From Candidatus Hydrogenedentota bacterium (lineage in GTDB: Bacteria; Hydrogenedentota; Hydrogenedentia; Hydrogenedentales; SLHB01), in contig BTVY01000012.1 in assembly GCA_045863335.1 (NCBI GenBank), forward strand, positions 64,001 to 128,000: 64,000 nt of DNA. Direction: 5' to 3'. The notes under the pieces were generated by a model, which saw only the letters and a program-made list of their open reading frames with translations, had not been told where the DNA came from and ran no database searches. Positions within the stretch are counted from its first letter, which is position 1; each line of letters starts with the position of its first letter. Positions 1-64,000 of this stretch are shown one piece after another. Made by a program: the position numbers and the translations under genes.

Positions 1-729
1 GTCGAGCAGGAACTCGAGGAACTCGTCGATCACCACGCCTTTGGCGGCGGCTTCGCCATCATCGTCGATTTCCTGGTTGCCGCTGGTGATATGCCGAATG
101 GCGCCGTCGATGACGATGGTGCCCGGGCCCGCGTCGAACGCGACCAGTTCGTCGAAGCTCGGCGGGATGACGGAGAGTGTGCTGATGCCGCCGAGGTGGA
201 GGCGCGCCATGATGCGGTCCTCGCGGGCGAACAACACGAAATCGGAATAGGTGGAGATAGGACCGCCCTGTCCGCCGGCCGCCATGTCACGGGCGCGGAA
301 ATCCGAGGCTACGGGCAAACCGGTTCGTTCCGCAATAACGGCCGACTCGCCGACCTGAAAGGTGCCGGTGGCCTGGTCATACCCACGGGGCGGATAGTGG
401 GCCACGGTAAATCCGGTGGAAGCGACGAAATCGACCTCGCACATCTCGGACTGCGCGAGGCGGACCATTTCCTGGGCGGCGTCCGCGAGGAACTCGCCGA
501 GTTCGAAGTTGAGCAGGCAGACTTCGCGCACGTCCTTCTTGGCCACGATCAGGCGCGTGCGCAAACCCGAGGAATAGGGGAAATGGCGCGTCTTCATGAG
601 CTTCATGTGGAGGCCCGGTCCGCTCCCCTTGATGCGGACCAGTGCGGCGTCTACCCCGCGGGCAGAACTGCCGCAGGTCAAACCTATGGCGAATCGCGTC
701 GCCTTCTTGGAGATTGCCTGGAAAAGCAT
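1..729 (-). CDS. anmK: Anhydro-N-acetylmuramic acid kinase-like protein (divergent), 3' end truncated by window edge
   Basis: Not in ORF track; manual translation from ATG 729: MLFQAISKKATRFAIGLTCGSSARGVDAALVRI...ERTGLPVASDFRARDMAAGGQGGPI...LHLGGIS...AFDAGPG; AAAGGT RBS upstream; frame open to position 1. Confidence 0.85.
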   Translation of the reverse strand, partial: MLFQAISKKATRFAIGLTCGSSARGVDAALVRIKGSGPGLHMKLMKTRHFPYSSGLRTRLIVAKKDVREVCLLNFELGEFLADAAQEMVRLAQSEMCEVDFVASTGFTVAHYPPRGYDQATGTFQVGESAVIAERTGLPVASDFRARDMAAGGQGGPISTYSDFVLFAREDRIMARLHLGGISTLSVIPPSFDELVAFDAGPGTIVIDGAIRHITSGNQEIDDDGEAAAKGVVIDEFLEFLLD

Positions 730-762
730 CGTCTACCTTTACTTACGTCCGCGGGCCGGCAC

Positions 763-2415
763 TCACTTCACGGTTTCCAACAGTGCATTGCCAAAGTAGT
801 GGAGCAGAATGTCCCCGTACCCCGCACCGGCAAGCGCCATGCCCCGCGCGCCATGCTGACACAATCCTACCCCATGGCCACGTCCGCCGCCAACAAAGGT
901 GAACGCGGTTGATCCGTCAGCCCTTATTAATACCATGGCGCTGGGCAAACCGCCAAACGCTTGGCGGATAGGGAGTTCCTTGCGAATGGTCACACTGCCG
1001 GAGGAGCCGGTGACGGTGACGGACTTGAGCCGGCCACTCACGCCCCGCTCGCCGGGGGTGATGGAGCGCACCGTGCCGACCTTGTAGCGCTGGTTAACGA
1101 GCCGCGTCACCTCGGCCACGGTGAGCCGCCGGGACCAGCGGAACCCCGCGTCGCCGCTGCAGTAGGCGTTCGGCTGTTGTTGCAGCCATTTCCCCAGATT
1201 GGCGGACGGCGTGGAGGTTGGAACCGTTCCCTTCGGAAAGTCAGCCGCGCCGCGCAGGCTCATGTCCGGTGGCGAAGACCAGACGGCATCGTTGTCCTCA
1301 GACCAACCGCCGCAGTTGGAGCTGAACACGGCCGGGATGGTGCGGACGCCATCCGTCAGGACTTGGCCGCGTGTCGCGACGACGGCGGCATCGGTGGCGG
1401 GGTGCCGGCCGCTGAATCCGCCGTAGACCCGGTCGCCCTCGCTGTTCGTGAAATTAAACCCGTTAAGAATATGCTTGAGCGCGAGGTGCCCCAGGACGTC
1501 GCTTCGAGCAGCGATGGCCTGGGCTTTCAACGCTTCGGACGGCCACAGGGCGGGCATTTCCGCGGGTAGCACCCCGGCGAGGTAGTCTTCCACCGGGAGC
1601 GTTTCGAAGACGCTCAACGCGGAATCGGACTCGACCGCCAGGCTGATTTCTCCGGTGTAAGACGCACCGGACCGGTCGCCGGGGTGGCTGACGCGAATCG
1701 GGGCCGTCGAGGTCAACCGGAAGGGTACGGGCCAATTCATGGTGTGGCCATCGGGTGATTTGGCCGTGACGGTTCCGCTGCCCGGCAGAATGGTCTCGGG
1801 CCGGACCCAGGACCACTGGTTGTCCTGTTCCAGTTCCTTCTTGAAGGCGTTGGCCTGGGCTTCGGTTTCAAAACGGTGCAGGGAAATCCAATACTCCCGG
1901 CCGTCGAGGATGTGGCCGGACGCGGTCCGGTAACGCGACCCCATGAGGATGGGTTCCACGGGATAGCCTTGTGCGCGCCATCCCTCCACATAGGCATTCA
2001 TCACGTCCGCTTCATGGGGTTTGAAGGTTTTGACGAAATTGTGGAAATGCTGGCGCGGCGGAGTGGCCTGGGTCAGGGTGAGCGACCACGACGCGCCCGG
2101 GAGATCGAGCGCCCCCCCATCATGTTCGAGGCGTATTGCGCTGGTGCTTTGAATGTCTACCGACCGCGCGCCGTGAAAGAGCCGAATCGTGACAGGCGGA
2201 TTCGCCTCGGTGACAGTGTCCTCGGGTTTCGACTCAGGCGCCGGGGCCGGAGCGGACGCCGGTTGCGGCGCGGGTGCGGGTGCAGGCGCTGCTACAGGCC
2301 ACGGCGCTGGCGGCGGCTCGGGTGAGCGGCAACCGGTCCATGTCGCGCCAATCACTAGAACCAAGAACGCAAGACTCGCACGCCACAAGCCGTGCCCCGT
2401 TAGGGGCGAAATCAC
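763..2415 (-). CDS. SpoIID/LytB domain lipoprotein (putative lytic transglycosylase)
   Basis: YLAGVLPAEMPALWPSEALKAQAIAARS and GHGVGLCQHGARGMA...ILLHYF motifs; lipobox-like WTGC followed by Pro/Ala linker; start placed at GTG 2415 (uncertain). Confidence 0.88.
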   Translation of the reverse strand: MISPLTGHGLWRASLAFLVLVIGATWTGCRSPEPPPAPWPVAAPAPAPAPQPASAPAPAPESKPEDTVTEANPPVTIRLFHGARSVDIQSTSAIRLEHDGGALDLPGASWSLTLTQATPPRQHFHNFVKTFKPHEADVMNAYVEGWRAQGYPVEPILMGSRYRTASGHILDGREYWISLHRFETEAQANAFKKELEQDNQWSWVRPETILPGSGTVTAKSPDGHTMNWPVPFRLTSTAPIRVSHPGDRSGASYTGEISLAVESDSALSVFETLPVEDYLAGVLPAEMPALWPSEALKAQAIAARSDVLGHLALKHILNGFNFTNSEGDRVYGGFSGRHPATDAAVVATRGQVLTDGVRTIPAVFSSNCGGWSEDNDAVWSSPPDMSLRGAADFPKGTVPTSTPSANLGKWLQQQPNAYCSGDAGFRWSRRLTVAEVTRLVNQRYKVGTVRSITPGERGVSGRLKSVTVTGSSGSVTIRKELPIRQAFGGLPSAMVLIRADGSTAFTFVGGGRGHGVGLCQHGARGMALAGAGYGDILLHYFGNALLETVK

Positions 2416-2428
2416 GCCGCGGACGTGA

Positions 2429-2703
2429 CCCAGGGCATCGCCCTGGGAACGGGAACGCAAGAAATGAATCGCCCTGAAAGGGCGAAACACGGACCTTGCA
2501 GTGGTCGCGTTCTCCGATTTCGATTGGATGTTGCGCTCCTTCAGAGCTTGAACATGGAGAGTACGTTCGTATCCCAGGGCGTTGCCCTGGGCTATCCTAT
2601 TGTGGCCTTTCAGGCCAATTTTTGGGATGGTCGGACGAAGCCGGGTTGCATGAACGGCGACGTCGAGTAGGGTTCGAAGAAGCAGGCGGGACGCCTGCGC
2701 TAC
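2429..2703. repeat. REP/REPIN-like palindromic cluster
   Basis: CCCAGGGC-N3-GCCCTGGG at 2429-2447 and 2573-2591; CGCCCTGAAAGGGCG 2470-2484; CGCTCCTTCAGAGC 2534-2547; GGCCTTTCAGGCC 2604-2616; GCAGGCGGGACGCCTGCGCTAC 2682-2703. Confidence 0.75.
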
Positions 2704-2731
2704 ATGGCTGGTGACATTGGTGCTCGGGGAG

Positions 2732-4594
2732 TCAATCACGTTCCAATGCGGCACGCAGGTTTCCTTTCGATTCGGTTAGTTGCGCCTCGGCTTGGTCGCG
2801 GGGGACGCCACGGCGTTTCATGAGGACGGCCACGCGTATGTCGTCGCCCGCGACGCGCAACTGGGTGTCCGCCTCGGACTCGGGCAAGCCGGTCAACGCA
2901 GCGACGATGCGCGTGGCGCGTTTGCGCAGTTTCGCGTTCATGGGTTTGACGCCCACCATGTATCCCTCGAAGATGCGACCGGAAAGAGCCATGGCGCCGG
3001 TGGAGATCATGTTGAGCACGAGCTTCGTGGCGGTGCCGGCCTTGAGGCGCGTCGACCCGGGCAGGACTTCCGGCCCGGTGTCCAACGCAATGGTCCAGTC
3101 GGCAATGCTGTGCGCAGAGGGATTGCAGCATAGCAGGCACGTGTATGCGCCGTGCCGCTTCGCTTCCGCGAGGCCCGCGTGCACGTACGGAGTGGTGCCC
3201 GAGGCGGCGATTCCGACGACCACGTCATGCTCGCATAGCTTCGGTTGTAATGCGCCCAGATCGGCGACGGCCGCGGCCTCGTCGTCTTCGACGCCTTCGC
3301 CGCTGGAGCGGAGCGCCGCGTCGCCGCCCGCGATGATGCCGACGACCTGTCCAGGGTCCACTCCGAAGGTGGGCGGGCATTCCGACGCGTCCAGTACACC
3401 AAGCCTTCCGCTCGTTCCCGCGCCAAGGTAGATAAGCCGTCCACCGGCTGCGAACGCGTCAGCAACGCGCTGCACCATATGAGCGATCGGTGCGCGGGCG
3501 GCGCGCGTGGCGTCGACGGCTTCCTGGTCAGCGTCGCACATGCGCGCAACGATGGCGTCGGCGGTGAGGGTGTCGAGGAATCGCTCGTGTTGCGTTGCGG
3601 ATTCCGTTCGGGAGAGGACCACTTCCGTCGCGACGGATCCGGCGCGAGCTTCGGAAACGAACAGCGAGCGACTGGGGTCGGCAATCAGACGCAAACTCGC
3701 CGCGGTTCCATCAAACCGCGTTCGCTCAAACGTAGAAGGCAAAGCAGGGTTGCCATGACAATTCTTAACCATCGACTGAGCACGGTCGACGAGTTCGGGA
3801 AGCGCGTCGACCACGCCCCCGTGAATGTACATAGGGGCAGCATTCGTCAGTCCGGTTTCAAGTGCCGCGTTGGCAGCGAGTGCGAACAATTCGGTTAGGG
3901 CGTCAACGACACATCCCTCCGCCGCGCTATCCGAATCGTGATACAGAGCAATCACCGCCGGTGCCAGCGACGCGACGTCCTGCTTCGTCGCGGAACGCGA
4001 CCAGACGATCAACTCGGAAAAGGTGCGCAGTCCCGCAGCTTCCGGTAGCGCGTCCACCAACTTGGTGGGTCCGCATTGACCGTCTAGGGACGCGGCGGCG
4101 GCGCGCAAGGCGCGGACTGCAATGTCGTAGGCGCTGCCCACGTCGCCGAAAAGCGCGCCACGGCCGCCGAAGATGCGGGGCTGGCCTCCGGCAGTCTTTG
4201 CGATGACGCTGGAGCCCGTGCCCGCAATGACGACCATGCCCTCGCCGTCGCCGATGTTGGCGTGCAGCATGGTGTCCACATCGCTGGCGACCACGGCGCG
4301 TCGCACACCCAGCGACTGGACCAGTCCATTCGCGATGGCATTACGCAGCATCTCATTCCGCGCGCCGGAGATCCCGGCAGCGACTTCGCAGGTTGACGCG
4401 TCCCGCGCACCGAGCAGTTCCCGGCCGAGTTGGATCAGCATGCGAAGTGACTGTGGAACTCCCAACTCAACCGGGTTGGACGGACCGCCCGTTCGTTCTG
4501 CAATCGCGTTGCCTTCCGCGTCATAGAGTGCGGCGCGTGTGGCCGTGCCGCCGCCATCAAACGCAAGGTAGATTGTGTCGTGAGGATCTGTCAT
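2732..4594 (-). CDS. murQ: Fused BadF/BadG/BcrA/BcrD-family amino-sugar kinase + N-acetylmuramic acid 6-phosphate etherase
   Basis: N-term FDGGGT, GPSNP, IAGTGS, GDVGSA; C-term GGRLIYLGAGTSGRLGVLDASECPPTFG, GPEVLPGSTRLKAGTATKLVLNMIST; ATG 4594 overlaps upstream stop (ATGA). Confidence 0.92.
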   Translation of the reverse strand: MTDPHDTIYLAFDGGGTATRAALYDAEGNAIAERTGGPSNPVELGVPQSLRMLIQLGRELLGARDASTCEVAAGISGARNEMLRNAIANGLVQSLGVRRAVVASDVDTMLHANIGDGEGMVVIAGTGSSVIAKTAGGQPRIFGGRGALFGDVGSAYDIAVRALRAAAASLDGQCGPTKLVDALPEAAGLRTFSELIVWSRSATKQDVASLAPAVIALYHDSDSAAEGCVVDALTELFALAANAALETGLTNAAPMYIHGGVVDALPELVDRAQSMVKNCHGNPALPSTFERTRFDGTAASLRLIADPSRSLFVSEARAGSVATEVVLSRTESATQHERFLDTLTADAIVARMCDADQEAVDATRAARAPIAHMVQRVADAFAAGGRLIYLGAGTSGRLGVLDASECPPTFGVDPGQVVGIIAGGDAALRSSGEGVEDDEAAAVADLGALQPKLCEHDVVVGIAASGTTPYVHAGLAEAKRHGAYTCLLCCNPSAHSIADWTIALDTGPEVLPGSTRLKAGTATKLVLNMISTGAMALSGRIFEGYMVGVKPMNAKLRKRATRIVAALTGLPESEADTQLRVAGDDIRVAVLMKRRGVPRDQAEAQLTESKGNLRAALERD

Positions 4595-5883
4595 GAGACT
4601 CGCGCTGCCTGCGCATACTTCTCCACGATCCCGACACGGATCGTGCCGTTCTCGCAGATGTCCTTGTAGAGATAGGCGCTTGGGTTGGGCGTCCGCGCGA
4701 GGGTCTCGCGATCGACGTGGACCAATCCGTACCGCGCGGCATATCCGTCGATCCATTCAAAGCCATCCAACATGGAGCGATGAAAATAGCCGCGCACATG
4801 GATACCTTGCGCGAGGGCTTCCTGCACGATCGCCAGATGATTCACGAGGTATGCGCACCGCGCGGCGTCATCCGTTGTATCGAGGCCATTTCCGGTTATG
4901 TAAATGGGCTTTCCGTATTCGGAAATCGTTTTGAGCACTTCCCGCAGCCCCTCCGGGTCCGTTTCATACCGGGGGGGTCGTATCGGACTTCCCGTTGGAT
5001 CGGTTAATGCCCGAAAGAACTGTCGCGGTTTCCCGGCGCGAAAGCAGACGCGCTCTTTTCCGTAATACGAAACCGCGATAAAATCCGCGCCCCCCCCCAG
5101 ACGTCGCGCACCACCGAGCGGAAACGGGGCCTCGTCCCGAATCATCGCCGCGGGAAACAGGTCGTTGGCCCGGCGCATTTCACGGCGCGCCGCCCTCAGG
5201 TCCCAGGCGCTCTCTTCGTTTACCGGCACGCAATTGCGCGCGCGGATGGAAAGGCCCACTGCGGCCTCCGGCTGAAGGCGTTGGATGATGGCGTAGCTCT
5301 CCGCTTGGGCGTGCATCAGCGCGTTCAACGCAGTGAATATAGACCAAATGCCGCGCCGCCCCGGAGGCCATTGTCCTTCGAGCCACGCCATGGTGGCGAG
5401 GTGTTCCGGTTCCAGCAACGGAATCCAATGCGCGCAGTATTCGGAAAGGGCCTCGACGACGCGCTGCACAAAAGCGCCGAAGGTGCGCGCTGCGTCGCGC
5501 TGCAACCATCCTCCCCGATCGGCAAACCAGGCCGGCAACGTCACATGATTGAGCGCGCAGATGGGCGTCATGCCGCGCCGCCGCAGGGCCTCCGCGACGT
5601 GTGCGTAATGAACGAGCGCCTCGGGATCGAAATGGTCGGGTTCGGGCTGGACCCGGCTCCACTCGATCGAAAACAGATGCGCGTTGTGACCCAGTTTGCG
5701 CGCGAGTTCGAAATCCGATTCGTAGTGTTCGAAATGCTCCGAGGCGCGACTCGACGTGCGACGGTCGGCGATGCGGCCGGGACGCTGTTCCCAGCGCCAC
5801 CAATCGGCATTAAAGTTGCCCCCTTCCACTTTGTACGCGGACGTAGTGGCTCCCCAGAGAAAGTCTTTCGGAAAGGCGTTCAC
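4591..5883 (-). CDS. Glycoside hydrolase family 1-fold protein with non-canonical active site
   Basis: FPKDFLWGATTSAYKVEG, FSIEWSRVQP, GYFHRSMLDGFEW; LEP and ITGNG in place of NEP and ITENG; GTG start 5883 with GGAG RBS. Confidence 0.9.
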   Translation of the reverse strand: MNAFPKDFLWGATTSAYKVEGGNFNADWWRWEQRPGRIADRRTSSRASEHFEHYESDFELARKLGHNAHLFSIEWSRVQPEPDHFDPEALVHYAHVAEALRRRGMTPICALNHVTLPAWFADRGGWLQRDAARTFGAFVQRVVEALSEYCAHWIPLLEPEHLATMAWLEGQWPPGRRGIWSIFTALNALMHAQAESYAIIQRLQPEAAVGLSIRARNCVPVNEESAWDLRAARREMRRANDLFPAAMIRDEAPFPLGGARRLGGGADFIAVSYYGKERVCFRAGKPRQFFRALTDPTGSPIRPPRYETDPEGLREVLKTISEYGKPIYITGNGLDTTDDAARCAYLVNHLAIVQEALAQGIHVRGYFHRSMLDGFEWIDGYAARYGLVHVDRETLARTPNPSAYLYKDICENGTIRVGIVEKYAQAARVS

Positions 5884-5988
5884 ACGGTACTCCCCACCGC
5901 GTCTCATGTCTGATGTCCGCCAGCCAGCAGCGGGGTGACAACGGTGCGCCCCAATGGTAGCATGGCCGTCTCGCATGGAGAAAACGGA

Positions 5989-6936
5989 ATGACAACCAAC
6001 GAGGTGGCCGTACTGATGGCCTTGCTCCGGATACCCGGCGCAGGAACGGTGTCCGCGCGACGCGCCGTGGCCTTGGCGGCGCACCTCGGCGTTCCGCTCG
6101 ATGCGCTTCCACTCATTCCCACACGGCAACTGTTGGAGCAGTTCCCGACGAGTCAGACCGATCAATTGGCGTCTTTCCTTCCGCAATGTACCGGGGAAGC
6201 CTGCGACCATGAGGTGAGGTTCCTGGATCGTATACTCCGGTCGGGAGCCCAAGTCATCACCTGCGCGGACGGTGACTATCCCGATTCACTCGCTCGCGAC
6301 TTGGGGAATCGGGCGCCCGCCCTGCTTTTCCTGGCAGGCGATCGGGAACTGCTCGAAGCGCCTTCGGCCGCGGTCGTTGGCGCGCGGGAAGTCAGCCGGC
6401 GCGGTGCGATGCTGGCAGGCGAAACCGCAGCCGTCTTCGCGGGCGCCGGCATCAACGTGGTGAGCGGCGGCGCGACGGGGGTCGATTCGGCGGCCCATGC
6501 GACGGCGCTGGCGCATGGCGGTACGACGGTCGTCGTATTGCCGCAGGGTCTGTTACCCTTCCGCGGTTCGCGCGAGTTGCTGCAAGCGGTGGAGGACGGC
6601 CGTGCGGCGATTCTGAGCGAGTTCTTGCCCGACATGACGTGGCAAACCCACGCCGCGGTAACGCGCAACGCGACGATCAGCGCGCTGTCGAACTTGGTCT
6701 GCGTCATCGAACCCAAGAAGCAGGGCGGCAGCGTGCGGACCGCTCGGCTGGCCATCGAGCATGGGAAACGCGTGCTCGTCTATTGCGACGCGCAGCACCT
6801 GGATCTGGGTACCACGTTGACCCGTTCGGGCGCGGTGTCACTACTCGATGCCGAGGGCCAGTTCAACCCGGAATACCTGCTTCAGCAGTGGAATTCAGCC
6901 CCCGCTCAATCCGCGGGACAGACGGAACTCTTTTAA
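5989..6936 (+). CDS. dprA: DNA-processing protein DprA/Smf family
   Basis: DYPDSL..APALLFLAG, AVVGAR, VVSGGATGVDSAAHATAL, RNATISALS, GGS..TARLAIEHGK. Confidence 0.85.
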   Translation: MTTNEVAVLMALLRIPGAGTVSARRAVALAAHLGVPLDALPLIPTRQLLEQFPTSQTDQLASFLPQCTGEACDHEVRFLDRILRSGAQVITCADGDYPDSLARDLGNRAPALLFLAGDRELLEAPSAAVVGAREVSRRGAMLAGETAAVFAGAGINVVSGGATGVDSAAHATALAHGGTTVVVLPQGLLPFRGSRELLQAVEDGRAAILSEFLPDMTWQTHAAVTRNATISALSNLVCVIEPKKQGGSVRTARLAIEHGKRVLVYCDAQHLDLGTTLTRSGAVSLLDAEGQFNPEYLLQQWNSAPAQSAGQTELF

Positions 6937-7034
6937 GGACGGCGGCCATCGCGATTCGCCGGATTTGTGATAATCTGTGCGTGTCTGAGTTCGCGAAATC
7001 TGCAAGGCAATCACTCTAATTAGGAGAACCGCCC

Positions 7035-7925
7035 ATGGCGACAGAAGCTGTACCCTACCGGTCTATCCACGAAATGGCGGGGACGACCTTCGCGCCGCTC
7101 AAATCCCCGGCGGACGCGGAGCGGTTCAAACTCAGCGAGGCGCAAGTGACGGAGTTCCGCGAACGTGGTTTCGTCAAGGGTCCCCGTGTGTTGGACGACC
7201 GGCAAATCGAGGTCTTGCGCGAAGGCCTGGAACGCATCCGCACCGGCGAGAACGAACGGCTGGGCGAACTGTATGAAGTCGATGAAGCGTGGAAGAGCGC
7301 ACCCGAACAGAACGTCTTCCATTTCCTCGGCGCGTGGCGCATCGATGAGGCGTTCCACGACATCCTGTTCCACCCGGCCATCGCGATTCCGGTGGGCCAA
7401 TTGCTCGATACGCCGCGCGTGCGGTTCTGGCACGACCAGGTCTTCTACAAACCGGCGCGGCATCCGGGCGTGGTCGCTTGGCACCAGGATTACTCGTACT
7501 GGACCCGCAGCGTGCCTGCGCGGCACCTGACGGTGTGGATCGGACTCGACGATTCGACGCTGGCCAACGGCTGCATCCACTTCGTGCCCGGCAGTCACAA
7601 GTGGCCGCTGTTGCCGAAACTGCAACTCCTCGAAAACATGGATGCTATCCGCGACATACTCACGCCGGAACAACTCGAAGAGTTCAAACCCGAACCCTTG
7701 GAGCTGAAGGCCGGCGAATGCTCCTTCCACGACTGCATGACGCTCCACGGGTCCTACGGCAACAACTCCGACATCCCCCGGCGCGGGGTCGTCCTCAATT
7801 TTATGCATCCCGAAACGAAGAGCGCCGACGGCACGAAACCGTTGCTGGTGCATACTCCCGTGATCCCGGAAGGGGAAATCATCGAGGGAGAGGACTTTCC
7901 GATCGTGTATGGGGAAGACTGCTGA
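7035..7925 (+). CDS. Phytanoyl-CoA dioxygenase (PhyH) family Fe(II)/2-oxoglutarate dioxygenase
   Basis: WHQDYSYW, VWIGLDD..NGCIHFVPGSH, LHGSYGN..RR; AGGAG RBS. Confidence 0.9.
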   Translation: MATEAVPYRSIHEMAGTTFAPLKSPADAERFKLSEAQVTEFRERGFVKGPRVLDDRQIEVLREGLERIRTGENERLGELYEVDEAWKSAPEQNVFHFLGAWRIDEAFHDILFHPAIAIPVGQLLDTPRVRFWHDQVFYKPARHPGVVAWHQDYSYWTRSVPARHLTVWIGLDDSTLANGCIHFVPGSHKWPLLPKLQLLENMDAIRDILTPEQLEEFKPEPLELKAGECSFHDCMTLHGSYGNNSDIPRRGVVLNFMHPETKSADGTKPLLVHTPVIPEGEIIEGEDFPIVYGEDC

Positions 7926-8008
7926 AGAACGTCTCAGGTTCGCGCATGAACGTTCGTCGAGGGCAAACATGTTAGAATCTTAGGAGGAACTCGGTAAGCG
8001 GAGGCGAA

Positions 8009-8232
8009 ATGATGAACGTGAGAGCAGAGAACATCCCCGAGATTCGAGCCATGACTGTCCCAGAGAAACTCGTTCTCGTGGAAGAACTTTGGAATAGCAT
8101 CTCGGCGCAGGAATCCGAGGTTCCGGTACCCAAAGTCACATAGACGAATTGGTTCGGAGGCGCGAGGATCTCGACCCAGGAAGTTTGCTTTCTCTCGACG
8201 AGCTTCGCGCGCGAATCGACCGCAGGAAATGA
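8009..8232 (+). pseudogene. Frameshifted addiction-module antitoxin (TIGR02574/Unstab_antitox-like)
   Basis: MMNVRAENIPEIRAMTVPEKLVLVEELWNSI...VPVP then stop at 8141-8143; the -1 frame continues QSHIDELVRRR...SLDELRARIDRRK*. Confidence 0.75.
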
Positions 8233-8333
8233 GAGATCCCCTGAATCATCTCAGGAGTCCGAAATCGGGCGAATCCAGAATGAACTAGACGTAAATGAGA
8301 TACTTCCAAGCGGATTCAAGGGTATAATTAAGG

Positions 8334-8564
8334 ATGGACCAACTTACACGAATTACCTTCAACCCGGAAGTGATGGGGGGAAAGCCCTGCATTCGGGGGC
8401 TCCGAGTCACTGTAGGAACTGTGGTAGGGCTTGTCGCTTCGGGCCACTCTTCCGAAGAAATTCTCAGGCTTTACCCGTACCTTGAAGCGGAAGACATCAA
8501 AGAAGCGCTGTCTTACGCGGCATGGAGATCGGAAGAGGTCGAAGTACCAGTCAACCGCCAATGA
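8334..8564 (+). CDS. DUF433 family antitoxin
   Basis: RITFNPEVMGGKPCIRGLRVTV...EILRLYPYLEAEDIKEALSYAA. Confidence 0.92.
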   Translation: MDQLTRITFNPEVMGGKPCIRGLRVTVGTVVGLVASGHSSEEILRLYPYLEAEDIKEALSYAAWRSEEVEVPVNRQ

Positions 8565-8935
8565 AGCTCGTGGTCGACATGAATCTCTCACCCGGCTGGA
8601 TACCCATTCTCGAACATGAAGGGTGGCCGGCCGTGCATTGGTCTGACGTCGGCGCTCACAATGCCACCGATCGGAGAATTCTGGAGTGGGCACAAGACAA
8701 CGAACATTGCATCTTGACGCATGATCTGGATTTCGGGGCAATCTTGGCCGCGGGAGGTTACAGGAGCCCAAGCGTCGTTCAGATCAGAACACAGAACTTG
8801 GCTCCCGATGCACTTGCAAACCTGATGCTCGACGTGCTCCGGCAGTACGAATCGGAAATCGAAAGCGGCGCATTACTCGTTGTAGACGAGTCCGCATTGC
8901 GGGTGCGCCTCCTCCCATTGAGGGGCAACACGTAA
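8561..8935 (+). CDS. DUF5615 family PIN-like toxin
   Basis: MKLVVDMNLSP...ATDRRILEWA...ILTHDLDFG...RVRLLP; ATGA overlap with DUF433 gene. Confidence 0.9.
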   Translation: MKLVVDMNLSPGWIPILEHEGWPAVHWSDVGAHNATDRRILEWAQDNEHCILTHDLDFGAILAAGGYRSPSVVQIRTQNLAPDALANLMLDVLRQYESEIESGALLVVDESALRVRLLPLRGNT

Positions 8936-9019
8936 TTCACTTGCGCGACGTCTCTCGTGCCCGTAGCTCCTGAATGAAACCCTTGATTAGCCGCCTCTTT
9001 CTGTATTCAATTGTCTCCC

Positions 9020-10996
9020 ATGCACGAACCTCATGCACTCATGCACGTTGTGGCCCTGTTTGGCACGGCCGTGGTTGCGGCCTGGCTGTTTCGGGTCGTG
9101 CGCGCGCCGTCGATCATCGGCTATCTCGTCACCGGGATTGTGATTGGCCCCTCCGGGCTGACACTCATCCCGGAGGAGGAAGTCGCCGGCCTGGCTGAGA
9201 TGGGGCTGGTGCTCCTCCTGTTTACCATCGGGTTGGAACTCTCGCCCAAACCCCTCCTGCGGATGGGCAGGAGCCTGCTCATCGCGGCGGGACTGCAAAT
9301 CGGGGGGACCGCGGCGCTTGCCGCCGGCATTACGAAGGTCCTGACACCTTACGACGTCGTGCCATCGTTGGTGATTGGGTTTGCCGTGGCGCTCAGCAGT
9401 ACGGCGATCGTCCTGAAGCAACTTAGCGACCGCGGCGAAACCGGCACCGGCACCGGCATGATCACGACGGGAACGCTGCTCCTTCAAGACGTTATCGTAA
9501 TCGCCATCATGCTGTTCCTGCCACTCCTGGCTCCCTCGGGGGACGGCGGGTGGCAAGGAGCGGCAATCCGTGGCGGCGTCGGGTTGATTGGCCTTGGGCT
9601 GGCTGCCGTGTTCGGGCGCCACTTGCTTTCCTGGTTTCTGGAGAACATCGTACGCACCGGCGGACGAGAATTGGTTGCCCTGTTCGCGGTTCTAATGGCC
9701 TGCGGCGGCGCCTGGCTCGCGGCCCTGGCGGGATGGTCCCCGGCGCTGGGCGCCTGTGTGGCGGGGTTGCTTCTCGCCGAACTGGACGTCCGGCATCAGC
9801 TCGTGGCCGACATCATGCCCTTCCGCGATGTATTCAATGCGCTCTTCTTCGTAGCGCTCGGCATGAAGGTCAATCTGGGTTTGCCGGTCGAGCACCTGAT
9901 CTGGATCGGCGTGGCCATCGGCGTGATTGTGGTTGGCAAATCCATCCTCACGGCAATGGCCATCCGTATCGCCGGTTGGCCGCTCCGGCCTTCCCTCCAT
10001 GCCGGAATTGGACTTTACACGGTAAGTGAATTTGGCTATGTGCTCGGCATGGAAGCCGCAAAACTGGGCATCATTCCCGCGCAAGTGTTGGGCGCGTTCA
10101 TCGTCTGCGCCGTGGGGACAATGCTCATCGGCGCGGGAATGGTGCCGCTGGCGGGCCCGCTATCCCTGCGAGCAACCCGACGGTTTGGGTCCCCTGACGG
10201 GCCGGGCGCCGCGCTCCCGGGCGAGTCCGGTACCCACCATGTCATTATCGTGGGCTACGGCATCAACGGCCAGAACCTGGCGCGCGTTCTGAGATCGACG
10301 CACATTCATCACACGGTGATCGAAATGAACCCGCAGCTCGTCGCGGCGGCCCAGGAGACGGGCGCCGAGGTGATTGTGGGCGATGCCGAGCGCAAGTCCA
10401 TTCTCGAGCATGCGGGCATCGCTCACGCCCACACACTCGTGGTGGCGATCAACGACCCCGGGTCGACGCAACGCATCGTGTCCGTGGCGCGCAATTTACG
10501 GGCCGATCTGTTTATTCTGGCCCGTACCCGCTTTGTTTCGGAACTGGATGCCTTGTATCAGCTCGGCGCAGACCGCGTGATTCCAGAGGACTTTGAAACG
10601 TCTATCGAGATCGCGGCCCACGTGCTCAAGGAAATGGACATCCCCGACAATATCGTCGAAGCGCAGATCGCCGCCGTTCGCGCGGGCCGCTACGGCATGC
10701 TCCGTGGCAAACCCACGGACCGCGCCGCCCACGAGGAATTGATGCAGGTTCTCCAAGCCACGGTCACTCGCACGCACTACGTGACTGCCGATAGTCATGC
10801 CGTTGGCAAGACAATAGCCGAACTGAACTTGCGCGCTGTGACCGGAGCCTCCATCATTGCCGCCGTCCGCAATGGCACCCCCCTCACCAACCCGGCTCCG
10901 GACTACGTCATGCAGGCAGGAGACGTACTGGTCCTCGTAGGGGCCCACGTCCAGTTGGAAGGCGCGAAGTCGCTGCTCCAAGAGCGCGAAGCGTAG
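9020..10996 (+). CDS. CPA2 (KefB/KefC-like) cation:proton antiporter with TrkA-N and TrkA-C domains
   Basis: LAEMGLVLLLFTIGLEL, LSSTAIVLK, LLQD, FRDVFNALFF; HVIIVGYGING; C-terminal RCK_C-like domain. Confidence 0.92.
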   Translation: MHEPHALMHVVALFGTAVVAAWLFRVVRAPSIIGYLVTGIVIGPSGLTLIPEEEVAGLAEMGLVLLLFTIGLELSPKPLLRMGRSLLIAAGLQIGGTAALAAGITKVLTPYDVVPSLVIGFAVALSSTAIVLKQLSDRGETGTGTGMITTGTLLLQDVIVIAIMLFLPLLAPSGDGGWQGAAIRGGVGLIGLGLAAVFGRHLLSWFLENIVRTGGRELVALFAVLMACGGAWLAALAGWSPALGACVAGLLLAELDVRHQLVADIMPFRDVFNALFFVALGMKVNLGLPVEHLIWIGVAIGVIVVGKSILTAMAIRIAGWPLRPSLHAGIGLYTVSEFGYVLGMEAAKLGIIPAQVLGAFIVCAVGTMLIGAGMVPLAGPLSLRATRRFGSPDGPGAALPGESGTHHVIIVGYGINGQNLARVLRSTHIHHTVIEMNPQLVAAAQETGAEVIVGDAERKSILEHAGIAHAHTLVVAINDPGSTQRIVSVARNLRADLFILARTRFVSELDALYQLGADRVIPEDFETSIEIAAHVLKEMDIPDNIVEAQIAAVRAGRYGMLRGKPTDRAAHEELMQVLQATVTRTHYVTADSHAVGKTIAELNLRAVTGASIIAAVRNGTPLTNPAPDYVMQAGDVLVLVGAHVQLEGAKSLLQEREA

Positions 10997-11092
10997 ACCC
11001 CGCACCGCCTCCCCAACTCCCAAGGGGCAATCCGCGTTCCAAGTTTGCTATGCTGGGGCCGGTGCGATATCGACTGTTGAGGAGCACGCCCG

Positions 11093-12235
11093 ATGGCGCA
11101 ACAGACCTACGATGTAATCGTGCTTGGGCTCGGAGGCATGGGAAGCGCCGCCTTGTATCGCCTGGCCGAGTTGGGCGCGCGCGTCTGCGGGATTGAGCGG
11201 CATGGCATTGCCCACGATCGCGGAAGTTCCCATGGCAACGCGCGGATGTTTCGAAAGGCCTATTTCGAACACCCCTCGTACATGCCGCTTCTCGAGCGCG
11301 CCCACGCCCAATGGCTGAATCTGGAAGAGGCGTCCGGTAAAGATCTCTTCGTTCCGAGCGGGCTTATTCTCTCCGGCGTTCCCGAGTCGCCGCTGATTCG
11401 AGGACTCGATGCCTGCTATGCTGCGCACGAACTTCCGCACCGCAAAATGAGCGCGGAGGAAGCAACACGGGAGTTCCCGCAGTTTGCGTTGCCCGCGGAA
11501 CATGTCGTGTACCACGATCCCGAAGCCGGATACCTCCTGCCGGAAACGTGCATCGAGCAGCATGTCGCGCTGGCGCAACAGCAGGGCGCAGACCTTCTCA
11601 TCCATGAAGATGCGATCGCGTGGCGATCCGATGGCGCGAGCGTTACGGTAACGACGAACCAGCGCGAGATCACCGCGTCCACTCTCGTGTTGACGGTAGG
11701 TCCGTGGGCGGCATCCACGCTGGGCGAATTGGGCGTGTCCTTTACGGTGCTTCGCAAGGTTCAGTTGTGGTACGCGCGGAACGATATGTCGGCTTATCGC
11801 ACCGGGACGATGCCGTGCTTCTACGTGGATACCGACTATGGCGGGTTCTACGGTTTTCCGGCTTTTTCAGAACTGGGTATCAAAATCGCCGAGCACACTG
11901 GGGGCGATCCGGTGGACGACCCGGATCGACTGAACCGGGGACTCGACCCCGAAGACGAGACGAAAGTCCGGCGACTACTGGGAGAGACATTTCCCAACAT
12001 AGACCTGCACCGCACCCAATTCAGCGTATGCATGTATTCGATGACGGCGGATCACCACTTTATCGTGGATAAGCATCCGCGCCACGAAAACGTCATTATT
12101 GCTGCCGGATTCTCGGGCCATGGATTCAAATTCGCTCCGGTGATTGGCGAGGTGCTCGCCGATCTTGCGGTCGACGGAACCACGATGCATCCCGTGGATC
12201 TGTTTAGACTCGACCGATTCGCGCACGTGTTCTGA
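11093..12235 (+). CDS. solA: N-methyl-L-tryptophan oxidase / monomeric sarcosine oxidase family
   Basis: YDVIVLGLGGMGSA, GSSHGNARMFR.AYFE, CMYSMT.DHHF, GFSGHGFKFAP. Confidence 0.9.
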   Translation: MAQQTYDVIVLGLGGMGSAALYRLAELGARVCGIERHGIAHDRGSSHGNARMFRKAYFEHPSYMPLLERAHAQWLNLEEASGKDLFVPSGLILSGVPESPLIRGLDACYAAHELPHRKMSAEEATREFPQFALPAEHVVYHDPEAGYLLPETCIEQHVALAQQQGADLLIHEDAIAWRSDGASVTVTTNQREITASTLVLTVGPWAASTLGELGVSFTVLRKVQLWYARNDMSAYRTGTMPCFYVDTDYGGFYGFPAFSELGIKIAEHTGGDPVDDPDRLNRGLDPEDETKVRRLLGETFPNIDLHRTQFSVCMYSMTADHHFIVDKHPRHENVIIAAGFSGHGFKFAPVIGEVLADLAVDGTTMHPVDLFRLDRFAHVF

Positions 12236-12310
12236 GCGTTCTGGCTCCGAACGCCGAAAAGGCAAACGCGTCGAATCCCCCAGGCGTGCAACAAAATTGG
12301 AGGAAACGCT

Positions 12311-13192
12311 ATGCCCGACAGTGTAATCACGGATGAACAAGTGCGGTTCTTTCGCGAGAACGGCTACTTCATACTGCGAAGCGTCGTCCACGGCGAAGAG
12401 TTTTCCCGGCTGCGCAAGGCCATGGATCGCCTGACGGAGTACGGCAAGCTCGGCGTCCTGGGCGAACCGGACTTTCTCTACGAACCCGGCCCGCGCTCGG
12501 GCACGCGCGTGCTGCGACGGATCGAGTACATCCTGGACAAGACCGACGAAGCGAAGGTGCTGATGGGCCACCCCTTTATTCTGCGGTCCGTAGAGAAACT
12601 GGCGGGGAAAGATTTCATCCCCACGTGGGATTCCCTGGTTACGAAGCTTCCCAAGGAAGGCATCGAGGTCCCGTGGCATCGGGACGCGGACATGAAGTAC
12701 ATGGGCGACACGCCCATCTTCAGTGTGGATTTTTACCTGGACGCCGCCGACGAAGATACGTGCCTATGGGTTCTGCCGGGAAGCCACCGCTGGAGCACGG
12801 CGGATGCGGAACGGGCCGTCGAACGTCCGGGATTTGAAACGAAGGGCGCCAAGCCCATGCTGATGCAACCCGGCGACGTGTTGTTCCACAACATTTTCCT
12901 GTTGCACGGGTCCAAGGAAAACATTTCGAACAAGACGCGGCGTGTAGTGTACTTCGAGTTCCGGACGGCTCACATCGAAGCGGAAAAGGGTCCGCACACC
13001 CCCGAGTACATACCGCTCAAACAACAGATACTCATGGATTGCATCGAGCGGCGGAAGGCCGCGCCGTATGTTTCGAAAGACGAAACGCCGTACACGTATG
13101 CGCCAAGTGCGCCGTGGACCGTGGAACCGGCGGCGGAGCCATTGTCATCGCACCGAGTGCCTCACGAGGATTACTGGCGCGAAGCGAAGTAG
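12311..13192 (+). CDS. PhyH family dioxygenase
   Basis: FFRENGY, WHRD, LWVLPGSH, PGDVLFH..LLHGS..N..RR. Confidence 0.88.
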   Translation: MPDSVITDEQVRFFRENGYFILRSVVHGEEFSRLRKAMDRLTEYGKLGVLGEPDFLYEPGPRSGTRVLRRIEYILDKTDEAKVLMGHPFILRSVEKLAGKDFIPTWDSLVTKLPKEGIEVPWHRDADMKYMGDTPIFSVDFYLDAADEDTCLWVLPGSHRWSTADAERAVERPGFETKGAKPMLMQPGDVLFHNIFLLHGSKENISNKTRRVVYFEFRTAHIEAEKGPHTPEYIPLKQQILMDCIERRKAAPYVSKDETPYTYAPSAPWTVEPAAEPLSSHRVPHEDYWREAK

Positions 13193-13195
13193 CGG

Positions 13196-13624
13196 CTACG
13201 CCGGCTGCGGCAGGATGTACAGCATGACGTAGATCAAGACGCCGGTGATCGACACGTACATCCACACCGGCCATACCCAGCGCGTGATTCGGGTGTGCGT
13301 GTCGAACTTGCCTTGCGCCGCGAAATACACGGCGGCCAGAATGAAGGGCGTCATCAGCGCCGCGAGCGGCGTGTGGCTCAGCAGGATGGCGAAGTAGATC
13401 GCCCGCATGGCGCCCTGTCCCTGATAGCGCGTGATGCCGACGGCGGTGTAGTGATAATAGAGGTAGCAGACCAGAAACGCGGCCGACGCGACGAGTGCGG
13501 CAATCATGATCTTCTTGTGCCGCTCCCGGTCGCCCGACTTGATCGCGCGCCAACCCAGGAACAAGAGTACTGCCGCGACGCCGTTGAGCGACGCGTTGAT
13601 GGTGGGAAGCAAGGGAAGACTCAT
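13196..13624 (-). CDS. DUF420 family membrane protein
   Basis: LPTINASLN, HKKIM, AFLVCYLYYH, ILLSH, WMYVSITG. Confidence 0.9.
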   Translation of the reverse strand: MSLPLLPTINASLNGVAAVLLFLGWRAIKSGDRERHKKIMIAALVASAAFLVCYLYYHYTAVGITRYQGQGAMRAIYFAILLSHTPLAALMTPFILAAVYFAAQGKFDTHTRITRWVWPVWMYVSITGVLIYVMLYILPQPA

Positions 13625-14250
13625 CAGCCCTCGCCCCGGAGCAGCCGGTCGATGTCCTCGCCGAGCCGGTGGGCGTCCGCCTCGTCCATGCCGTCGTAAT
13701 ACCCGCGAATATGGCCTTTCGCATCGATGAGCACGAAGCGCTGGCTATGACCCATGGGCGTCTCCGGCACGCCGACCTTGAACCCCTCTTCGCTGGCCAT
13801 GCGATTGATCTCCTCGATGGGTCCCGTCAGAAAGTGCCACCTCGAGCTATCGATCTCGTGTGTCTTCGCGTACTCGGCAAGAACTGCCGGCGTATCGGTA
13901 TCGGGATCCGTCGAGAAGGAAACGAACTTTACACGGTCGTCGCCCGCGTACTTGTCGTGGAGGATCTTCATGTTCTTCGTCATGACCGGACACGCGCCCT
14001 GGCAGGAGGTCAGGAAGAGATCGGCCACCCAGATCTTCCCGGCAAGCTGGCTGCCCCTGAATTCGGAACCCGTCGAATCGGTGAGCGTGAAATCCGGAAC
14101 GGCCCCCACGTCGTAGAGCGAGTCGGGCTCGATTTGCACTTCCGGGGCGGCCTTTACCGCGGTTGACCGTTGAAGGAGGATGGGCGCAACGCTCAGGGCC
14201 ACGAGGATGAGAGCAAGGACAACGATGAGGGCGATTCTTCGCGAATGCAT
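13624..14250 (-). CDS. SCO family copper chaperone
   Basis: CQGACP (CxxxC), DPDTDTP, HSQRFVLID..GHIRGYY. Confidence 0.93.
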   Translation of the reverse strand: MHSRRIALIVVLALILVALSVAPILLQRSTAVKAAPEVQIEPDSLYDVGAVPDFTLTDSTGSEFRGSQLAGKIWVADLFLTSCQGACPVMTKNMKILHDKYAGDDRVKFVSFSTDPDTDTPAVLAEYAKTHEIDSSRWHFLTGPIEEINRMASEEGFKVGVPETPMGHSQRFVLIDAKGHIRGYYDGMDEADAHRLGEDIDRLLRGEG

Positions 14251-14308
14251 GATACGGTTCCCGGTACTGCTTAAAACACCATATTCGATGCCGCCTCCGA
14301 AGACGGCG

Positions 14309-15202
14309 TTACAAACTGAAGTCTATCACGATCAACATCAACAAGAGCGGAAGGTACAGCACGGACGTCTTCAACACCCGTCGCGCATCGGTCACGGACC
14401 CGCTGCGGACCAGCGGAAAACAAGACGCCAGCATGTAAAGGCCCAGCAGGACCGCCCCGACAAGGTAGAAGTAACCGGAGAGGCCAATGAACGTCGGCAA
14501 CAACGATACGGGGATCAGCACCACCGCGAACCCCACGATCTGCCGGAAGGTGCGTTTACCGGCGGGGTCATCCACCGGCAACATCTTGAACCCGCCCTTG
14601 CGGTAGTCGTCTTTGAAAATCCACGCGATGGAGTAGAAGTGCGGCTGTTGCCACACGAACAGGATCAGAAACAAAACCCATGCGCCCGCTTCGACTTGCC
14701 CCGTCGCGGCTGTCCAACCGCCCATGGGCGGCAGCGCGCCCGGCACCGCGCCGATGAGCGTGTTCAACCAGGACACCCGCTTCATGGGGGTATAAACCAG
14801 CACGTACAGGAACGCGGTGAGCAGCGCTAGAAACGCGGTAATCAGGTTGACCTTCCACATGAGCAGCATCACGCCGCCCAACACGAGGTACTCCCCCATC
14901 AACAGTGCGTGATTCGCCGGGACCGCGCCGGACGGGATGGGCCGGTTTCGCGTGCGATCCATGCGCGCGTCAATGTCGCGCTCGAGGAAATGATTCAGCG
15001 CGCCGGACCCGCCGGAGACCATGGCCACGCCGATGAGCGTGTAGATGAGTCCCTGGAACGAGTCCCATCCATGAAACCCGATGCCGCCCATGAAATACCC
15101 CAAAGTGGCGGTAACCAACACCAACGACGTAATACGCGGTTTGGTGAGGTCCAGATAGGCCCCATAAGGGACAGCACGAAGTCGAACAGCTACTGCGGAC
15201 AC
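14309..15202 (-). CDS. ctaB: Protoheme IX farnesyltransferase (heme O synthase)
   Basis: LTKPRI, ERDIDARMDRTRNRPIPSG, YT.MKR, GAVPGALPP, WQQPHF. Confidence 0.95.
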   Translation of the reverse strand: MSAVAVRLRAVPYGAYLDLTKPRITSLVLVTATLGYFMGGIGFHGWDSFQGLIYTLIGVAMVSGGSGALNHFLERDIDARMDRTRNRPIPSGAVPANHALLMGEYLVLGGVMLLMWKVNLITAFLALLTAFLYVLVYTPMKRVSWLNTLIGAVPGALPPMGGWTAATGQVEAGAWVLFLILFVWQQPHFYSIAWIFKDDYRKGGFKMLPVDDPAGKRTFRQIVGFAVVLIPVSLLPTFIGLSGYFYLVGAVLLGLYMLASCFPLVRSGSVTDARRVLKTSVLYLPLLLMLIVIDFSL

Positions 15203-15418
15203 GGGGAAACGTACCTCGTCTCGTTGAACGTACAGCCAATCACGGTAGAATCCGGCCCACCAGGACAGACCGGAAGCAAGGAGTATAGCGAAAACCCGCT
15301 TCGAAATTCGACAAACCCTTGGTCAGGCAGGAAAACACCGCCGAGTCGCGAACTATTTCACGATATGTGGTCTATTTTTGAGCGTAGATTCTGCAGCCCC
15401 GGTGCCGGTGAAAACCGG

Positions 15419-16204
15419 TCAGGGACGTGGCATGGGGACCCGTTCGCCCTTCTGGACGCGCTTTAATTGGTCCAGTAAGTCCCCCGCGTTTTCCCGGATG
15501 GACCGATTGAAACCGGATTTAGTGTCTACGTGTGACTTGGAGACGTCACGGAGCGCGTCGATGGCTTGATCCAGCGGAGGGTACATGAAAAGGGCCACCA
15601 GTGCGCACTGACACAAAGATTCGCGGGGTCCACCCACGTAGCCCGCGTCTGGTTCGGCGTCGACTCCGACGAAGGCGCGCGACGTTGCCTTCTTGACAAG
15701 TTCTATGTTCCTATCATTGCCCGAGAGAGCCAAATATCCAATCGCCGGCGCCACGGAATTCATGGCTTCGTCGGGAAGATCTGCGGCGGATTCGATTAAG
15801 CCACGAGCGAGTGTTTCAACGCGGACATCCTGCACACCCTTCCATGCAACGGACAAGGCGACCTGTACGACTGGCCAATTGGGTGGATCCTGCGCATACG
15901 CATCGAAAAGCGTCGTGACTATATAGGCTTCTTCATCTGGAGGACGTGGTGATTTGTGCCACGCCGCCATCGCTTGGCGCCTAACCGCGTCCGGTACAGT
16001 GAAGTCTCCCAAGTATATTGCATCATGTTCGTTCGTCGTTTCCTCGTTGAGCGCGAATAGCCTCGGATCGCTCTCCTTCAGCAACATGACTTCCGGCGTG
16101 AATTTTTGGTCGTATTGTGGGGGCGGGGTCTCGCAGTATGCCCATGCACCAATGAATATCGATGCGGCCACATAATTTAACAATTGTCGGGATCGCATTT
16201 GCAT
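15419..16204 (-). CDS. Hypothetical exported protein, probably helical
   Basis: 261-aa ORF with N-terminal signal-like segment; co-oriented with upstream cassette. Confidence 0.65.
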   Translation of the reverse strand: MQMRSRQLLNYVAASIFIGAWAYCETPPPQYDQKFTPEVMLLKESDPRLFALNEETTNEHDAIYLGDFTVPDAVRRQAMAAWHKSPRPPDEEAYIVTTLFDAYAQDPPNWPVVQVALSVAWKGVQDVRVETLARGLIESAADLPDEAMNSVAPAIGYLALSGNDRNIELVKKATSRAFVGVDAEPDAGYVGGPRESLCQCALVALFMYPPLDQAIDALRDVSKSHVDTKSGFNRSIRENAGDLLDQLKRVQKGERVPMPRP

Positions 16205-16317
16205 GGCAAGTCCCCGTTGCGCTTTGCCCGATCCAAGCGAATGTCACACGGCGCTCGAGCTTCCAGTGGTCGTCGTTCCCATTTAATCCTGTGGCGATGG
16301 CTTGAGTTCCAAAGTAA

Positions 16318-16429
16318 TCGCGCGGTCGGCGACCGCGCGAGACTTTGTAGAGAGTCTACTGGCGTGGAGCAGCGTAATTCCTTCCCGTTCCTGGGGTTCT
16401 CTGGAATGCCGCGCTCGGCGAGCGCGGCA
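16318..16429. repeat. Pair of perfect 10-bp GC hairpins with identical GGC loop (REP-like doublet)
   Basis: TCGCGCGGTC-GGC-GACCGCGCGA 16318-16340; TGCCGCGCTC-GGC-GAGCGCGGCA 16407-16429. Confidence 0.65.
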
Positions 16430-16592
16430 GCACGAACGACAAACAAATCACACAACAGAAGATGGCTATCCCGCATGGACCATCAGGTTGGCCACGAGTT
16501 TGGCGAACTCGCCCGGGTTGGGAGGCTGATTACCTTCGGCGAGAGCCGCCTGGCCGTAAGTTAATACAAGAAAATGAATTACGCACAGACAC

Positions 16593-19556
16593 TTATAATT
16601 CCCCATCTTCATCGTGTGCCATAGAATCCATTATCTCGTTCGACAGGTCGAAGTCGACGATGGTTTCATAGCCTGCGCGCAGTTCCGCTTGATAACTCAG
16701 GTGTCTTCGTTGCGCCCTCAAGAATAACGTGACATCCACTATCCCCTCGGGCAGACCTTCGATTGCATATTCGCCGGATTCTGGTACTTCCACGGTTAGT
16801 CCATCACCATCGGGAAAACTGGCATACACGGAACAATTTTCCGGAGTGGAACCATTGACCAGTACCGTGCCGCTGACAACGGCTTCCGGCGCCAAGTTTA
16901 TCTGCACCTCGGATCGCTCGGACGGAGGGAAAAAAACGCGCGACGGCGCCCATCCCGCTGCGACAACCGTAAGCTCCACCGTCGTGTCTGTAGGCAGGAC
17001 AGAGGACTCGATCTCGAAGACACCATCCTGGGTACTCACGGCCGCCGCGCCGCTGGATGGAAATGGCATCCGGTGTGCTCCAACGTACACCTTTGCTCCG
17101 GATACGGGTCGTCCGTCGTTTCCCAGGATTTTTCCTCGCAGTGGCGGTCCAGAAGGGTCAAGGGACACAATCACCCCTTCTTTAGATTCACCGTCATGAA
17201 CCGCGCCCAGTTTGACGACGGTCTGTGCGAATCCTGAAGCGCGAACGCCAAGTTGAATAAATCCCGGAGCCACAGTCATAACGAATGCCCCGTTCGGGTC
17301 CGATATCAACTGTGCTTCCGTTTCAAACGCTTGCCCTATATCTGCAACTCCACGTACAGCACACATACGAAATGCAGTAACCGGACTTCCCGTGCCGGAA
17401 TCTATCACACGGCCTGAGACCGTTGCGGGGCGTGGCAGAATGAAATCGACGCCTTCCGAACCTGCCGGAACGGTCCGGCTTTGGGAGCGGGCAAAGATCG
17501 CCGCACCCACCCCGCGTCGACTGGGGCTCGCTTCCACGGTGTAGTCTCCTGCGGGAAGCCCCCATAATTCATAGGAACCGTCTATTTCAGAACTATCTGA
17601 AACGGGAGTTCGCCGTCCGTCGACCTCGGTACGAATCGTCGCGCCCCGGACCGGGCCGCCGTCCTCGTATAACACATGCCCCCGAATGCTCAGTAAAGAA
17701 TCGTCCAACACGATTCGCAGCCCCGCCAGGTGCTCGCCAGAACCCAGGGTTATCTGCATTGCACTGGCGGTAGACCCCCAGTCACCCTGCAAAGTCCCTT
17801 TCCCGCCCACCTTCAGGTCATGCACGCCCTCGCAGAGCCCGGCAATAGTGAATGCGCCCTCCATATCCGTAAAGGTAAGAGCTTCACCGAGTAACCACGG
17901 CACGTCACCTAATGGCTCCAGCATTACCCCTACCCGCGCGGGCCGATTGAACGAGTCGACGACCCTACCGGAAACCGCACAGTTCCGCGCGACATCAAGT
18001 GTCACGGTGACGTCCTCTTCACCGGGAGAATACGGACCATGGGGTGTGCTCGCGCGGTCCGTCGTCCAAGCCACAAGGGTGACGCTTTCGCCGGTCCCGC
18101 ATCCGTACAGGTCGAAATGCCCCTCAGAATCGCAGGCCGTTTCAAAGGTTCTTGCCGTCACCTTGGCGAAGGGCGCCGGTTCCCCGGTAGGAAGGACTAC
18201 GGTACCCGAGAGCGCAAGACCAAGTTCGGGCAAGGTGAAGTCCACGCCCTCGACGGCCTGGCCTGGATTCACCCTTATCAAGCGACTTGGCCCCAGTATC
18301 GTCCACCCCAGCATGGCGTACGGATGGGGCGGGTTCATGGATATTGCATACAAGGCCGGCGCCAATCCACGCACTTCGTAGCTTCCATCCGGTGCCGCGC
18401 TCACGGCTAATCGCCCGGGGACTGTATGCGTGGGCTCGACAGGCCCCGCCCCGATGGTTGCCCCTGCAACGCCCTCACCCGTGCCCGATACGAAAACGCG
18501 ACCACGCACCACGCCACCTTCGTCAAGTCGCAGTTCCACATCGGTCACATCTTGCGAGTCAAACACCTGAAACGTGCTGTCCGTATTGACAACTATGAGG
18601 CGCAGATCGCCGGACGCCAGCATATAGGTTCCTTCCGGCAATGCCTCGAAAGCGAACTTCCCCGCATCGTCAGCGAGTGTCTCTTCCTGCTGCGTCCCAC
18701 TGACCTCTTTCGCCACGACTTTGACACCGGGAACGGGTGCGCCATCCGAGGCATGAACACAGCGACCCGAAAGCGAACCGCCTCGCAATATTGTAATTGT
18801 CACCCCGGCCGTACCAACGTCGATCGGTTCAGTCATCCGAGTCGCAAATCCCGAGGCAGAAACGCGCAAGCGCCACGCATAAGGTAGCAAGGAAGTAAGG
18901 GTGAATTGACCGTCGGTGCCAGTATCGCAAGCAAAACTCCGTTCCACGGCTGGAGGAACCGGCCAATCATTATGGACCGCAGGAGCCACATAGGCGCCGG
19001 AAATCGAGCTGCCGCTCGCGTCAACGACCGTGCCGCTTATCGAACCACCTTCGCGGAGAACCAGCATCACGACGCCAGACGCGACACCGGACTTCACCAG
19101 GACACTTTCCCAGGCGATTGCCGCATCCTTCTGCGCCACAACTACGTAAGCGCCATCCGATACCGTTCGAAAGACAAACCGGCCCGTTTCATCGCTGTGT
19201 TCGATCGGCGGCGCATCGCCGGTTTCCGGCCAGACTCCCGCCAAAATTCCATGCACGGAAGGATACAGTTGGACTTGGGAGTCGGGCACCGGCTCGCCGT
19301 ACGGGTCCAGCACCCAACCGGGAACGACGCCACCAGCCCGGCTCACTGCGCTGGCCGTGGAGGGCGCAGTTGCGCGCGTGGGCACAGCGGCTTTTCTGGG
19401 GATGGGCCGCGATTGCTCGCGAACTGGCACTCTCGGCTTGGATACTTCGTCGCGGTTATTCTTTACCGGCCAGTGGCCGCTCTGGAAAAGAGCCAACACG
19501 ATTGCGAGGATGCACAAGACAAGGCACCACGCCACCACCCACCATCTACTCCGCAT
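16593..19556 (-). CDS. Membrane-anchored carboxypeptidase regulatory-like (beta-sandwich) repeat protein
   Basis: N-terminal TM helix; repeated GxVxDxxGxPVxGAxV...DxxGxF...L units; AGGAG RBS before ATG 19556. Confidence 0.88.
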   Translation of the reverse strand: MRSRWWVVAWCLVLCILAIVLALFQSGHWPVKNNRDEVSKPRVPVREQSRPIPRKAAVPTRATAPSTASAVSRAGGVVPGWVLDPYGEPVPDSQVQLYPSVHGILAGVWPETGDAPPIEHSDETGRFVFRTVSDGAYVVVAQKDAAIAWESVLVKSGVASGVVMLVLREGGSISGTVVDASGSSISGAYVAPAVHNDWPVPPAVERSFACDTGTDGQFTLTSLLPYAWRLRVSASGFATRMTEPIDVGTAGVTITILRGGSLSGRCVHASDGAPVPGVKVVAKEVSGTQQEETLADDAGKFAFEALPEGTYMLASGDLRLIVVNTDSTFQVFDSQDVTDVELRLDEGGVVRGRVFVSGTGEGVAGATIGAGPVEPTHTVPGRLAVSAAPDGSYEVRGLAPALYAISMNPPHPYAMLGWTILGPSRLIRVNPGQAVEGVDFTLPELGLALSGTVVLPTGEPAPFAKVTARTFETACDSEGHFDLYGCGTGESVTLVAWTTDRASTPHGPYSPGEEDVTVTLDVARNCAVSGRVVDSFNRPARVGVMLEPLGDVPWLLGEALTFTDMEGAFTIAGLCEGVHDLKVGGKGTLQGDWGSTASAMQITLGSGEHLAGLRIVLDDSLLSIRGHVLYEDGGPVRGATIRTEVDGRRTPVSDSSEIDGSYELWGLPAGDYTVEASPSRRGVGAAIFARSQSRTVPAGSEGVDFILPRPATVSGRVIDSGTGSPVTAFRMCAVRGVADIGQAFETEAQLISDPNGAFVMTVAPGFIQLGVRASGFAQTVVKLGAVHDGESKEGVIVSLDPSGPPLRGKILGNDGRPVSGAKVYVGAHRMPFPSSGAAAVSTQDGVFEIESSVLPTDTTVELTVVAAGWAPSRVFFPPSERSEVQINLAPEAVVSGTVLVNGSTPENCSVYASFPDGDGLTVEVPESGEYAIEGLPEGIVDVTLFLRAQRRHLSYQAELRAGYETIVDFDLSNEIMDSMAHDEDGEL

Positions 19557-19659
19557 TTCATCAATCTCCTGGACGGCGAGCAAACTCTGGACACAAGCGG
19601 TACGTCCGACTCAGAAATGAATCGCACCAGAAGCATTGGGCATTGGTGCTTGCGCGGTG

Positions 19660-20682
19660 CTATTTCACAAACGCGTATGCCTCGACGCGCACCTCTGCTT
19701 CGGCCCCGGGTACTTCAGATAAGATCCTGAATACACCCCGCTGTGCCCCAGTGCGCCCGGGCTCCGCTCTCGCCAAGACACGCAACCGGGCAGCGTCTGA
19801 CAGCCGTTCCAACTCCGACGCGAAGATCGTCGCCTCCGGATCGATCACCCTCATACCGGACAAGTCATACCCATACGGTGATGTGACTTCTATAATGTCA
19901 CTACGTCGATCACCTTCCGGCAGAACACCCAGGAAGATGCGTGACTTGGAGACCTCAAATGGGTACTGGACATAGGCGCTCAGCGCAATTTGCTTTACCG
20001 GCACTTCGGAATCATTGGTCGTTACCCACAGATTTTCCGCGACCAAACCATACGCGGTGGATTCCCGCAGTTGAATCGTGAATTCTTGCGCGCCCGCGCT
20101 GCCCCCAATTTCTCCGTAATCCACCTGGAATGCAGTCAAATGACTTACCTTCAGAATCTCAAGGACAGGTTGGCCCGGAAATCCCTCCATCGTGAAACGA
20201 TGGACACGACCTTCGCCTCTTGGAACCGTGCCGAAATCGATGCGTGACGGATGCTCCTCCTTAACAACCCCAGTGATACGAAACAAACGCGGCTCCCTCT
20301 CATTGACCCATCGAACGCGAATCAATTCGTTAACGCGGCCGCTTCGTCCGCTGAGGTGAAGCCGAACCGGAAACGGCAAGACACCTTTCGGCTCGATGAC
20401 TTCCCCTCGAATGTCTTGCGTTGCCGTGCAGCCGCAACTCGTTCCTACTTCTGCTACCTCGACGCTTAGGTCGGTGGGATTTCGAAGGAGGAATGAATGG
20501 TGTATTACCGCGTTGGCGCGTGCAATTCCAAAGTCATACAACTCTTCTTGCGCGGACTGCGAATACGTATTGCCAGATCTCCCCATCGTAATAAGTAGGG
20601 TGCAAAGAGCGGCGCCCCCTATCGCTACCAAGCCGAATAGCTCGTACGCACGATTCCTGGACATTCGTGGTCGCAAAAACAT
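19660..20682 (-). CDS. DUF1573 domain protein with further Ig-like modules
   Basis: YDFG..HSFLLRNP..V.TSCGCT; later IDFGTV and TTND motifs. Confidence 0.85.
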   Translation of the reverse strand: MFLRPRMSRNRAYELFGLVAIGGAALCTLLITMGRSGNTYSQSAQEELYDFGIARANAVIHHSFLLRNPTDLSVEVAEVGTSCGCTATQDIRGEVIEPKGVLPFPVRLHLSGRSGRVNELIRVRWVNEREPRLFRITGVVKEEHPSRIDFGTVPRGEGRVHRFTMEGFPGQPVLEILKVSHLTAFQVDYGEIGGSAGAQEFTIQLRESTAYGLVAENLWVTTNDSEVPVKQIALSAYVQYPFEVSKSRIFLGVLPEGDRRSDIIEVTSPYGYDLSGMRVIDPEATIFASELERLSDAARLRVLARAEPGRTGAQRGVFRILSEVPGAEAEVRVEAYAFVK

Positions 20683-20717
20683 GATTTGTCCCGTTTTGGA
20701 AAGGGGCGAGCTACGCC

Positions 20718-21206
20718 CTAGTTGGAACACGAGCCCAATCCGACCCAAGCCAGTTGCTCTACAAGACCGTAGTCAACCGCATTCATACACATATAAGTGT
20801 TCTCATCGGGAGAATCACAGTATTGACAGTCGGGGTGTGATTCCGGCGTTTCACACTCAATGTCGGGATTTTTCTTGCATTTATACTTTCTGGCGCAAAT
20901 GTACCAGTTCTCGGGGACCTCAGGATCTGCAAGTTCGTAACCTGAGTACCCTGGGTAAGGTCTTTCGAAGGGAAGAGGAACGTTCTGTACGTCTTGGTAC
21001 GCATGAATATACGTACAAGCATACCCCAGATCACAGTTCATGTTGCATGGTGGGATTGGTACCGGGCAAGGCGCCAGATTAATTTCATAGCAGGGAACCG
21101 CGGAAGCCGACTTAGCATCGAAGATCCCCTCCAACGCGGCGGCGAAGGTGAAGATGGCTAGCCACAAGAGAAGCGGTTTGATCCAATATTTGTTCAGGCA
21201 TCCCAT
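20718..21206 (-). CDS. Small Cys-rich secreted protein
   Basis: GGAGG RBS; signal peptide ending ASA; 12 Cys in predicted mature region. Confidence 0.75.
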   Translation of the reverse strand: MGCLNKYWIKPLLLWLAIFTFAAALEGIFDAKSASAVPCYEINLAPCPVPIPPCNMNCDLGYACTYIHAYQDVQNVPLPFERPYPGYSGYELADPEVPENWYICARKYKCKKNPDIECETPESHPDCQYCDSPDENTYMCMNAVDYGLVEQLAWVGLGSCSN

Positions 21207-21275
21207 TATCCTACCCTCCATAAGTGTTACTTGATCTGTGCCTTTCCCCATATGCACTCACGTAGTGTATCAAAC

Positions 21276-22286
21276 CTATTCCGTATCTTTGATCCCGCCA
21301 GCGAATTCCGAGGGCACCAATTCGTTTCCGATCACCTCCAGAACATCGATCTGGCCAACTATATCCGTGCGGAAAAAAGGTACCGCTGTCCGGCGGGGCA
21401 AACTCCTCCATGTAAATAGTTCGTCGTCCAGATGCGGGTTTAATTGTACATCCTCTACGGTGTTGAGTGAATGGCCCTCCAGGATAGCAGCGCCGTCATC
21501 GTATCGGTAGTCGGATTGCTCCCACTTCAATGGAAACCACCGGCCCGGATCGACTTCGCGCGGGACAACCGTGTACTCGAAAGATATTCTTCCCTCCTCG
21601 TCGTAAACTTCGCCGTGCGTAACAAAATATCCTGCCAAGGGGGCCAACAGGATTGTGCAGATCTGATGGGTTTTGTGAAAGACTTTGATCTCGAAAAGCT
21701 CACGCTCGTCCTGCCTGTTTTCGATTTCGACCGTTACGTCGGCACCATTCAGCGCGGCATCATGAATCTGGGCAAGACTGTTGATACCATTCCCAAAGGC
21801 ATACAACCTGAAATCCCTTGGGTTGAACGAGTGTAAGGCTTCCCGAACGCGCTTGGATTTCAAATCAATAGCGGAGTGTTCATACATATACGCGGCGGCG
21901 CTGCGCTCATACCATTGAGCGAGGTACTGAGCGTTCAGTACTAGAATCCCATGTTCCTTGGTAATCTTCGGAGGATCCGAAACGCGTTCTTCAAAGGTCC
22001 GATCCCGCTCGATTCTTCGCCACTCTCCCTTCTCAAACTGCGTATGTTGAGTATTCCACTCTCGCGTGCCATCGGGTTCGTAGTACGTCCATATCTCGCG
22101 CATCTCGAAGGAAAGTGATCTCAAGGTGTCTTGGGCATTCTGCTGTTCTTTCACGAAGTTTCCCAGAAGTGCGGTCGCGTCTTCGCCAACAAATGTCTGG
22201 TCGCTCCATGCTGGCAGGCCACCTAAAGCGCAAAGGAGTATTGACAATCGAGAAAACCTTAAGAAGGGAATCATGAGCCACTCCAA
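21276..22286 (-). CDS. Exported hypothetical protein, possibly LolA-like/lipoprotein-sorting fold
   Basis: Signal peptide; WFP..W...VEDVQLNPHLDDELF C-terminal signature. Confidence 0.65.
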   Translation of the reverse strand: MEWLMIPFLRFSRLSILLCALGGLPAWSDQTFVGEDATALLGNFVKEQQNAQDTLRSLSFEMREIWTYYEPDGTREWNTQHTQFEKGEWRRIERDRTFEERVSDPPKITKEHGILVLNAQYLAQWYERSAAAYMYEHSAIDLKSKRVREALHSFNPRDFRLYAFGNGINSLAQIHDAALNGADVTVEIENRQDERELFEIKVFHKTHQICTILLAPLAGYFVTHGEVYDEEGRISFEYTVVPREVDPGRWFPLKWEQSDYRYDDGAAILEGHSLNTVEDVQLNPHLDDELFTWRSLPRRTAVPFFRTDIVGQIDVLEVIGNELVPSEFAGGIKDTE

Positions 22287-22402
22287 CTCGATCCGGCCCC
22301 CACCATGGCTTCGTGATTGCTTGACCTCATTGTACGCTGAACAGCATTATCTGTCAATAGACTAAAGGGGACAGTAATGCTCCATAACAGTCATTCATTA
22401 TG

Positions 22403-24349
22403 TCACTTTACCTGCACCATCAGGTCCGCCACCAGCTTCGCGAACTGGCCGGGGTTCGGCGGCTGATTGCCTTCGGCCAAGGCTGCCTGACCGTAAAGCA
22501 ATTGGGCATAATCACTTAGGCGTGTATCCGTTGGATCGGCGGTGTAGATAGTCTTTAACTTCTTCAGAATCGGGTGGTTCGGGTTTAACTCCAAGATGCG
22601 CTTGGTCTTAGGAACGTCCTGGTTCGCCGCGCGCATGAGCTGTTCCAACTGGGGGCTCATGTCGAACTGGTCGCCGACGAGGCAGGCCGCCGAACTGGTC
22701 AGACGCTTGGACAGACGGACCTCTTTGACGTGCTCGTCGAGCTTTTGCTTGAGGCATTCCAGCAGAGACTTGTGTTCTTCCTGCTTGGTCTTGAGTTCTT
22801 CCTCGGCCTTCTTCCGCTCTTCCTCGCTCCCGAGTTCGACAGTCCCTTTGCCGACGGACTGGAAGCGTTTTCCGTCGAACTCGAACATGGACTGAGTCCA
22901 CAGCTCGTCGACGTTATCCGTGAGGATGAGCACCTCGTAGCCTTTGTCGCGGAATGCTTCGAGGTGCGGCGAGCTTTCGATGGCCGCGCGCGATTCGCCG
23001 GTCATGAAGTAAATGCATTCCTGGTCTTCCTTCATGCGGTCCTTGTAGGCGCGCAGGGTGGTCAACTCGGCAGAATCGTTCGTGGACGCGAACAACACAA
23101 GATCAAGGAGCGACTCGCGGTTTTCGTTGTCCTGGTAAAGCCCTTCCTTGAGCACCTGCCCGAACTCGTTCCAGAACGCGAGGTACTTGTCATTATCGGA
23201 TTCGCGGAGCTTCTTGAAGGAGTCCAGGAGTTTGTTGACGACCCCTTTGCGGATGCGCTGGATCTGGCGGTTCTGCTGGAGGATCTCGCGCGAAATATTC
23301 AACGAGAGATCTTCGGAATCGACGACGCCTTTCACGAAGCGCAGATACTCCGGCAACAACTCCTTGCAGTCGTCCATGATGAAGACGCGCTTCACGTAGA
23401 GCTGAATGCCCCGGCGGCCGTCGCGCATGTAGAGATCGAAGGGCGCGCGGGACGGGATGAAGAGGAGCATCTGGTATTCGAGCGTACCCTCAATCTTGGC
23501 GCGGATGGTTTCCAGCGGCGGCGTCCAGTCGTGGGAGACGTGTTTGTAAAACTCGTTGTATTCCTCTTCCGTAACTTCGTCCTTGTCGCGAAGCCAGATG
23601 GCCTTCATCGAATTCAAGGTTTCGATCTCGACAACCGTTTCCTCTTTCGCGCCTTCGATGGGTTTGCCCTCGTCATCGCGCGGGACGCGGGTTCGCGTAA
23701 TTTCCATCTTGATGGGATAGGCCACGAAATCGCTGTATTTCTTGACGATCTCGCGAATCTTCCATTCCTCGGTGTAGTCGTGGAGGCCGTCTTCGGAGTC
23801 CACGGACTTGAGGTGGAGGGTCACCGCGGTCCCGGCTTCCGGCACGTCGACTTCTTCAAGCGTATACGTCCCCTCGCCCGCGGATTCCCAGCGGACGCCC
23901 GCGGTTTCCCCGGCGTGGCGCGTGACCAGGGTGACCTTGTCGGCCACCATGAAGGACGAGTAGAACCCGACGCCGAACTGTCCGATCAGCTCCGGCGATT
24001 CGGCCTCCTTCGCCTGCTTCAGGACGGACATGAATTCGCGCGTGCCGGACTTCGCGATGGTGCCAATCAGGTCGATCACGTCCTGCCGCGTCATGCCGAT
24101 CCCCGTGTCGCGCACGGTCAAGGTCCGCGCTTCGGGATCGGGCTCGATTTCGATGTAGAGTTCCGTTCCCTCGGGCATGAGGTGCGGCTCGGTCAAGGAC
24201 TGAAACCGGCGACGGTCCAACGCGTCGGATGCGTTGGAGATGAGTTCCCGCAGGAAGATGTCCTTGTTCGAATAGATCGAGTGGACCATGAGATCCAGGA
24301 GTTGCCGGGCTTCCGCCTGAAACTCAAAGGTCTCTACTGTCGCGCTCAT
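22403..24349 (-). CDS. htpG: Molecular chaperone HtpG (Hsp90)
   Basis: FQAEARQLLDLMVHSIYSNKDIFLRELISNASDA, IGQFGVGFYSSF, LNISREILQ, LELNP.HP. Confidence 0.98.
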   Translation of the reverse strand: MSATVETFEFQAEARQLLDLMVHSIYSNKDIFLRELISNASDALDRRRFQSLTEPHLMPEGTELYIEIEPDPEARTLTVRDTGIGMTRQDVIDLIGTIAKSGTREFMSVLKQAKEAESPELIGQFGVGFYSSFMVADKVTLVTRHAGETAGVRWESAGEGTYTLEEVDVPEAGTAVTLHLKSVDSEDGLHDYTEEWKIREIVKKYSDFVAYPIKMEITRTRVPRDDEGKPIEGAKEETVVEIETLNSMKAIWLRDKDEVTEEEYNEFYKHVSHDWTPPLETIRAKIEGTLEYQMLLFIPSRAPFDLYMRDGRRGIQLYVKRVFIMDDCKELLPEYLRFVKGVVDSEDLSLNISREILQQNRQIQRIRKGVVNKLLDSFKKLRESDNDKYLAFWNEFGQVLKEGLYQDNENRESLLDLVLFASTNDSAELTTLRAYKDRMKEDQECIYFMTGESRAAIESSPHLEAFRDKGYEVLILTDNVDELWTQSMFEFDGKRFQSVGKGTVELGSEEERKKAEEELKTKQEEHKSLLECLKQKLDEHVKEVRLSKRLTSSAACLVGDQFDMSPQLEQLMRAANQDVPKTKRILELNPNHPILKKLKTIYTADPTDTRLSDYAQLLYGQAALAEGNQPPNPGQFAKLVADLMVQVK

Positions 24350-24645
24350 GATTCGTATCCTCCGTTTCCTTAGACAGTTGGTATCGCGCACGCCCGAGAG
24401 CGATTTGCTGGTTGGATGGCGAGCGGCCGAATCGTCTGCCGTGCCCGATAGACAGGCCCAGACCGAGTTTCATCGACAGCCCGAAGGGCGCTATTTTAAT
24501 CAATATCCGCTCGTAAGGGAAGATACCGAGGCGCCGGCCAGGTCCGTCAACCTTTGGCGCCGGTAAGGCGTTGGCGCAACAGGGATCGCCGTGTGCCGCG
24601 AGCGCGTGGTATAGTGGTGCGATGCGCCCAAACGACAGGTCCAAC

Positions 24646-25500
24646 ATGCGAAACTTGATGGTATATCTTTTCGTCGCAGCCGCGATGGCGTTGATACTGC
24701 CCGGTTGCGGACAATCCGTGCAGCCCGCGGGCGAAGTCGCGCTTGCCGCGACCAAGGAAGCGCCGCAGCCCGCACCAGACGTTGCGACGCCGGAGGCCGC
24801 CGACCCCATCGAGTCGCTGAACGACAAACTCGAATCTCTCGGGGCGAAGGTCGTGGCGGACCCGACGGACGGTGCGGTGGAATCCGGACAGGACTACGAG
24901 TCGCTGGCAGCCGAGGTTTCTGAACTGCGCGCGGAGGTAAAGCGGTTGCAGGAAACCATCGACCTCACGATCTCCTATGTCGTGGGCGATCTGCAGGAAG
25001 AGAACCGCCGCCTTCGGGAAGAGATCGCCCGCGTCTATAGCGCAACGCCCGGCGCCGCCGACGGAAGCGGAGATATCGTGTATCTCAGTCCTGAGTCCAT
25101 GGCTCCACCGGACCCTGCTGCCGACGATTCGGCCCCGCAGCCCGCCGTCGATTTCGGCGACAAGGGTTATGCCATCGTCAAGGAATGGGGCCGTTCCCCG
25201 GAGGAAGTGTCTGCCCTCGGGAAGGGGATTCCCTCGCTCAAGGGGATGATCGGCGTGGTGCCAGCCAACCTGAGCGACGAGGGACTTTCCGAGATCGGCC
25301 GGGCCATTCACGCCGAGTTCGATGCCTACGACAACATGGTCATCGAAGTCTTCGACAACGAGACCGCCGCCAAGGCATACGCGGAGACCAACGTCCGCTC
25401 GGCGCAGCACAACGTGTTGAGCATTCAGAAGGACGGCGCGTCCGGACGCGATCATATTCTGCTGAACCGCAACGGAGTCTCCATCGCCGTGCCGCGCTAA
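24646..25500 (+). CDS. Hypothetical lipoprotein with coiled coil
   Basis: MRNLMVYLFVAAAMALILPGC lipobox; heptad region LAAEVSELRAEVKRLQE. Confidence 0.75.
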   Translation: MRNLMVYLFVAAAMALILPGCGQSVQPAGEVALAATKEAPQPAPDVATPEAADPIESLNDKLESLGAKVVADPTDGAVESGQDYESLAAEVSELRAEVKRLQETIDLTISYVVGDLQEENRRLREEIARVYSATPGAADGSGDIVYLSPESMAPPDPAADDSAPQPAVDFGDKGYAIVKEWGRSPEEVSALGKGIPSLKGMIGVVPANLSDEGLSEIGRAIHAEFDAYDNMVIEVFDNETAAKAYAETNVRSAQHNVLSIQKDGASGRDHILLNRNGVSIAVPR

Positions 25501-25623
25501 GGTCACGCGGAGAACACCCCCCTAATTCCCCCTTCAAAGGGGTGCAGTTCTGAAAATACCGGTCACGCACTCCGATAATAGCAATATAGTTGTAAGGATT
25601 TGGCCAATTTCTGTAGGCACAAT

Positions 25624-25833
25624 GGGTCGGGCTTTCAGCCCTATGGACAAAAGACGCTCCCTTTCCTGGGCCTGCGGCCCAGGCTGGTATTGAACGGGCC
25701 GTTGGCCCTCCAGAAAGTTTCCTTTTGACATGAGGGAAATGACGTTTGCGCCAACGGCGCGCTCTATACCAGCATGGGGCACCGCCCCATGAAAACGGGG
25801 ATCCCTGAATATGAAGGGCTGAAAGTCCGATCC
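25624..25833. repeat. REPIN/MITE-like ~210-bp imperfect palindrome
   Basis: GGGTCGGGCTTTCAGCCCT (25624-25642) inverts to AGGGCTGAAAGTCCGATCC (25815-25833); inner arms 25665-25708 and 25748-25791 are also inverted. Confidence 0.78.
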
Positions 25834-25938
25834 ACGTTCCACCGATAGATGGGTCAGAAAACACCTTGACGCTGGGTGCATTTCGAACGGTGCTGCAAAA
25901 CATCACCCCTCTTGCGCGTGATTTCCAGGGGAATCACC

Positions 25939-26463
25939 CTACTCTTCTTCCAACGTGTAAATCTCGGGGAGGTTCCGGTAGCGCTCGTCGTGGTCGAGCC
26001 CGTACCCGACGACGAACCGGTCTTCGATCGTGATGCCGATGTACTGGGCGTCTACGGGCACCACGCGCCGCGACGGTTTATCCAGCAGCACACACAACTC
26101 CAGTGATGCGGGGTCGTGTTCGTTCAGGGTTTTCATGATCGCCGAAGTTGTACGACCGGTATCGAGGATATCCTCGATGACGAGCACCGACTTGCCCCGT
26201 AACGGTTGTTCCGGCAGCACGGGGAGCAGCACGTCGCCGAGGGAGTCGATTCCGTCGTAGCTTTTCGCGCGGATGTATTCGACCGCGAGCGGCAGGGAGA
26301 TTCGTCGCATCAGATCGGATGCGAATATCGTCCCCCCTTTTAACACGACCACCATGACGAGGGTGTCGCAGTTCCGGTAACGCTCGGAAATTTCCGCAGC
26401 GAGCCGTGTCACCGCAGCCTGGATTTGGGTCTCCGCAATAAGTGGCTCGCTACTCCGGCGCAT
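25939..26463 (-). CDS. hpt: Hypoxanthine phosphoribosyltransferase
   Basis: VLKGG..FASDL, VLVIEDILDTGRT, LLDKPSRR, FVVGYGLD..ERYRNLP. Confidence 0.95.
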   Translation of the reverse strand: MRRSSEPLIAETQIQAAVTRLAAEISERYRNCDTLVMVVVLKGGTIFASDLMRRISLPLAVEYIRAKSYDGIDSLGDVLLPVLPEQPLRGKSVLVIEDILDTGRTTSAIMKTLNEHDPASLELCVLLDKPSRRVVPVDAQYIGITIEDRFVVGYGLDHDERYRNLPEIYTLEEE

Positions 26464-27826
26464 TCAAAACCTCTACCTCCGTCAAACGTTCGGAGTGTTT
26501 TGTGACAGCGAACTCCGCTCCGATGGCATAGCCGACGACCCATGCGATGCGTCCCGCGCTCAACAGCAAGGGGATGCAGTCACGATCCATTGCGGGAACG
26601 CCCGCGTCCACGAAATAATCTTTCACCTTCTTGGTACCGCCGACGCCCATGGGCGAGAATCGGTCGCCCGGTCGGCGGAAGCGCGCCGTCACTTCGTTGC
26701 CCAGGGCCGCGGCGTCAAATACCTGGCGCGCGGGCGTACAGTACTGTGCCAAGGGTTCCTCGGGCATGCGCTCCAGAACGCGAACGCGAAAGACTGATCC
26801 AAAGGCCTTAGTCTCGCCGGGGCAGGCCAGCGCGATCTCGCGCTCGTCCGTTGCCGCATCGCCGCGCACGACATCCGTGCGGTCGCGCGCGTTTCGCAGC
26901 AAGACGCCACCGCCGAGATCAAAAGCACGGCCTACGGGGCCTTCCATCACAAAGGCCCGGGCCGCTTCGACCCGGTCGAAGGGACACTCCACGCCGAAAC
27001 GCCATGCAATTGCAACAATGGCCCGGCGCTGGCACGCGACCATGCCACGAGCGAAGGCGCCGCGGTTGATCCGCCCCGCTTCGAAACAGCGATTCAGGAA
27101 CTCCGCGGCGGCATCGTCCAGCAGTTCGTTCTCCGCACGCTGCACTTCCGCCAGCCGCGTGAGCGCATCGCTGAGCCGGGGGTTGTATTCCGAGGTCAGC
27201 GAAGGAATGAGTTCGTGGCGAATCCGGTTGCGCAGATACCGGGTATCGGTGTTGGAATGATCGATGCGATGCGCGATGCCGCGCGAGTCGAGAAAGGCGA
27301 CAATCTCGGCGCGGGTGCAGTCGATCAGCGGTCGAATGATTCGTGTCCTCCCGGACTTGCGCACCGGCGGAATTCCGGCGAGGCCTCCTGGCGACGTGCC
27401 CCGCAACACGCGCATGAGCACGGTCTCCGCTTGATCGTCGGCATGGTGGCCGGTCGCGATAAGGGCACATCCGGTTTCTTCAGCGACTTCAGACAGAAAT
27501 TGGTACCGCACCCGGCGCGCATACTCCTCGAAGGACAGAGGAGATGATTCCGCCTCCGCTTCGACGGCGCGGCTTTCCGCGTGGAGTCGCACATCCAAGT
27601 GCTCGCAAAGGTCCGCGACAAACTCCGCGTCCGCGGCGCTGGCGCCTTCGCGGGTCTGGTGATCGAGATGGGCCGCCTCCACAGTGTGGCCAAGTTCGCG
27701 GAGCACATGGAGCAGACAAACGGAATCCGCGCCTCCCGACACCGCTACGAGGATGCGGTCGCCGGGTTCCGCCATGCGGTGCGCCCGCATCGTTTCGCGC
27801 ACGCGTTCGAGGAGCGAGTCGGTCAC
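26450..27826 (-). CDS. tilS: tRNA(Ile)-lysidine synthetase
   Basis: VAVSGGADS, TGHHADDQAET, RPL, D.SN..YLRNRIRH, RRPGDRF..G..KKVKD. Confidence 0.96.
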   Translation of the reverse strand: MTDSLLERVRETMRAHRMAEPGDRILVAVSGGADSVCLLHVLRELGHTVEAAHLDHQTREGASAADAEFVADLCEHLDVRLHAESRAVEAEAESSPLSFEEYARRVRYQFLSEVAEETGCALIATGHHADDQAETVLMRVLRGTSPGGLAGIPPVRKSGRTRIIRPLIDCTRAEIVAFLDSRGIAHRIDHSNTDTRYLRNRIRHELIPSLTSEYNPRLSDALTRLAEVQRAENELLDDAAAEFLNRCFEAGRINRGAFARGMVACQRRAIVAIAWRFGVECPFDRVEAARAFVMEGPVGRAFDLGGGVLLRNARDRTDVVRGDAATDEREIALACPGETKAFGSVFRVRVLERMPEEPLAQYCTPARQVFDAAALGNEVTARFRRPGDRFSPMGVGGTKKVKDYFVDAGVPAMDRDCIPLLLSAGRIAWVVGYAIGAEFAVTKHSERLTEVEVLNAPE

Positions 27827-27847
27827 GGTTGTATCCCCCCGCGATGG

Positions 27848-28735
27848 CTATGGTGCGCCGGGGGCATTACGGAATCGTTCCTGAAGCTGCTTCCAGACCG
27901 CAAAGGATTGCCCGAGGTTCTGACGCGGATCGCCCGGGATCAAATAGCTCTGCAAGCCGACGGGTCCCTTGTAGCCCTGATCGAGGAAGGCCTTGAGCAC
28001 CGTGTAGTATTCGTCCATGTCCTCCTCCTCCAGGGGGCCGATGTCGTGGGGGCCTTCATCGCCATTGATGGACATGACGTACATCTTCGGCGTGAGCGCC
28101 TTGGCCACTTCTTCAATCGGCCGCTGGCGGTCGCCCAGCACCTTCCAGTGGTACAGGTTGAACGAGGTGCCGAAATTGGGCCGGTCGACTTTCTCCGCGA
28201 GACGGACGGTGTCTTCCGGCGTTTCCACCCACAAATTGATATGCGGGTACGGCGCAACCTTTACACCATACGGCGCGGCCATGTCGGCGATCTCCTGAAA
28301 GATGGGCACCGCCAACTCGTCGCCCGCGGGATCGGAGGGTTTGAATTGCTTGCTGTGCGTGTTGCACCAGAGGATTGTGCCGTGGTCTTTCAGCAAGGGC
28401 AACGCTTCTGCGAGGCCGGGGTTGTAGGGCTCTTCGCCCGGATCGATGCGCACGGCGAAATAGCTCGTGTAGAGCTTCAGCCCGTGCTTGTCCAGTACCG
28501 CGAGGGTTTCGGCGAGATTATCGAGTTCCCGATTGTCGAATCCGTCCAAGCCGATGTCCGCGAGGATCTGGACCTGCTCCGCGATGGACTCCGGCCCGTC
28601 GACCTCCATGCTGTTCTTGTAAGCGAAGAGCGGATTATCGAGCGCATCCGCGAACGTCGGTTCCGCCATGAATAGCACCCCCACCAGAACAAGGCATGCA
28701 CGTTTCAGCATTGGGCCTTTTGTGAGTCTGCTCAT
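27848..28735 (-). CDS. Exported sugar phosphate isomerase/epimerase (TIM barrel)
   Basis: YPH..WVE, NFGTSFNLYHW, SING, GYKGPVGLQ; signal peptide. Confidence 0.8.
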   Translation of the reverse strand: MSRLTKGPMLKRACLVLVGVLFMAEPTFADALDNPLFAYKNSMEVDGPESIAEQVQILADIGLDGFDNRELDNLAETLAVLDKHGLKLYTSYFAVRIDPGEEPYNPGLAEALPLLKDHGTILWCNTHSKQFKPSDPAGDELAVPIFQEIADMAAPYGVKVAPYPHINLWVETPEDTVRLAEKVDRPNFGTSFNLYHWKVLGDRQRPIEEVAKALTPKMYVMSINGDEGPHDIGPLEEEDMDEYYTVLKAFLDQGYKGPVGLQSYLIPGDPRQNLGQSFAVWKQLQERFRNAPGAP

Positions 28736-28876
28736 TTGTAATCCCTCGTTCATTCGGGCTATCACCAGATGGAGAATCGTGCGTGCCGTCCGGCGTATGA
28801 TGGCGCATACGCTTTTGCTCCAGAATCGAGCGTAGTCGAATGAATCCAAGCGTTCAAGCGAGAGGGAGAAGTTCAC

Positions 28877-30808
28877 ATGACCGTGATCCGGCACATCGTA
28901 CCATTCCTGTCAATCGCCGCCTGCGCGTTTGTCGCCCATGCTGACCTTCGGGTCACCGCCGTCGAGACGCCCGAAGGATGGACCGCGGTCGTACACGACG
29001 GAGAGCAGATCGTGTTTGATTCGGCGGAGAGCGCGACGCATCTCACCGCCACGATCGCGACGGAGGACGGTCCGGTTACCCGCGCAGTTTCGTTCGCCAC
29101 GTACTCCGAGCAGGACCACACGTTCTCCGACGGCGTAGTGCCCGATCTCAGCATCAAAGAAAGCTACCGTTTTCTCGCGCCGGGGCTCATCGAGCGCACC
29201 GTTACCGTGCAGGCACATGCCGACATGCGCTATTTCCTGGATTTCGGCTGGCGCGTGAACGTAAACGGCGACTTCCATTCCTTCACGGGAAAAGAGGAAG
29301 TGTCTGCCTCGTACAGTCCCGGGTGCTCCGGGCCCGAGTTCGGCGGCGGCTCCTTGCAGACCTTTCCCTTCCTCGGATGCCTTTTAGGAGACACGCTGTA
29401 CGGCATCATCGGCGATACGCCGGGTCATTGGGAGAATCGTTCGTTCATGGCCTTTGACCTCGAAAGGCGCGCGTTCTCTCTGGCAAACGGGGACGGATCG
29501 GCGAGCCGCGTGATTTCCATTCCTCGAGAATTGGATGCCACGACGGTCTACCGGGCCGAATTCGACGGCTGGCAGCACATTGAGGCCGGCGAGGTGCAGT
29601 CCTTTACCACCTGGATTCTTGCGTCGCCCGCCCAGTCGCACTACGACGTGCAACTGGCGGCCCATCTCGCACTCGCAAATGCGAAGGGATTCAACGCATC
29701 AGGTCTGGAAGCCATCCTTCGGAACACCTCGTATTTGCTCCTGCGCCGGAATTTGCTGCGGCCGGAAAGCGATTACATCTTCATATCCGGCGTGGGCTAC
29801 GGGTGGAAACAGTGGGTCACCGACGGGTTCTACATGAGCCGGGGTCTCAACGATCCCATGTACGACACGGCGGCCCAGGCGGCGGTCTTTTACGACCGCA
29901 TCAGTTACGAAGACAACGCGCAGTATTACCTCATCTGGTCGGCGCTGGCGAAACGGGCGGGCGGCGATATCGACATGCGCACCGTCGAACGCGCGTATCA
30001 CTTCATGCGGAACCATGAAGTCGACGGCCTTTTCTATCCGCCCCGCCTCAAACCCGATATCGACTGGATGAAAACCTACCATGACATGCTGCCTTACGAC
30101 GACGATGACGCGCCCTCTTCCAACCAGGGATTCCATTGCGGCGCGCTCATGGCGGCCCGGGAACTGGGCTTCCCCGTTACGGACGAAGACATCGAGAAAG
30201 CGAAGGCCGGATACCGCCGCATGTTCAACGCCGAAGGCGGCTACATGGCCACGAGCCTCAAGCAGCAGGACCACATCGGCCAGGATTCGCTGTACGGCGA
30301 AGTGCTCACGTACGCGGTGTTCGGCGAGAAACTGTTGCCGGACGACATCGTGAAGAAGCACATCGAGACGACGATGCGGATTCAGACGCCCTACGGCATG
30401 CGCGTGATTTCCGAGGCAAATGGAGACTTACTGCCCGACCACACGGGGGTCTACGTCTACGGTGGGTCCTGGTTCCTCAACGATGCTTGCGTCTACCTCG
30501 ACGGTCTCATTCACGGTATGGACCCGGACTGGATCGACGAAAAGCTGCTCTGGCGGCTCGAACGCGAGCTCGACGTCATGCCCGCGTTTCACGAATCCAT
30601 CAGTACGGTCGATGGCCATCCCCACGGCCATCACCTCTATTCCTGGAACTCGGGATTCTGGTGGCTGCGCCACGAAGTGCGTAAACACCTCGGTATGGAA
30701 GGAGCCGATCCACTGTCCGCCGCGCTGGACGAGAAACTCGGAATCGAGGCCGTGGATGGTATGCTGATGCTCGATCCGGCAATGTCGGGAAAGCGGCCGA
30801 ATTGGTAG
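28877..30808 (+). CDS. Exported hypothetical protein, probable six-hairpin glycosidase-like
   Basis: Signal peptide; Trp/Tyr/Asp-rich helical C-terminal half (YGWKQWVTDGF, NQG, YGGSWFLND, FHE). Confidence 0.6.
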   Translation: MTVIRHIVPFLSIAACAFVAHADLRVTAVETPEGWTAVVHDGEQIVFDSAESATHLTATIATEDGPVTRAVSFATYSEQDHTFSDGVVPDLSIKESYRFLAPGLIERTVTVQAHADMRYFLDFGWRVNVNGDFHSFTGKEEVSASYSPGCSGPEFGGGSLQTFPFLGCLLGDTLYGIIGDTPGHWENRSFMAFDLERRAFSLANGDGSASRVISIPRELDATTVYRAEFDGWQHIEAGEVQSFTTWILASPAQSHYDVQLAAHLALANAKGFNASGLEAILRNTSYLLLRRNLLRPESDYIFISGVGYGWKQWVTDGFYMSRGLNDPMYDTAAQAAVFYDRISYEDNAQYYLIWSALAKRAGGDIDMRTVERAYHFMRNHEVDGLFYPPRLKPDIDWMKTYHDMLPYDDDDAPSSNQGFHCGALMAARELGFPVTDEDIEKAKAGYRRMFNAEGGYMATSLKQQDHIGQDSLYGEVLTYAVFGEKLLPDDIVKKHIETTMRIQTPYGMRVISEANGDLLPDHTGVYVYGGSWFLNDACVYLDGLIHGMDPDWIDEKLLWRLERELDVMPAFHESISTVDGHPHGHHLYSWNSGFWWLRHEVRKHLGMEGADPLSAALDEKLGIEAVDGMLMLDPAMSGKRPNW

Positions 30809-30835
30809 TTTCGGGTAAATCCCTTTTGGAGACAA

Positions 30836-31618
30836 ATGGTCATGACGTACAACCATCGAATACCGCTCCTCCTTGTTCTGGTCTCCTTCAGTCTCGTGGC
30901 ATCCATCGCGTCAGTGTCGGAAGACGCGCCCGAATACGTCGTGAAGCCGACGAGCACCGCACCCGAACTGGCCGGCCGCTGGGACAGTCCCGTGTGGGAG
31001 CAGGCGAATACGCTCGAAGTGACGCACTTCTTCCCCGCGGAACAGCACCCCGGCGTGAGCGATCACAAGCCTGAAACGAAGGCGCGGGTACTTTATGACG
31101 ACAAGGGGCTTTATATTCATTTTCTCGTCCACGACCAGTACGTGCGCTGCATCGAAACGGAGTACCACGGAAAGGTATGGGAAGACGCGGCCGTCGAGTT
31201 CTTCGTACAACCCAAGGCAGACCGCGGCTACTTCAATTTCGAGATCAACTGCGGCGGAACGATGCTGCTGTCGTACCACGAGAACCCCGACTACACCGGG
31301 CCCTCGCTGCGGGAAGGCGGAAGCGTGCCCTGGGAACTCGCGAAGGAAGTGACCATTTATCATTCCATGCCGGAAACCGTCGAACCGGAAATCACGGAAC
31401 CGGTGACGTGGCACATCGAGTTCCTCATTTCGTTCGCGCTCTTCGAGGAATACCTCGGACCCTTGGGCGAGTTGCCCGGCCAGGAATGGCGCGCCAACTT
31501 CTACAAGATCGCCACCAACAATTCCCACAACCACTACGGCGCCTGGTCGCCAATCCTCGAAGGCGCGAGTTTTCATGCGCCGCAGTTTTTCGGCGTATTG
31601 AAGTTCGGGGAAGAGTAG
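30836..31618 (+). CDS. Carbohydrate-binding family 9-like protein
   Basis: TKARVLYDDKGLY, VWEDAAVEFF, YFNFEINC.G, WRANFYK, FHAPQFFG. Confidence 0.85.
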   Translation: MVMTYNHRIPLLLVLVSFSLVASIASVSEDAPEYVVKPTSTAPELAGRWDSPVWEQANTLEVTHFFPAEQHPGVSDHKPETKARVLYDDKGLYIHFLVHDQYVRCIETEYHGKVWEDAAVEFFVQPKADRGYFNFEINCGGTMLLSYHENPDYTGPSLREGGSVPWELAKEVTIYHSMPETVEPEITEPVTWHIEFLISFALFEEYLGPLGELPGQEWRANFYKIATNNSHNHYGAWSPILEGASFHAPQFFGVLKFGEE

Positions 31619-31668
31619 AAACAAGCAGGTCCGCAGATGAGCAATTCTTTCGTCGCACCTCCGGGCGT

Positions 31669-32142
31669 TTACGACGCTTCGTCACCCACGTTCCGCACCA
31701 TATTGAAACGGCGGAAGAGGACGCCGTCGTAGTCGACTTCGTCCATACGATCCACGGTGAAGCCGTGACGTTCGAACACGGCTTTGGAGAGGAAACTCGC
31801 CTCCGTGTGGAACCGCCGGATGCCGCGCTTCTCGGCCTGGTTCATCACGTGCCGCAGCAGTTGCGAGGCGTACCCCATGCGATTGAATTCGGGGTGCACA
31901 TAGAGGGACGCAATATGCCCGTCGCCGTCGAAACCGCAAAACGCGACGGGGATATCTTCGACAGTCACCGCATACGTTTCCGGGCCGAAGACGAACTGCC
32001 GGAACTTCTCTGTTTGGGCGGGAAAAGCTGACCACGCCTCGACCTGCTCGGGAGAGTAGATGGCCGTGGCGGTCCGGCGGACCGCCTCGGTGTAGATCTC
32101 AACGAGACGAGGATAATCGCTCTCCCGCACCCGGCGAATCAT
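31669..32142 (-). CDS. GNAT family N-acetyltransferase (YafP-like)
   Basis: YSPEQVEAW, HIASLYVHP...GYAS, TEAS..VFERHGF. Confidence 0.9.
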   Translation of the reverse strand: MIRRVRESDYPRLVEIYTEAVRRTATAIYSPEQVEAWSAFPAQTEKFRQFVFGPETYAVTVEDIPVAFCGFDGDGHIASLYVHPEFNRMGYASQLLRHVMNQAEKRGIRRFHTEASFLSKAVFERHGFTVDRMDEVDYDGVLFRRFNMVRNVGDEAS

Positions 32143-32176
32143 GACAAGTCAATTCCGCAGATTGGGCAGTCGCACG

Positions 32177-33469
32177 TTACTCGATCATGGCGATGGGTTG
32201 CGTCCACGCCGTTTCGAAATCGCCCTCGCGGAAGGGGTTCTTCTTCAGCTTGGACGACACGATCTTGGCGCGCACGTACAGCTCCGCGCCCGTAAACCGG
32301 TATACCGCCGGAGACTTGTCGGTTTCCAACAGTACTTCGCCCACTTCATCGCTGTAGACGTGCGTCGCGCGGATGATGTTGCCGTCTTCGTCCTTCACGG
32401 GTTCGCCGTGCAAGTCCGCTCCTTTGCGGGTGCCAATGAACTGCGTCGTATAGGTCACGCCCGGTTCCGGCAGGATCTCGATGGTGAACTGGCCGTTCTC
32501 CACGCGGATGCTGCTGAGTGTGACACCGGAGGTTGAGTAAGAATGACCCTGCTTCAACGCGCCGATCAGCGACTCCGCCGTCAGGTCTTCTGCCAACACC
32601 ATGATCCAGCCGCGCCCGGGGATCGACTGGCCCGGCCCTTCGTAGAACCAACTGTGCGCGTCGTCTGTGGCGACCGCATACATGGGTTTCGGCGTATCGC
32701 CTTCGTTGAGACGGAGGGAAAGGATGATATCCCACAACCGGTCCGTCGCGGGGATATGTTTCTCGGGATCGCCCCAGTTTCGCACGCCGCCGTGGCCGTT
32801 GTAGACCTCGAAGAAGCGTTCGCCGCCCACGGCGACAATCTCCTCGGCGGTGACGGTGGAGTCCCAGTTCGGGTGATTGATGTGGACAAGAATAGGCACG
32901 CCGTGTTCGTGCGCATGCGCATCGATAAGATCCAGGTTCTTCTGCAAGGTGCCCGTGACACTGTCGTCATTGATGGGTGTGATGACGCCGCGCGTGTTGA
33001 CGGCATTGATGTGAACCGCCTTCTTCGCGGTGACCTCTTCGCCGGGAATGACGAGGAACTCGCCCGGCTCCTCGAAACGCTCCTGCAGTTCGGACAAGGT
33101 CTTCAGGCGCATCATGAGCGTTCCATCGCGTTCTTCCACAACAACCCAATCCTCACCGAACTCCTCGCGCAACGCATCGACCTTTTCCATCGGGAGCCGT
33201 TTCTTCTCGTCGTCGATGGGCATCCATTTTTCGCCCACCTGAAGGATGTTATGGTCACTGACGCAGATGAAGTCGTAGCCGTGATTCAAATAGAAATTTA
33301 CGGCGACCTCCGGCGCGGCGTCACCGTCGCTCCAAAGCGTGTGGAAGTGGGTGACGCCCTTGAACCACTGTTTGCCGTTGCCCTCCTGCAGGGTTACGTC
33401 GCCGAAGGCAAACGGAGCAATCGTGAAAATGGCGCATAGAAGCGGCCAGGCAAAGTCATGTCGTCGCAT
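32177..33469 (-). CDS. Exported PHP-domain metallohydrolase
   Basis: WFKG.THFHTLWSDG, SDHN, GEE, NHPNW, ATDDAH, YVRAK, AWTQP. Confidence 0.85.
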   Translation of the reverse strand: MRRHDFAWPLLCAIFTIAPFAFGDVTLQEGNGKQWFKGVTHFHTLWSDGDAAPEVAVNFYLNHGYDFICVSDHNILQVGEKWMPIDDEKKRLPMEKVDALREEFGEDWVVVEERDGTLMMRLKTLSELQERFEEPGEFLVIPGEEVTAKKAVHINAVNTRGVITPINDDSVTGTLQKNLDLIDAHAHEHGVPILVHINHPNWDSTVTAEEIVAVGGERFFEVYNGHGGVRNWGDPEKHIPATDRLWDIILSLRLNEGDTPKPMYAVATDDAHSWFYEGPGQSIPGRGWIMVLAEDLTAESLIGALKQGHSYSTSGVTLSSIRVENGQFTIEILPEPGVTYTTQFIGTRKGADLHGEPVKDEDGNIIRATHVYSDEVGEVLLETDKSPAVYRFTGAELYVRAKIVSSKLKKNPFREGDFETAWTQPIAMIE

Positions 33470-33577
33470 CGGTGAATCTCCCGGTTTCTTGCGGCTGCGC
33501 GCGGACGCCATAGGCGTCGCATTTGTTTCGTGATAGTAAGCGCCTCTTACCCGAGTTGCAAGAACGCTGGCTCAGGA

Positions 33578-35275
33578 TTACCAGGGCCCCGCACCCTGAT
33601 GGTCAACGCTTATCGGATGAGATAGTTCGCCGTACAGCGTGTCGATATAGGCCAGCTTCCGCTCCGGCGACTTGCCGTCTCCAATGGGAAAGACGCAGAA
33701 GGCGCTCTTTTCGCCGTAGTAGGTGTCGGCGTTCAAGATCACTGGATGATCCGGCACGTAGTCGCCCCAGGGATACACAAGCGACCGGCTCCAGTAACGG
33801 AAGTTCCACCCGTAGTCCGCGATGATCGTCGCCGTGGACGCGATCGCCGGCGGCCATGCGCCGCGCGTGCCGGCGTGCTGTTTCAAGCGAATGCTGGCCA
33901 GGCCGATGCCGTTCTCCTCGCGCGTGAGACATACGTAGGGCGCCTCGGCTGCCACGATGTTCACGATACCGGGGGTCAACCCTTCCCCCTGCACCATGGG
34001 CCGGTAGTCGATCTCGCCGTTCTGCCGCCGCCATCCCGCGTGATCCACTTCGGTGGACGGCATGAACACGACCTCCTCGTTGCGGAGCGCGTTCACGACG
34101 AGATCTTCGCGGATGTCGATGGTCGATTCCACCAGCACGTAGGGCGTCTTCGCGAAGAAGTGGTAGGTGACATTCACATCCACTTCCGTGGCTTCCGGCA
34201 AATGCCCCCAGCGCCGCCACGCGACCGCCACCGGACCCTGCTGCATCACGCGCTTGGGCGGCGGGTTCCAACCCTTCGTATGCGTCCACGGCCGATTCTT
34301 CACCCACACGTCGGGATTGTAGTGCAGCGTGTAGCCCGGCTTCTCCGGAAAGCCGAAGGTTCGTTTCTCGCCAACGCCGAACTGTTTCGATCGGAAACCG
34401 TTGATGCTCTGATTCTGCGGGTCGAGTTGGACCTCGTAAAATTCATTCTCGATCCACGTTGCCCCGTCGTCCCGCTGGCTCACCTTGAGATCGGATTCGT
34501 AAGACGGCGCTTCGGCCTCGTCATTGCCATACGCGACGATGTAGTACGACTTGCCGTTCGCCGGCACGTCGACCAGGATCGCCGCCTGGCAGGTCGTATA
34601 CGTAGACTCCTGCTTCGGCGTATCGAAACGCCGCTTCTCGTAGAACACCTGGCTCGGAATCTCGCGCGTTGCGCCCGTCTTCAGATCGTACGCCGCGACG
34701 CGCAATTCCTTGGTCCACGACTGCACGCGCTCGGCCTCATCGGAAATGAACATCATGTACGGAGCCTGCTTCCGTTCGATGCCGAAATCGTCGCGCAACA
34801 CGAGCACGCGATGTTCTGCCCATCCGGCAAAGGGGAATCCCTGCCCGGTGGGCGCAGTTTCCTCGATCTCGACCTTAACGACCTCTTCCGTGTCCAGCCG
34901 CTTCCCTTCGAGCGCGATCGTGACGGTCTCCCCCGCCACCCATGGACACCGCACGTTGAACGCCGCCTCCTTGCCCGCGGGCACGGTCCCGTTCGCGGGC
35001 CGATCCACGCGCCCGTCCGGTTCCCACTGCGTTAACTGGCCGTCCACATAGGCAACGAATACTTCCGTGTTCCCGCCGGCCACAGCGGCATCGATCTTGT
35101 ACTCAAATTCGACGGGCGCAAGCTCCACGCGCGCATGATAGAACCGGGTCTCGTCGGTGGGCGGGTGAAACCGGATAGCAGTAGCCACCGGGTTTTGCGC
35201 CGCCGCTTGAAGGGCAATGAACGAAAGTAGAACGCCACATAACGCCAGGGTAGGCAGGCATCGCAGGTTGTTCAT
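33578..35275 (-). CDS. Exported hypothetical protein (beta-sandwich/mutarotase-like C-terminal half possible)
   Basis: 565-aa ORF, signal peptide, GAGGT RBS; IENEFY.V.L and GPVAV motifs. Confidence 0.7.
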   Translation of the reverse strand: MNNLRCLPTLALCGVLLSFIALQAAAQNPVATAIRFHPPTDETRFYHARVELAPVEFEYKIDAAVAGGNTEVFVAYVDGQLTQWEPDGRVDRPANGTVPAGKEAAFNVRCPWVAGETVTIALEGKRLDTEEVVKVEIEETAPTGQGFPFAGWAEHRVLVLRDDFGIERKQAPYMMFISDEAERVQSWTKELRVAAYDLKTGATREIPSQVFYEKRRFDTPKQESTYTTCQAAILVDVPANGKSYYIVAYGNDEAEAPSYESDLKVSQRDDGATWIENEFYEVQLDPQNQSINGFRSKQFGVGEKRTFGFPEKPGYTLHYNPDVWVKNRPWTHTKGWNPPPKRVMQQGPVAVAWRRWGHLPEATEVDVNVTYHFFAKTPYVLVESTIDIREDLVVNALRNEEVVFMPSTEVDHAGWRRQNGEIDYRPMVQGEGLTPGIVNIVAAEAPYVCLTREENGIGLASIRLKQHAGTRGAWPPAIASTATIIADYGWNFRYWSRSLVYPWGDYVPDHPVILNADTYYGEKSAFCVFPIGDGKSPERKLAYIDTLYGELSHPISVDHQGAGPW

Positions 35276-35506
35276 AGTTTACCTCGCAACTCGGGTCGAT
35301 TGCATGGGCTCCGGAATTGGTATCGTAACACGCCGAACCGAAATTCACGAGTGACGAATCCCAATCCGCCAATAAATTGCGGAGTCATTGCGATGGCCCG
35401 CGCGTCGCCTCGTGGATTGGCATACGGCTTGCCGATGGGTACACTGTCCAAAACGGGCCAGTCGTCAGTGCCTCGGCACAACTCAATTCTTGGAGGAAAT
35501 CGATCC

Positions 35507-36490
35507 ATGCATTCGACGTTTACAGTACTCAGCCTTGTCGCGGCGGGCCTTATGTTCGCGGCTACGACCTACGCACAACCGACGGAGCCCACCTATGGCG
35601 AACGCCTTGGATGGGGGCCGGACCAACGGATTCTGATCTTCCATAACGACGACGCGGGCATGTCCCATGAGAGCAACCTGGGCACCATCGAGGGGTTCGA
35701 GAAGGGTCTTCTCACCTCGTGCAGCACGATGATGCCTTGTTCCTGGGTGCCGGAATGGGCGGACTATTTGAAGGAACACCCGGAGATCGACAACGGTCTG
35801 CACCTGACATTGACGTCGGAGTGGAATCACTACCGATGGGGACCAGTCGCGGGCCGTGACGCGGTGCCGGGACTGGTCGATGCGCAAGGCTACATGCACC
35901 GCGGCGTGGTGGAGACGATATCCAATGCCAGCGCCGATGAAGTCGAAAAGGAAATCCGCGCCCAGATCGCGTTGGCGGAAAAGCTGGGCATGCCCATTAC
36001 CCATCTCGATTCCCACATGGGTACCTTGTTCTACTCGCCGGAGTTCTTTGAGCGCTACGTGAAAATCGGCGTCGAGAAACAGATTCCCATCATGATCATG
36101 GACCCGAAGAACCTGGAAGGAGCGAACCGGGGCGCGGCAGAAGCGGCCAACCTGGCGCAGGCCGTTCAACTCGCGTGGGACGGCGGACTGCCGGTGCTCG
36201 ACCATCTTATGACGTCCACCGCGGACACGAGCGATCCCAACGAGATGATCGATGCGCTAATTCAGAATCTGCGCAATCTCAAACCCGGCATCACGCAGAT
36301 TATTCTGCACGGTACCCGCCCCGGCCAGAACTTCGGTGCCATTTCCAGTTCCGGCGGCAAGCGCGAGGCCGAACTCGAAATGGTTCTCAGCGATCGGGTC
36401 AAGCAGGTCATTGAGGAGGAAGGCATCGTTCTAACTACGTACAAGGAACTGATGGCCCGCCGGCAGCGGGTCGCGGCCGGAACGAACTAA
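35507..36490 (+). CDS. ChbG/YdjC family carbohydrate deacetylase
   Basis: IFHNDDAGM, GLHLTLTSEW, THLDSHMG; GGAGG RBS. Confidence 0.88.
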   Translation: MHSTFTVLSLVAAGLMFAATTYAQPTEPTYGERLGWGPDQRILIFHNDDAGMSHESNLGTIEGFEKGLLTSCSTMMPCSWVPEWADYLKEHPEIDNGLHLTLTSEWNHYRWGPVAGRDAVPGLVDAQGYMHRGVVETISNASADEVEKEIRAQIALAEKLGMPITHLDSHMGTLFYSPEFFERYVKIGVEKQIPIMIMDPKNLEGANRGAAEAANLAQAVQLAWDGGLPVLDHLMTSTADTSDPNEMIDALIQNLRNLKPGITQIILHGTRPGQNFGAISSSGGKREAELEMVLSDRVKQVIEEEGIVLTTYKELMARRQRVAAGTN

Positions 36491-36532
36491 CTGGACCGCT
36501 CGGGGAAACGTCAACAACGGGGAAGGGTTGCC

Positions 36533-37423
36533 ATGAATCGACGGACATTCTTGAAAACCAGCGCGATCCTGGCGGCCGCAGGGACGGGGACTACGTCTCG
36601 TGCGTCCGCCCAAACCACCGCTACGGGCCCTGGTGGACTCACCAGCATTTCGTACAACGTTCTCGCGTGCCGAGGCTACCCGGAGACGGACGATAACCGG
36701 GAACGCCTCGTCCGCGCGCGGGAGGCCATGACCACGCGATTCGCCCTGGAATTGGGCCTGTACCTGCCGGACATCGTGACCTTCCAGGAATCACCCGACG
36801 AGGCCACCGTGGCCGCCATCGCCGAAGCGATGAACATGCATTACGCGTATTTTCCCGGCGGCTGGCCCGGTAACGACGACTGGCCCGGCGGATTTCCTGG
36901 GACCATCATGTCGCGTTTTCCCATCGTGGAGAAGGAGAATTGCCCGCTCGCGGAGGGGGCTCGTCCAGACGATTTGTTTACCCGCCACTGGTGCAACGCC
37001 ATCCTGGAGACCGGCCAGGGCCGGCTCCCGGTCTTCAGCGCGCATCTGCACCCCAGCGATGCCGCCGTTCGGGAACGGGAGGTGACGGAAATCCTGAAGG
37101 TCTTGCGGCCTCATCTCGACGGGGGCGCGGCGTTTCTCTTCCAGGGCGATCTGAACCACGCGCCCGACGGACCCGAATATGCGCGGTGGGTTGAGGCAGG
37201 GTTGTCAGACACGTTCGCCGCGAAAGGCAGCGGAGTGGATGTCTCCGTTCCCAGCACCGAACCACAAAAGCGCATCGATTTTATCTGGGCCCATGGGGCT
37301 TTGGCGGACAGGCTCGAAGAGGCGCGCATTCTGTTCGAGGGACAGTTCCGGACCAATCCCGAGGACCCGAAATCGTTCGCCCTCAGCGATCACATTCCAG
37401 TACTGGCGCGATTTGGCATTTAG
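36533..37423 (+). CDS. Tat-exported endonuclease/exonuclease/phosphatase family protein
   Basis: NRRTFLK; SYNV, DIVTFQE, GDLN, RIDFI, SDH.PV. Confidence 0.9.
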   Translation: MNRRTFLKTSAILAAAGTGTTSRASAQTTATGPGGLTSISYNVLACRGYPETDDNRERLVRAREAMTTRFALELGLYLPDIVTFQESPDEATVAAIAEAMNMHYAYFPGGWPGNDDWPGGFPGTIMSRFPIVEKENCPLAEGARPDDLFTRHWCNAILETGQGRLPVFSAHLHPSDAAVREREVTEILKVLRPHLDGGAAFLFQGDLNHAPDGPEYARWVEAGLSDTFAAKGSGVDVSVPSTEPQKRIDFIWAHGALADRLEEARILFEGQFRTNPEDPKSFALSDHIPVLARFGI

Positions 37424-37657
37424 TCCGCCGTAAGATAGGCCGTCACGTAGCGATCCGCGCGACGCGGACCCTGCGCTCTTCGCGAACACGCGTTGCAACG
37501 GCGCACAACCTTGATTTCCGAGAGGACATCGGCCGGTTGATGATCCCGTGAATGGCCGTCGAACGGTGTGAAATGAATGACGCGGCGGGAGTTGGCCGGA
37601 CGCAATGGAAAAGCCCCAGCGGATGGCTCGCAATCCACTGGGGCGATTTGTTTTACA

Positions 37658-37734
37658 TGGTGCCGGTGCACGGATTCGAACCGCGGACACGTGGATTATG
37701 ATTCCACTGCTCTAACCAGCTGAGCTACACCGGC
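37658..37734 (-). tRNA. tRNA-Met(CAT), elongator-like
   Basis: GCCGGTGTAGCTCAGCTGGTTAGAGCAGTGGAATCATAATCCACGTGTCCGCGGTTCGAATCCGTGCACCGGCACCA; cloverleaf, encoded CCA. Confidence 0.95.
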
Positions 37735-37845
37735 ATCGGGAAACGAAGGCGTAGCGTAGCATAGGAACGTCGCCTAATTCCACTTTCATGCGCAGGTCGC
37801 GGCGGCGGGGAACGCCGTTTTTGGGGACAGAGCCGCAGGTGCTTC

Positions 37846-37952
37846 TTATGGACGGTATGGACGATATGGACTGGAAATCTGGCGCCTTGACGTAGGCGCA
37901 GGCCCCTTTCGGTGTCCGTCAGTCCATCCCATATCGTCCATCCCGTCCATAA
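37846..37952. repeat. Inverted repeat built from 9-bp-period ATGGAC units
   Basis: 37846-37869 vs 37929-37952: 23/24 reverse-complement match. Confidence 0.8.
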
Positions 37953-38013
37953 AGCCAAGCCCTTCCGGCCGTCTGGTATACTCCAGTGGAAGGTATTTTG
38001 CGAGGTTCTTCCC

Positions 38014-38391
38014 ATGATCGTTCATCGCTGCGACGGGTGCGGCAAGGAAATGCGCAAGGGCGATCTGCGTTACACGGTCAAGATCGATGTGCGGGCCGCC
38101 TACGACAAGATGGAGATCAGCCTGGCCGACTTGGTCCGCGATCATCGTGCCGAGATCCTGGCGCTTATCGAGCGAATGGAGAAGAAAGATCCAAAGGACC
38201 TCGAGGAATCGGTCTACAAGGCATTCAGCCTGGACCTGTGTCCGCTGTGTCAGCGGGCCTACATTCGCGATCCGTTGCGGTTTCATCCCGAGATGGGTGA
38301 AACGGATATGGAAATCGACATCGATGGTTTTCTTCGCTCGCTGGGAGTGAACCGCAAAGCGGGTGACGACGAAGACGAATTGCCCGAGTGA
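38014..38391 (+). CDS. Hypothetical protein with two CxxC pairs (putative zinc binding)
   Basis: HRCDGCGK ... LDLCPLCQRAY..DPL. Confidence 0.75.
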   Translation: MIVHRCDGCGKEMRKGDLRYTVKIDVRAAYDKMEISLADLVRDHRAEILALIERMEKKDPKDLEESVYKAFSLDLCPLCQRAYIRDPLRFHPEMGETDMEIDIDGFLRSLGVNRKAGDDEDELPE

Positions 38392-38400
38392 GGCCTTGGC

Positions 38401-38544
38401 TCACGGTTGGGTCTTCTTGGTTTCGGCGTCTTTCTTGGAGTCCGGCGCGTCCCCCGTTTCCCGTGTATCGTCACGGAGTGCGATAATCGCCCACAGCACG
38501 AGCGTAACCACCATCAACGCCATGAAGAGGTAATACGACCACAT
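38401..38544 (-). CDS. Small single-pass membrane protein
   Basis: MWSYYLFMALMVVTLVLWAIIAL plus charged tail; GGGGAG RBS. Confidence 0.55.
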   Translation of the reverse strand: MWSYYLFMALMVVTLVLWAIIALRDDTRETGDAPDSKKDAETKKTQP

Positions 38545-38657
38545 GCACGATTGCTCCCCTTGCCTTGTTCCAGCGCGAAACCAGCGATGCGAGTTGGCAT
38601 GATACCACCCGGCGTCGCGCAATCGCCAAATCGCGAGCAGTGCTGTAAAACGAGATC

Positions 38658-39503
38658 TTGTCCGTGATCTATCCGCGAGATGACCAGAAGCACGAACATG
38701 TCGCCGAGCACTATGACGACCTCAGCAAATGGTACCTGGAGATCTGGGGCGAGCACGTTCATCACGGCCTCTGGGAAACCGGCGGCGAGAGCGCGGAGCT
38801 GGCAGTCCAGCAACTGACCCAGTTGATCGCGCGGGAAACCGGGATTACGAAAGATTCGGTCGTGGTGGATATCGGCTGCGGCTACGGTGGCACGGCCCGG
38901 ATCCTGGCAAACGGATTCGGCGCGCAAGTGACCGGCTACACCCTTTCCCAAGCGCAATACGATTACGCCGTCGCCCGAACGAATGGAAGTGCCAATCCGC
39001 GGTACCGGCTTCAGAATTGGTTCGACAACGAACTTCCGGACGGATCCGTAGACGTCGCGATTTCCATCGAAAGTTCGGAACACATGGAGGACAAACCGCG
39101 GTTTTTCGCCGAAGTTAACCGGGTCCTGAAACCGGGCGGCCGATTCGGCGTCTATGCCTGGCTCGCGCGAAACAAACCGTCGCCACGGCAGGTGGACTGG
39201 TTGCTCGAACCCATCTGCCGGGAAGGCCGCCTGCCCAGCATGGGCGACGAAGAAGACTACCGGAAGATGATGTGGGAATCCGGATTTGAGGACATTACCT
39301 TCCGGGATCTCAGCCGGAACGTTCGCAAGACCTGGCCCATCATCGTGGGCCGCATGGCGAAACGCCTCACGCACGACCGGGAAGCCTGGCGCTTCTTGTT
39401 CCATGGCCCGAACCGCGTGTTCGGGATTACCATCTTCCGCATCTGGGCCGCCTATTATCTCGGGGCTATGCGGTACGGACTATTCACCTGCGCGAAACCA
39501 TGA
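38658..39503 (+). CDS. SAM-dependent methyltransferase (tocopherol/sterol MT-like)
   Basis: HYD..WGEHVHHGLW, VVDIGCGYGG, IESSEHM.DK, RVLKPGG. Confidence 0.88.
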   Translation: MSVIYPRDDQKHEHVAEHYDDLSKWYLEIWGEHVHHGLWETGGESAELAVQQLTQLIARETGITKDSVVVDIGCGYGGTARILANGFGAQVTGYTLSQAQYDYAVARTNGSANPRYRLQNWFDNELPDGSVDVAISIESSEHMEDKPRFFAEVNRVLKPGGRFGVYAWLARNKPSPRQVDWLLEPICREGRLPSMGDEEDYRKMMWESGFEDITFRDLSRNVRKTWPIIVGRMAKRLTHDREAWRFLFHGPNRVFGITIFRIWAAYYLGAMRYGLFTCAKP

Positions 39504-39547
39504 TAGGCTGAAGGCCGGTTCAACCGCATCAGTTCAGGAGAGCGCCC

Positions 39548-40402
39548 ATGGCCATCGTTGAAGATATCCGGTCTGAAATCGACGGGGAACTGAAGTTGTG
39601 TCCCGAACGCGTGACGCTCGGAAGTGTGGGGATTAGCCGCTTTATCCTCGGGGCCAATCCGTTCGGCGGCTACGCCCACCAGACCCGCGAACGGGACGAG
39701 GAGATGCGCGACTGGTATACCATGGAACGCGTCAAGGAGTGTTACCGGCTGGCGGAAGAGGCAGGCGTCACCACGCATCTGGGCCGCGCCGACGAATTTA
39801 TCCTGCGCGCCTTGCGCGAGCATCGAAACGAAGGCGGATCGCTGCTATGGATCGCTCAGACCTGTCCGGGAGTCGGTTCGATTCAACACGGCGTGACGAA
39901 CGCGATCCATGGGCGCGCCCGGTGCTGCTTCATTCACGGCGGCGAGATGGACTATCGCGTCGCCAATGGAGAAACGAAAGAGGTTTCCGAAGCGGTCGTG
40001 ATGATCAAAGACCACGGCATGGCCGTGGGGACTGCCGGCCACCGGACGGAAACGATCCGGTGGGCCGCTGACCATCTTGACCTGGATTTCTTTATGACCA
40101 GCTACTACAACCCCGACGACCGCACGCGCCAAGCCCATCGCAATTACGAGGATGAAGAGTACTACGGCGCCGAACATCGCGAGGCCATGTGCGCGCTTAT
40201 CCAGGAACTGCCCGCGCCCGCGATCCACTACAAGGTCATGGCTGCGGGACGCAACGATCCGCGGGAGGCATTCGAGTACGTGGCGGACGCTTACCGTCCC
40301 GGCGACGCCGTATGCGTCGGGATATTTACCAAGGAAGGCCGCAACATGATTCAAGAGGACGTCGACCTGCTCGAATCGGCCCTGCGCGCGCGCGGAAAGT
40401 AG
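39548..40402 (+). CDS. Hypothetical aldo/keto-reductase-like TIM barrel protein
   Basis: ISRFILGANPFGGYAH, HYKVMAAGR..P.EAF, VCVGIF. Confidence 0.7.
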   Translation: MAIVEDIRSEIDGELKLCPERVTLGSVGISRFILGANPFGGYAHQTRERDEEMRDWYTMERVKECYRLAEEAGVTTHLGRADEFILRALREHRNEGGSLLWIAQTCPGVGSIQHGVTNAIHGRARCCFIHGGEMDYRVANGETKEVSEAVVMIKDHGMAVGTAGHRTETIRWAADHLDLDFFMTSYYNPDDRTRQAHRNYEDEEYYGAEHREAMCALIQELPAPAIHYKVMAAGRNDPREAFEYVADAYRPGDAVCVGIFTKEGRNMIQEDVDLLESALRARGK

Positions 40403-40405
40403 CCG

Positions 40406-43400
40406 CTACCGCTCCAGTGCTTTCCGGACGACGTCGTACAGCGTCGCGGCCAGATAGGGCTTCTGGAGAAAACCGGCAACGCCGTCCTCATGGAATCGCT
40501 GTGCCGCTTCGGATTCGCTAAAGCCGCTCGTAAGAACGATAGGGATGTCGTTGCGGATCGCCCGCAAGGCGCGCAACGTGTCCAGAGAACTCATGCGCGG
40601 CATGGTCATATCTAGCAGTACAAGCCGAATGGTATTCGCGGTCCGGCTGAAAACCTCCACCGCCTCCTGCCCGTCGCGGGACGGAATCGGCAAGAACCCC
40701 GCCCGCGTTAACAGCTTATTCACCAGTTCGAGCACTTGAGGTTCGTCCTCCACCACAAGGATAGAACCTGAACCCACATAACGCGCTGGAGCTCTATCAT
40801 CCGGCTCCGGGAGGCGGGGCGATTGGGCCGACGCCGGAATGTGCACCGTAAACGTCGTTCCCTTGCCTTGCGTGGACCGGACGTCAATTGCCCCGCGATG
40901 GCCGCGAACGATTCCAAGAACCGCCGCCATTCCGAGACCCCGTCCTGTGAACTTCGTCGTAAAGAACGGGTCGAACATGCGCGCCATGGTCTCGCCGTCC
41001 ATCCCGCAACCGGTGTCGGAAATCGCGATCGAGACATACGTGCCGGAGGGCAGTTCCTCGCCCAAATAGTTCGTGCTAAGCGCCGCTTCGTTCATGTACT
41101 GCGCGGACGTCCGAATAACGATATCGCCTTCTGCATCGCCGATGGATTCCGAAGCATTGGTGATTAGATTCATAATGATCTGACGCAGCTGCGTAACGTC
41201 GACTTCCACCGCGGGCAATGCGTCCGCGAAATTGTAGTGGAGCGCGACCCGCTTCGAAACGGACACGGATAAGAGATGAGCCATCTCGCGGACCACTCCG
41301 TTCAAATCGATCGGTTGAACTACAAAGTGCCCCTTCCCCGAGTACGCGAGCATCTGCCTGCACAGTTCGGCCGCCCGCTGCGCGGAAGTGACGATTGCGT
41401 CCAGATACTCGCGCTCAGCGCCATCGGCCTGCCGCTCCATAATCGCCAGGTCCGCATTGCCGAGGATGCCCACGAGCAAGTTGTTGAAATCATGCGCGAT
41501 ACCTCCGGCAAGCACGCCCAGGCTCTCGAGCTTCTGGGCATGAAGGATTTGTGCCTCGAGCTTCCGGCGCTCCTCTTCGATAGTGTGGCGGTGGGTGATA
41601 TCCAGGTGGGTGCCCACCGCCCGGAGGGGTTCCCCATCGGCGTCGCGCTCAAAGACGCGGCCCCGATTCAACACCCAGATGTGGCTTCCTGCTTTCGTCT
41701 GCAAACGGTACTCGGCTTCGAAGCGGGGCGTCCTTCCCTGCAGATGGTCGCGCATGGCCCCGGTCGCCGCTCGCACATCGTCGGGATGAATACGGGAGCG
41801 CATCACATAGCCCGCGGGGAGCAGTTCGTTCGGTGCAAATCCAAGCATCTCGATGAAACGGTCGTTCACGGTGAGCCGATCGTTCGTCAAATCCCAGTCC
41901 CACAACCCAAGATCGGCGCCGCGCAACGCCAGTTCAAATCGTTCCTCGCTGTCGCGGAGCGCCTCTTCCGACCCCTTGCGCTCTGTAATGTCAGACAACA
42001 TCCCGATGCTTCCGACCACGACGCCTTCGTCGTCCTGGATCTCCACCGACGCATCCGTGATCCACCGTTCCGATCCGTTCTTCGCGCGGACACGATTGTC
42101 GCTGCGCCAGTACTTGAACTCACCCGCCCGCGTTCGCGCGACGGCCTCTCCATAGGGCAGCCCTTTCATTTCGCCCAATGTCCGCACTTCCAACTGAATC
42201 GACTCCCACTTTCCGGTCGTGAGTTCGGCAGGCGTGTACCCGGTCAGCCGCTCGATCTCCGGGCCCATGAAGAGAAACGCATCCTTGCCGTCGGAATAGT
42301 CACGCACATACGGCACCGCGTCGGAAGCGGCAATGGCCCTCCGGTACAGATTCTCAGTCTTTTCCTGTGCGCGCCGAGCCAATTCCTTTTCGGTCGAGTC
42401 GTGCGCCACCATGACGCAGTGCGTAATGCGCTTTTCCACCTCCACGTAGGGGATGTACTCGAACCGGAAATAGCGGCGCCCGAGCCCGGCCGTTTCGTAC
42501 CAGCCCTCCGTGACTTCCGATCGCCCCTCGAAACAGCGCGACAAGTACTCGCGGATGGTAAACTCGTAGGGCGTTTCTCCCCAGATGCGCGCGACCGGTT
42601 GCCCGATAATCGCGCTTCGATCCAGACCGTGTACGCGGCAGAACGCATCGTTAACCGCCTCGTATCGGTACTCCCGGTCAACCAGAGCCATCTGTTCGCC
42701 GAGTGCGTTCGCGATAAACTCGGACCGCCGCCACATATCATGGGCTTTCTTGTGGTCCGTTACCGCGGCCCCCAGCGACAGCCCCGTCAACGCCAGCGCG
42801 AGCAGAAACAGTTGCATCTCCGCCACGTCCGCCCGGTACCCTTGAGCCACAATCGCGCCAGCCGTTAAGCAGGCAATGAGCAACACCGCCGCCGCACTTC
42901 CCCGGTTTCCCAAGCGGAGGGCGGCCCAAATCAACGGGATGAACGTCAGGTACAACCGGCTGCCCGAGGGATCGGTGCGCTCGTCCAGCGCGATCCAAAG
43001 CGAAAACATAAGCACCGCCACCCAGGCCGCGATTTCGAGAACGTGGCGTTGGTTCCAGGACCCCATGCTCAACTGCAACCCACGCCGGCCAGAACCTGCA
43101 ACCCCGCCGGCTGCGTCCGGGTCCACAGGGCAAAGCAATCGAATCACAAGAAACAGGGCAGGCGCCAGGGTGAAAATCCCCACGACATCGCCCAGGGCAA
43201 AGTCCCGGGCTGTCACCAGGTATGCCCCGCGGCCAACTGCGCCGGTGCAATAGAGGTACGTTGCAAACGCGAATCCCGCCGCGATCGATGCCGGAGCAAT
43301 CGTCATGACGAACCAGGCCGCGTCGCGCAATCGGGCCAGGTCGGTTTGGATGCGCGCACCGTGGCGCAACCACGCAGCCGCCGTGCAATACAACGAGACG

Positions 43401-43687
43401 GAGGCGAAGGAAAGCACCAGCGGACCAAGATGGAGTGGTCCGGGAGGAAAGTCCCAGACGAGGTAATTGCACACGGCGATCGTGACAAACGCCGCAACCG
43501 CGTACCGAAGCCCGAACGCCACGAACAACACGACAGTGAGTGCAACGGGCGGATACCACGGTACAACGCCTTGCGGGGATTGGATAGTCCGAGTCGCCGC
43601 GTCCAACGGTATGAACGCCGACACATACAGCAGTACGACGAGTGCGTGCTTCTGCATTTCGCTCAACCTGGTCAGGGTCATTCCCAT
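40406..43687 (-). CDS. Hybrid sensor histidine kinase (MASE1-PAS x3-HisKA-HATPase-REC)
   Basis: WYPP membrane domain; HPDD PAS; AQKLESLGVLAGGIAHDFNN; DTGCGM, FDPFFTTKFTGRGLG; receiver LLDMTMP..FLQKP; start uncertain. Confidence 0.93.
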   Translation of the reverse strand: MGMTLTRLSEMQKHALVVLLYVSAFIPLDAATRTIQSPQGVVPWYPPVALTVVLFVAFGLRYAVAAFVTIAVCNYLVWDFPPGPLHLGPLVLSFASVSLYCTAAAWLRHGARIQTDLARLRDAAWFVMTIAPASIAAGFAFATYLYCTGAVGRGAYLVTARDFALGDVVGIFTLAPALFLVIRLLCPVDPDAAGGVAGSGRRGLQLSMGSWNQRHVLEIAAWVAVLMFSLWIALDERTDPSGSRLYLTFIPLIWAALRLGNRGSAAAVLLIACLTAGAIVAQGYRADVAEMQLFLLALALTGLSLGAAVTDHKKAHDMWRRSEFIANALGEQMALVDREYRYEAVNDAFCRVHGLDRSAIIGQPVARIWGETPYEFTIREYLSRCFEGRSEVTEGWYETAGLGRRYFRFEYIPYVEVEKRITHCVMVAHDSTEKELARRAQEKTENLYRRAIAASDAVPYVRDYSDGKDAFLFMGPEIERLTGYTPAELTTGKWESIQLEVRTLGEMKGLPYGEAVARTRAGEFKYWRSDNRVRAKNGSERWITDASVEIQDDEGVVVGSIGMLSDITERKGSEEALRDSEERFELALRGADLGLWDWDLTNDRLTVNDRFIEMLGFAPNELLPAGYVMRSRIHPDDVRAATGAMRDHLQGRTPRFEAEYRLQTKAGSHIWVLNRGRVFERDADGEPLRAVGTHLDITHRHTIEEERRKLEAQILHAQKLESLGVLAGGIAHDFNNLLVGILGNADLAIMERQADGAEREYLDAIVTSAQRAAELCRQMLAYSGKGHFVVQPIDLNGVVREMAHLLSVSVSKRVALHYNFADALPAVEVDVTQLRQIIMNLITNASESIGDAEGDIVIRTSAQYMNEAALSTNYLGEELPSGTYVSIAISDTGCGMDGETMARMFDPFFTTKFTGRGLGMAAVLGIVRGHRGAIDVRSTQGKGTTFTVHIPASAQSPRLPEPDDRAPARYVGSGSILVVEDEPQVLELVNKLLTRAGFLPIPSRDGQEAVEVFSRTANTIRLVLLDMTMPRMSSLDTLRALRAIRNDIPIVLTSGFSESEAAQRFHEDGVAGFLQKPYLAATLYDVVRKALER

Positions 43688-44124
43688 GGCACAGCGTATC
43701 CCAAAGCGGCACATTGAGGGCCGGCCGCCTGCATGCAGCCCCACCCCGGCACGTGCGTCAACCCCGCCGTCACGTATGGGTCCACGGCAACACCGTCGAG
43801 TGTCGTGACGACGCGTTGCACCGCCCACCGCAACAGCCCATCTAAAACATTATAAAACAATGTCTTAGATTCGTCTACCCCTCCAGCGATCTTGAGACCG
43901 GCATCGCGTGTTCTCATGCATCAGGCTCAGAATTCCGACGTGGTGGAAGGCCGGAGAGGTCGCTCAGCGGTAATGTATAGCAGCTCCCGCGTACCGCGGA
44001 ACTGGTGTGCTTCTTAGTACAAATCGGTGGTTTTCAGTCTGGCCCGGCAGAGAAATCCGGTGCTAGCGGGCTTCAGCCACGGGCTGATTGGCCATGCTGC
44101 CGCTAACCCGCTGGGATGCTTGTC

Positions 44125-44183
44125 TTGACAGGTTGTGGAATTCCGGAATATAATTCATGTAACATAAGTTTGCTATACTAAAC
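44125..44183 (+). promoter_or_regulatory. Sigma70 promoter with candidate DtxR/MntR-type operator
   Basis: TTGACA 44125-44130, 18-nt spacer, TATAAT 44149-44154; AAGTTTGCTATACTAAAC 44166-44183. Confidence 0.65.
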
Positions 44184-44197
44184 AAAGAGACAACACC

Positions 44198-44782
44198 ATG
44201 AGCAAACCGATCAACGATTCGACATACTGGCGTGATTTCGAAAAAAACGACATCACCCATTCTGCCGCCCATTATCTTATGGCTATCGATGCGTTGCGCG
44301 GCGAATTCGGATACGCGCGCGTGACCGACGTGGCGGAAATGCTCGAAGTTTCGCGCGGTGCAGCATCCATGTCGATTTCTCAACTGAAAAAACGCGGCTG
44401 GGTCGCGGAGGACCCCCATCGTTTTCTGCTGTTAACGGACGAAGGCCATCAGATGGCCGTCCTTGTAGAGCAGAATTTCCGCATCTTGTCCAAGTTCTTC
44501 GAGGAAGTCCTCGGCGTATCGCCGGAGACCGCACTGTCCGACGCGTGCAAGATGGAGCATCTCATGAGCTTGGAGACGGGCAGACGCCTCGTCTGGCTGA
44601 TGCGGTACATTCTAAGCGACGAATCCCGAGCGGCGAAGATTCATGATGTCATGTCCCGATTCCGGCCCGGCTGTGAATCGGTCGATCACTGCCCCCTCTG
44701 CGATGGAGGGGAATGCCTGACCCCGCTCGGTGAAGACTGCGAGTACCACAAGGGCGCGCAGGGAAAGGCCAAGAAATCTTGA
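44198..44782 (+). CDS. DtxR/MntR family metal-dependent transcriptional regulator
   Basis: HYLMAI, ARVTDVAEML.VS, LT.EG, DACKMEH. Confidence 0.9.
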   Translation: MSKPINDSTYWRDFEKNDITHSAAHYLMAIDALRGEFGYARVTDVAEMLEVSRGAASMSISQLKKRGWVAEDPHRFLLLTDEGHQMAVLVEQNFRILSKFFEEVLGVSPETALSDACKMEHLMSLETGRRLVWLMRYILSDESRAAKIHDVMSRFRPGCESVDHCPLCDGGECLTPLGEDCEYHKGAQGKAKKS

Positions 44783-44894
44783 TATTTCATAGCGTGCTCG
44801 GGCACCCTATCAGGATCCGTTGCCGGCCTTCCGGCAGCATGAACGACCGTTCGAGAACGACCGGATTTTGGGGGAATTGGTAGTGGGAGATAGT

Positions 44895-45176
44895 TTGGAT
44901 GTCTTTGAACTCCCGCTGAACGAATGTGAAGCGGGTGAAGAAGGGATTGTCGTTGCGCTCGACACGGATGCCGGCTTGGCATCCCGTCTCCGCGAGTTGG
45001 GGCTCGTGCCCGGTGCGGTAATTCGTATCGCGCGAACGGGATCCCCAATGATTGTGGAGGTCGGCAATTCCCGGTTCTGTCTGCGGGGCGAAGAGGCCTC
45101 GCGTGTAGTCGTACGGATTGCGCTGGGCCCGGGTGCAATTCCCGCCATGGCGGGGGTCGAATTCAGTCTCGAGTAA
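44895..45176 (+). CDS. feoA: Ferrous iron transport protein A
   Basis: RLRELGLVPG..I...GSPMIVEV..SRFCLR; TTG start assumed. Confidence 0.82.
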   Translation: MDVFELPLNECEAGEEGIVVALDTDAGLASRLRELGLVPGAVIRIARTGSPMIVEVGNSRFCLRGEEASRVVVRIALGPGAIPAMAGVEFSLE

Positions 45177-45225
45177 ACGTGTGCCGGCGGCATACTGACT
45201 GCCGTTGCGCGCCTATGGGTGGGCC

Positions 45226-45450
45226 ATGCGAATCCTGAGTCAACTCAAGCCCGGCGAGTCCGGGACCATCACCGCGCTTCATGGGGACGGGGCCATTCAC
45301 CAGCGCCTGCTGGAAATGGGCGTCATCGAAGGCATCCCCGTCGAGGTCGTACGCATCGCGCCTTTCGGCGATCCCATCGAGATCCGTATCCAGGGTTATC
45401 ATTTATCCCTCCGGAAAACGGAAGCCGCGTTCGTTGAATTAGACGCATAA
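45226..45450 (+). CDS. feoA: Ferrous iron transport protein A
   Basis: RLLEMG, APFGDPIEI.I.GY.LSLRK.EA. Confidence 0.93.
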   Translation: MRILSQLKPGESGTITALHGDGAIHQRLLEMGVIEGIPVEVVRIAPFGDPIEIRIQGYHLSLRKTEAAFVELDA

Positions 45451-45461
45451 CGAATTCTGAA

Positions 45462-47696
45462 ATGGAAACTACCGCACACACGATATCGAGTTCCCCCCGG
45501 TCGATAGCCATTGCCGTCGTTGGCAATCCGAATGTCGGCAAAACGACGTTGTTTAACGCGCTCACGGGACTCACACAAATCACCGGCAATTACCCCGGCG
45601 TTACCGTCGAGCGCAAAGTCGGTCAACTCCGGTTGAACGGCACCACCGCGAACCTGGTCGACTTGCCCGGAACCTACAGTCTTGCGGCACGGTCCCCCGA
45701 CGAGATGATCGTGGCCGACGTACTCCTGGGTCAGCAAAAGGGCGAACAACCCATTGACGCAATCCTGGCCGTGGTGGACGCGACCAACCTCGAGCGCAAT
45801 CTGTATCTCGTCTCGCAGCTCCGGGAACTGGGCAAGCCGCTCGTTGTCGCGCTCAACATGTGCGATCTCGCGGCCAAGCAGCATATCGAAATTGACGCCG
45901 AGAAAGTTGCTGCCGAACTCGGCGCTAAGGTCGTCCCCGTCTGCGCCTACCGTCGCGAAGGAATTGACACGCTCAAGAAGGTGCTGCAGGAGGCAATAAC
46001 CGGCTCGAACCTTTCCCTGCCGCAAGGCCCTGAGTTTCCGTCGACACTGGTGCAGGAACTGGACGCGTTGAAAGCCAAGCTGGACGAGCACGGGGCCGAG
46101 TTGGGCAAGGTATTCCACTTCACCGAAGTGCTCCGGCTCCTTGTCGACCGGGACGGATATGCTGAGCAGCGGCTTGCCGGCAGCTTGGGCAGAGGAGTGG
46201 ACGATCTCCTCGACGAACACCGCAAACGCGCCGCACCCAATGGTTCGCTCGCCGCGCTCGAAGCCCGCAGCCGTTACGCATGGATTCGGGGGGTTGTCGC
46301 GGCCGGCGTTCGCAAACCGGCCACGCGCAACCTGACGTTCTCGGATAGACTGGACAGTATAGTCACGCACCGCGTGTGGGGCACCCTGGTTTTTGCGATT
46401 ATCATGGCGACAGGTTTCCAGGCGATCTTTGCCTGGGCCGGTCCGTTGATGGATGCCATTGATGCGGCGTGTACGGGACTGGGCGCCCTGGCCGGAAGTG
46501 TTCTGCCCGAAGGCCCGCTACAAAGTCTCGTCGTCGATGGAATCTTCGCGGGCGTGGGCGCCGTGCTCGTCTTCATTCCCCAGATCCTGATCCTCATGTT
46601 GTTCATTGCCATCCTCGAAGATTGCGGTTACATGGCCCGTGCCGCATTTCTCATGGACCGGCTGCTCAGCCGCTGCGGACTGTCCGGCCAGTCATTCATC
46701 CCCATGCTCTCGAGCTTCGCCTGTGCGATTCCGGGCATCATGGCCACGCGCACCATCTCCAATCGCCGGGACCGATTGACCACGATTCTTGTCGCACCGC
46801 TGATGAGTTGTTCGGCCCGTCTCCCCGTCTACACCCTGATGATTGCCGCGTTCATTCCCGCGGAGCGGTATCTGGGCGGGGTCTTTGGCCTCCAGGGCCT
46901 AACCCTGTTCGCCATGTACAGCCTGGGCATCGTGGTCGCCATCCCCGTCGCATGGGGTTTGAAGCGAACTCTGCTGCGCGGCGCGACTCCGCCCTTTCTC
47001 CTGGAGCTGCCCACATACAAGATGCCTCACTGGCGTACCGTCGGCCGGAAGGTCTACAACCAGGGCAAGGAATTCGTCTGGCGCGCGGGTACCATCATCT
47101 TCGCCATTACCGTCGTTGTCTGGGCGCTAGCCTACTTCCCGCGATCGGAGGAAATCGCGCAGCAATTCGAAACGGAACGGAATGCCGTCGAAACCGGCGA
47201 ACTGGCTCCAGAAGTTCGCGAGGCCCGGCTCGCCGAGATCCAGTCGCAAGAAAGCGGCGCACACTTGCAGAATAGCTTCTTCGCTCGCATGGGGCATGCG
47301 ATCGAACCGGTCGTGCGACCCCTGGGTTGGGATTGGCGAATCGGTATGGCGACCATTGCATCCTTCCCCGCGCGCGAAGTGGTCGTCGCGACGTTAGGCA
47401 CCACGTTCTTCCTCGGCGGCGACGTGGATGAATCCTCTCCCGAACTTACGGAAGTGCTGCGTCGCGCCGAGCGGGCCGATGGGACCCGCCTGTTCACCAT
47501 CCCGGTTGCATTGTCCATCATGGTGTTCTTCGCCCTCTGTTGTCAGTGCGGCGCAACCCTCGCCGTCATACGCCGGGAAACCGGGTCCATCCGCTGGCCC
47601 ATCTTCGCCTTCGGTTACATGACCTTCCTTGCCTACGCCGGCGCCTTCGCAGTCTATCAACTCACCACCGCGTTGGGTTGGGGGGCTACCCTATGA
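45462..47696 (+). CDS. feoB: Ferrous iron transport protein B
   Basis: GNPNVGKT, NYPGVTVE, DLPGTYS, NMCD, GYMARAAF, CSARLP. Confidence 0.97.
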   Translation: METTAHTISSSPRSIAIAVVGNPNVGKTTLFNALTGLTQITGNYPGVTVERKVGQLRLNGTTANLVDLPGTYSLAARSPDEMIVADVLLGQQKGEQPIDAILAVVDATNLERNLYLVSQLRELGKPLVVALNMCDLAAKQHIEIDAEKVAAELGAKVVPVCAYRREGIDTLKKVLQEAITGSNLSLPQGPEFPSTLVQELDALKAKLDEHGAELGKVFHFTEVLRLLVDRDGYAEQRLAGSLGRGVDDLLDEHRKRAAPNGSLAALEARSRYAWIRGVVAAGVRKPATRNLTFSDRLDSIVTHRVWGTLVFAIIMATGFQAIFAWAGPLMDAIDAACTGLGALAGSVLPEGPLQSLVVDGIFAGVGAVLVFIPQILILMLFIAILEDCGYMARAAFLMDRLLSRCGLSGQSFIPMLSSFACAIPGIMATRTISNRRDRLTTILVAPLMSCSARLPVYTLMIAAFIPAERYLGGVFGLQGLTLFAMYSLGIVVAIPVAWGLKRTLLRGATPPFLLELPTYKMPHWRTVGRKVYNQGKEFVWRAGTIIFAITVVVWALAYFPRSEEIAQQFETERNAVETGELAPEVREARLAEIQSQESGAHLQNSFFARMGHAIEPVVRPLGWDWRIGMATIASFPAREVVVATLGTTFFLGGDVDESSPELTEVLRRAERADGTRLFTIPVALSIMVFFALCCQCGATLAVIRRETGSIRWPIFAFGYMTFLAYAGAFAVYQLTTALGWGATL

Positions 47697-47830
47697 CGTT
47701 TCAATGGTTCATTGTGGGGGGTATCGTGGCTGGGTGCGTCGCCTACCTTCTCCGTCTCACGTGGCGTACGCTTCATGGCCGCGCGACTTCCTGCGGCTGC
47801 AGCGACTGCCCCTCGCAACGCAAATCGTAG
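47693..47830 (+). CDS. FeoB-associated Cys-rich small membrane protein
   Basis: TM helix plus SCGCSDCP; ATGA overlap with feoB. Confidence 0.75.
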   Translation: MTFQWFIVGGIVAGCVAYLLRLTWRTLHGRATSCGCSDCPSQRKS

Positions 47831-48291
47831 TTGCCGACAGGTTCGGCAAAGCGTTGATGCTACCGACGCGGGACGATATTCAGGTGGCGAAGGCTGCGCA
47901 TATCCGCATCCTTCGCACTTTATACGACTATTGCAGTTTGGCCTGCTTATCAGCAATGAATTCCTTCCTAGACGTGGATGTTCTCTCGCTTCTGCTGTTC
48001 TTAACGGCGAAGCGCCCATCAGAATACCGTATCGCTGTCAGGCTCAGATACTCCGCTGCCGCGTGTAACACTTTGAATCGACTCGACAAAGGACCAACGA
48101 AAGGCGTTGACATGTCGCCACTGGTCGCGTTAGGATAAGCACCAGATGGGGAGTCGGTCCGGGTGACCGAAGGGAAACCGGATAAGCGGAACTGGGCAAA
48201 ACGATACACGAAAAATTTATCGTATTGCTTAGTATTTACCCAAGCACACCGGATTCTGCACCGGTATCGCGATCAGAAGGGGAGCGGCCAA

Positions 48292-48816
48292 GTGGTGGAA
48301 ACCTGTTATGCGCGAAGTCGAGGCGGGGGTCGTTGGGCATCTGGCTTTACGCTGATCGAAGTCTTGGTCGCCCTCGCGGTCTTGAGTGTAGCTGCCTCGG
48401 TGTTCATTTCTCTTTTTTCCAACTGTGTCGCTCTTGGACAGCGGGATCGGTCACGGCAAGTAGCTTACTCCATCGCGCAACAGCGCTTGACCGAGATCGC
48501 GGTTGCGCCGGAATCCTACGCCTGGCCGGCATCAGAATCGCTGGCATCGGGCGAGCTGATGGAGGTCGCCGCTCCCGCTGAAACGACGGCGATATCCTCC
48601 CAAACGCCTGTGGCTTTGCCCACGTACCCAGCTGCGGACAGACGAGAGCGGTCGTTCCACGAGAGATTTTCCTCGCAGCTTTATGCCCGTGGCCTGGGCG
48701 ATGGCAGCGGTATGGGCGAGGTCACCGCAGTCGTCAGGTGGCAGAGCGAAGGCAGGGATCAATCAGTCAGCCTCACGACCCTCATGCCAATCCCGGCGAC
48801 AGGAGGCAACTCATGA
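48292..48816 (+). CDS. Type II secretion minor pseudopilin (GspI/PilV-like)
   Basis: GFTLIEVLVALAVL prepilin motif; GTG start with AAGGGGAG RBS. Confidence 0.82.
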   Translation: MVETCYARSRGGGRWASGFTLIEVLVALAVLSVAASVFISLFSNCVALGQRDRSRQVAYSIAQQRLTEIAVAPESYAWPASESLASGELMEVAAPAETTAISSQTPVALPTYPAADRRERSFHERFSSQLYARGLGDGSGMGEVTAVVRWQSEGRDQSVSLTTLMPIPATGGNS

Positions 48817-49442
48817 AGCCACGGCATGTGAATCCCTCCGGCTTCACGATTCTAGAACTGTTGGTCGTCCTCGCCATCATGGCCGTGGTCACCGGCATCG
48901 GTTCCGTTGCTTTCGTGAAAATCACGGGACACTGGAACGGGCTTCGTCTTCGGACGGAGATGGATCGAAGTTGCGAGAATATCTTCGCGAGCATCCAACA
49001 GGATCTGAATTCCGTAATCCCTGCCTCGCTGACCCCGGTTCCGTTGACGGGGAAAGCCGATGCTGTGACAATGCCCGAGTTTTTTGGCATTCCTTTGGCC
49101 GACGATACGCTGTCTATTCCCGTTCTCGCGCCGAATCAGGAGGGACGGCAGACTCCCGTTTTGGCCACGTATTCCGTGACGCGAGACGATTCCGGCGCCC
49201 CCCTGCTGGTTCGCGGCCAGCGTCCCGTAGATGCAGGTGAAGACGCCGAGTCCGCGATTACACTTGCCCGGGGGGTTCTTCAGTTTCGTGTGGAGTACGC
49301 AGACGGCGGAAAGTGGGTTGAGGGATGGACCAGTTCGTCGCTGCCTGCGGCGATCCGCGTCAGTTTGAACCTGGCGGTACCGGGCGATCCGCTCCGCGAA
49401 CAGGTTTCCCGCGTCCAGGTCTTTCCGGTGCAAGTCCAGTGA
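48813..49442 (+). CDS. gspJ: Type II secretion minor pseudopilin GspJ-like
   Basis: GFTILELLVV; F.VEY.DG.KW..W...LPAAIRV. Confidence 0.8.
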   Translation: MKPRHVNPSGFTILELLVVLAIMAVVTGIGSVAFVKITGHWNGLRLRTEMDRSCENIFASIQQDLNSVIPASLTPVPLTGKADAVTMPEFFGIPLADDTLSIPVLAPNQEGRQTPVLATYSVTRDDSGAPLLVRGQRPVDAGEDAESAITLARGVLQFRVEYADGGKWVEGWTSSSLPAAIRVSLNLAVPGDPLREQVSRVQVFPVQVQ

Positions 49443-49450
49443 GGAACGTC

Positions 49451-50473
49451 ATGACGCTATCGAAGACGAGACGCAACGACGAAGGTGCCGCTCTGATTAC
49501 GGTCCTGGGCCTGCTGGTCGTGTTCATGATGTTGGGCACCGCCTGGGTCGGGTACATGATGGTCGAACACCAGGAGACCGATTGGAACGTCAACGGACTC
49601 CACGCCACCCACGCGGCTCAAGGCGGCATCAATGCCGGTATCGCCGCCGTACAATCGGCAATTGCCGAAGGGACGTCTCCCAAACTGAATGATCGGATCG
49701 AGCTCGAGATTCCTGTGTACCGGGAGAATACCGCTGACACCGGCGTGCCGGCCGCATCGGACCGGCGCGTTTGCCGCGTAAGCGTGCGGTTAATGGACGA
49801 GGCTGCTCGCGTCAATATCAATCACGCGCCACCGAACGTATTGCGCGAGATCCTTCAAGTCGATGGGGAGAAGGCCCGGCAGATTCGCAGCAGCCTTCCG
49901 CGTACCGAAGAAGCCGCGGGCGAAGGAGATGAAGTGCGGCGGTGGTTCAGCAGCGTCGACGAATTGGTGACGCGCGGCTTTCTGGCGCCCGAAGCGCTCT
50001 CGGAAGACATGGCCGGCATGTTGACGGTATACACTGTGCCGGATCCGGCGAATGCCCACGGGTACATGAACGTGAATACGGCGCCGGCTCGGGTACTTCA
50101 GGCGCTTCTCAATATCACGCCTGAAACCGCGACCCAAGTTGCGAATGCGCGGCCTTTTGGCGACGTCACGGAACTAAGCGCGGCGGCCGGTAAAGACCCC
50201 GCCGCGTTCAACGTACGGCCCGCGCCCGACGCGCTCAACACGCTGCCTCCGGAATTGAGCTTCTCGTCGCGGTGCTACCGGATCCTGAGCACTGCGGAAC
50301 TCGTCGACACGCAAGCGGCCGATGCGAGCGTCCCCGTGGCTACGGTGACGATCGAAGCAGTTGCGTGCGTGGACGATCAAGGCAATACCCGTATCATGTA
50401 CTGGAACGAGTCAGCCGGGCGCGATTCCGCGGAACCCAGCGAGGAACCAGAGCCCGAGGCTCCAGCGGCCTAG
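49451..50473 (+). CDS. gspK: Type II secretion protein GspK-like
   Basis: GAALITVL, DEAARVNIN, MNVNTAP..VLQAL, F..S..YRI. Confidence 0.85.
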   Translation: MTLSKTRRNDEGAALITVLGLLVVFMMLGTAWVGYMMVEHQETDWNVNGLHATHAAQGGINAGIAAVQSAIAEGTSPKLNDRIELEIPVYRENTADTGVPAASDRRVCRVSVRLMDEAARVNINHAPPNVLREILQVDGEKARQIRSSLPRTEEAAGEGDEVRRWFSSVDELVTRGFLAPEALSEDMAGMLTVYTVPDPANAHGYMNVNTAPARVLQALLNITPETATQVANARPFGDVTELSAAAGKDPAAFNVRPAPDALNTLPPELSFSSRCYRILSTAELVDTQAADASVPVATVTIEAVACVDDQGNTRIMYWNESAGRDSAEPSEEPEPEAPAA

Positions 50474-50506
50474 GCGAGCGTTAGACCCAAGGGAGGATTA
50501 CTGATC

Positions 50507-51769
50507 ATGGCCACGAAAGGCGATAAGCCTGCGGCAGGCGGCATCAAACGGGTACCCCGCGGCACCAAGAAGGCGGGGGGCCGCAAATCGACAGCGAAAG
50601 CCACCTTCGATCTGGATGAGGCCGCCGAATCCGCCGAGGCGGCTCCCGTAGCTTCGCGCTCATTCACGAGCAGCGGGTTTTTCGCGACCGGCTTGGGCCC
50701 GATCCCGGAACGGGACATCACCGACGTGTTGCGCCAATTGATTATGCTCCTTGATGCGGGCACGCCCTTGCTCAAATCGCTCCAGATTCTCGCGCAGCGC
50801 AGTGAACGGGCCCGGGTCCGCGCCTTGCTCGCCGACATCGGCAGTTTCGTGGAAAACGGCAATGCCCTGTGGCAGGCCTTTGAACGGCATCCCAACCAGT
50901 TCGATCCGGTATTTGTGAACCTCGTCAAAGCCAGCGAAGCGAGCGGTACCTTGACCACCGTGCTCAAACGCCTGATCGCCTACCGCGAACGCCGGGACAT
51001 GCTGAAACGGCGCATGCGCGGGGCATTGTGGTACCCCGTGGTACTGGTCGCGGTTTGCGCGCTCGTCCTCTTGCTTATCGCCAAGGTGGTTATTCCGCAG
51101 TTCCAGGAAATCTTCGCCAAACTCGATATCGCGGACAAGCTGCCCTGGTATACCACGACCCTGATTTCGACCGTCGAGACCCTGAGTTCGTGGCAAATCG
51201 TCGTGCCGGTGCTGGTCGCCCTGGTGGCCATCGTCGTCGTCTACAAAATCGTGGTGCGAGTCAGCCCCTTGTGGCGCATACGGGCGGACCGCTGGAAGAT
51301 GCGTATCCCGCGCATAGGCCACTCTATCGTGCGCAAGCGCGCCGTCGTGGATTTCACCCGCTCGCTCTCCCTGCTCCTGCGCAGCGGCCTTTCCATGATG
51401 GTTACGCTCGATCTCGTTCGAAACGTAATCCACAATAAGGCGATGGCCCATTCGCTTCAGGCGGTCCGCGACAGCGTGGAACGGGGCGAGGGAATCGAAG
51501 AACCCATGCGCGACGCGAAGGGCATCTTCCCGCCGGTCGTCGTAGACATGCTGGTCACGGGTGAAGAATCGGGACAATTGGACGATATTGCCGAACATAT
51601 CGCCGAAACCTACGAAGAAGAGCTGAACATCACCATCGGTACGTTGGGGGAAATGCTCCAACCCATTCTGACCATTATTATCGGTCTCGTGGTCATGGTG
51701 CTCTTCCTGGCCCTGTTCGTGCCCATGATTACGATGTTGAACGAGATCGGAAACAGCGCGGGGACCTAA
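50507..51769 (+). CDS. Type II secretion system F / PilC family platform protein
   Basis: RQL..LLDAG.PL, SEASG.L, ALWYP, GEESGQL, LALFVPM. Confidence 0.93.
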   Translation: MATKGDKPAAGGIKRVPRGTKKAGGRKSTAKATFDLDEAAESAEAAPVASRSFTSSGFFATGLGPIPERDITDVLRQLIMLLDAGTPLLKSLQILAQRSERARVRALLADIGSFVENGNALWQAFERHPNQFDPVFVNLVKASEASGTLTTVLKRLIAYRERRDMLKRRMRGALWYPVVLVAVCALVLLLIAKVVIPQFQEIFAKLDIADKLPWYTTTLISTVETLSSWQIVVPVLVALVAIVVVYKIVVRVSPLWRIRADRWKMRIPRIGHSIVRKRAVVDFTRSLSLLLRSGLSMMVTLDLVRNVIHNKAMAHSLQAVRDSVERGEGIEEPMRDAKGIFPPVVVDMLVTGEESGQLDDIAEHIAETYEEELNITIGTLGEMLQPILTIIIGLVVMVLFLALFVPMITMLNEIGNSAGT

Positions 51770-51795
51770 GAACTCGTCTCCGTGTATGACGGTCC

Positions 51796-51833
51796 CCGGG
51801 GGGCGTTGCGTTGCAGCGCCCCCCGGTTCTTTT
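51796..51833 (+). terminator. Rho-independent terminator
   Basis: CCGGGGGGCGTTGC-GTT-GCAGCGCCCCCCGG followed by TTCTTTT. Confidence 0.75.
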
Positions 51834-51924
51834 GGTATCCTGCCGTCCTTCGGTAACGCGCCAGGGGGTCCGTTCCAGACGCCCCCCCGTTGCCTGTGGC
51901 GCTTCAAGCAGGAGGGACTGATCC

Positions 51925-53445
51925 GTGACGATTGCGCAACTTCTCGATGAACGGGCGCGCGAACTGGGCGACAAAACATATCTCATGTGCGAGGGCGAGG
52001 AATTGACCTACGCCCAGGTCAACGAGAACGCGCGGCGCGTGGCGGGCAACTTGGCCGCCCGGGGCATCGGCAAAGACGCCAAGATCGTACTGCTGATGGG
52101 AAACTGCGTGGAGTTCGTATCCGTCTTCCTCGGCGCAGGACGGATCGGCGCCGTGGTCGTTCCCGTGAATCCCATGTTAAAGCCCGCGGAACTGGCGCAC
52201 ATCGTCAACAACTCCGACGCGGAGACCATCATCACCATTCCCGAGTTTGCACCCCTCCTCCAACAGGCGGGCGCGCTGTTTCCCCGCGTTACTCGTTTTT
52301 TTGTCGTCGGCGGAACCTGTGAAGGCGCGGAGCCATTCGATGTACTGATGAAACCCGTCTCCGGCGACGATACGTTCGCCGCCGATGCGACGGACGATGC
52401 CGCGCTCATCTATACGTCCGGCACCACCGGCCAGCCCAAAGGCGTCATTCTGACCCACCGCAACTACCTGGCGAACGCGCGCATGCTGGTGCATGTGATT
52501 GCCATGGGTCCCACAGACCGCTTTCTACTGGTGTTGCCGCTATTCCACGTCAACGCCCAGGTCGTCTCGATCCTCGCCCCGCTCATGGCCCGCGCGGACG
52601 TGGTCATCATGAAGAAGTTCAATCCGTTCGGAATCCTCCCGGCCATCGAAGCCTACCGGACGACGATCATGAGCGCAGTGCCGACCATCTACAACATCAT
52701 CTGCCGCTTGATGCGCGCCGAACCGCGCGACATCAGTTCCATGCGCCTCTTCGCCTCGGGCGCGGCGCCCTTGCCCGAACACACCTACCTGGAGACCCAG
52801 GCAGTACTCCAGAAACCTCTGGTCATGGGATACGGCCTCACGGAAGCCACGTGCGCCAGCGCCGCGGCGGACGAAAGAGATCCGATCAAATGGAATTCGG
52901 TCGGACCTCCGTTGCGCTACACCAGCATCCGCATCGTCGATGAGAACGGCGCGGATGTCCCTTACGGCGAGGTAGGCGAGATCCTGGTCGCCGGCCCGAC
53001 CGTTATGAAGGGCTACTACAAGGACCCCGACGCCACCCGCGAAGTCCTGCAGAACGGCTGGCTGAAGACCGGCGACTTGGGCCGGTTCGATGAAGACGGC
53101 TATCTCTACATTGTTGGCCGGCTAAAAGACTTGATCATCCGTGGCGGCCAGAACATCTATCCCACCGAGGTCGAGAATGTGTTGTCGACCTACCCCGGTG
53201 TCGAGGAGTGCGCGGTGGTGGGCGTCGACGATGCGCAATGGGGACAGGAAGTTCTCGCCACTATCAAGGTTGTCGACGGACAATCCATCGACCCCGTTAC
53301 CGTGATGGACTATTGCCGGGAGCGCATGGCGTCCTATAAGTGTCCCCGGATCGTTCGCTTTGTGGCCGAGCATCCGAAGACTGCAACCGGCAAGATCAAA
53401 AAGGCGGAAATCGCGGAGGCATTCGCGACGGGAGCGCTATCTTGA
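51925..53445 (+). CDS. Long-chain fatty acid--CoA ligase (AMP-binding)
   Basis: IYTSGTTGQPKG, GYGLTEA, LKTGDLG, GRLKD.IIRGG, TATGKI. Confidence 0.92.
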   Translation: MTIAQLLDERARELGDKTYLMCEGEELTYAQVNENARRVAGNLAARGIGKDAKIVLLMGNCVEFVSVFLGAGRIGAVVVPVNPMLKPAELAHIVNNSDAETIITIPEFAPLLQQAGALFPRVTRFFVVGGTCEGAEPFDVLMKPVSGDDTFAADATDDAALIYTSGTTGQPKGVILTHRNYLANARMLVHVIAMGPTDRFLLVLPLFHVNAQVVSILAPLMARADVVIMKKFNPFGILPAIEAYRTTIMSAVPTIYNIICRLMRAEPRDISSMRLFASGAAPLPEHTYLETQAVLQKPLVMGYGLTEATCASAAADERDPIKWNSVGPPLRYTSIRIVDENGADVPYGEVGEILVAGPTVMKGYYKDPDATREVLQNGWLKTGDLGRFDEDGYLYIVGRLKDLIIRGGQNIYPTEVENVLSTYPGVEECAVVGVDDAQWGQEVLATIKVVDGQSIDPVTVMDYCRERMASYKCPRIVRFVAEHPKTATGKIKKAEIAEAFATGALS

Positions 53446-53508
53446 CGGAAAGGGACTTCGGCGCAACCGGGTGCTGCCGTATTCGGGAAGTATTTTGATC
53501 AATAAGAA

Positions 53509-53536
53509 TGCCGCCCCCTCAATCGAGGGGGCGGCA
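53509..53536. terminator. Hairpin between convergent genes (probable bidirectional terminator)
   Basis: TGCCGCCCCCTC-AATC-GAGGGGGCGGCA. Confidence 0.65.
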
Positions 53537-53562
53537 GCGTTGTTCAAGACGGGGTCGTGTTT

Positions 53563-55194
53563 CTACTGCTGCGGAGCCGGACGCGCGCCCGGCGCCCCTC
53601 CCGTGGCAGCTTGGCTCTTCTGAAGCTCCTCGTACTGCACCTTGGCCCGTTCCGCGTCCTCGACCTTGCTGCGCGCCTCTTCGATGAGCTTTTGCTTCTG
53701 TTCCGCATCCGGGCCTTCTTGATCCGGCACGACGTTCAGCACGGTCTCCACACCGGTATACCGGCTCATGGCTTCCTCGAATTTCTTGTCTTCAACCAGC
53801 CGGTCGCCTTCATCAATCATGTCCTGGGCCTGGTCCAACACGCGCCGAATGATTCGGCTAATCATTCGATTGGCGGTATCAATGTTGTCTTTGGCCGCCT
53901 GGGCCTGTTCCGAGAACTCAGGCGTGACCAACTCCAGCACCAAGATGGCTTGTTCGTACTTCGCCAAAGCATCTTCGTTCTGCTCGGTGGCAAAGCTTGC
54001 TTCGGCTTCGCGCAAGACCGCCTCGCCTTTCGCAACCGTTTGGATCGCCATTTGCTGGCGTTCGTTCCGCTCGGTAATCGCAACCTGCGTCTCGTTGATC
54101 AGATTCGCCGCTTCCTCGTCGGCACGATTGTATTCCAACGCGCGGGTAAAGGCATTCAGCGCCAACTGCAGGGTCTCGCTGGGCGCGTCCGGCTCGGACG
54201 CCTTGTCAAATAATTCCTTGCCCTGATCGAGATAGTGATTCGCCAGCTTGCCCAGGATGCGCTTGCGGTGAGGCCCGTTCATCGCCAGCGACGCGTCCCA
54301 CTCTTGCACCGCACGTTCGCGGGCCTCTTGAGTTCCAAACTCGTAAAACGCATCGCCAATCCGCTCATAGACACTCTGGTCGGTCGAATGCAGCTCCGAC
54401 AGTCTGCGGTATGCCTTCTCCGCTTCGAGCAGATTCTTCTTTTCCGTCAGAAGATATTCGATCTCGCTGACAACATATGACACGACCGACTTGCCCGACG
54501 GGTCCATGTCGCTGGCGTCACCTTCCGAGCGAAGCACGGTGTACCAGCAGTCCGCCACGGCGACCACGGCATTCTCGAAGAACGCCTGCCCGCCCTGCGT
54601 CATGAACCCTTCATAGCCCCGGCCGATCTGGTAGTCCGCTAGAATCAAGGTCTTCGCATCATCGAAAAACTGCTGCTTCTCGCGGAAGTACAGCGTTGGA
54701 TTTCGGACGTACTCAAGATGCTTCGGGCGGGAAGTCATGTGATAGCTCTTCAAATGACCGTCGATGTCCTCGCTGATTTGCTCCAGCAACCGCTGGCTCT
54801 GGGCGTCGTACTCGAAGGAGTATGGCAACATGACGTCCGACACCAGTCCGGCAAGGACGCCCATCCGATAGCTGAAATAGCTGCCTACGCCGTACTGACG
54901 CACTTCCCGCAGGACCTGGATTTCCGTGCCCACCGCGTTGATCGCTTCCATGCGCGAGCCTAAAGGAATCCCTGCCAGCTCGCTTCGGTAGTTTACCGCC
55001 CCTCGCAACACGTCGGACTCATAACTGATGTCGGCGCTTTTGAAAGGATTGTTGTAGAGTTGGCTCAGCACCTGAAAGGCCGTGGCCACTATGGACTTCT
55101 GCGCCGTGGGGCCCCAAGCCCCCGCTTCGGTGGCGACAAGCCCCAAACTCATTCCGGCTACGATGATGAATCTTGACAGAAACCTGCACGTCAT
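53563..55194 (-). CDS. Exported helical/TPR-like protein
   Basis: Signal peptide ending AGA|WG; TPR-like helical repeats in C-terminal half. Confidence 0.75.
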   Translation of the reverse strand: MTCRFLSRFIIVAGMSLGLVATEAGAWGPTAQKSIVATAFQVLSQLYNNPFKSADISYESDVLRGAVNYRSELAGIPLGSRMEAINAVGTEIQVLREVRQYGVGSYFSYRMGVLAGLVSDVMLPYSFEYDAQSQRLLEQISEDIDGHLKSYHMTSRPKHLEYVRNPTLYFREKQQFFDDAKTLILADYQIGRGYEGFMTQGGQAFFENAVVAVADCWYTVLRSEGDASDMDPSGKSVVSYVVSEIEYLLTEKKNLLEAEKAYRRLSELHSTDQSVYERIGDAFYEFGTQEARERAVQEWDASLAMNGPHRKRILGKLANHYLDQGKELFDKASEPDAPSETLQLALNAFTRALEYNRADEEAANLINETQVAITERNERQQMAIQTVAKGEAVLREAEASFATEQNEDALAKYEQAILVLELVTPEFSEQAQAAKDNIDTANRMISRIIRRVLDQAQDMIDEGDRLVEDKKFEEAMSRYTGVETVLNVVPDQEGPDAEQKQKLIEEARSKVEDAERAKVQYEELQKSQAATGGAPGARPAPQQ

Positions 55195-55867
55195 GGTCTA
55201 CCTCGTTCGTTTCGGGCTCATCACCCAAGCGCGACTGCGGTTTTGTTTCGTTCCAGCCCCTCGTGCGCGACCACTGCCACGCTCTACGAAGGGGTATTCC
55301 CCGAATCACGATGGCCCCGGCCGCACTTCCACCGGACTCATCCAACTCAACGCAAGAAACCCCGATCTGACGGAACCCGGGCCGACTTCGCGATCGCTCA
55401 CAACTGCGTGCCAGCGCCTGCCAAGTTTCTACCCGCCAGTCGATAGGAGAATATCATACCCCATCTGCTGCCTTGAATTCCTGTGCCACGGCCTGCGCCC
55501 GCGCCGTAGCCGGCAATGCCTCGGCCGTGGGGAAAACGTCCCGCTGCCCCGCCGTCGGCCACCCCGTTACCGCGCGTACTCTGGTGCGCTCCCGTTCCCC
55601 GAATCCGCAATTCTCGCACGTACACCCTGTCCGGCCGGGCTTCCCCGTGTTCCCGTGTAAATACGGTCACACTGGCGAGTCCGAATTGCGCTCGGCTGTG
55701 CGCGACAGAAACCCGGGCTAACCCTCTGCCAAACAGTAGCATATGCATCCCGGGCCGTCAACAATGCCTGTCGACCGGCAGCCAATGGAAATGCGCGGAA
55801 TTCGGACCCAGTGGGCCAAATCCCGCGCAGTGTTACAGCCTACCGGCATGGACTACAGCCCTTCCGG

Positions 55868-56965
55868 CTAGAATGTTGTGATGTTCAACCCGTCATACAG
55901 CGGATCGCTTGGGTAATACCAGAACCGCGGTTCGTAAGGCGTGCCCGGAAGGCGGTTTCCGCACCAAGGCGGCACGTTTAGCAGCGGCCAGTTATCATAG
56001 ACGTTCGCCTGGAGGAACAACACGAAGTCCTGCGTGTACGGTAACTCGACCCGGAAGAAGTCGTTCTCGTATTTCTTGGCTTCCACGTGGCCATCGAGGT
56101 ACAGGACATTTCCGCCGCTTGGCTCGTGGTTCATGATAATTCGCCCGTTCTCCGTAAACGAGTCGAACATGACCGGAATCTGAGAATCGGCGACGGAGCT
56201 GTTGGCGGGGTTGTTGATGTCGGTAATAAACAGGCGGCCCGCACCGATTCGCGTGCGATAAAAAGTGTTTCCGCCGCCAGGGCCATGCCCGCCCGGAACG
56301 CTGAGATCGCGATTCATGAAATTGGTTTCTGCGAGCCACATCCGCCGGTAAATCTCGTCAAAGAGAAACAGGCCCTGCTCCTCCGTCACAACAGAGTACG
56401 GCAAGTACGTGTACATCTGGCTTGTCATACATTCCCAGTCGGTCCGCAAGCCCAGTAGCCGTACACGACTCCAGAACTCCGGATCGCCATCGAGCGGGTC
56501 CGAGGAAACGCCGTTGAAGAATTGCGGCGTGATGTGCTCCGGCGAAAACGTTTCGTCCTGGTACCAACGATCCCTGTCGCTGGGAGTGTGGGCACCCAGG
56601 CCCGACGGGCACACCAGCACGCGGACATCAGTCAGATAATCCGGAAAAATGGACTTCGCGTCCATGATGAAATTGTTGCGTACCATCTGCATGGGATAGT
56701 TGAAGGTCGGATTCGGCGGAATGTACTGCGCCTCGCCCCAGAAATGGTTCGGCGCTCCCGGAGGGTATGAATCCGAACTCTCGTTGGCGTACATCATGAA
56801 CGCCAAACCCATCTGCTTGAGATTGTTCTGGCAGCTCGCCTTGCGTGCCGCTTCGCGCGCACGCGCCAGAACCGGCAGCAGAAGTGCCGCGAGGATACCG
56901 ATGATGCTGATAACGACGAGCAGTTCGATCAGCGTGAAACCTCGTGAATACCGCTTGCGCTTCAT
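55868..56965 (-). CDS. DUF1559 / prepilin-type N-terminal cleavage and H-X9-DG domain protein
   Basis: [39 protein letters not shown]; [13 protein letters not shown]. Confidence 0.93.
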
Positions 56966-57201
56966 AGCAATCGCCCCTTCCTGATATGTCGTGTCGAGGC
57001 GGACAGCGCGCCCCACACGTTTCGCACCGCAAGGCAACCTACGGCCAGAACCGCTTCTTGTGTTCATCCTCAGCCTATCACTGGGACGCAACGCTGTCAA
57101 CGGTTTTCCAGGATGGTACAAGGTGCCTGAAGCACTGAGCTTACCAGCAAACGAAATGTTGACCGTGTTTGCCGCAATATGATAGCATTCCGCTTCGCGG
57201 T

Positions 57202-57278
57202 GGGCGACTAGCTCAGGTGGTTAGAGCGCCGTCTTCACACGGCGGAGGTCGCTGGTTCGAGCCCAGCGTCGCCCACCA
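57202..57278 (+). tRNA. tRNA-Val(CAC)
   Basis: GGGCGACTAGCTCAGGTGGTTAGAGCGCCGTCTTCACACGGCGGAGGTCGCTGGTTCGAGCCCAGCGTCGCCCACCA; TTGACC/TAGCAT promoter upstream. Confidence 0.95.
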
Positions 57279-57351
57279 TCTAAACAACCTCACACAAATA
57301 ACTTACACCACCGCAACGCATACCCATCTGAAGCATCTCCCCGATAAGGGG

Positions 57352-57714
57352 TCACCCTCCTTCGGGCGCATCATCCGGCTCGCTTCGTGGAATTGCATCG
57401 AAACTACGAATCCGCTTCCGGGTCTGCTCGGAAAAACTTTCGAGATCGGCGTCCGTCAACAGGCCCATCCTTCGCATGATGATAAGTTGGATCTCCGCCG
57501 TCGAACGCCGGAAGTCGTCGAAGGCGTTTGCCAACTCGCCGTCGCGCTCCTCGATCAACTTGGACACGCGGAGATACCGCTCATGCGCAGTCCCGTCGGT
57601 CGATGTAACTGCGACGGCAATCTCTTCGAGCACGCGCGCACAGAACCGCTCGAGCAGTTCCGCATGCACGAGCTTGAATTGACGCCAGTCACGTTCCGGT
57701 ATTTGTGTTGACAT
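57352..57714 (-). CDS. Small helical hypothetical protein
   Basis: IPERDWRQFK...LERFCARVL...HERYL...FDDFRRS...FSEQTR. Confidence 0.75.
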   Translation of the reverse strand: MSTQIPERDWRQFKLVHAELLERFCARVLEEIAVAVTSTDGTAHERYLRVSKLIEERDGELANAFDDFRRSTAEIQLIIMRRMGLLTDADLESFSEQTRKRIRSFDAIPRSEPDDAPEGG

Positions 57715-57949
57715 TATCGCACCCGTTTGTTGAAGAGCCGACGGTACACCGTCCCCCAGCAATCCCGTTGTTCGGCGCGGTCAGTGTTCTTCGATTTCTT
57801 GGGAAACCTGGCCGACACGAGGTACACCCCGATACCGAGTTTGAGCGACGCCTTAACACTCGCGAGCACTTTGTGACGGAGAAATGCTCGCGGTTTCAAG
57901 AGAACTGATTGACAATAATCCAACATCGCGTTCGGCCGGCCGTACTTGC

Positions 57950-59074
57950 TCACCACCGCCCGCAAAACGCGTCAAACAACGCATCCAACTCCTCCGGCGT
58001 CAACCCGCCGCCGGGGACGATGCAGAGTCCTTCGGGTTTGAGCGCCGCGCTGAATTCGAGGACTTCATGCGCCGGGACGAAGACATAAAGGGATCGGCCG
58101 CGTTCCTGGATCTTCTTGAACATGGGGATCCAGGCCAGCGCGGACGGCGAGCCTTCGCCGGGGGTGAACTGGATAGCCTGGATGTCGGGCACTTCGAGCA
58201 GGGCGTCGATGTGGCGGGCGGCGCCGGGACCGTCAAGATGAAAGACCGCCCCGCCGATGGCGGCGGATTGGCGCGCGATGTCGGGGAGGCAAATGCTGTT
58301 GAACTGCTCCGGGCCGATGAGGAAGTTGAAGTCGCAGGCGGGCACGTAATACGGCCGGTTCGACCAGATTTCGAGCCAGTGAATGAGCCCCGCCCCATGG
58401 CCGAGCGCGATCCGGTATAGCGTCGTGAATGCCTCGTGCCACGCGGGATAGATGGCGTCGATCGCATCGCGGACGATCTCCGGACGCGTGATGGCGTCGA
58501 GACAGAGCCCCGATGAGCCTCGCAGGTTCAACAGCACGTCGGCGGACGCGCCGAGGTCCGGCGTGCAGACGAGATAGCGCCCGGCCGCATCCTGCGCGGT
58601 CAGGTCAGTCAGATCCCGTAGCGTTTTCCACCAAGGGTTCGATTCGTCGAGTTGCCAGTCCGGCGCGTTCGACCAATCGTCATCGATGAAGGCGTGGGTC
58701 CACGCCGTGTCCGCACCGAATTCCAGCTTGCCGCCCAGCATCGCGCCGAGAAACACAGGGCCAAAATCCGTACGGATGTAGGGAAGTTTATCGCCCACGC
58801 GGTGAATCTGGCGCAGGTCTTCCAGCTTCGCTTCGAGCCACGCGGACGGTTCGGACAAGAGATCCAACCGGCGCGTGATAGGCCGCCCCGGGTTGCCGTT
58901 CGCCGCGCCGAGAAAAAGCGGGCGGTCGATTGCGTCGTGATTCCACCACGCTTCAAATCGTTCCGCAATGCGCGGGAAATCTTCGCAGAACTCTATCGGC
59001 TGCGATGCGATGCCTTCCAAACCCTGTGCCCACGCGGAAAGCTCGTCAAGTGGATCATGCGCCATCGTATTCAT
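57950..59074 (-). CDS. Uroporphyrinogen decarboxylase/MtaA-CmuA-like TIM barrel protein
   Basis: AWW..DRP, LRG...CLD, CDF, FHLDGPGA.RH.D.LLE...AIQF.PG.G. Confidence 0.72.
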   Translation of the reverse strand: MNTMAHDPLDELSAWAQGLEGIASQPIEFCEDFPRIAERFEAWWNHDAIDRPLFLGAANGNPGRPITRRLDLLSEPSAWLEAKLEDLRQIHRVGDKLPYIRTDFGPVFLGAMLGGKLEFGADTAWTHAFIDDDWSNAPDWQLDESNPWWKTLRDLTDLTAQDAAGRYLVCTPDLGASADVLLNLRGSSGLCLDAITRPEIVRDAIDAIYPAWHEAFTTLYRIALGHGAGLIHWLEIWSNRPYYVPACDFNFLIGPEQFNSICLPDIARQSAAIGGAVFHLDGPGAARHIDALLEVPDIQAIQFTPGEGSPSALAWIPMFKKIQERGRSLYVFVPAHEVLEFSAALKPEGLCIVPGGGLTPEELDALFDAFCGRW

Positions 59075-59288
59075 GAAACTCCCCCCATATGCCCCAAGAG
59101 TCAGCCCCCTCAAACTCTTTCAGGCTCTCCCCATGGTGTTGTATCGGCGTCCGGAGAGTCAATTTCAACGCGCGAACCCACGCAAATGCTTGCGACGTGT
59201 TTTGATTGGGACCACGATGCCATGATAAGGAATCAGGGACAGGAGCGCGCCCACGGCTCGCGCGAACTGGAACGGAGGGAAAGTTGGC

Positions 59289-60629
59289 ATGTCTTACGGA
59301 CGTCTGCTCATCGTGAATGGTGTCGTTCTCCTTGCCGCGTTTGCAGGCGCGCGCGGATTCGCGCAACCCCCGGCGGTACGCGTCGTCGTCGAAGAGGACG
59401 TCTATTCCTTCACCCCGCCCGATAACGGGTCCAGCCCCATGTGGAGTTTCGGATGCACCACCATCGCCCGGCTCGGCGACCGGGTCGTCGTCAGCGAGAT
59501 GGAGACCGGCGAAGGCGTCCCGCGCCTGTGCAACACCAAGTGGAAACTGGCGGAACGTTCGGAGGAAGGCTGGGAAGTCTTCGCGGAAGCCGACGGGTAC
59601 CGCCAGCGGGAACCTTGCGTGTTGGCGACCTTGTCCGACACCGAGATTTTCTTGAATGTGAATGATTCCATCATGCCGCCGGGCACGGAGTACGGCCCCT
59701 GCGAGCCGCACTTGCTTGCTTTCGACATCAATAACGTCGCGGAACCGCGCAAGCTGATGCCGGAATGGGCGGGTGAAACCTATTTCACGGACCACTCCTA
59801 TCGCGGGTTCGCGGCCGACCGGGCAAACCGGGAATTGCTCATGCTCAACATCAACGCCAAAACCAGCACGGAACATTGGGCATTGCTGACGGCCGCAGGC
59901 GAAACCCTGGCAAACGGCGGCATCGATTTTCCCATTCGCGCCTGTTATCCCCAGGTCGCGCTGAAAGACCGCGCGGGATACGTACTCGCCATCGGCGATA
60001 TCGTGGAGCCCAATGAAGAATGGCGCAACTACAAGTTCGAGCAGACGCAGCAGAAGTGGGACTACGTGTTCCGTATTCTCTACTTCACTTCGACGCCGGA
60101 CCTCACGAAACAGGATTTCGGTGAGCCCATCGAGATTGCGAACGTCGACAAGACCGGCGGCCACATCTCCAACCAGGATCTGTGGATTAGTCCCGACGGT
60201 GAAGCGTACATCATGTACACCGAGCGCGAAGTCGCGTCCGCACTCATCCGCGATAAGTTCGTGCCGGACGGATCGCTCGTCAGTTCGCTGCACCTGGCCA
60301 TCGTGAAAGACGGAGAAGTCGTGCAGCGCAAGGTGCTCGTCGAGGGCACGGAGTCGGTCCAACCCGGCCACGCGCGCTTCCAAGTCACGCCCGACGGAAA
60401 GGTTTACGCCTTGCTCCATATCAACGGCGCCGAACACCCGAACCAGCTCATGCAAATCTATCCCCTGCTCGACGATCCGCCCACCGCGCCCGTGCCGTTC
60501 AAGACCCCCTTCGGTTCCTACCTGCTCGCCACCGTACGCGCCGGAAACGAGCCATCGAATATCATCGATGTCTTCGGCCACCAGTCATCCGGCACGACGT
60601 TGTCGTACGCGCAGGTGGTGATTGAGTAA
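59289..60629 (+). CDS. Exported hypothetical protein (beta-propeller/BNR-like possible)
   Basis: Signal peptide; DNGSSPMW, RACYPQV, WDYVFR..YF. Confidence 0.7.
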   Translation: MSYGRLLIVNGVVLLAAFAGARGFAQPPAVRVVVEEDVYSFTPPDNGSSPMWSFGCTTIARLGDRVVVSEMETGEGVPRLCNTKWKLAERSEEGWEVFAEADGYRQREPCVLATLSDTEIFLNVNDSIMPPGTEYGPCEPHLLAFDINNVAEPRKLMPEWAGETYFTDHSYRGFAADRANRELLMLNINAKTSTEHWALLTAAGETLANGGIDFPIRACYPQVALKDRAGYVLAIGDIVEPNEEWRNYKFEQTQQKWDYVFRILYFTSTPDLTKQDFGEPIEIANVDKTGGHISNQDLWISPDGEAYIMYTEREVASALIRDKFVPDGSLVSSLHLAIVKDGEVVQRKVLVEGTESVQPGHARFQVTPDGKVYALLHINGAEHPNQLMQIYPLLDDPPTAPVPFKTPFGSYLLATVRAGNEPSNIIDVFGHQSSGTTLSYAQVVIE

Positions 60630-60650
60630 ACATCTACGAATTGATCGCCC

Positions 60651-60861
60651 TATGGAGTGCGGCCGCTTGCGGCTGCTTTGTATTCGGGGCGTGCGGAGCC
60701 CTTAGATTGTCCCGAAGCGAGACTTTTTCTAGATCGTCGTTCAAACAGACTGGCTCGTCTGAACCCGATCGATGTCGCGCTTCATCAAACCCAGACTTCT
60801 ACGTTCTTAGGTCTCCATGTTCTGTTTGGTACAAAGCAGCCGCAAGCGGCCGCACTCCATA
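60651..60861. repeat. REPIN/MITE-like element with perfect 32-bp inverted repeats
   Basis: TATGGAGTGCGGCCGCTTGCGGCTGCTTTGTA 60651-60682; exact reverse complement 60830-60861. Confidence 0.88.
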
Positions 60862-60909
60862 CGGCGCCGCGTTTGCGACAGCCAATCGACGCCCCCTTTT
60901 CGAATCCCC

Positions 60910-61980
60910 CTACACGTCCTCCCCGCAGGCTCTTAGCACGGTCCGTTGCACCTGGTAGTCGTGTTCCTTGGAGTAGGCGAACTCGGCGCTGCCTTTGACG
61001 CAGGCAGCGAGATCGGCGAGGTCGCGGGCGTGGCGGGGCAGGTCGGGCAGCTCGATGTCGTTCCACCCCTTCTCGTAGCCGCCGGCCGCCTCGCTGAGGT
61101 ACATGCGGATTTTCGGCGGCTCGATGGGTTCGAGGATGATCTTGCCTTTGGGACCGACGATCTTGAAGCGGCGCGTCGGAAAGGCTGCGGGTTCCAGCGC
61201 GGCCACTTCCACCGCGGCCATGGCGTTCTCGTACTCGAGAACCGCGAGGCAGTTGTCGGCGAGCCCTTCTTCGGTCGGCGCGTCGTGCCGCAGGAAGGGC
61301 GTGACCTTCTGCGGCGGGCCCATGATGACGCAGATCATGTCGATGAGATGGCAACCCAGTTCCAGCATGATGCCGCCGGGGTGAATTGCCATCTGCGCCC
61401 GGCGTTCCGGCGGCAATCCCGTGCACATGCTGGCCTGGATGCTGTAAATGTCGCCAAGCCACCCTTCGTTCACCGCTTGCCGAATGAGATCAAAGCCTGG
61501 GTTGTAGCGGTACATGTAGCCCATTTGGACGATGAGGTTTTTCGCTTCCGCCGCGTCGAGCAGGGCTTTCCACTCTGTGAGCGAGGTCCCGGGCGGCTTG
61601 TCGATGTGGAGGTGTTTGCCCGCGTCGATGGCCACGCGTCCGTACTGCAGCAGGCGCGTCACGCCCGTCTCCACGACGATGACCTGGATCGTCCGATCGT
61701 TCAGCAACACGTCTTCCGTCACCCAAGGCAATCCTTGCAGGATCGGCGCATCTTTCTTCGCCTCGCGGATGGCATCGTCTGGTTCGCAGATTCCGACCAA
61801 TTCGAAGTCGTCGGATTTGAGAATCTCTTCCAACACGTCCAGGGCATGGGCATGATCGATCCCGATCATGCCGCATCGAACGGTGACTCGTGCGCTGGGA
61901 GCGGCAGCGGCCGAACCGGCAAGGCCCACCGCCGCGGATGCAGCCAGGCTCGATTGGAGAAACGTACGTCGGTCAATCAT
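60910..61980 (-). CDS. Tat-exported Gfo/Idh/MocA oxidoreductase
   Basis: DRRTFL; GKHLHIDKP, QMGYMYRYNP, GG.MLELGCH. Confidence 0.9.
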   Translation of the reverse strand: MIDRRTFLQSSLAASAAVGLAGSAAAAPSARVTVRCGMIGIDHAHALDVLEEILKSDDFELVGICEPDDAIREAKKDAPILQGLPWVTEDVLLNDRTIQVIVVETGVTRLLQYGRVAIDAGKHLHIDKPPGTSLTEWKALLDAAEAKNLIVQMGYMYRYNPGFDLIRQAVNEGWLGDIYSIQASMCTGLPPERRAQMAIHPGGIMLELGCHLIDMICVIMGPPQKVTPFLRHDAPTEEGLADNCLAVLEYENAMAAVEVAALEPAAFPTRRFKIVGPKGKIILEPIEPPKIRMYLSEAAGGYEKGWNDIELPDLPRHARDLADLAACVKGSAEFAYSKEHDYQVQRTVLRACGEDV

Positions 61981-61996
61981 GTTCGCTTTCCCTCCT

Positions 61997-63328
61997 TTAC
62001 ACCACATCCGGCACGGCCCAGGATTCCCGGTATTCGCGTTTCACCAACGCATTGGCCTCGGCATCGTCCGCGAAAGCCTCCGTGTCGGGATCGATGGTCA
62101 GCGTCCGCCCCACACGATACGCCACGTTGCCGTAGTGCGTGAGCAAGGTTGAGTAGTGTCCTTCCTCGATGTCCGCGTTCGGCCGTTCGCGCGAGCGCAT
62201 GCAGTCAACGAAATTAGCGATGTGATGCTCGTTGGCGGGCGCAAAGCGTCCCGGCTGGATCTTGACGGACTGGCCGTCCGCATCGAAGACTTGCCAGCCG
62301 CCGCCCATGCGCCCGAGGAACATGAAATCTTTGGTGCCGTAGATGTCCACGCGTGTCCCGCTGAAGGGCCAATTCGGCAACTGATCCGTCTCCCGCAGTT
62401 CGAACGGAGTCTTCTTCATATAGGGCGCCCACAACGTCTGTTCCAGGACCATTGTCAGCCCGTCGAACGTCCAGTTGATGGATTGCGTGTCCGGCGTTTC
62501 GCGCCCGTCGTCGAGCACATACAGGCCACCGGTGGAACTGACCGACTTCGGCAAGGTGCGCCCCGTCATCCACCGCGCGATGTCGGTCTGGTGGACGCCG
62601 TCGTTGCACACGTCGCCGCCGCCGTAGCGCCAAAACCAGTGCCAGTGGTAATGGAAGTGGTTCTCATTGAAGGGCCGCTCCGGCGCGGGACCCAGCCACA
62701 TATCGTAGTCTACGCCTTCCGGCACGGGCGCGTCAGCATGTTGTTCCAGCGGATCGCGCAGCTTGCTGTTCATGATGCGGACGAAGTGGATGTCACCCAG
62801 CGCGCCGGACTGAACGTACTCCAGCGCCATGCGGATATATTCGGCACTGCGGTTTTGCGTGCCGACCTGGACGACACGCTCATACTTCCGCGCCGCTTCC
62901 ACCATCTTCCGGCTTTCCCAGATGCTTTGCGACGTGGGCTTTTCGACGTAGACGTCTTTGCCTGCTTGACAGGCCATAACCGTCGCGGGGGCGTGCCAGT
63001 GGTCCGGCGTCGCGATGGCAATCGCATCCACCTCGGGGTCGTCAAGGATGCGGCGAAAATCCTGCACGCACTGCGGACGCTGGCCATTGATTTCCTCGAT
63101 AAACTCCACGCGGCTCGGGAACAAACGGCTGTCGGGATCCGCGAAGTAGCGGATCTCCACATCGTCTCGACGGGCAAACTGTTCGGCCAGATCCATGCCG
63201 CGGTCATGAATCCCCATGACTCCGACCACAATGCGGTCGTTGGCGCCTGCCGCGTTAACGGATATGCCCGCCGCTACCGCCGCCGAGGCGGCCGCCGTCT
63301 TCCCCAGAAATGCTCGCCGGCTCAACAT
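61997..63328 (-). CDS. Tat-exported Gfo/Idh/MocA oxidoreductase
   Basis: SRRAFL; ATPDHWH, GKDVYVEKP, VQVGTQNRS, YDMWLGPAP. Confidence 0.93.
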   Translation of the reverse strand: MLSRRAFLGKTAAASAAVAAGISVNAAGANDRIVVGVMGIHDRGMDLAEQFARRDDVEIRYFADPDSRLFPSRVEFIEEINGQRPQCVQDFRRILDDPEVDAIAIATPDHWHAPATVMACQAGKDVYVEKPTSQSIWESRKMVEAARKYERVVQVGTQNRSAEYIRMALEYVQSGALGDIHFVRIMNSKLRDPLEQHADAPVPEGVDYDMWLGPAPERPFNENHFHYHWHWFWRYGGGDVCNDGVHQTDIARWMTGRTLPKSVSSTGGLYVLDDGRETPDTQSINWTFDGLTMVLEQTLWAPYMKKTPFELRETDQLPNWPFSGTRVDIYGTKDFMFLGRMGGGWQVFDADGQSVKIQPGRFAPANEHHIANFVDCMRSRERPNADIEEGHYSTLLTHYGNVAYRVGRTLTIDPDTEAFADDAEANALVKREYRESWAVPDVV

Positions 63329-63371
63329 CTGATCTCCTCCCGTTTGAATTCCTTTTGCCTAACAGATTGGC

Positions 63372-64000
63372 TCATCGATCCTTTTCCCAGCCAACTTCGC
63401 CTTTTTCGCGCTCCCACCATTGCCAATCCTTCGAAGTGAGGGGCTCACCTTCTGATATACGTTTCCCATTTTCATGCACGGAGACCACCAGCTTGTCCGT
63501 GGCTCCGTGCGCTTTCGCACCGCATACATATATATATGACAGCTCCAGCGGCGACGCGTTCATTATGGCGCACAGCGCGAATCGAGCCTGAACGTTGTCA
63601 AGAGACACTGATACAACGCTCTCTTGTGTCAGCGCATCCGGCGGATTAAAGCCTTGATCGATGCAAGCCAACGTAACAAGTAAACTGTATTCAGTCGCAT
63701 CAGCTCTGTTGACTTCGATGCCAAGTGCTTTAAGAGCCTCCCAAGTTGAAACTTCCTTTACGTGGAGTGAAACCTGCACATCGAGGTTAGTCAATATCTC
63801 CTCTTTGTTCACCTTTCTCGGGACAATACAGGTATTGCCCAGTATATTCTGGACCTCAAGCAACCCTCTGCTAAGTTCTATGAGTTCATCCAGGCAATGC
63901 GCGAGCGATTCGTTCTTCTGAACGGCGTGCTTGACCGCGAACGGCAATTCCTCAACGGTGCTGGGTGTCGAGCGGCCGTACGTCGGATGTATCTCGAGGT
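63372..64000 (-). CDS. Hypothetical protein, 5' end beyond window
   Basis: Frame of ORF 63372..63947 stays open to window end; AT-richer codon usage. Confidence 0.6.
   Translation of the reverse strand, partial: LEIHPTYGRSTPSTVEELPFAVKHAVQKNESLAHCLDELIELSRGLLEVQNILGNTCIVPRKVNKEEILTNLDVQVSLHVKEVSTWEALKALGIEVNRADATEYSLLVTLACIDQGFNPPDALTQESVVSVSLDNVQARFALCAIMNASPLELSYIYVCGAKAHGATDKLVVSVHENGKRISEGEPLTSKDWQWWEREKGEVGWEKDR

Follow-up and report, generated by a model that had tools for sequence, protein, structure and literature searches.

The gene cluster

The window, a stretch of 64,000 nucleotides from a Candidatus Hydrogenedentota bacterium, opens with four co-oriented reading frames on the minus strand, identified from the ORF map and domain searches as a GH1-fold gene, a kinase-MurQ fusion, a SpoIID/LytB gene and an AnmK paralogue (Table 1). 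A preliminary description of this DNA had listed the same four genes and had proposed an ATGA coupling between the first two. Both points stand: the ORFs and the domains named are present, and the kinase ATG (4594-4592) overlaps the GH1 TGA (4593-4591).

Table 1. Features of the cell-wall sugar cluster at the start of the window
Feature	Position	Strand	Evidence
GH1-fold protein without nucleophile, 438 aa from ATG 5907	4591..5907	-	Glyco_hydro_1 (PF00232) profile search, 263.5 bits; 1vff alignment
ATGA overlap of GH1 stop and kinase-MurQ start (translational coupling)	4591..4594	-	Sequence; conserved overlap
BadF/BadG-type sugar kinase domain, about aa 1-320	3635..4594	-	BcrAD_BadFG (PF01869), 78.5 bits; alignment
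MurQ (MurNAc-6-phosphate etherase, SIS fold) domain, C-terminal	2732..3634	-	TIGR00274; NF003915; PDB 4s12
MurQ-SpoIID spacer, 316 nt	2416..2731	.	Terminator-like hairpin; Acido-Lenti-1 RNA motif
Exported SpoIID/LytB-domain protein, 550 aa from GTG 2415	763..2415	-	PF08486, about 75.5-75.8 bits; TIGR02669
AnmK-family anhydro-sugar kinase, first 243 codons	1..729 (continues past window start)	-	PF03702

The GH1-fold protein, whose start may alternatively be GTG 5883, scores 263.7 bits against the BGL equivalog TIGR03356 (cut-off 478.5), and its AlphaFold model (pLDDT 88.6) superposes on 1vff with a TM score of 0.85 at 32% identity. No signal peptide was seen at its N-terminus, and it is predicted to be a cytoplasmic protein embedded in a catabolic operon.

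The kinase and MurQ domains share a single 620-aa reading frame (4594..2732). The kinase domain carries DGGGT and AGTGS motifs, its nearest solved relative being the MurNAc/GlcNAc kinase 8zo3 (85.9 bits), and the MurQ domain scores 309 bits against TIGR00274 (cut-off 302), 350.8 against NF003915 (cut-off 168) and 234 against PDB 4s12. Of the 120 best homologues, 119 likewise combine BadF and MurQ/SIS in a single chain, and the remaining one (P0009) joins BadF to GH1. Public records call the fusion just 'MurQ'.

The SpoIID/LytB protein reaches 158 bits against TIGR02669 (cut-off 83.3) and 98.3 bits against the sporulation SpoIID equivalog, below that model's cut-off of 234.75. GTG 2415 is its most likely start, with TTG 2388 the alternative. 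The signal peptide ends in VIGATWTG-C, which resembles a lipobox although Trp is an unusual residue at -3; a Pro/Ala-rich linker follows. Many orthologue N-termini, inspected by eye, have a signal peptide and then a Cys, and others an Ala-X-Ala-type end; a strict lipobox pattern matched only 8 of 36. The motif AEM...EALKAQAIAAR aligns with SEM...EALKAQALAAR of 4rwr, and the protein may act on glycan strands as a lytic transglycosylase or muramidase. Its spacer from MurQ holds an Acido-Lenti-1 RNA motif (2573..2617, plus strand) and a terminator-like hairpin (2485..2469, minus strand), the latter from a scan whose yield was not above chance (10 sites against 6.8 +/- 2.6 expected). Because of this gap and hairpin the cluster possibly forms two transcription units.

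The window edge cuts the AnmK gene. The part within it (243 residues) scores 153.7 bits, and the full 386-aa gene (L001:11569-12729) scores 257.2 bits against PF03702 and 371.6 against NF007148 (cut-off 387). It is the divergent one of the genome's two paralogues, the second copy scoring 321 bits with PF03702, and among solved structures it matches levoglucosan kinase 4zxz best, at 209 bits, with the AnmKs at about 147-149 bits. Its motifs are GLTCGSSARGVD and FDAGPGT, against GLMSG(T/S)SCDGVD and FDTGPGN in the second copy and most single-copy orthologues; the impression that this AnmK is remodelled is thus borne out at both the P-loop-like and the FDTGPGN motif. In most families a single canonical AnmK (330-343 bits) sits in the operon with the GH1-fold gene.

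Conservation in the Hydrogenedentota

Is the arrangement more than a chance juxtaposition? Among 40 related loci from the same phylum, some of which end at contig ends, the GH1-fold gene is accompanied by the kinase in 34, MurQ in 30, AnmK in 25 and SpoIID in 21. The order GH1-kinase-MurQ-(SpoIID)-AnmK recurs in dozens of Hydrogenedentota species, the synteny that the preliminary description had proposed to look for, and since it recurs across the phylum it lies far beyond chance. GH1 and kinase genes overlap in 32 of 35 loci, by exactly 4 nt in 23 (own locus counted). The genes present, their family assignments, the conservation of their order and the coupling are all directly observed. In the 12 loci that are complete and non-congeneric, identity to the window proteins has a median of 44% for the GH1-fold protein, 40% for the kinase, 44% for SpoIID and 55% for both MurQ and AnmK; the GH1-fold protein is under selection similar to that on its neighbours. 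In two loci with the GH1-fold gene alone, an SLT transglycosylase is the neighbour. In genus g30 the GH1-kinase pair and a divergent AnmK persist, and MurQ was found in only two of eight genomes. No transporter linked to the cluster was found.

The joint presence of MurQ, AnmK and SpoIID/LytB points to salvage of peptidoglycan glycans and amino sugars. The cluster is probably such a salvage system, standard equipment of the Hydrogenedentota, to which the nucleophile-less GH1 is an accessory.

The NagZ step

The variant recycling pathway put forward in the preliminary description gains from the synteny and from this membership; the part that placed GH1 in the slot of NagZ is not supported. The GH1-fold gene is present in about 60 of 135 genomes, and the core of kinase-MurQ, SpoIID and AnmK persists without it in many relatives. 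Of 20 kinase-MurQ loci in genomes scored as lacking the gene, 18 have no adjoining GH1 match and 11 have DprA as a divergent neighbour; in their ORF maps no other glycosidase fills the empty slot. GH3 NagZ-like genes are found in 44 of 60 genomes with the GH1-fold gene and 34 of 75 without it; there is no anticorrelation. The NagZ equivalog cut-off is reached in none of the 135 genomes, AnmK is present in 133 and MurQ in 101, a point in favour of the disaccharide-splitting role proposed below. The window's own genome has a GH3 with three LysM domains.

A GH1 fold without its nucleophile

That this GH1 lacks its nucleophile, as had been noted from the sequence, is confirmed by alignment with 1vff: YITGNG stands against YITENG, so that Gly339 occupies the nucleophile position, and the acid/base Glu166 is retained in LLEP, opposite FNEP. 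A comparison of 75 GH1 sequences from 79 loci, covering species representatives of all phyla, places the nucleophile-less proteins (38 of 75, all from Hydrogenedentota MAGs) in a single clade confined to that phylum. All but two adjoin a kinase, MurQ, SpoIID or AnmK match; loci L121 and L155 show no such neighbour within the stretch examined. The 37 canonical sequences (xNEP, TENG, DNFEW) come from other phyla, and no such gene lies beside any of them. A quick tree puts the loss of the nucleophile on one branch with 100% SH-aLRT; the loss has a single origin.

The nucleophile Glu is absent from all 121 clade proteins and from all 38 species representatives, position 339 being Gly in 29 and Ala in 4 of the 38. 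Eight positions that are invariant in the 37 nearest canonical GH1s are relaxed (Q26, R78, H121, N165, E166, Y282, E339 and W377): position 78 is Leu in 27 of 38, position 165 is L (14), M (7), Y (6) or F (2) and also R, position 377 is Arg in 84 of 121 proteins and 23 of 38 species and elsewhere often Y, H, A, G or D, and Lys26 occurs in 8 of 121. Glu166 itself is missing from 12 species representatives (17 of 121 proteins), with the gene still in the operon. Eleven sequences have no carboxylate at 166, and nine of these carry Glu or Asp at 121, so that 36 of the 38 keep a carboxylate at one position or the other. Glu384 and Trp385, which we take to be the O4/O6-binding pair, are conserved, and Arg42 and Trp235 have been gained and conserved. 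Fixed switches relative to the canonical relatives number only two, T163P and N382G, and the clade has gained no conserved acidic residue. In two species (G010 and G012) the gene at this position has lost the nucleophile strand by deletion, its frame still open. The active site thus looks relaxed, not re-specialised, and the predicted C2-side pocket is consistently small or hydrophobic.

Comparison with known systems

In the sugar branch of Gram-negative peptidoglycan recycling, known from E. coli and Pseudomonas, the sequence is lytic transglycosylase, AmpG, NagZ, AnmK, MurQ and NagK. Shared with it are the AnmK and MurQ families, a hexosamine kinase and a glycan-cleaving enzyme able to give anhydro ends, together with an Mpl-like ligase (384.4 bits, cut-off 388.7) and a NagA-like gene elsewhere in the genome. 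The cluster differs in cleaving with SpoIID/LytB, not Slt/Mlt, in its BadF-type, MurQ-fused kinase and in the nucleophile-less GH1 that heads the operon; AmpG (TIGR00901) was not found in the 99%-complete genome. A BadF-type MurNAc/GlcNAc kinase is also paired with MurQ in the MurK/MurQ system of Clostridium acetobutylicum. Tannerella forsythia is reported to have such a kinase in a murT-murK-murQ operon (PMC5790795). Here, however, the putative kinase and MurQ are one polypeptide, and neither MurT nor a PTS transporter adjoins.

SpoIID homologues of non-sporulating diderms are described as releasing anhydro- and non-anhydro-muropeptides in vitro, that of Waddlia chondrophila among them as a glycan-cleaving protein giving both products (PMC6635528). 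The cluster protein, like these and the SpoIID of Bacillus and Clostridioides, is exported and has the Glu-bearing (S/A)EM...EALKAQ and a C-terminal GHGVG...Q.GA.GMA; unlike them it has some 260 extra N-terminal residues, including the Pro/Ala linker, and is tied genetically to AnmK and MurQ, not to SpoIIP or SpoIIM.

With the Pyrococcus horikoshii BGPh-type GH1 (1vff) the window's protein shares its fold, the short loop-A motif DWWxxEQ and the acid/base Glu, and the clade shares the Glu-Trp pair of DxFEW. The clade departs from BGPh in its nucleophile position (Gly or Ala in most, Glu in none), in the lost or variable Asn of NEP, Arg78, Gln26, Trp377 and Asn382, and in lying amid cell-wall sugar genes, a context that canonical relatives lack.

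Substrate-assisted hexosaminidases (GH18, GH20, GH84, GH85 and GH123) belong to other fold families. The GH1-fold protein resembles them in having no enzyme nucleophile, one acid/base carboxylate, an expected 2-acetamido substrate and a predicted hydrophobic pocket at the expected site of the N-acetyl group. Catalytically dead relatives of glycoside hydrolases, such as the GH18 chitinase-like lectins and the GH1 Klotho domains, are eukaryotic, extracellular binding proteins; they too have lost catalytic carboxylates and kept the fold under long-term purifying selection, but the present protein is bacterial, apparently cytoplasmic and part of a catabolic operon.

A proposed pathway and its alternatives

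A scheme can be drawn in which all substrates, the flux direction and any catalysis by the GH1-fold protein are predicted. The exported SpoIID/LytB protein would cut glycan strands outside the cytoplasm to GlcNAc-1,6-anhydroMurNAc and possibly GlcNAc-MurNAc, and a transporter would import the products. AnmK would convert anhydroMurNAc to MurNAc-6-phosphate, from which the MurQ domain would remove D-lactate to give GlcNAc-6-phosphate, and the fused BadF-type kinase would phosphorylate free hexosamine (GlcNAc and/or MurNAc). The GH1-fold protein, whose translation would be coupled to that of the kinase, would act on GlcNAc-beta-1,4-(anhydro)MurNAc and pass GlcNAc to the kinase.

How might it do so without a nucleophile? 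The loss of that residue and the replacement of the C2-contacting Asn165, Arg78 and Glu339 by small or hydrophobic residues lead us to propose substrate-assisted chemistry, for which GH18, GH20 and GH84 are precedents: the 2-acetamido group would act as nucleophile and Glu166 or the position-121 carboxylate as acid. GH20 and GH84 have D-E or D-D pairs at the acid/base; no conserved polarising Asp or Asn was seen beside it in the clade, where position 165 is L, M, Y, R or F. A role as a substrate-assisted N-acetylglucosaminidase is offered tentatively, against the relaxation of nearly all canonical invariant residues, a pseudoenzyme pattern. The reading as a whole, a salvage cluster with an accessory GH1-fold protein splitting the disaccharide in this way, is quite possible though short of probable; the protein is dispensable, and nothing takes its place where it is absent.

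The protein may instead be a non-catalytic, sugar-binding TIM barrel that captures substrate for, or regulates, the kinase-MurQ protein, the other steps being as above. Though on balance unlikely, this deserves serious attention: it would account for the eight relaxed catalytic and -1 subsite positions, the species without either catalytic glutamate, the copies without the nucleophile strand, the paucity of fixed switches and new acidic residues, the overall conservation like that of neighbouring genes and the tight coupling to the kinase, which is typical of stoichiometric partners. The replacements are not random, however, given the consistent C2 pocket and the carboxylate kept at 166 or 121; that half of the phylum does without the gene is as compatible with an accessory enzyme as with an accessory subunit, and no bacterial case of a GH1 pseudoenzyme working with a kinase is known to us.

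Could the substrate be another sugar? The divergence of the operon AnmK towards levoglucosan kinase means that its sugar could differ from anhydroMurNAc, and g30 retains the module largely without a detected MurQ. A GH1-kinase-AnmK-like module for levoglucosan, anhydro-GlcNAc or a modified amino sugar, adjoining MurQ and SpoIID through shared regulation only, is nevertheless improbable, as most families have the canonical AnmK in the operon, MurQ is above its equivalog cut-off and kinase-fused throughout the phylum, and the neighbours include SpoIID and, in two loci, SLT. Least probable is other nucleophile-free chemistry, either an inverting phosphorylase with phosphate in the Glu339 cavity yielding alpha-GlcNAc-1-phosphate or a glycosynthase-like transglycosylase: the Glu to Gly/Ala change does match that of engineered Abg/Agrobacterium GH1 glycosynthases, which external anions rescue, and Arg377 is common and Arg42/Arg45 conserved, but the former nucleophile site has no invariant cationic pair, given the variation at 26 and 377, Arg78 is mostly Leu, the acid/base is often gone and the downstream kinase yields 6-phosphates, a poor fit to a 1-phosphate product.

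A literature search found no paper tying GH1 to MurNAc recycling. With substrate-assisted cleavage as the favoured reading, the Hydrogenedentota protein would represent either sugar cleavage in a way new for the GH1 family or a lineage of the family in which cleavage has been lost altogether.

The cluster and its GH1 protein

The first of four co-oriented minus-strand genes, as read from the ORF listing and the sequence, encodes a protein of the glycoside hydrolase family 1 (GH1) fold. It is followed by genes for a BadF-type kinase-MurQ fusion, a SpoIID/LytB protein and an AnmK-family protein. A dprA gene diverges from the operon across a very short gap (27-51 nt, depending on the choice of starts), and no functional link between the two is evident.

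Features of the cluster and of related loci. Positions without a prefix are those of the window (G000:C12:64001-128000); C denotes contigs of the same genome, G000, and L denotes fetched loci.
Feature	Location	Strand	Description
GH1 protein (P0001)	5907..4591	-	438 aa, GH1 fold; alternative start GTG 5883, with GGGGAG ahead of it
Kinase-MurQ fusion (P0003)	4594..2732	-	620 aa; ATG overlaps the GH1 TGA as ATGA
SpoIID/LytB protein	2415..763	-	550 aa, beyond a 316-nt spacer
AnmK-family protein (P0002)	from 729, runs out of the window; complete gene L001:11569-12729	-	start 33 nt past SpoIID; complete protein 386 aa
dprA	5935..6936	+	divergent, upstream of the operon
Acido-Lenti-1 RNA motif	2573..2617	+	MurQ/SpoIID spacer, strand opposite the operon
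Related palindrome	2429..2447		two 8-base arms, 130 nt from the Acido-Lenti-1 motif
GH123-like protein	L001:8582-11278	+	898 aa, just outside the window start, converges on AnmK
Second AnmK	C53:32476-33585 (L183:8408-9592)	+	canonical, far from the operon
GH3 NagZ-like protein	C39:37276-38208 (L002:736-2832)	-	698 aa, three C-terminal LysM
Decayed GH1 copy	L101:5956-6849		before kinase-MurQ
Decayed GH1 copy	L102:4853-5854		before kinase-MurQ

The first protein belongs to GH1 by score (PF00232, 263.5 bits against 22.6), and its AlphaFold model (pLDDT 88.6, with low confidence at about residues 26-60) is a GH1 (beta/alpha)8 barrel with a TM of 0.85 to 1vff, the canonical BGPh of Pyrococcus horikoshii. 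It falls below the beta-glucosidase equivalog TIGR03356 (263.7 bits against a cut-off of 478.5), and by Pfam it is not a GH3 protein and thus not a member of NagZ (NF003740). In the alignment with 1vff, the nucleophile Glu of (I/V)TENG is absent, its place being taken by Gly339 (YITGNG opposite YITENG), and LLEP stands opposite FNEP. The acid/base Glu166 is present, and the O2-binding Asn of NEP is Leu.

Among the best 120 database homologues and the query, the nucleophile column reads G96/A23/C1 with one gap, and Glu occurs in 0/121; it is likewise found in 0/38 species representatives. The acid/base Glu is kept in 104/121 proteins and 26/38 species, the NEP Asn in 0/38 species. A pattern scan of one genome per prokaryotic species gave 79 loci, from which 38 nucleophile-less and 37 canonical sequences were extracted. 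All of the former come from metagenome-assembled genomes of Hydrogenedentota; a few carry other record labels, and their contigs are identical to those of genomes in the phylum set. The 37 from other phyla (Chloroflexota, Caldisericota, Coprothermobacterota, Omnitrophota, Patescibacteria, Planctomycetota, an Actinomycete and others) are all canonical, with xNEP, TENG and W...DNFEW. A match to the kinase, MurQ, SpoIID or AnmK adjoins 36 of the 38 nucleophile-less sequences, none being found within the available stretch at loci L121 and L155, and there are no such neighbours beside the 37 canonical GH1s. A quick IQ-TREE maximum-likelihood tree splits the two groups by one branch with 100% SH-aLRT. 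The DWWxxEQ loop is common to the nucleophile-less clade and BGPh-like GH1s, which shows descent of the clade from the latter.

State of the active site

Has the clade exchanged one mechanism for another, or has catalysis been lost? The 38 clade sequences were compared with their 37 nearest canonical relatives, and all statements made here are alignment-based.

Active-site positions, numbered as in the GH1 protein of the window.
Position	Canonical relatives	Clade (38)
Q26	invariant	A16/Q10/S5...
R78	invariant	L27
H121	invariant	H18/E12/D4
N165	invariant	L14/M7/Y6/R4/F2
E166	invariant	E26
Y282	invariant	Y21
E339	invariant	G29/A4
W377	invariant	R23

Fixed switches are also seen, N382 to Gly and T163 to Pro, each in 37/38, and Glu384 and Trp385 are retained. 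Only three conserved side chains have been gained: Trp235, Gly283 and Arg42, the last being an inserted residue that most canonical relatives lack. Eleven sequences have no carboxylate at position 166, and nine of these carry Glu or Asp at 121; a carboxylate is therefore present at 166 or 121 in 36/38, although the counts for this swap represent only about four independent lineages.

These changes fit a putative remodelled pocket with room for an N-acetyl group, where catalysis would be assisted by the substrate and an enzyme nucleophile would not be needed. Around C2, small or hydrophobic residues have consistently come in, and the carboxylate found at 166 or 121 in 36 of the 38 sequences points in the same direction. 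The protein as a whole is not decaying: in 12 complete, non-congeneric loci its median identity to the window's protein is 44%, with 40% for the kinase, 44% for SpoIID and 55% for both MurQ and AnmK. The same alignment also fits a dead site, in which case the protein might serve in binding without catalysis. The relaxation of canonical positions is extensive, Glu166 is lost in 12/38, and genomes G010 and G012 hold a copy with the nucleophile strand deleted. A lactyl-binding -1 subsite, where Lys26 and Arg377 would hold the lactyl group of MurNAc in an exo-muramidase, can be set aside, as Lys26 occurs in only 8/121 proteins and the position is variable.

Conservation of the cluster and uneven presence of the GH1 gene

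When 135 genomes of the phylum were searched at the protein level, 67 gave matches to the variant GH1 at E <= 1e-30, and clade members account for 60 of these (E <= 1e-55). Of the seven that remain, G083 and G116 carry canonical GH1 paralogues, G010 and G012 hold decayed copies in the operon slot, and G102, G025 and G002 are unassigned in the count. Five further canonical GH1 paralogues were confirmed in genomes that also bear the variant.

Forty loci with the variant GH1 were fetched and searched by tblastn with the window's proteins; several stop at contig ends. The kinase lies directly downstream in 34/40, MurQ is found in 30/40, AnmK in 25/40, and SpoIID and a divergent DprA in 21/40 each. 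With the window's own locus included, the end of the GH1 frame runs into the kinase frame in 32/35 loci, the overlap being 4 nt in 23 of the 35. Clustering of all ORFs at 41 loci showed the operon genes, DprA, GH123-like proteins (7) and GFO/IDH/MocA oxidoreductases (6), the rest being housekeeping genes; no transporter recurs near the cluster. GH123 is a family of substrate-assisted N-acetylhexosaminidases, and the GH123-like homologue is co-oriented with the operon once, downstream of kinase-MurQ (L043).

Twenty loci from genomes scored as lacking the variant GH1 have the order kinase-MurQ-(SpoIID)-AnmK, with SpoIID in 13/20 and divergent DprA in 11/20. A GH1 match is absent from 18 of these 20. 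The core cluster thus persists without the GH1 protein, which is therefore an accessory member, either acquired a single time and then repeatedly lost or disseminated among members of the phylum. A NagZ filling the empty slot was considered and rejected: the six query proteins match only operon genes and DprA at the 20 loci, and ORF maps reveal no other glycosidase in the slot and nothing between the kinase and an adjacent DprA. The other two loci, L101 and L102, carry the decayed copies, which come from two species, are 28-29% identical and still form an open frame. They lack the nucleophile strand, and DREEW or DRAEW stands in place of DGFEW.

Departures from the common order are found in two genera. 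In genus g30 (L044, L050, L052, L111-L114, L117, L134), GH1-kinase pairs occur without MurQ, which is detected by TIGR00274 in only 2/8 genomes of the genus; the GH1 proteins have Thr or Asn at position 166 and Glu or Asp at 121. Persistence of the pair without MurQ suggests that the GH1 protein and the kinase form a tighter functional unit. The pattern is consistent with GlcNAc being passed from one to the other, and it leaves scope for another substrate. In genus g28 (L059, L060) the kinase is absent beside the GH1 gene, whose neighbours are a galactokinase-like gene and one for a 713-aa TPR-SLT lytic transglycosylase; two of these genomes have one in-frame TGA within the GH1 match.

The kinase-MurQ fusion

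The amino-terminal part of the fusion (residues 13-266) belongs to the BadF/BadG family (PF01869, 78.5 bits against 31.5). Its nearest solved relative is the MurNAc/GlcNAc kinase 8zo3 (85.9 bits), and it falls below the NagK_SO3507 GlcNAc kinase equivalog NF046058 (70.1 bits against 370). The ASKHA phosphate motifs DGGGT and AGTGS are kept in 23 aligned fusions. The remainder (about residues 328-619) spans model positions 3-291 of 291 in TIGR00274 (309 against 302) and scores 350.8 against 168 with NF003915; these scores make it a predicted MurQ, and MurQ 4s12 is its nearest solved relative (234 bits).

Kinase and MurQ share a single frame at most loci. MurQ is present in 101/135 genomes, nearly always within an open frame of 600-750 aa, and 119 of the 120 best homologues combine BadF and MurQ/SIS domains in one protein. 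The exception, P0009 (697 aa in the public record), joins BadF to GH1 and would constitute a Rosetta-stone fusion, but this was rejected on account of frame breaks at its locus, L038, where the GH1 match is split over two frames and kinase and MurQ lie in different frames. It is probably an assembly frameshift artefact. A complex prediction of the GH1 protein with the kinase domain (residues 1-320) gave no answer (score 0.00) and counts neither for nor against binding.

SpoIID, AnmK paralogues and the NagZ question

The SpoIID/LytB protein has the domain of its family (PF08486; TIGR02669, 158 bits against 83.3) and falls below the sporulation equivalog TIGR02870 (98.3 bits against 234.75). Its motif PAEM...EALKAQAIAAR matches ASEM...EALKAQALAAR of the SpoIID structure 4rwr, with which GHGVGLCQHGARGMA also aligns. 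We take the Glu of this motif to be the essential E88. Export is predicted from a signal peptide plus lipobox-like site in the protein of this genome; among orthologues, the signal peptide ends either in Cys or in an Ala-X-Ala-like site. A SPOR domain in the N-terminal half was looked for and discarded, since Pfam at E <= 0.01 gives the SpoIID domain only. E88 is essential in the Bacillus SpoIID enzyme; with the Waddlia homologue, sacculi yield anhydromuropeptides, and the products obtained from denuded glycans are mainly non-anhydro (PMC6635528).

The spacer between MurQ and SpoIID holds an Acido-Lenti-1 RNA motif (Rfam, 37.6 bits against a gathering score of 37) and a second, related palindrome. 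The genome has 30 Acido-Lenti-1 matches, 11 of them over the gathering score, with clusters on contigs C7 and C9. The motif resembles a multi-copy palindromic element more than an operon-specific regulator, and to our knowledge it has not been described in this phylum.

The operon AnmK is a family member over its full 386 aa (PF03702, 257.2 bits against 24), and it misses the best of the NCBIfam PRK09585 equivalogs, NF007148 (371.6 bits against a cut-off of 387). It reads GLTCGSSARGVD, GGQGGPI and FDAGPGT, departing from the consensus GLMSGTSxDGxD and FDTGPGN. The Asp of FD, presumably the catalytic base of AnmK, is retained. In phmmer searches, fungal levoglucosan kinase scores higher (209 bits) than the solved AnmKs (147-149 bits). 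The second AnmK of the genome (321 bits) has the motifs GLMSGSSCDGVD, GGQGAPLVP and FDTGPGN; its neighbours are a ceramidase-like gene and an IS200-like Y1 transposase gene about 900 nt downstream. AnmK is present in 133/135 genomes, and most other families of the phylum have a single canonical copy, located in the operon. Within the window's family, several genera have remodelled AnmKs, some alongside the variant GH1 and others in its absence. The preliminary description had AnmK as a remodelled component of the cluster; this is borne out in the divergent operon motifs of this genome, but it does not extend to a constant feature, as the operon AnmK is canonical in most families.

What splits the disaccharide if NagZ is absent? 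The NagZ equivalog NF003740 (cut-off 207) is reached in 0/135 genomes, and 78/135 have lower-scoring GH3 matches (93-197 bits), most of them in frames of 600-1100 aa. A complementary distribution of the variant GH1 and NagZ-like GH3 proteins is not borne out, GH3 being present in 44/60 genomes with the variant and 34/75 without. The window's genome, which is 99.4% complete, has two GH3 matches to NF003740 (122.5 and 63.3 bits) and two weak matches to GH20, and the variant is its only GH1. The stronger GH3 is the LysM protein, likely an exported, peptidoglycan-bound N-acetylglucosaminidase that could carry out the NagZ step outside the cell. No match to AmpG was found in this genome; an Mpl-like ligase scores 384.4 against 388.7 and a NagA-like gene 204 against 225.65.

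Proposed pathway and its significance

The SpoIID-type enzyme, once exported, would cut glycan strands, and the products would enter via a carrier. AnmK and MurQ would convert anhMurNAc to GlcNAc-6-P, and the fused kinase might phosphorylate free GlcNAc and/or MurNAc. The GH1 protein, which would be produced in step with the kinase, seems the strongest candidate for acting on the beta-1,4 disaccharide. All substrates here, as well as any activity of the GH1 protein, are what we infer. As a tentative proposal, which we regard as possible but somewhat doubtful, the nucleophile was lost once, early in the phylum, and the clade has since consisted of cytoplasmic beta-N-acetylglucosaminidases that use the substrate acetamido group as nucleophile and split GlcNAc-(anhydro)MurNAc in place of NagZ. 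If this holds, GH1 would gain its first neighbouring-group mechanism, and one step of cell-wall recycling would gain a new non-orthologous enzyme; an active substrate-assisted hexosaminidase in this clade would be mechanistically unprecedented in the family.

The logic of the pathway, the AnmK/MurQ route with a MurK-like kinase, is already known. The arrangement is new: a phylum in which kinase and MurQ are normally fused, a SpoIID gene genetically tied to AnmK, the absence of AmpG and a true NagZ and, most notably, the coupling of a kinase to a monophyletic GH1 clade that lacks the nucleophile. Literature searches, with most subscription journals outside their range, gave nothing on these four arrangements, on GH1 with MurNAc, AnmK or MurQ, on Hydrogenedentes with MurQ, or on a nucleophile-less bacterial GH1, so that an earlier description of any of these points is possible.

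Peptidoglycan recycling has been worked out mainly in Proteobacteria and Firmicutes, and here an uncultured phylum has its own wiring, with the kinase-MurQ fusion, the SpoIID-AnmK tie and neither AmpG nor true NagZ. The names in public annotation, 'beta-glucosidase' for the GH1 proteins and, for the fusion homologues, only 'MurQ', mask the fusion as well as the loss of a catalytic residue. Double displacement is the textbook mechanism of GH1, and a long-lived, monophyletic natural branch without the nucleophile represents either a mechanistic switch within the family or a bacterial metabolic pseudoenzyme, and either is rare.

Follow-up and report, generated by a model that had tools for sequence, protein, structure and literature searches.

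The locus examined here raises the question of what a protein of GH1, a textbook family of retaining glycosidases with two catalytic glutamates, may do when one of these glutamates has been replaced. In the 64,000-nucleotide stretch of DNA analysed (the window), the original prediction described a GH1 protein of 430 aa (4591..5883) and suggested that it had lost its nucleophile under selection. The intact frame was confirmed on the minus strand, with a GTG start at 5883. An in-frame ATG eight codons 5' of the GTG gives a product of 438 aa, and this ATG is the likelier start, the longer version having exactly the N-terminus, MRRGGEYRVNAFPKDF, of the homologue P0002 (438 aa, 91% identity). No signal peptide was visible in the sequence of the protein, designated here as GH1L. 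GH1L showed a significant, full-length match to the Pfam GH1 profile PF00232 (E 1.3e-78; 264.9 bits, cut-off 22.6; profile positions 3-450 of 453), which was its sole Pfam match, and no match to the NagZ (GH3) models PF00933 and NF003740. With TIGR03356, the NCBIfam equivalog model of GH1 beta-glucosidases, it scored 265.2 bits, below the curated cut-off of 478.5. It is the only GH1 protein of its own, 99%-complete genome. The closest solved relatives are canonical GH1 beta-glucosidases, namely BGPh of Pyrococcus horikoshii (1vff, phmmer E 3.9e-71) and, likewise among the closest, BglA of Thermotoga maritima (1od0/2ces). In agreement with the earlier view of an intact scaffold, AlphaFold2 predicted a confident GH1 barrel (pLDDT 96.3, pTM 0.94), and Foldseek superposed this model on the (beta/alpha)8 barrels of solved GH1 beta-glucosidases with TM values of 0.87-0.89 (1vff, 2ces, 5idi and others).

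All of the altered motifs that had been reported for the catalytic pocket were found in the frame; their residue numbers follow the 430-aa version, and they were assigned to the pocket by motif homology and from known GH1 structures. ITGNG occupies residues 329-333, Gly331 standing where retaining GH1 enzymes have the nucleophile Glu of I/VTENG, whereas the acid/base Glu is retained as E158 within LLEPE (156-160), in which Leu157 replaces the Asn of NEP. Further changes relative to canonical GH1 lie in HLFS (69-72; canonical YRFS, with Arg replaced by Leu70), in AVSYY (270-274; Asn of NYY replaced by Ser) and in RSMLDGFEW (369-377; canonical WSxxDNFEW, with Arg for the first Trp and Gly for Asn), and SAYK lies at 15-18. 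GH1L and canonical GH1 proteins have in common the barrel, the acid/base Glu, the Tyr of NYY and the Glu-Trp of FEW. Reads with a GAA codon at the nucleophile site would have spoken for a sequencing error; four further public runs, from three DNA libraries and one RNA library, gave contigs that cover positions 4886-4939, and the GGA codon was unchanged in all of them. The Lys of SAYK fared differently, as position 5832 (plus strand) reads T>G in all four of these runs (X2, X3, X5 and X6), so that codon 18 becomes that of Gln and the Lys is confined to the present assembly. The coordinates of the genes and of the codons concerned are compiled in the table.

Table. Genes of the GH1L locus and codons of interest, in window coordinates
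Feature	Position	Strand	Remarks
Anhydro-MurNAc kinase (AnmK), 5' part	1..729	-	Last gene of the operon; runs past the window start
SpoIID/LytB-domain protein	763..2754	-	Maximal ORF, true start uncertain; TIGR02669 158 bits, cut-off 83.3
Kinase-MurQ fusion gene	2732..4594	-	N-terminal BadF/MurK-like sugar kinase and C-terminal MurNAc-6-phosphate etherase (MurQ)
GH1-like gene (GH1L)	4591..5907	-	438 aa from ATG 5907 (likelier start); stop TGA 4593-4591
Arg369 codon, CGC	4777..4779	-	Replaces first Trp of WSxxDNFEW
Gly331 codon, GGA	4891..4893	-	At the position of the nucleophile Glu; same in four other runs
Glu158 codon, retained acid/base position	5410..5412	-	LEP instead of NEP
Codon 18, AAA (Lys of SAYK)	5830..5832	-	CAA (Gln) in four other runs

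The clade that contains GH1L comprises 135 representative proteins and has a tree support of 100; its sister sequences carry the canonical ITENG/NEP. The nucleophile Glu was absent throughout this clade (0/135), the site being occupied by Gly in 107 and by Ala in 18 members (together 93%) and by V, L, M, F, C or S in the remaining ten. At the acid/base position 109 members have Glu and four Asp (84% for either residue); the Glu was missing in 22, corresponding to approximately seven separate losses, which include copies still within the operon (L026, L031, L033 and L068), and the divergent copies L031 and L024 remain in the operon without either carboxylate. Residue 157, an Asn in 100% of the canonical sequences, is L, Y, F, R or H in the clade; residue 70, Arg in 97% of the canonical sequences, is Leu in 96 of the 135; and N272 and N374 are replaced by Ser and Gly, respectively. 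Retained residues are D373 (134/135), W377 (131/135), E376 (129/135) and Y273 (87/135, with Phe in 23 more), and the clade has acquired a set of near-invariant residues unlike those of canonical GH1: R34 (131/135), W227 (133/135), R230 (122/135), H389 (129/135) and N400 (128/135). Position 113, considered as a possible site of a second carboxylate that would orient and polarise a 2-acetamido group, is His in GH1L and Glu or Asp in 37 members. The suggestion of a more basic -1 subsite held only in part: Arg369 is present here, at a position that is Trp in 98% of the canonical sequences, but Arg was found in only 76 of the 135 clade members (56%; Y, H, A, E, G or D in the others), and position 18, where the Lys is assembly-specific, holds Q in 47 members and A in 31, against K in only 10.

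The dN/dS ratio of GH1L against its 91%-identical orthologue was 0.089 at a dS of 0.53, no higher than that of neighbouring genes, and across 31 loci each of the four Gly codons occurs at the nucleophile site (GGC 14, GGA 6, GGT 6, GGG 5). Together with the well-supported clade, these values bore out the claim of selection rather than decay, and they are best explained by a single loss of the enzymic nucleophile in the ancestor of the clade, under purifying selection since.

A connection with MurNAc had been proposed from the sequence of the GH1-like protein, and it is strongly supported by a conserved four-gene operon for the salvage of peptidoglycan amino sugars, in which GH1L comes first and is followed by a MurK-like kinase fused to MurQ, a SpoIID/LytB-domain protein and AnmK. 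The operon is thus one for peptidoglycan sugars and not one for beta-glucosides. The start codon of the kinase-MurQ gene (4594-4592) overlaps the GH1L stop codon in the tetranucleotide ATGA. The MurQ part matched MurQ models over their cut-off, and the kinase part carries a DGGGT motif in its N-terminus and has 8zo3, an 'N-acetylmuramic acid/N-acetylglucosamine kinase', as its best solved relative (E 7.5e-24). The SpoIID/LytB ORF contains a hydrophobic segment ending in Cys approximately 125-143 residues in, and its product is therefore probably exported or membrane-anchored. AnmK, the full ORF of which is found in L069, has 386 aa and matched PF03702 with E 3.3e-76. Among 40 related loci, the GH1-like gene lies directly 5' of a MurK-like kinase and/or MurQ gene in 34 and directly 5' of SpoIID/LytB-AnmK in two further ones; kinase and MurQ are mostly fused, SpoIID/LytB and AnmK usually come next, and AnmK was present within the retrieved stretch in 24. 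The GH1-like gene is thus conserved in co-location and co-orientation with genes of the salvage pathway. In three complete related genomes, DprA directly adjoins kinase-MurQ-SpoIID-AnmK with neither a GH1-like gene nor a substitute in its place.

None of 41 related genomes encodes a NagZ above the curated cut-off. NagZ-like GH3 genes, all below this cut-off, coexist with the GH1-like gene in these genomes, that of the own genome carrying LysM domains, and no anticorrelation was seen between the presence of the GH1-like gene and that of NagZ-like GH3 genes. The own genome also encodes a NamZ homologue, two weak GH20 matches and a GH123-like protein.

Four functions had been considered in the original prediction: phosphorylase, substrate-assisted hydrolase, synthase and non-catalytic sugar-binding protein. 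Both the genomic context and the set of exchanged residues speak more for the substrate-assisted hydrolase than for the others, and our leading, though tentative, reading, to which we assign somewhat less than an even chance, is that GH1L is a putative cytoplasmic, nucleophile-free beta-N-acetylhexosaminidase for the cleavage of GlcNAc-(anhydro)MurNAc. An exported SpoIID/LytB-type lytic transglycosylase would free GlcNAc-beta-1,4-(1,6-anhydro)MurNAc from peptide-free glycan strands, and the disaccharide would be taken up and cleaved by GH1L, with the 2-acetamido group of the -1 sugar as nucleophile, an oxazoline or oxazolinium as intermediate and Glu158 as general acid/base. The acetamido group would be housed in the space left by the replacement of Glu by Gly331, Asn by Leu157 and Arg by Leu70. 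The fused kinase would then phosphorylate GlcNAc and/or MurNAc, AnmK would turn anhMurNAc into MurNAc-6-P, and MurQ would convert the latter into GlcNAc-6-P. Since the window's own subclade keeps the residues with which canonical GH1 enzymes contact the O3, O4 and O6 of the glycon, subsite -1 would favour GlcNAc over MurNAc; an exo-beta-N-acetylmuramidase acting on MurNAc-GlcNAc would be a close variant of this reading.

The chemistry proposed for GH1L has both laboratory and natural parallels. Andre-Miral and colleagues reportedly turned a Thermus thermophilus GH1 beta-glycosidase into a (trans-)beta-N-acetylglucosaminidase in 2015 (Glycobiology 25:394), the enzyme being said to have gained hexosaminidase activity via an oxazoline upon exchange of the Asn of NEP and of the nucleophile Glu for Gly. 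The same two positions are altered in GH1L; the former is a laboratory double mutant, whereas GH1L represents a natural, ancient and selected clade with a putative activity, and the engineered enzyme reportedly has Asp before the acid/base Glu where the clade has hydrophobic or aromatic residues. GH20 and GH84 enzymes use a substrate-assisted mechanism via the acetamido group, and GH1L, with Gly331 and a single general acid/base carboxylate, has the arrangement of substrate-assisted hexosaminidases. With GH20, GH84 and GH18 it would share the lack of an enzyme nucleophile, the participation of the acetamido group, the single acid/base and the TIM barrel, although these are other families, and their hallmark polarising carboxylate (D-E, D-D or DxxDxDxE) had no counterpart identified in GH1L. 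The step proposed here is that of NagZ, which cleaves GlcNAc-anhMurNAc in the cytoplasm ahead of AnmK, MurQ and a GlcNAc kinase but belongs to the unrelated family GH3 and uses an Asp nucleophile. NamZ (exo-beta-N-acetylmuramidase) and MupG (6-phospho-N-acetylmuramidase) are glycosidases of MurNAc salvage (PMC8054146, PMC6262408) that feed MurQ-centred catabolism and are encoded beside murQ in other bacteria. Their folds are unrelated to that of GH1L, and the NamZ homologue of the own genome is separate from it.

Several observations speak against a substrate-assisted hexosaminidase. GH1L has no obvious equivalent of the carboxylate by which GH20, GH84 and GH18 enzymes polarise the acetamido group, a Leu preceding Glu158; the acid/base Glu was repeatedly lost; the presence of the GH1-like gene shows no anticorrelation with that of NagZ-like GH3 genes; the V, L, M, F, C or S found at the nucleophile site of ten members would fill the proposed cavity; the operon can dispense with the GH1-like gene, as in the three complete genomes mentioned above; and NamZ, the weak GH20 matches or the GH123-like protein could supply hexosaminidase activity. 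Furthermore, the uptake of the disaccharide is unaccounted for, as no AmpG-type permease (TIGR00901) was found.

The repeated loss of the acid/base Glu keeps alive a non-catalytic reading, which we regard as unlikely but as the strongest of the alternatives: the barrel would bind a muropeptide-derived sugar and serve as a sensor, a scaffold or a regulatory or substrate-delivery partner of kinase-MurQ. Both catalytic positions drift within the clade, the best-conserved residues are other than the catalytic ones (R34, W227, D228, R230, H389, N400 and DGFEW), and copies devoid of both carboxylates, such as L031 and L024, persist in the operon. GH1L is translationally coupled to kinase-MurQ, and in the related genome G004 an open frame (P0007, 697 aa) joins the GH1-like and kinase parts, although a frameshift close to residue 42 accompanies this fusion, which may have arisen in the assembly. 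There are precedents in GH1 for the loss of one catalytic residue, namely the KL domains of Klotho, pseudoenzymes that act as binding modules, and the plant myrosinases, in which the acid/base Glu is replaced by Gln. In these proteins, as in the GH1L clade, the scaffold stayed under selection after a catalytic Glu was lost, but they are eukaryotic and have no link to peptidoglycan, myrosinase lost a different residue and Klotho has a co-receptor role. Against a pseudoenzyme stand the acid/base carboxylate kept in most of the clade, the prevalence of Gly or Ala at position 331 and the fact that the domain search revealed no DNA-binding or signalling domain attached to GH1L. Moreover, loss of function alone leaves unexplained why the replaced positions are exactly those which, as reported by Andre-Miral and colleagues, clash with a 2-acetamido group in GH1.

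Somewhat less likely still is a broader proposal, in which a natural and ancient GH1 subfamily without an enzyme nucleophile would carry out a NagZ-independent salvage step either by doubly substrate-assisted hydrolysis or by inverting phosphorolysis. In the former case, on GlcNAc-beta-1,4-(anh)MurNAc, the GlcNAc acetamido group would be the nucleophile and, in members lacking Glu158, the D-lactyl carboxylate of MurNAc, located beside the scissile O4, would act as the acid; the latter would yield GlcNAc-1-phosphate. Either route would bring to GH1, which is the largest beta-glycosidase family, a mechanism and a class of substrate that are new to it, and would be nature's counterpart of a 'mechanism engineering' design from the laboratory.

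Taken by itself, an inverting glycoside phosphorylase appears improbable. Phosphate in the nucleophile cavity, bound through Arg369 together with further newly acquired basic residues, would attack C1 and convert GlcNAc-(anh)MurNAc and Pi into GlcNAc-alpha-1-phosphate and (anh)MurNAc, thereby feeding UDP-GlcNAc synthesis without ATP. Several phosphorylase families differ from their hydrolase relatives in that phosphate takes the place of a catalytic base, and the change of Glu to Gly331 with the adjacent Trp-to-Arg369 exchange, as well as the new conserved R34, R230 and H389, would fit such an arrangement; the MurNAc/GlcNAc-kinase-like part could then serve MurNAc alone. Arg369, however, is poorly conserved for an essential phosphate ligand. 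The Arg of YRFS, the partner of the nucleophile in canonical GH1, has become Leu, and the Asn before the acid/base Glu a hydrophobic residue, so that the cavity is less polar, not more. A sugar kinase fused within the operon would be expected if free sugars were produced, and to our knowledge there is no phosphorylase in GH1.

A different chemistry on the same sugars is more improbable again. GH1L would hydrolyse the 1,6-anhydro bond of anhMurNAc to give MurNAc or, in the manner of an exo-lytic transglycosylase, release anhMurNAc from MurNAc-GlcNAc, either of which would need only one acid/base and acetamido participation. A single carboxylate and no nucleophile is indeed the arrangement of lytic transglycosylases, and the operon has users for both interconverted sugars in AnmK (anhMurNAc) and the MurK-like kinase (MurNAc). 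Yet AnmK converts anhMurNAc directly, which would make a hydrolase redundant, and the retained O4/O6-binding pair Glu376-Trp377 points to a glycon of the ordinary 4C1 type whose O6 is free. Finally, a broken beta-glucosidase or a one-codon sequencing error, suggested by GGA being one base from GAA and by the low TIGR03356 score, was refuted by the identical codon in four other runs, the 135 clade members without Glu, the dN/dS ratio, the use of all four Gly codons, the intact frame, the confident fold and the conserved synteny.

A literature search found no publication on this nucleophile-less GH1 clade, and we know of no natural beta-N-acetylhexosaminidase in GH1. A large clade that has lost the nucleophile under purifying selection and lies in an AnmK/MurQ operon would show how the mechanism of a classical Koshland glycosidase can change in nature. 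For transglycosylation with GlcNAc or MurNAc donors, it would offer a ready-made scaffold. It would also account for the splitting of the disaccharide in the cell-wall sugar salvage of an uncultured and poorly known phylum that is abundant in sludge and bioreactors.

The GH1-like gene of the window can be read from two in-frame starts (see table), and the first 16 residues of the longer form are the same as those of its homologue P0002, a database protein with 91% identity and an equal length of 438 aa; the ATG at position 5907 is therefore the likelier start. No signal peptide was seen by eye among nine homologue N-termini. The protein matched almost the whole Pfam GH1 profile (positions 3-450 of 453; E 1.3e-78). 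It reached 265 bits with the curated equivalog for GH1 beta-glucosidases, below the cut-off of 478.5, and its nearest solved sequence is 1vff, a beta-glycosidase from Pyrococcus horikoshii (E 3.9e-71). The AlphaFold2 model, for which 135 sequences of the clade described below served as input, was very confident (pLDDT 96.3, pTM 0.94) and superposed on GH1 beta-glucosidases with TM values of 0.87-0.89. The gene is the sole GH1 of its genome (6.75 Mb, 99% complete). SGR_2426 (PDB 8kap/9u98), considered as a comparison, is an ordinary beta-1,2-glucan-associated GH1 and was set aside as irrelevant.

Coordinates of the GH1-like gene, its neighbours and related features (positions in the window unless a locus or contig is named)
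Feature	Position	Strand	Remarks
GH1-like ORF	4591..5883	minus	GTG start, 430 aa
GH1-like ORF, likelier start	4591..5907	minus	in-frame ATG eight codons upstream, 438 aa
Gly331 codon GGA	4893-4891	minus	nucleophile position of the GH1-like gene
Kinase-MurQ fusion	2732-4594	minus	one 620-aa protein: MurK-like sugar kinase and MurQ etherase
SpoIID/LytB-domain protein, maximal ORF	763-2754	minus	TIGR02669, 158 bits
DprA	5935-6936	plus	divergent, upstream of the GH1-like gene
PhyH-type dioxygenases (two) and DAO-type FAD oxidoreductase	7035-7925, 11093-12235, 12311-13192	plus
Na+/H+ exchanger	9011-10996		TrkA domains
GH123-like gene	L069 8582-11278 (G000:C12:60582-63278)	plus	898 aa, same genome, just upstream of the window
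NagZ-like GH3 gene	L038 736-2832 (contig C39)	minus	same genome
GH1-like/kinase joint frame	L019 (G004:C23), ~8001-9250		same-genus genome, open frame of 773 aa

All the motif changes named in the original prediction (SAYK, HLFS, LLEPE, AVSYY, ITGNG and RSMLDGFEW) are present in the GH1-like protein. The contigs of four other public sequencing runs, X3, X5 and X6 from DNA and X2 from an RNA library, cover the Gly331 codon and carry GGA without difference, not GAA, and the nucleophile loss is thus genuine. The ‘new Lys’ of SAYK fared otherwise: where the window has T at position 5832, each of the four other runs has G, which changes codon 18 from AAA (Lys) to the canonical CAA (Gln), and Lys18 is therefore limited to this assembly, as a variant or an error. 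Further differences between runs were noted at 4634 (X5), 5087 and 5113 (X3 and X6) and 5199 (X3).

A word-indexed search listed 120 homologues with 39-91% identity, whose source names, where given, were mostly ‘Candidatus Hydrogenedentes’, and an exhaustive HMMER search over 1.84 billion representatives found 1,318 proteins at E <= 1e-30, the best 150 of them being taken. When 245 of the 255 collected proteins were aligned (350-620 aa; the 10 outside this range were left out), the nucleophile column held Glu in 107, Gly in 107, Ala in 20 and another residue in 11. A quick FastTree tree, rooted at the midpoint or arbitrarily and with support values of the SH-like kind only, united 135 sequences in one clade (local support 100), not one of which has Glu at the nucleophile site. 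The loss first seen in a single gene is shared by the whole clade, with 107 Gly, 18 Ala, 10 other residues and no Glu among the 135. Five of the six nearest sequences outside the clade are canonical (ITENG/NEP) and one has ITANG; beyond these, only three non-Glu sequences were found, scattered among canonical ones.

Within the clade (n=135), the acid/base site is Glu in 109 members, Asp in four and another residue in 22, and several canonical GH1 residues are retained, namely D373 (134), E376 (129), W377 (131) and Y273 (87, with Phe in a further 23). Others are replaced: N157, invariant in canonical GH1 (100%), gives way to Leu, Tyr, Phe, Arg or His, R70 (97% in canonical GH1) to Leu in 96 members, N272 to Ser, N374 to Gly in 124, and W369 (98% in canonical GH1) to Arg in 76, Tyr in 16 and His in 10. 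New to the clade and near-invariant are R34 (131), W227 (133), R230 (122), G275 (127), H389 (129) and N400 (128). Judged by sequence, the clade represents a subfamily of GH1 whose catalytic apparatus is altered and whose pathway association is new; its activity is predicted. A literature search of main texts, with few subscription journals among them, turned up no account of a natural bacterial GH1 clade lacking the nucleophile, nor of any GH1 in peptidoglycan recycling.

Comparison of the GH1-like gene with its orthologue in the closest genome (91% amino acid identity) gave an NG86 dN/dS of 0.089 at a dS of 0.53; the neighbouring genes gave 0.164 (kinase-MurQ), 0.107 (SpoIID/LytB), 0.014 (AnmK) and 0.203 (DprA). 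Two more distant genomes yielded 0.107 and 0.158 for the GH1-like gene, with dS saturated in both. Over the 31 loci with Gly at the nucleophile site all four Gly codons are in use (GGC 14, GGA 6, GGT 6, GGG 5), which together with the dN/dS of 0.089 excludes a decaying gene or an artefact and bears out the original view that the gene is under selection.

The TGA of the GH1-like gene overlaps the ATG of the kinase-MurQ gene (ATGA at 4594-4591), whose product begins with MTDPHDTIYLAFDGGGT. The kinase part of this protein is of the BadF/BcrAD type, with 8zo3, an ‘N-acetylmuramic acid/N-acetylglucosamine kinase’, as its nearest solved relative (E 7.5e-24), and the MurQ part (MurNAc-6-phosphate etherase) exceeds the cut-off of three NCBIfam MurQ models. 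The joining of these consecutive steps in one protein suggests that the kinase supplies MurNAc-6-P to MurQ. Fusion or adjacency of the two is repeated across the phylum, with forms of 621-741 aa in three further loci (L046-L048). The maximal SpoIID/LytB ORF, the first ~170 residues of which are not conserved beyond the genus, has a hydrophobic segment at about residues 125-143 with a Cys at its end, suggesting a putative lipoprotein or membrane-anchored protein; the domain stands inside a sugar-salvage operon in a lineage not known to sporulate. AnmK follows and closes the operon, since the gene beyond it is convergent. That gene, just upstream of the window, encodes the GH123-like protein, whose N-terminus resembles a signal peptide. 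Of 44 related loci, 7 have a homologue of it close to the operon; six of these are clear matches and the one in L065 is weak (29% identity), and the one in L047 belongs to a genome without a GH1-like gene. On the other side, only ~30-50 bases separate DprA from the GH1-like start, and since the arrangement of DprA with the GH1-like or the kinase-MurQ gene is kept in many related loci, a very short promoter region must be shared.

Synteny was followed in 40 related loci, chosen among the higher-scoring matches and not at random, twenty from the stronger matches of a first genome search and twenty from the new matches of a later phylum search. In 34 of these the kinase and/or MurQ comes immediately after the GH1-like gene, and in two more SpoIID/LytB-AnmK follows it; in the other four (L028, L032, L059 and L068) it does not adjoin these partners, its neighbour in L059 being a convergent SLT lytic transglycosylase gene. 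AnmK was present within the stretch examined in 24 loci. The same gene order was found in L002, from a MAG titled Hydrogenedentota whose GH1-like protein is 37% identical, and none of these operon neighbours occurred in the stretches examined around the two canonical ITENG relatives from other phyla (L003, L004). In one same-genus genome (G004), the GH1-like frame continues into the kinase; the corresponding database protein is P0007 (697 aa, PF00232 and PF01869). Residues 3-43 fall in another frame at this locus (L019), and the two explanations are a true fusion that carries a frameshift and a fault in the assembly.

The GH1-like gene was detected in 26 of 41 related genomes (E <= 0.001) and in 62 of 135 genomes of the phylum (E <= 1e-40), the latter including a few matches of ~32% identity and unverified type. 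Among five complete genomes of the same family without it, a single query matched MurQ in three and had no match in the other two. These three keep the rest of the operon with no substitute in the GH1-like slot, and the gene is therefore accessory to the operon.

The roles of the other operon genes in peptidoglycan amino-sugar salvage are all defined, and among the operon's proteins only the GH1-like one has a glycosidase fold; the operon's one missing step, splitting of the GlcNAc-MurNAc disaccharide, would be supplied by it. In canonical GH1 structures, O2 or the nucleophile is touched by the Asn residues of NEP and NYY and by the Arg that partners the nucleophile, whereas Gln18, His113 and Glu376-Trp377 bind O3, O4 and O6. 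The former, together with the nucleophile itself, are replaced in the GH1-like protein; the latter are retained in the subclade to which the window belongs (for Gln18, as the other runs read it), which is the pattern needed for a switch from glucose to a 2-acetamido sugar. In 2015, Andre-Miral et al. reportedly gave a Thermus GH1 enzyme hexosaminidase activity via an oxazoline by changing exactly two positions, the Asn of NEP and the nucleophile. From the missing step, the replacement pattern and this analogy we therefore tentatively favour a nucleophile-free, substrate-assisted beta-N-acetylhexosaminidase acting on GlcNAc-(anhydro)MurNAc. In such an enzyme L70, L157, G331 and Y273 would surround the acetamido group, and R34, R230 and R369 would be close to the lactyl carboxylate of the sugar in subsite +1.

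Several observations argue against such a hexosaminidase. No polarising carboxylate adjoining Glu158 is evident, the residue there being Leu; Glu158 itself was lost about seven separate times, also in copies still within the operon, to account for the 22 clade members lacking it; and ten of the 135 have a bulky or other residue, neither Gly nor Ala, at the nucleophile site. Glu or Asp at position 113 is found in 14 of the 22 members without Glu158 vs 23 of the 113 with an acid/base residue, yet only two independent pairs lie on supported branches, and compensation was not demonstrable. The absence of the gene from three operon-bearing genomes points the same way, as does the coexistence of other candidates in its own genome, namely NamZ, GH20-like and GH123-like genes and a NagZ-like GH3 (122.5 bits to the NagZ equivalog NF003740, cut-off 207). 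This GH3 is fused to LysM domains (three PF01476 stretches pass individually) and is presumably a wall-bound extracytoplasmic hexosaminidase. NF003740 reached its cut-off in none of the 41 related genomes, and each of them has GH3 genes that score below it, whether or not the GH1-like gene is present, leaving no usable anticorrelation signal for the GH1-like gene as a NagZ replacement. Finally, the genome has no match to AmpG (TIGR00901) or Amidase_2/AmpD (PF01510), although its AnmK/MurQ route is complete; the classical AmpG/AmpD route can therefore not be invoked, and wall-sugar uptake and stem-peptide removal must use other proteins.

These objections keep three rivals alive beside the substrate-assisted hexosaminidase. 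A Klotho-like, non-catalytic binding role is the strongest of them, though we consider it unlikely. A phosphorylase appears improbable, as the replacements are hydrophobic and better suited to an acetamido methyl group than to phosphate. Some other chemistry on the same sugars has very little likelihood.

The Na+/H+ exchanger of the window, with no apparent link to the GH1-like gene, is flanked by the PhyH- and DAO-type genes. One run filed as RNA-Seq gave contigs over all of 4400-6000, one spanning the GH1-like/kinase junction, although RNA-labelled libraries can hold DNA and such contigs are not proof of transcription. DNA near-identical to this interval was present in at least 20 public runs from at least 15 studies, most of the runs bearing a sludge or bioreactor metagenome label.
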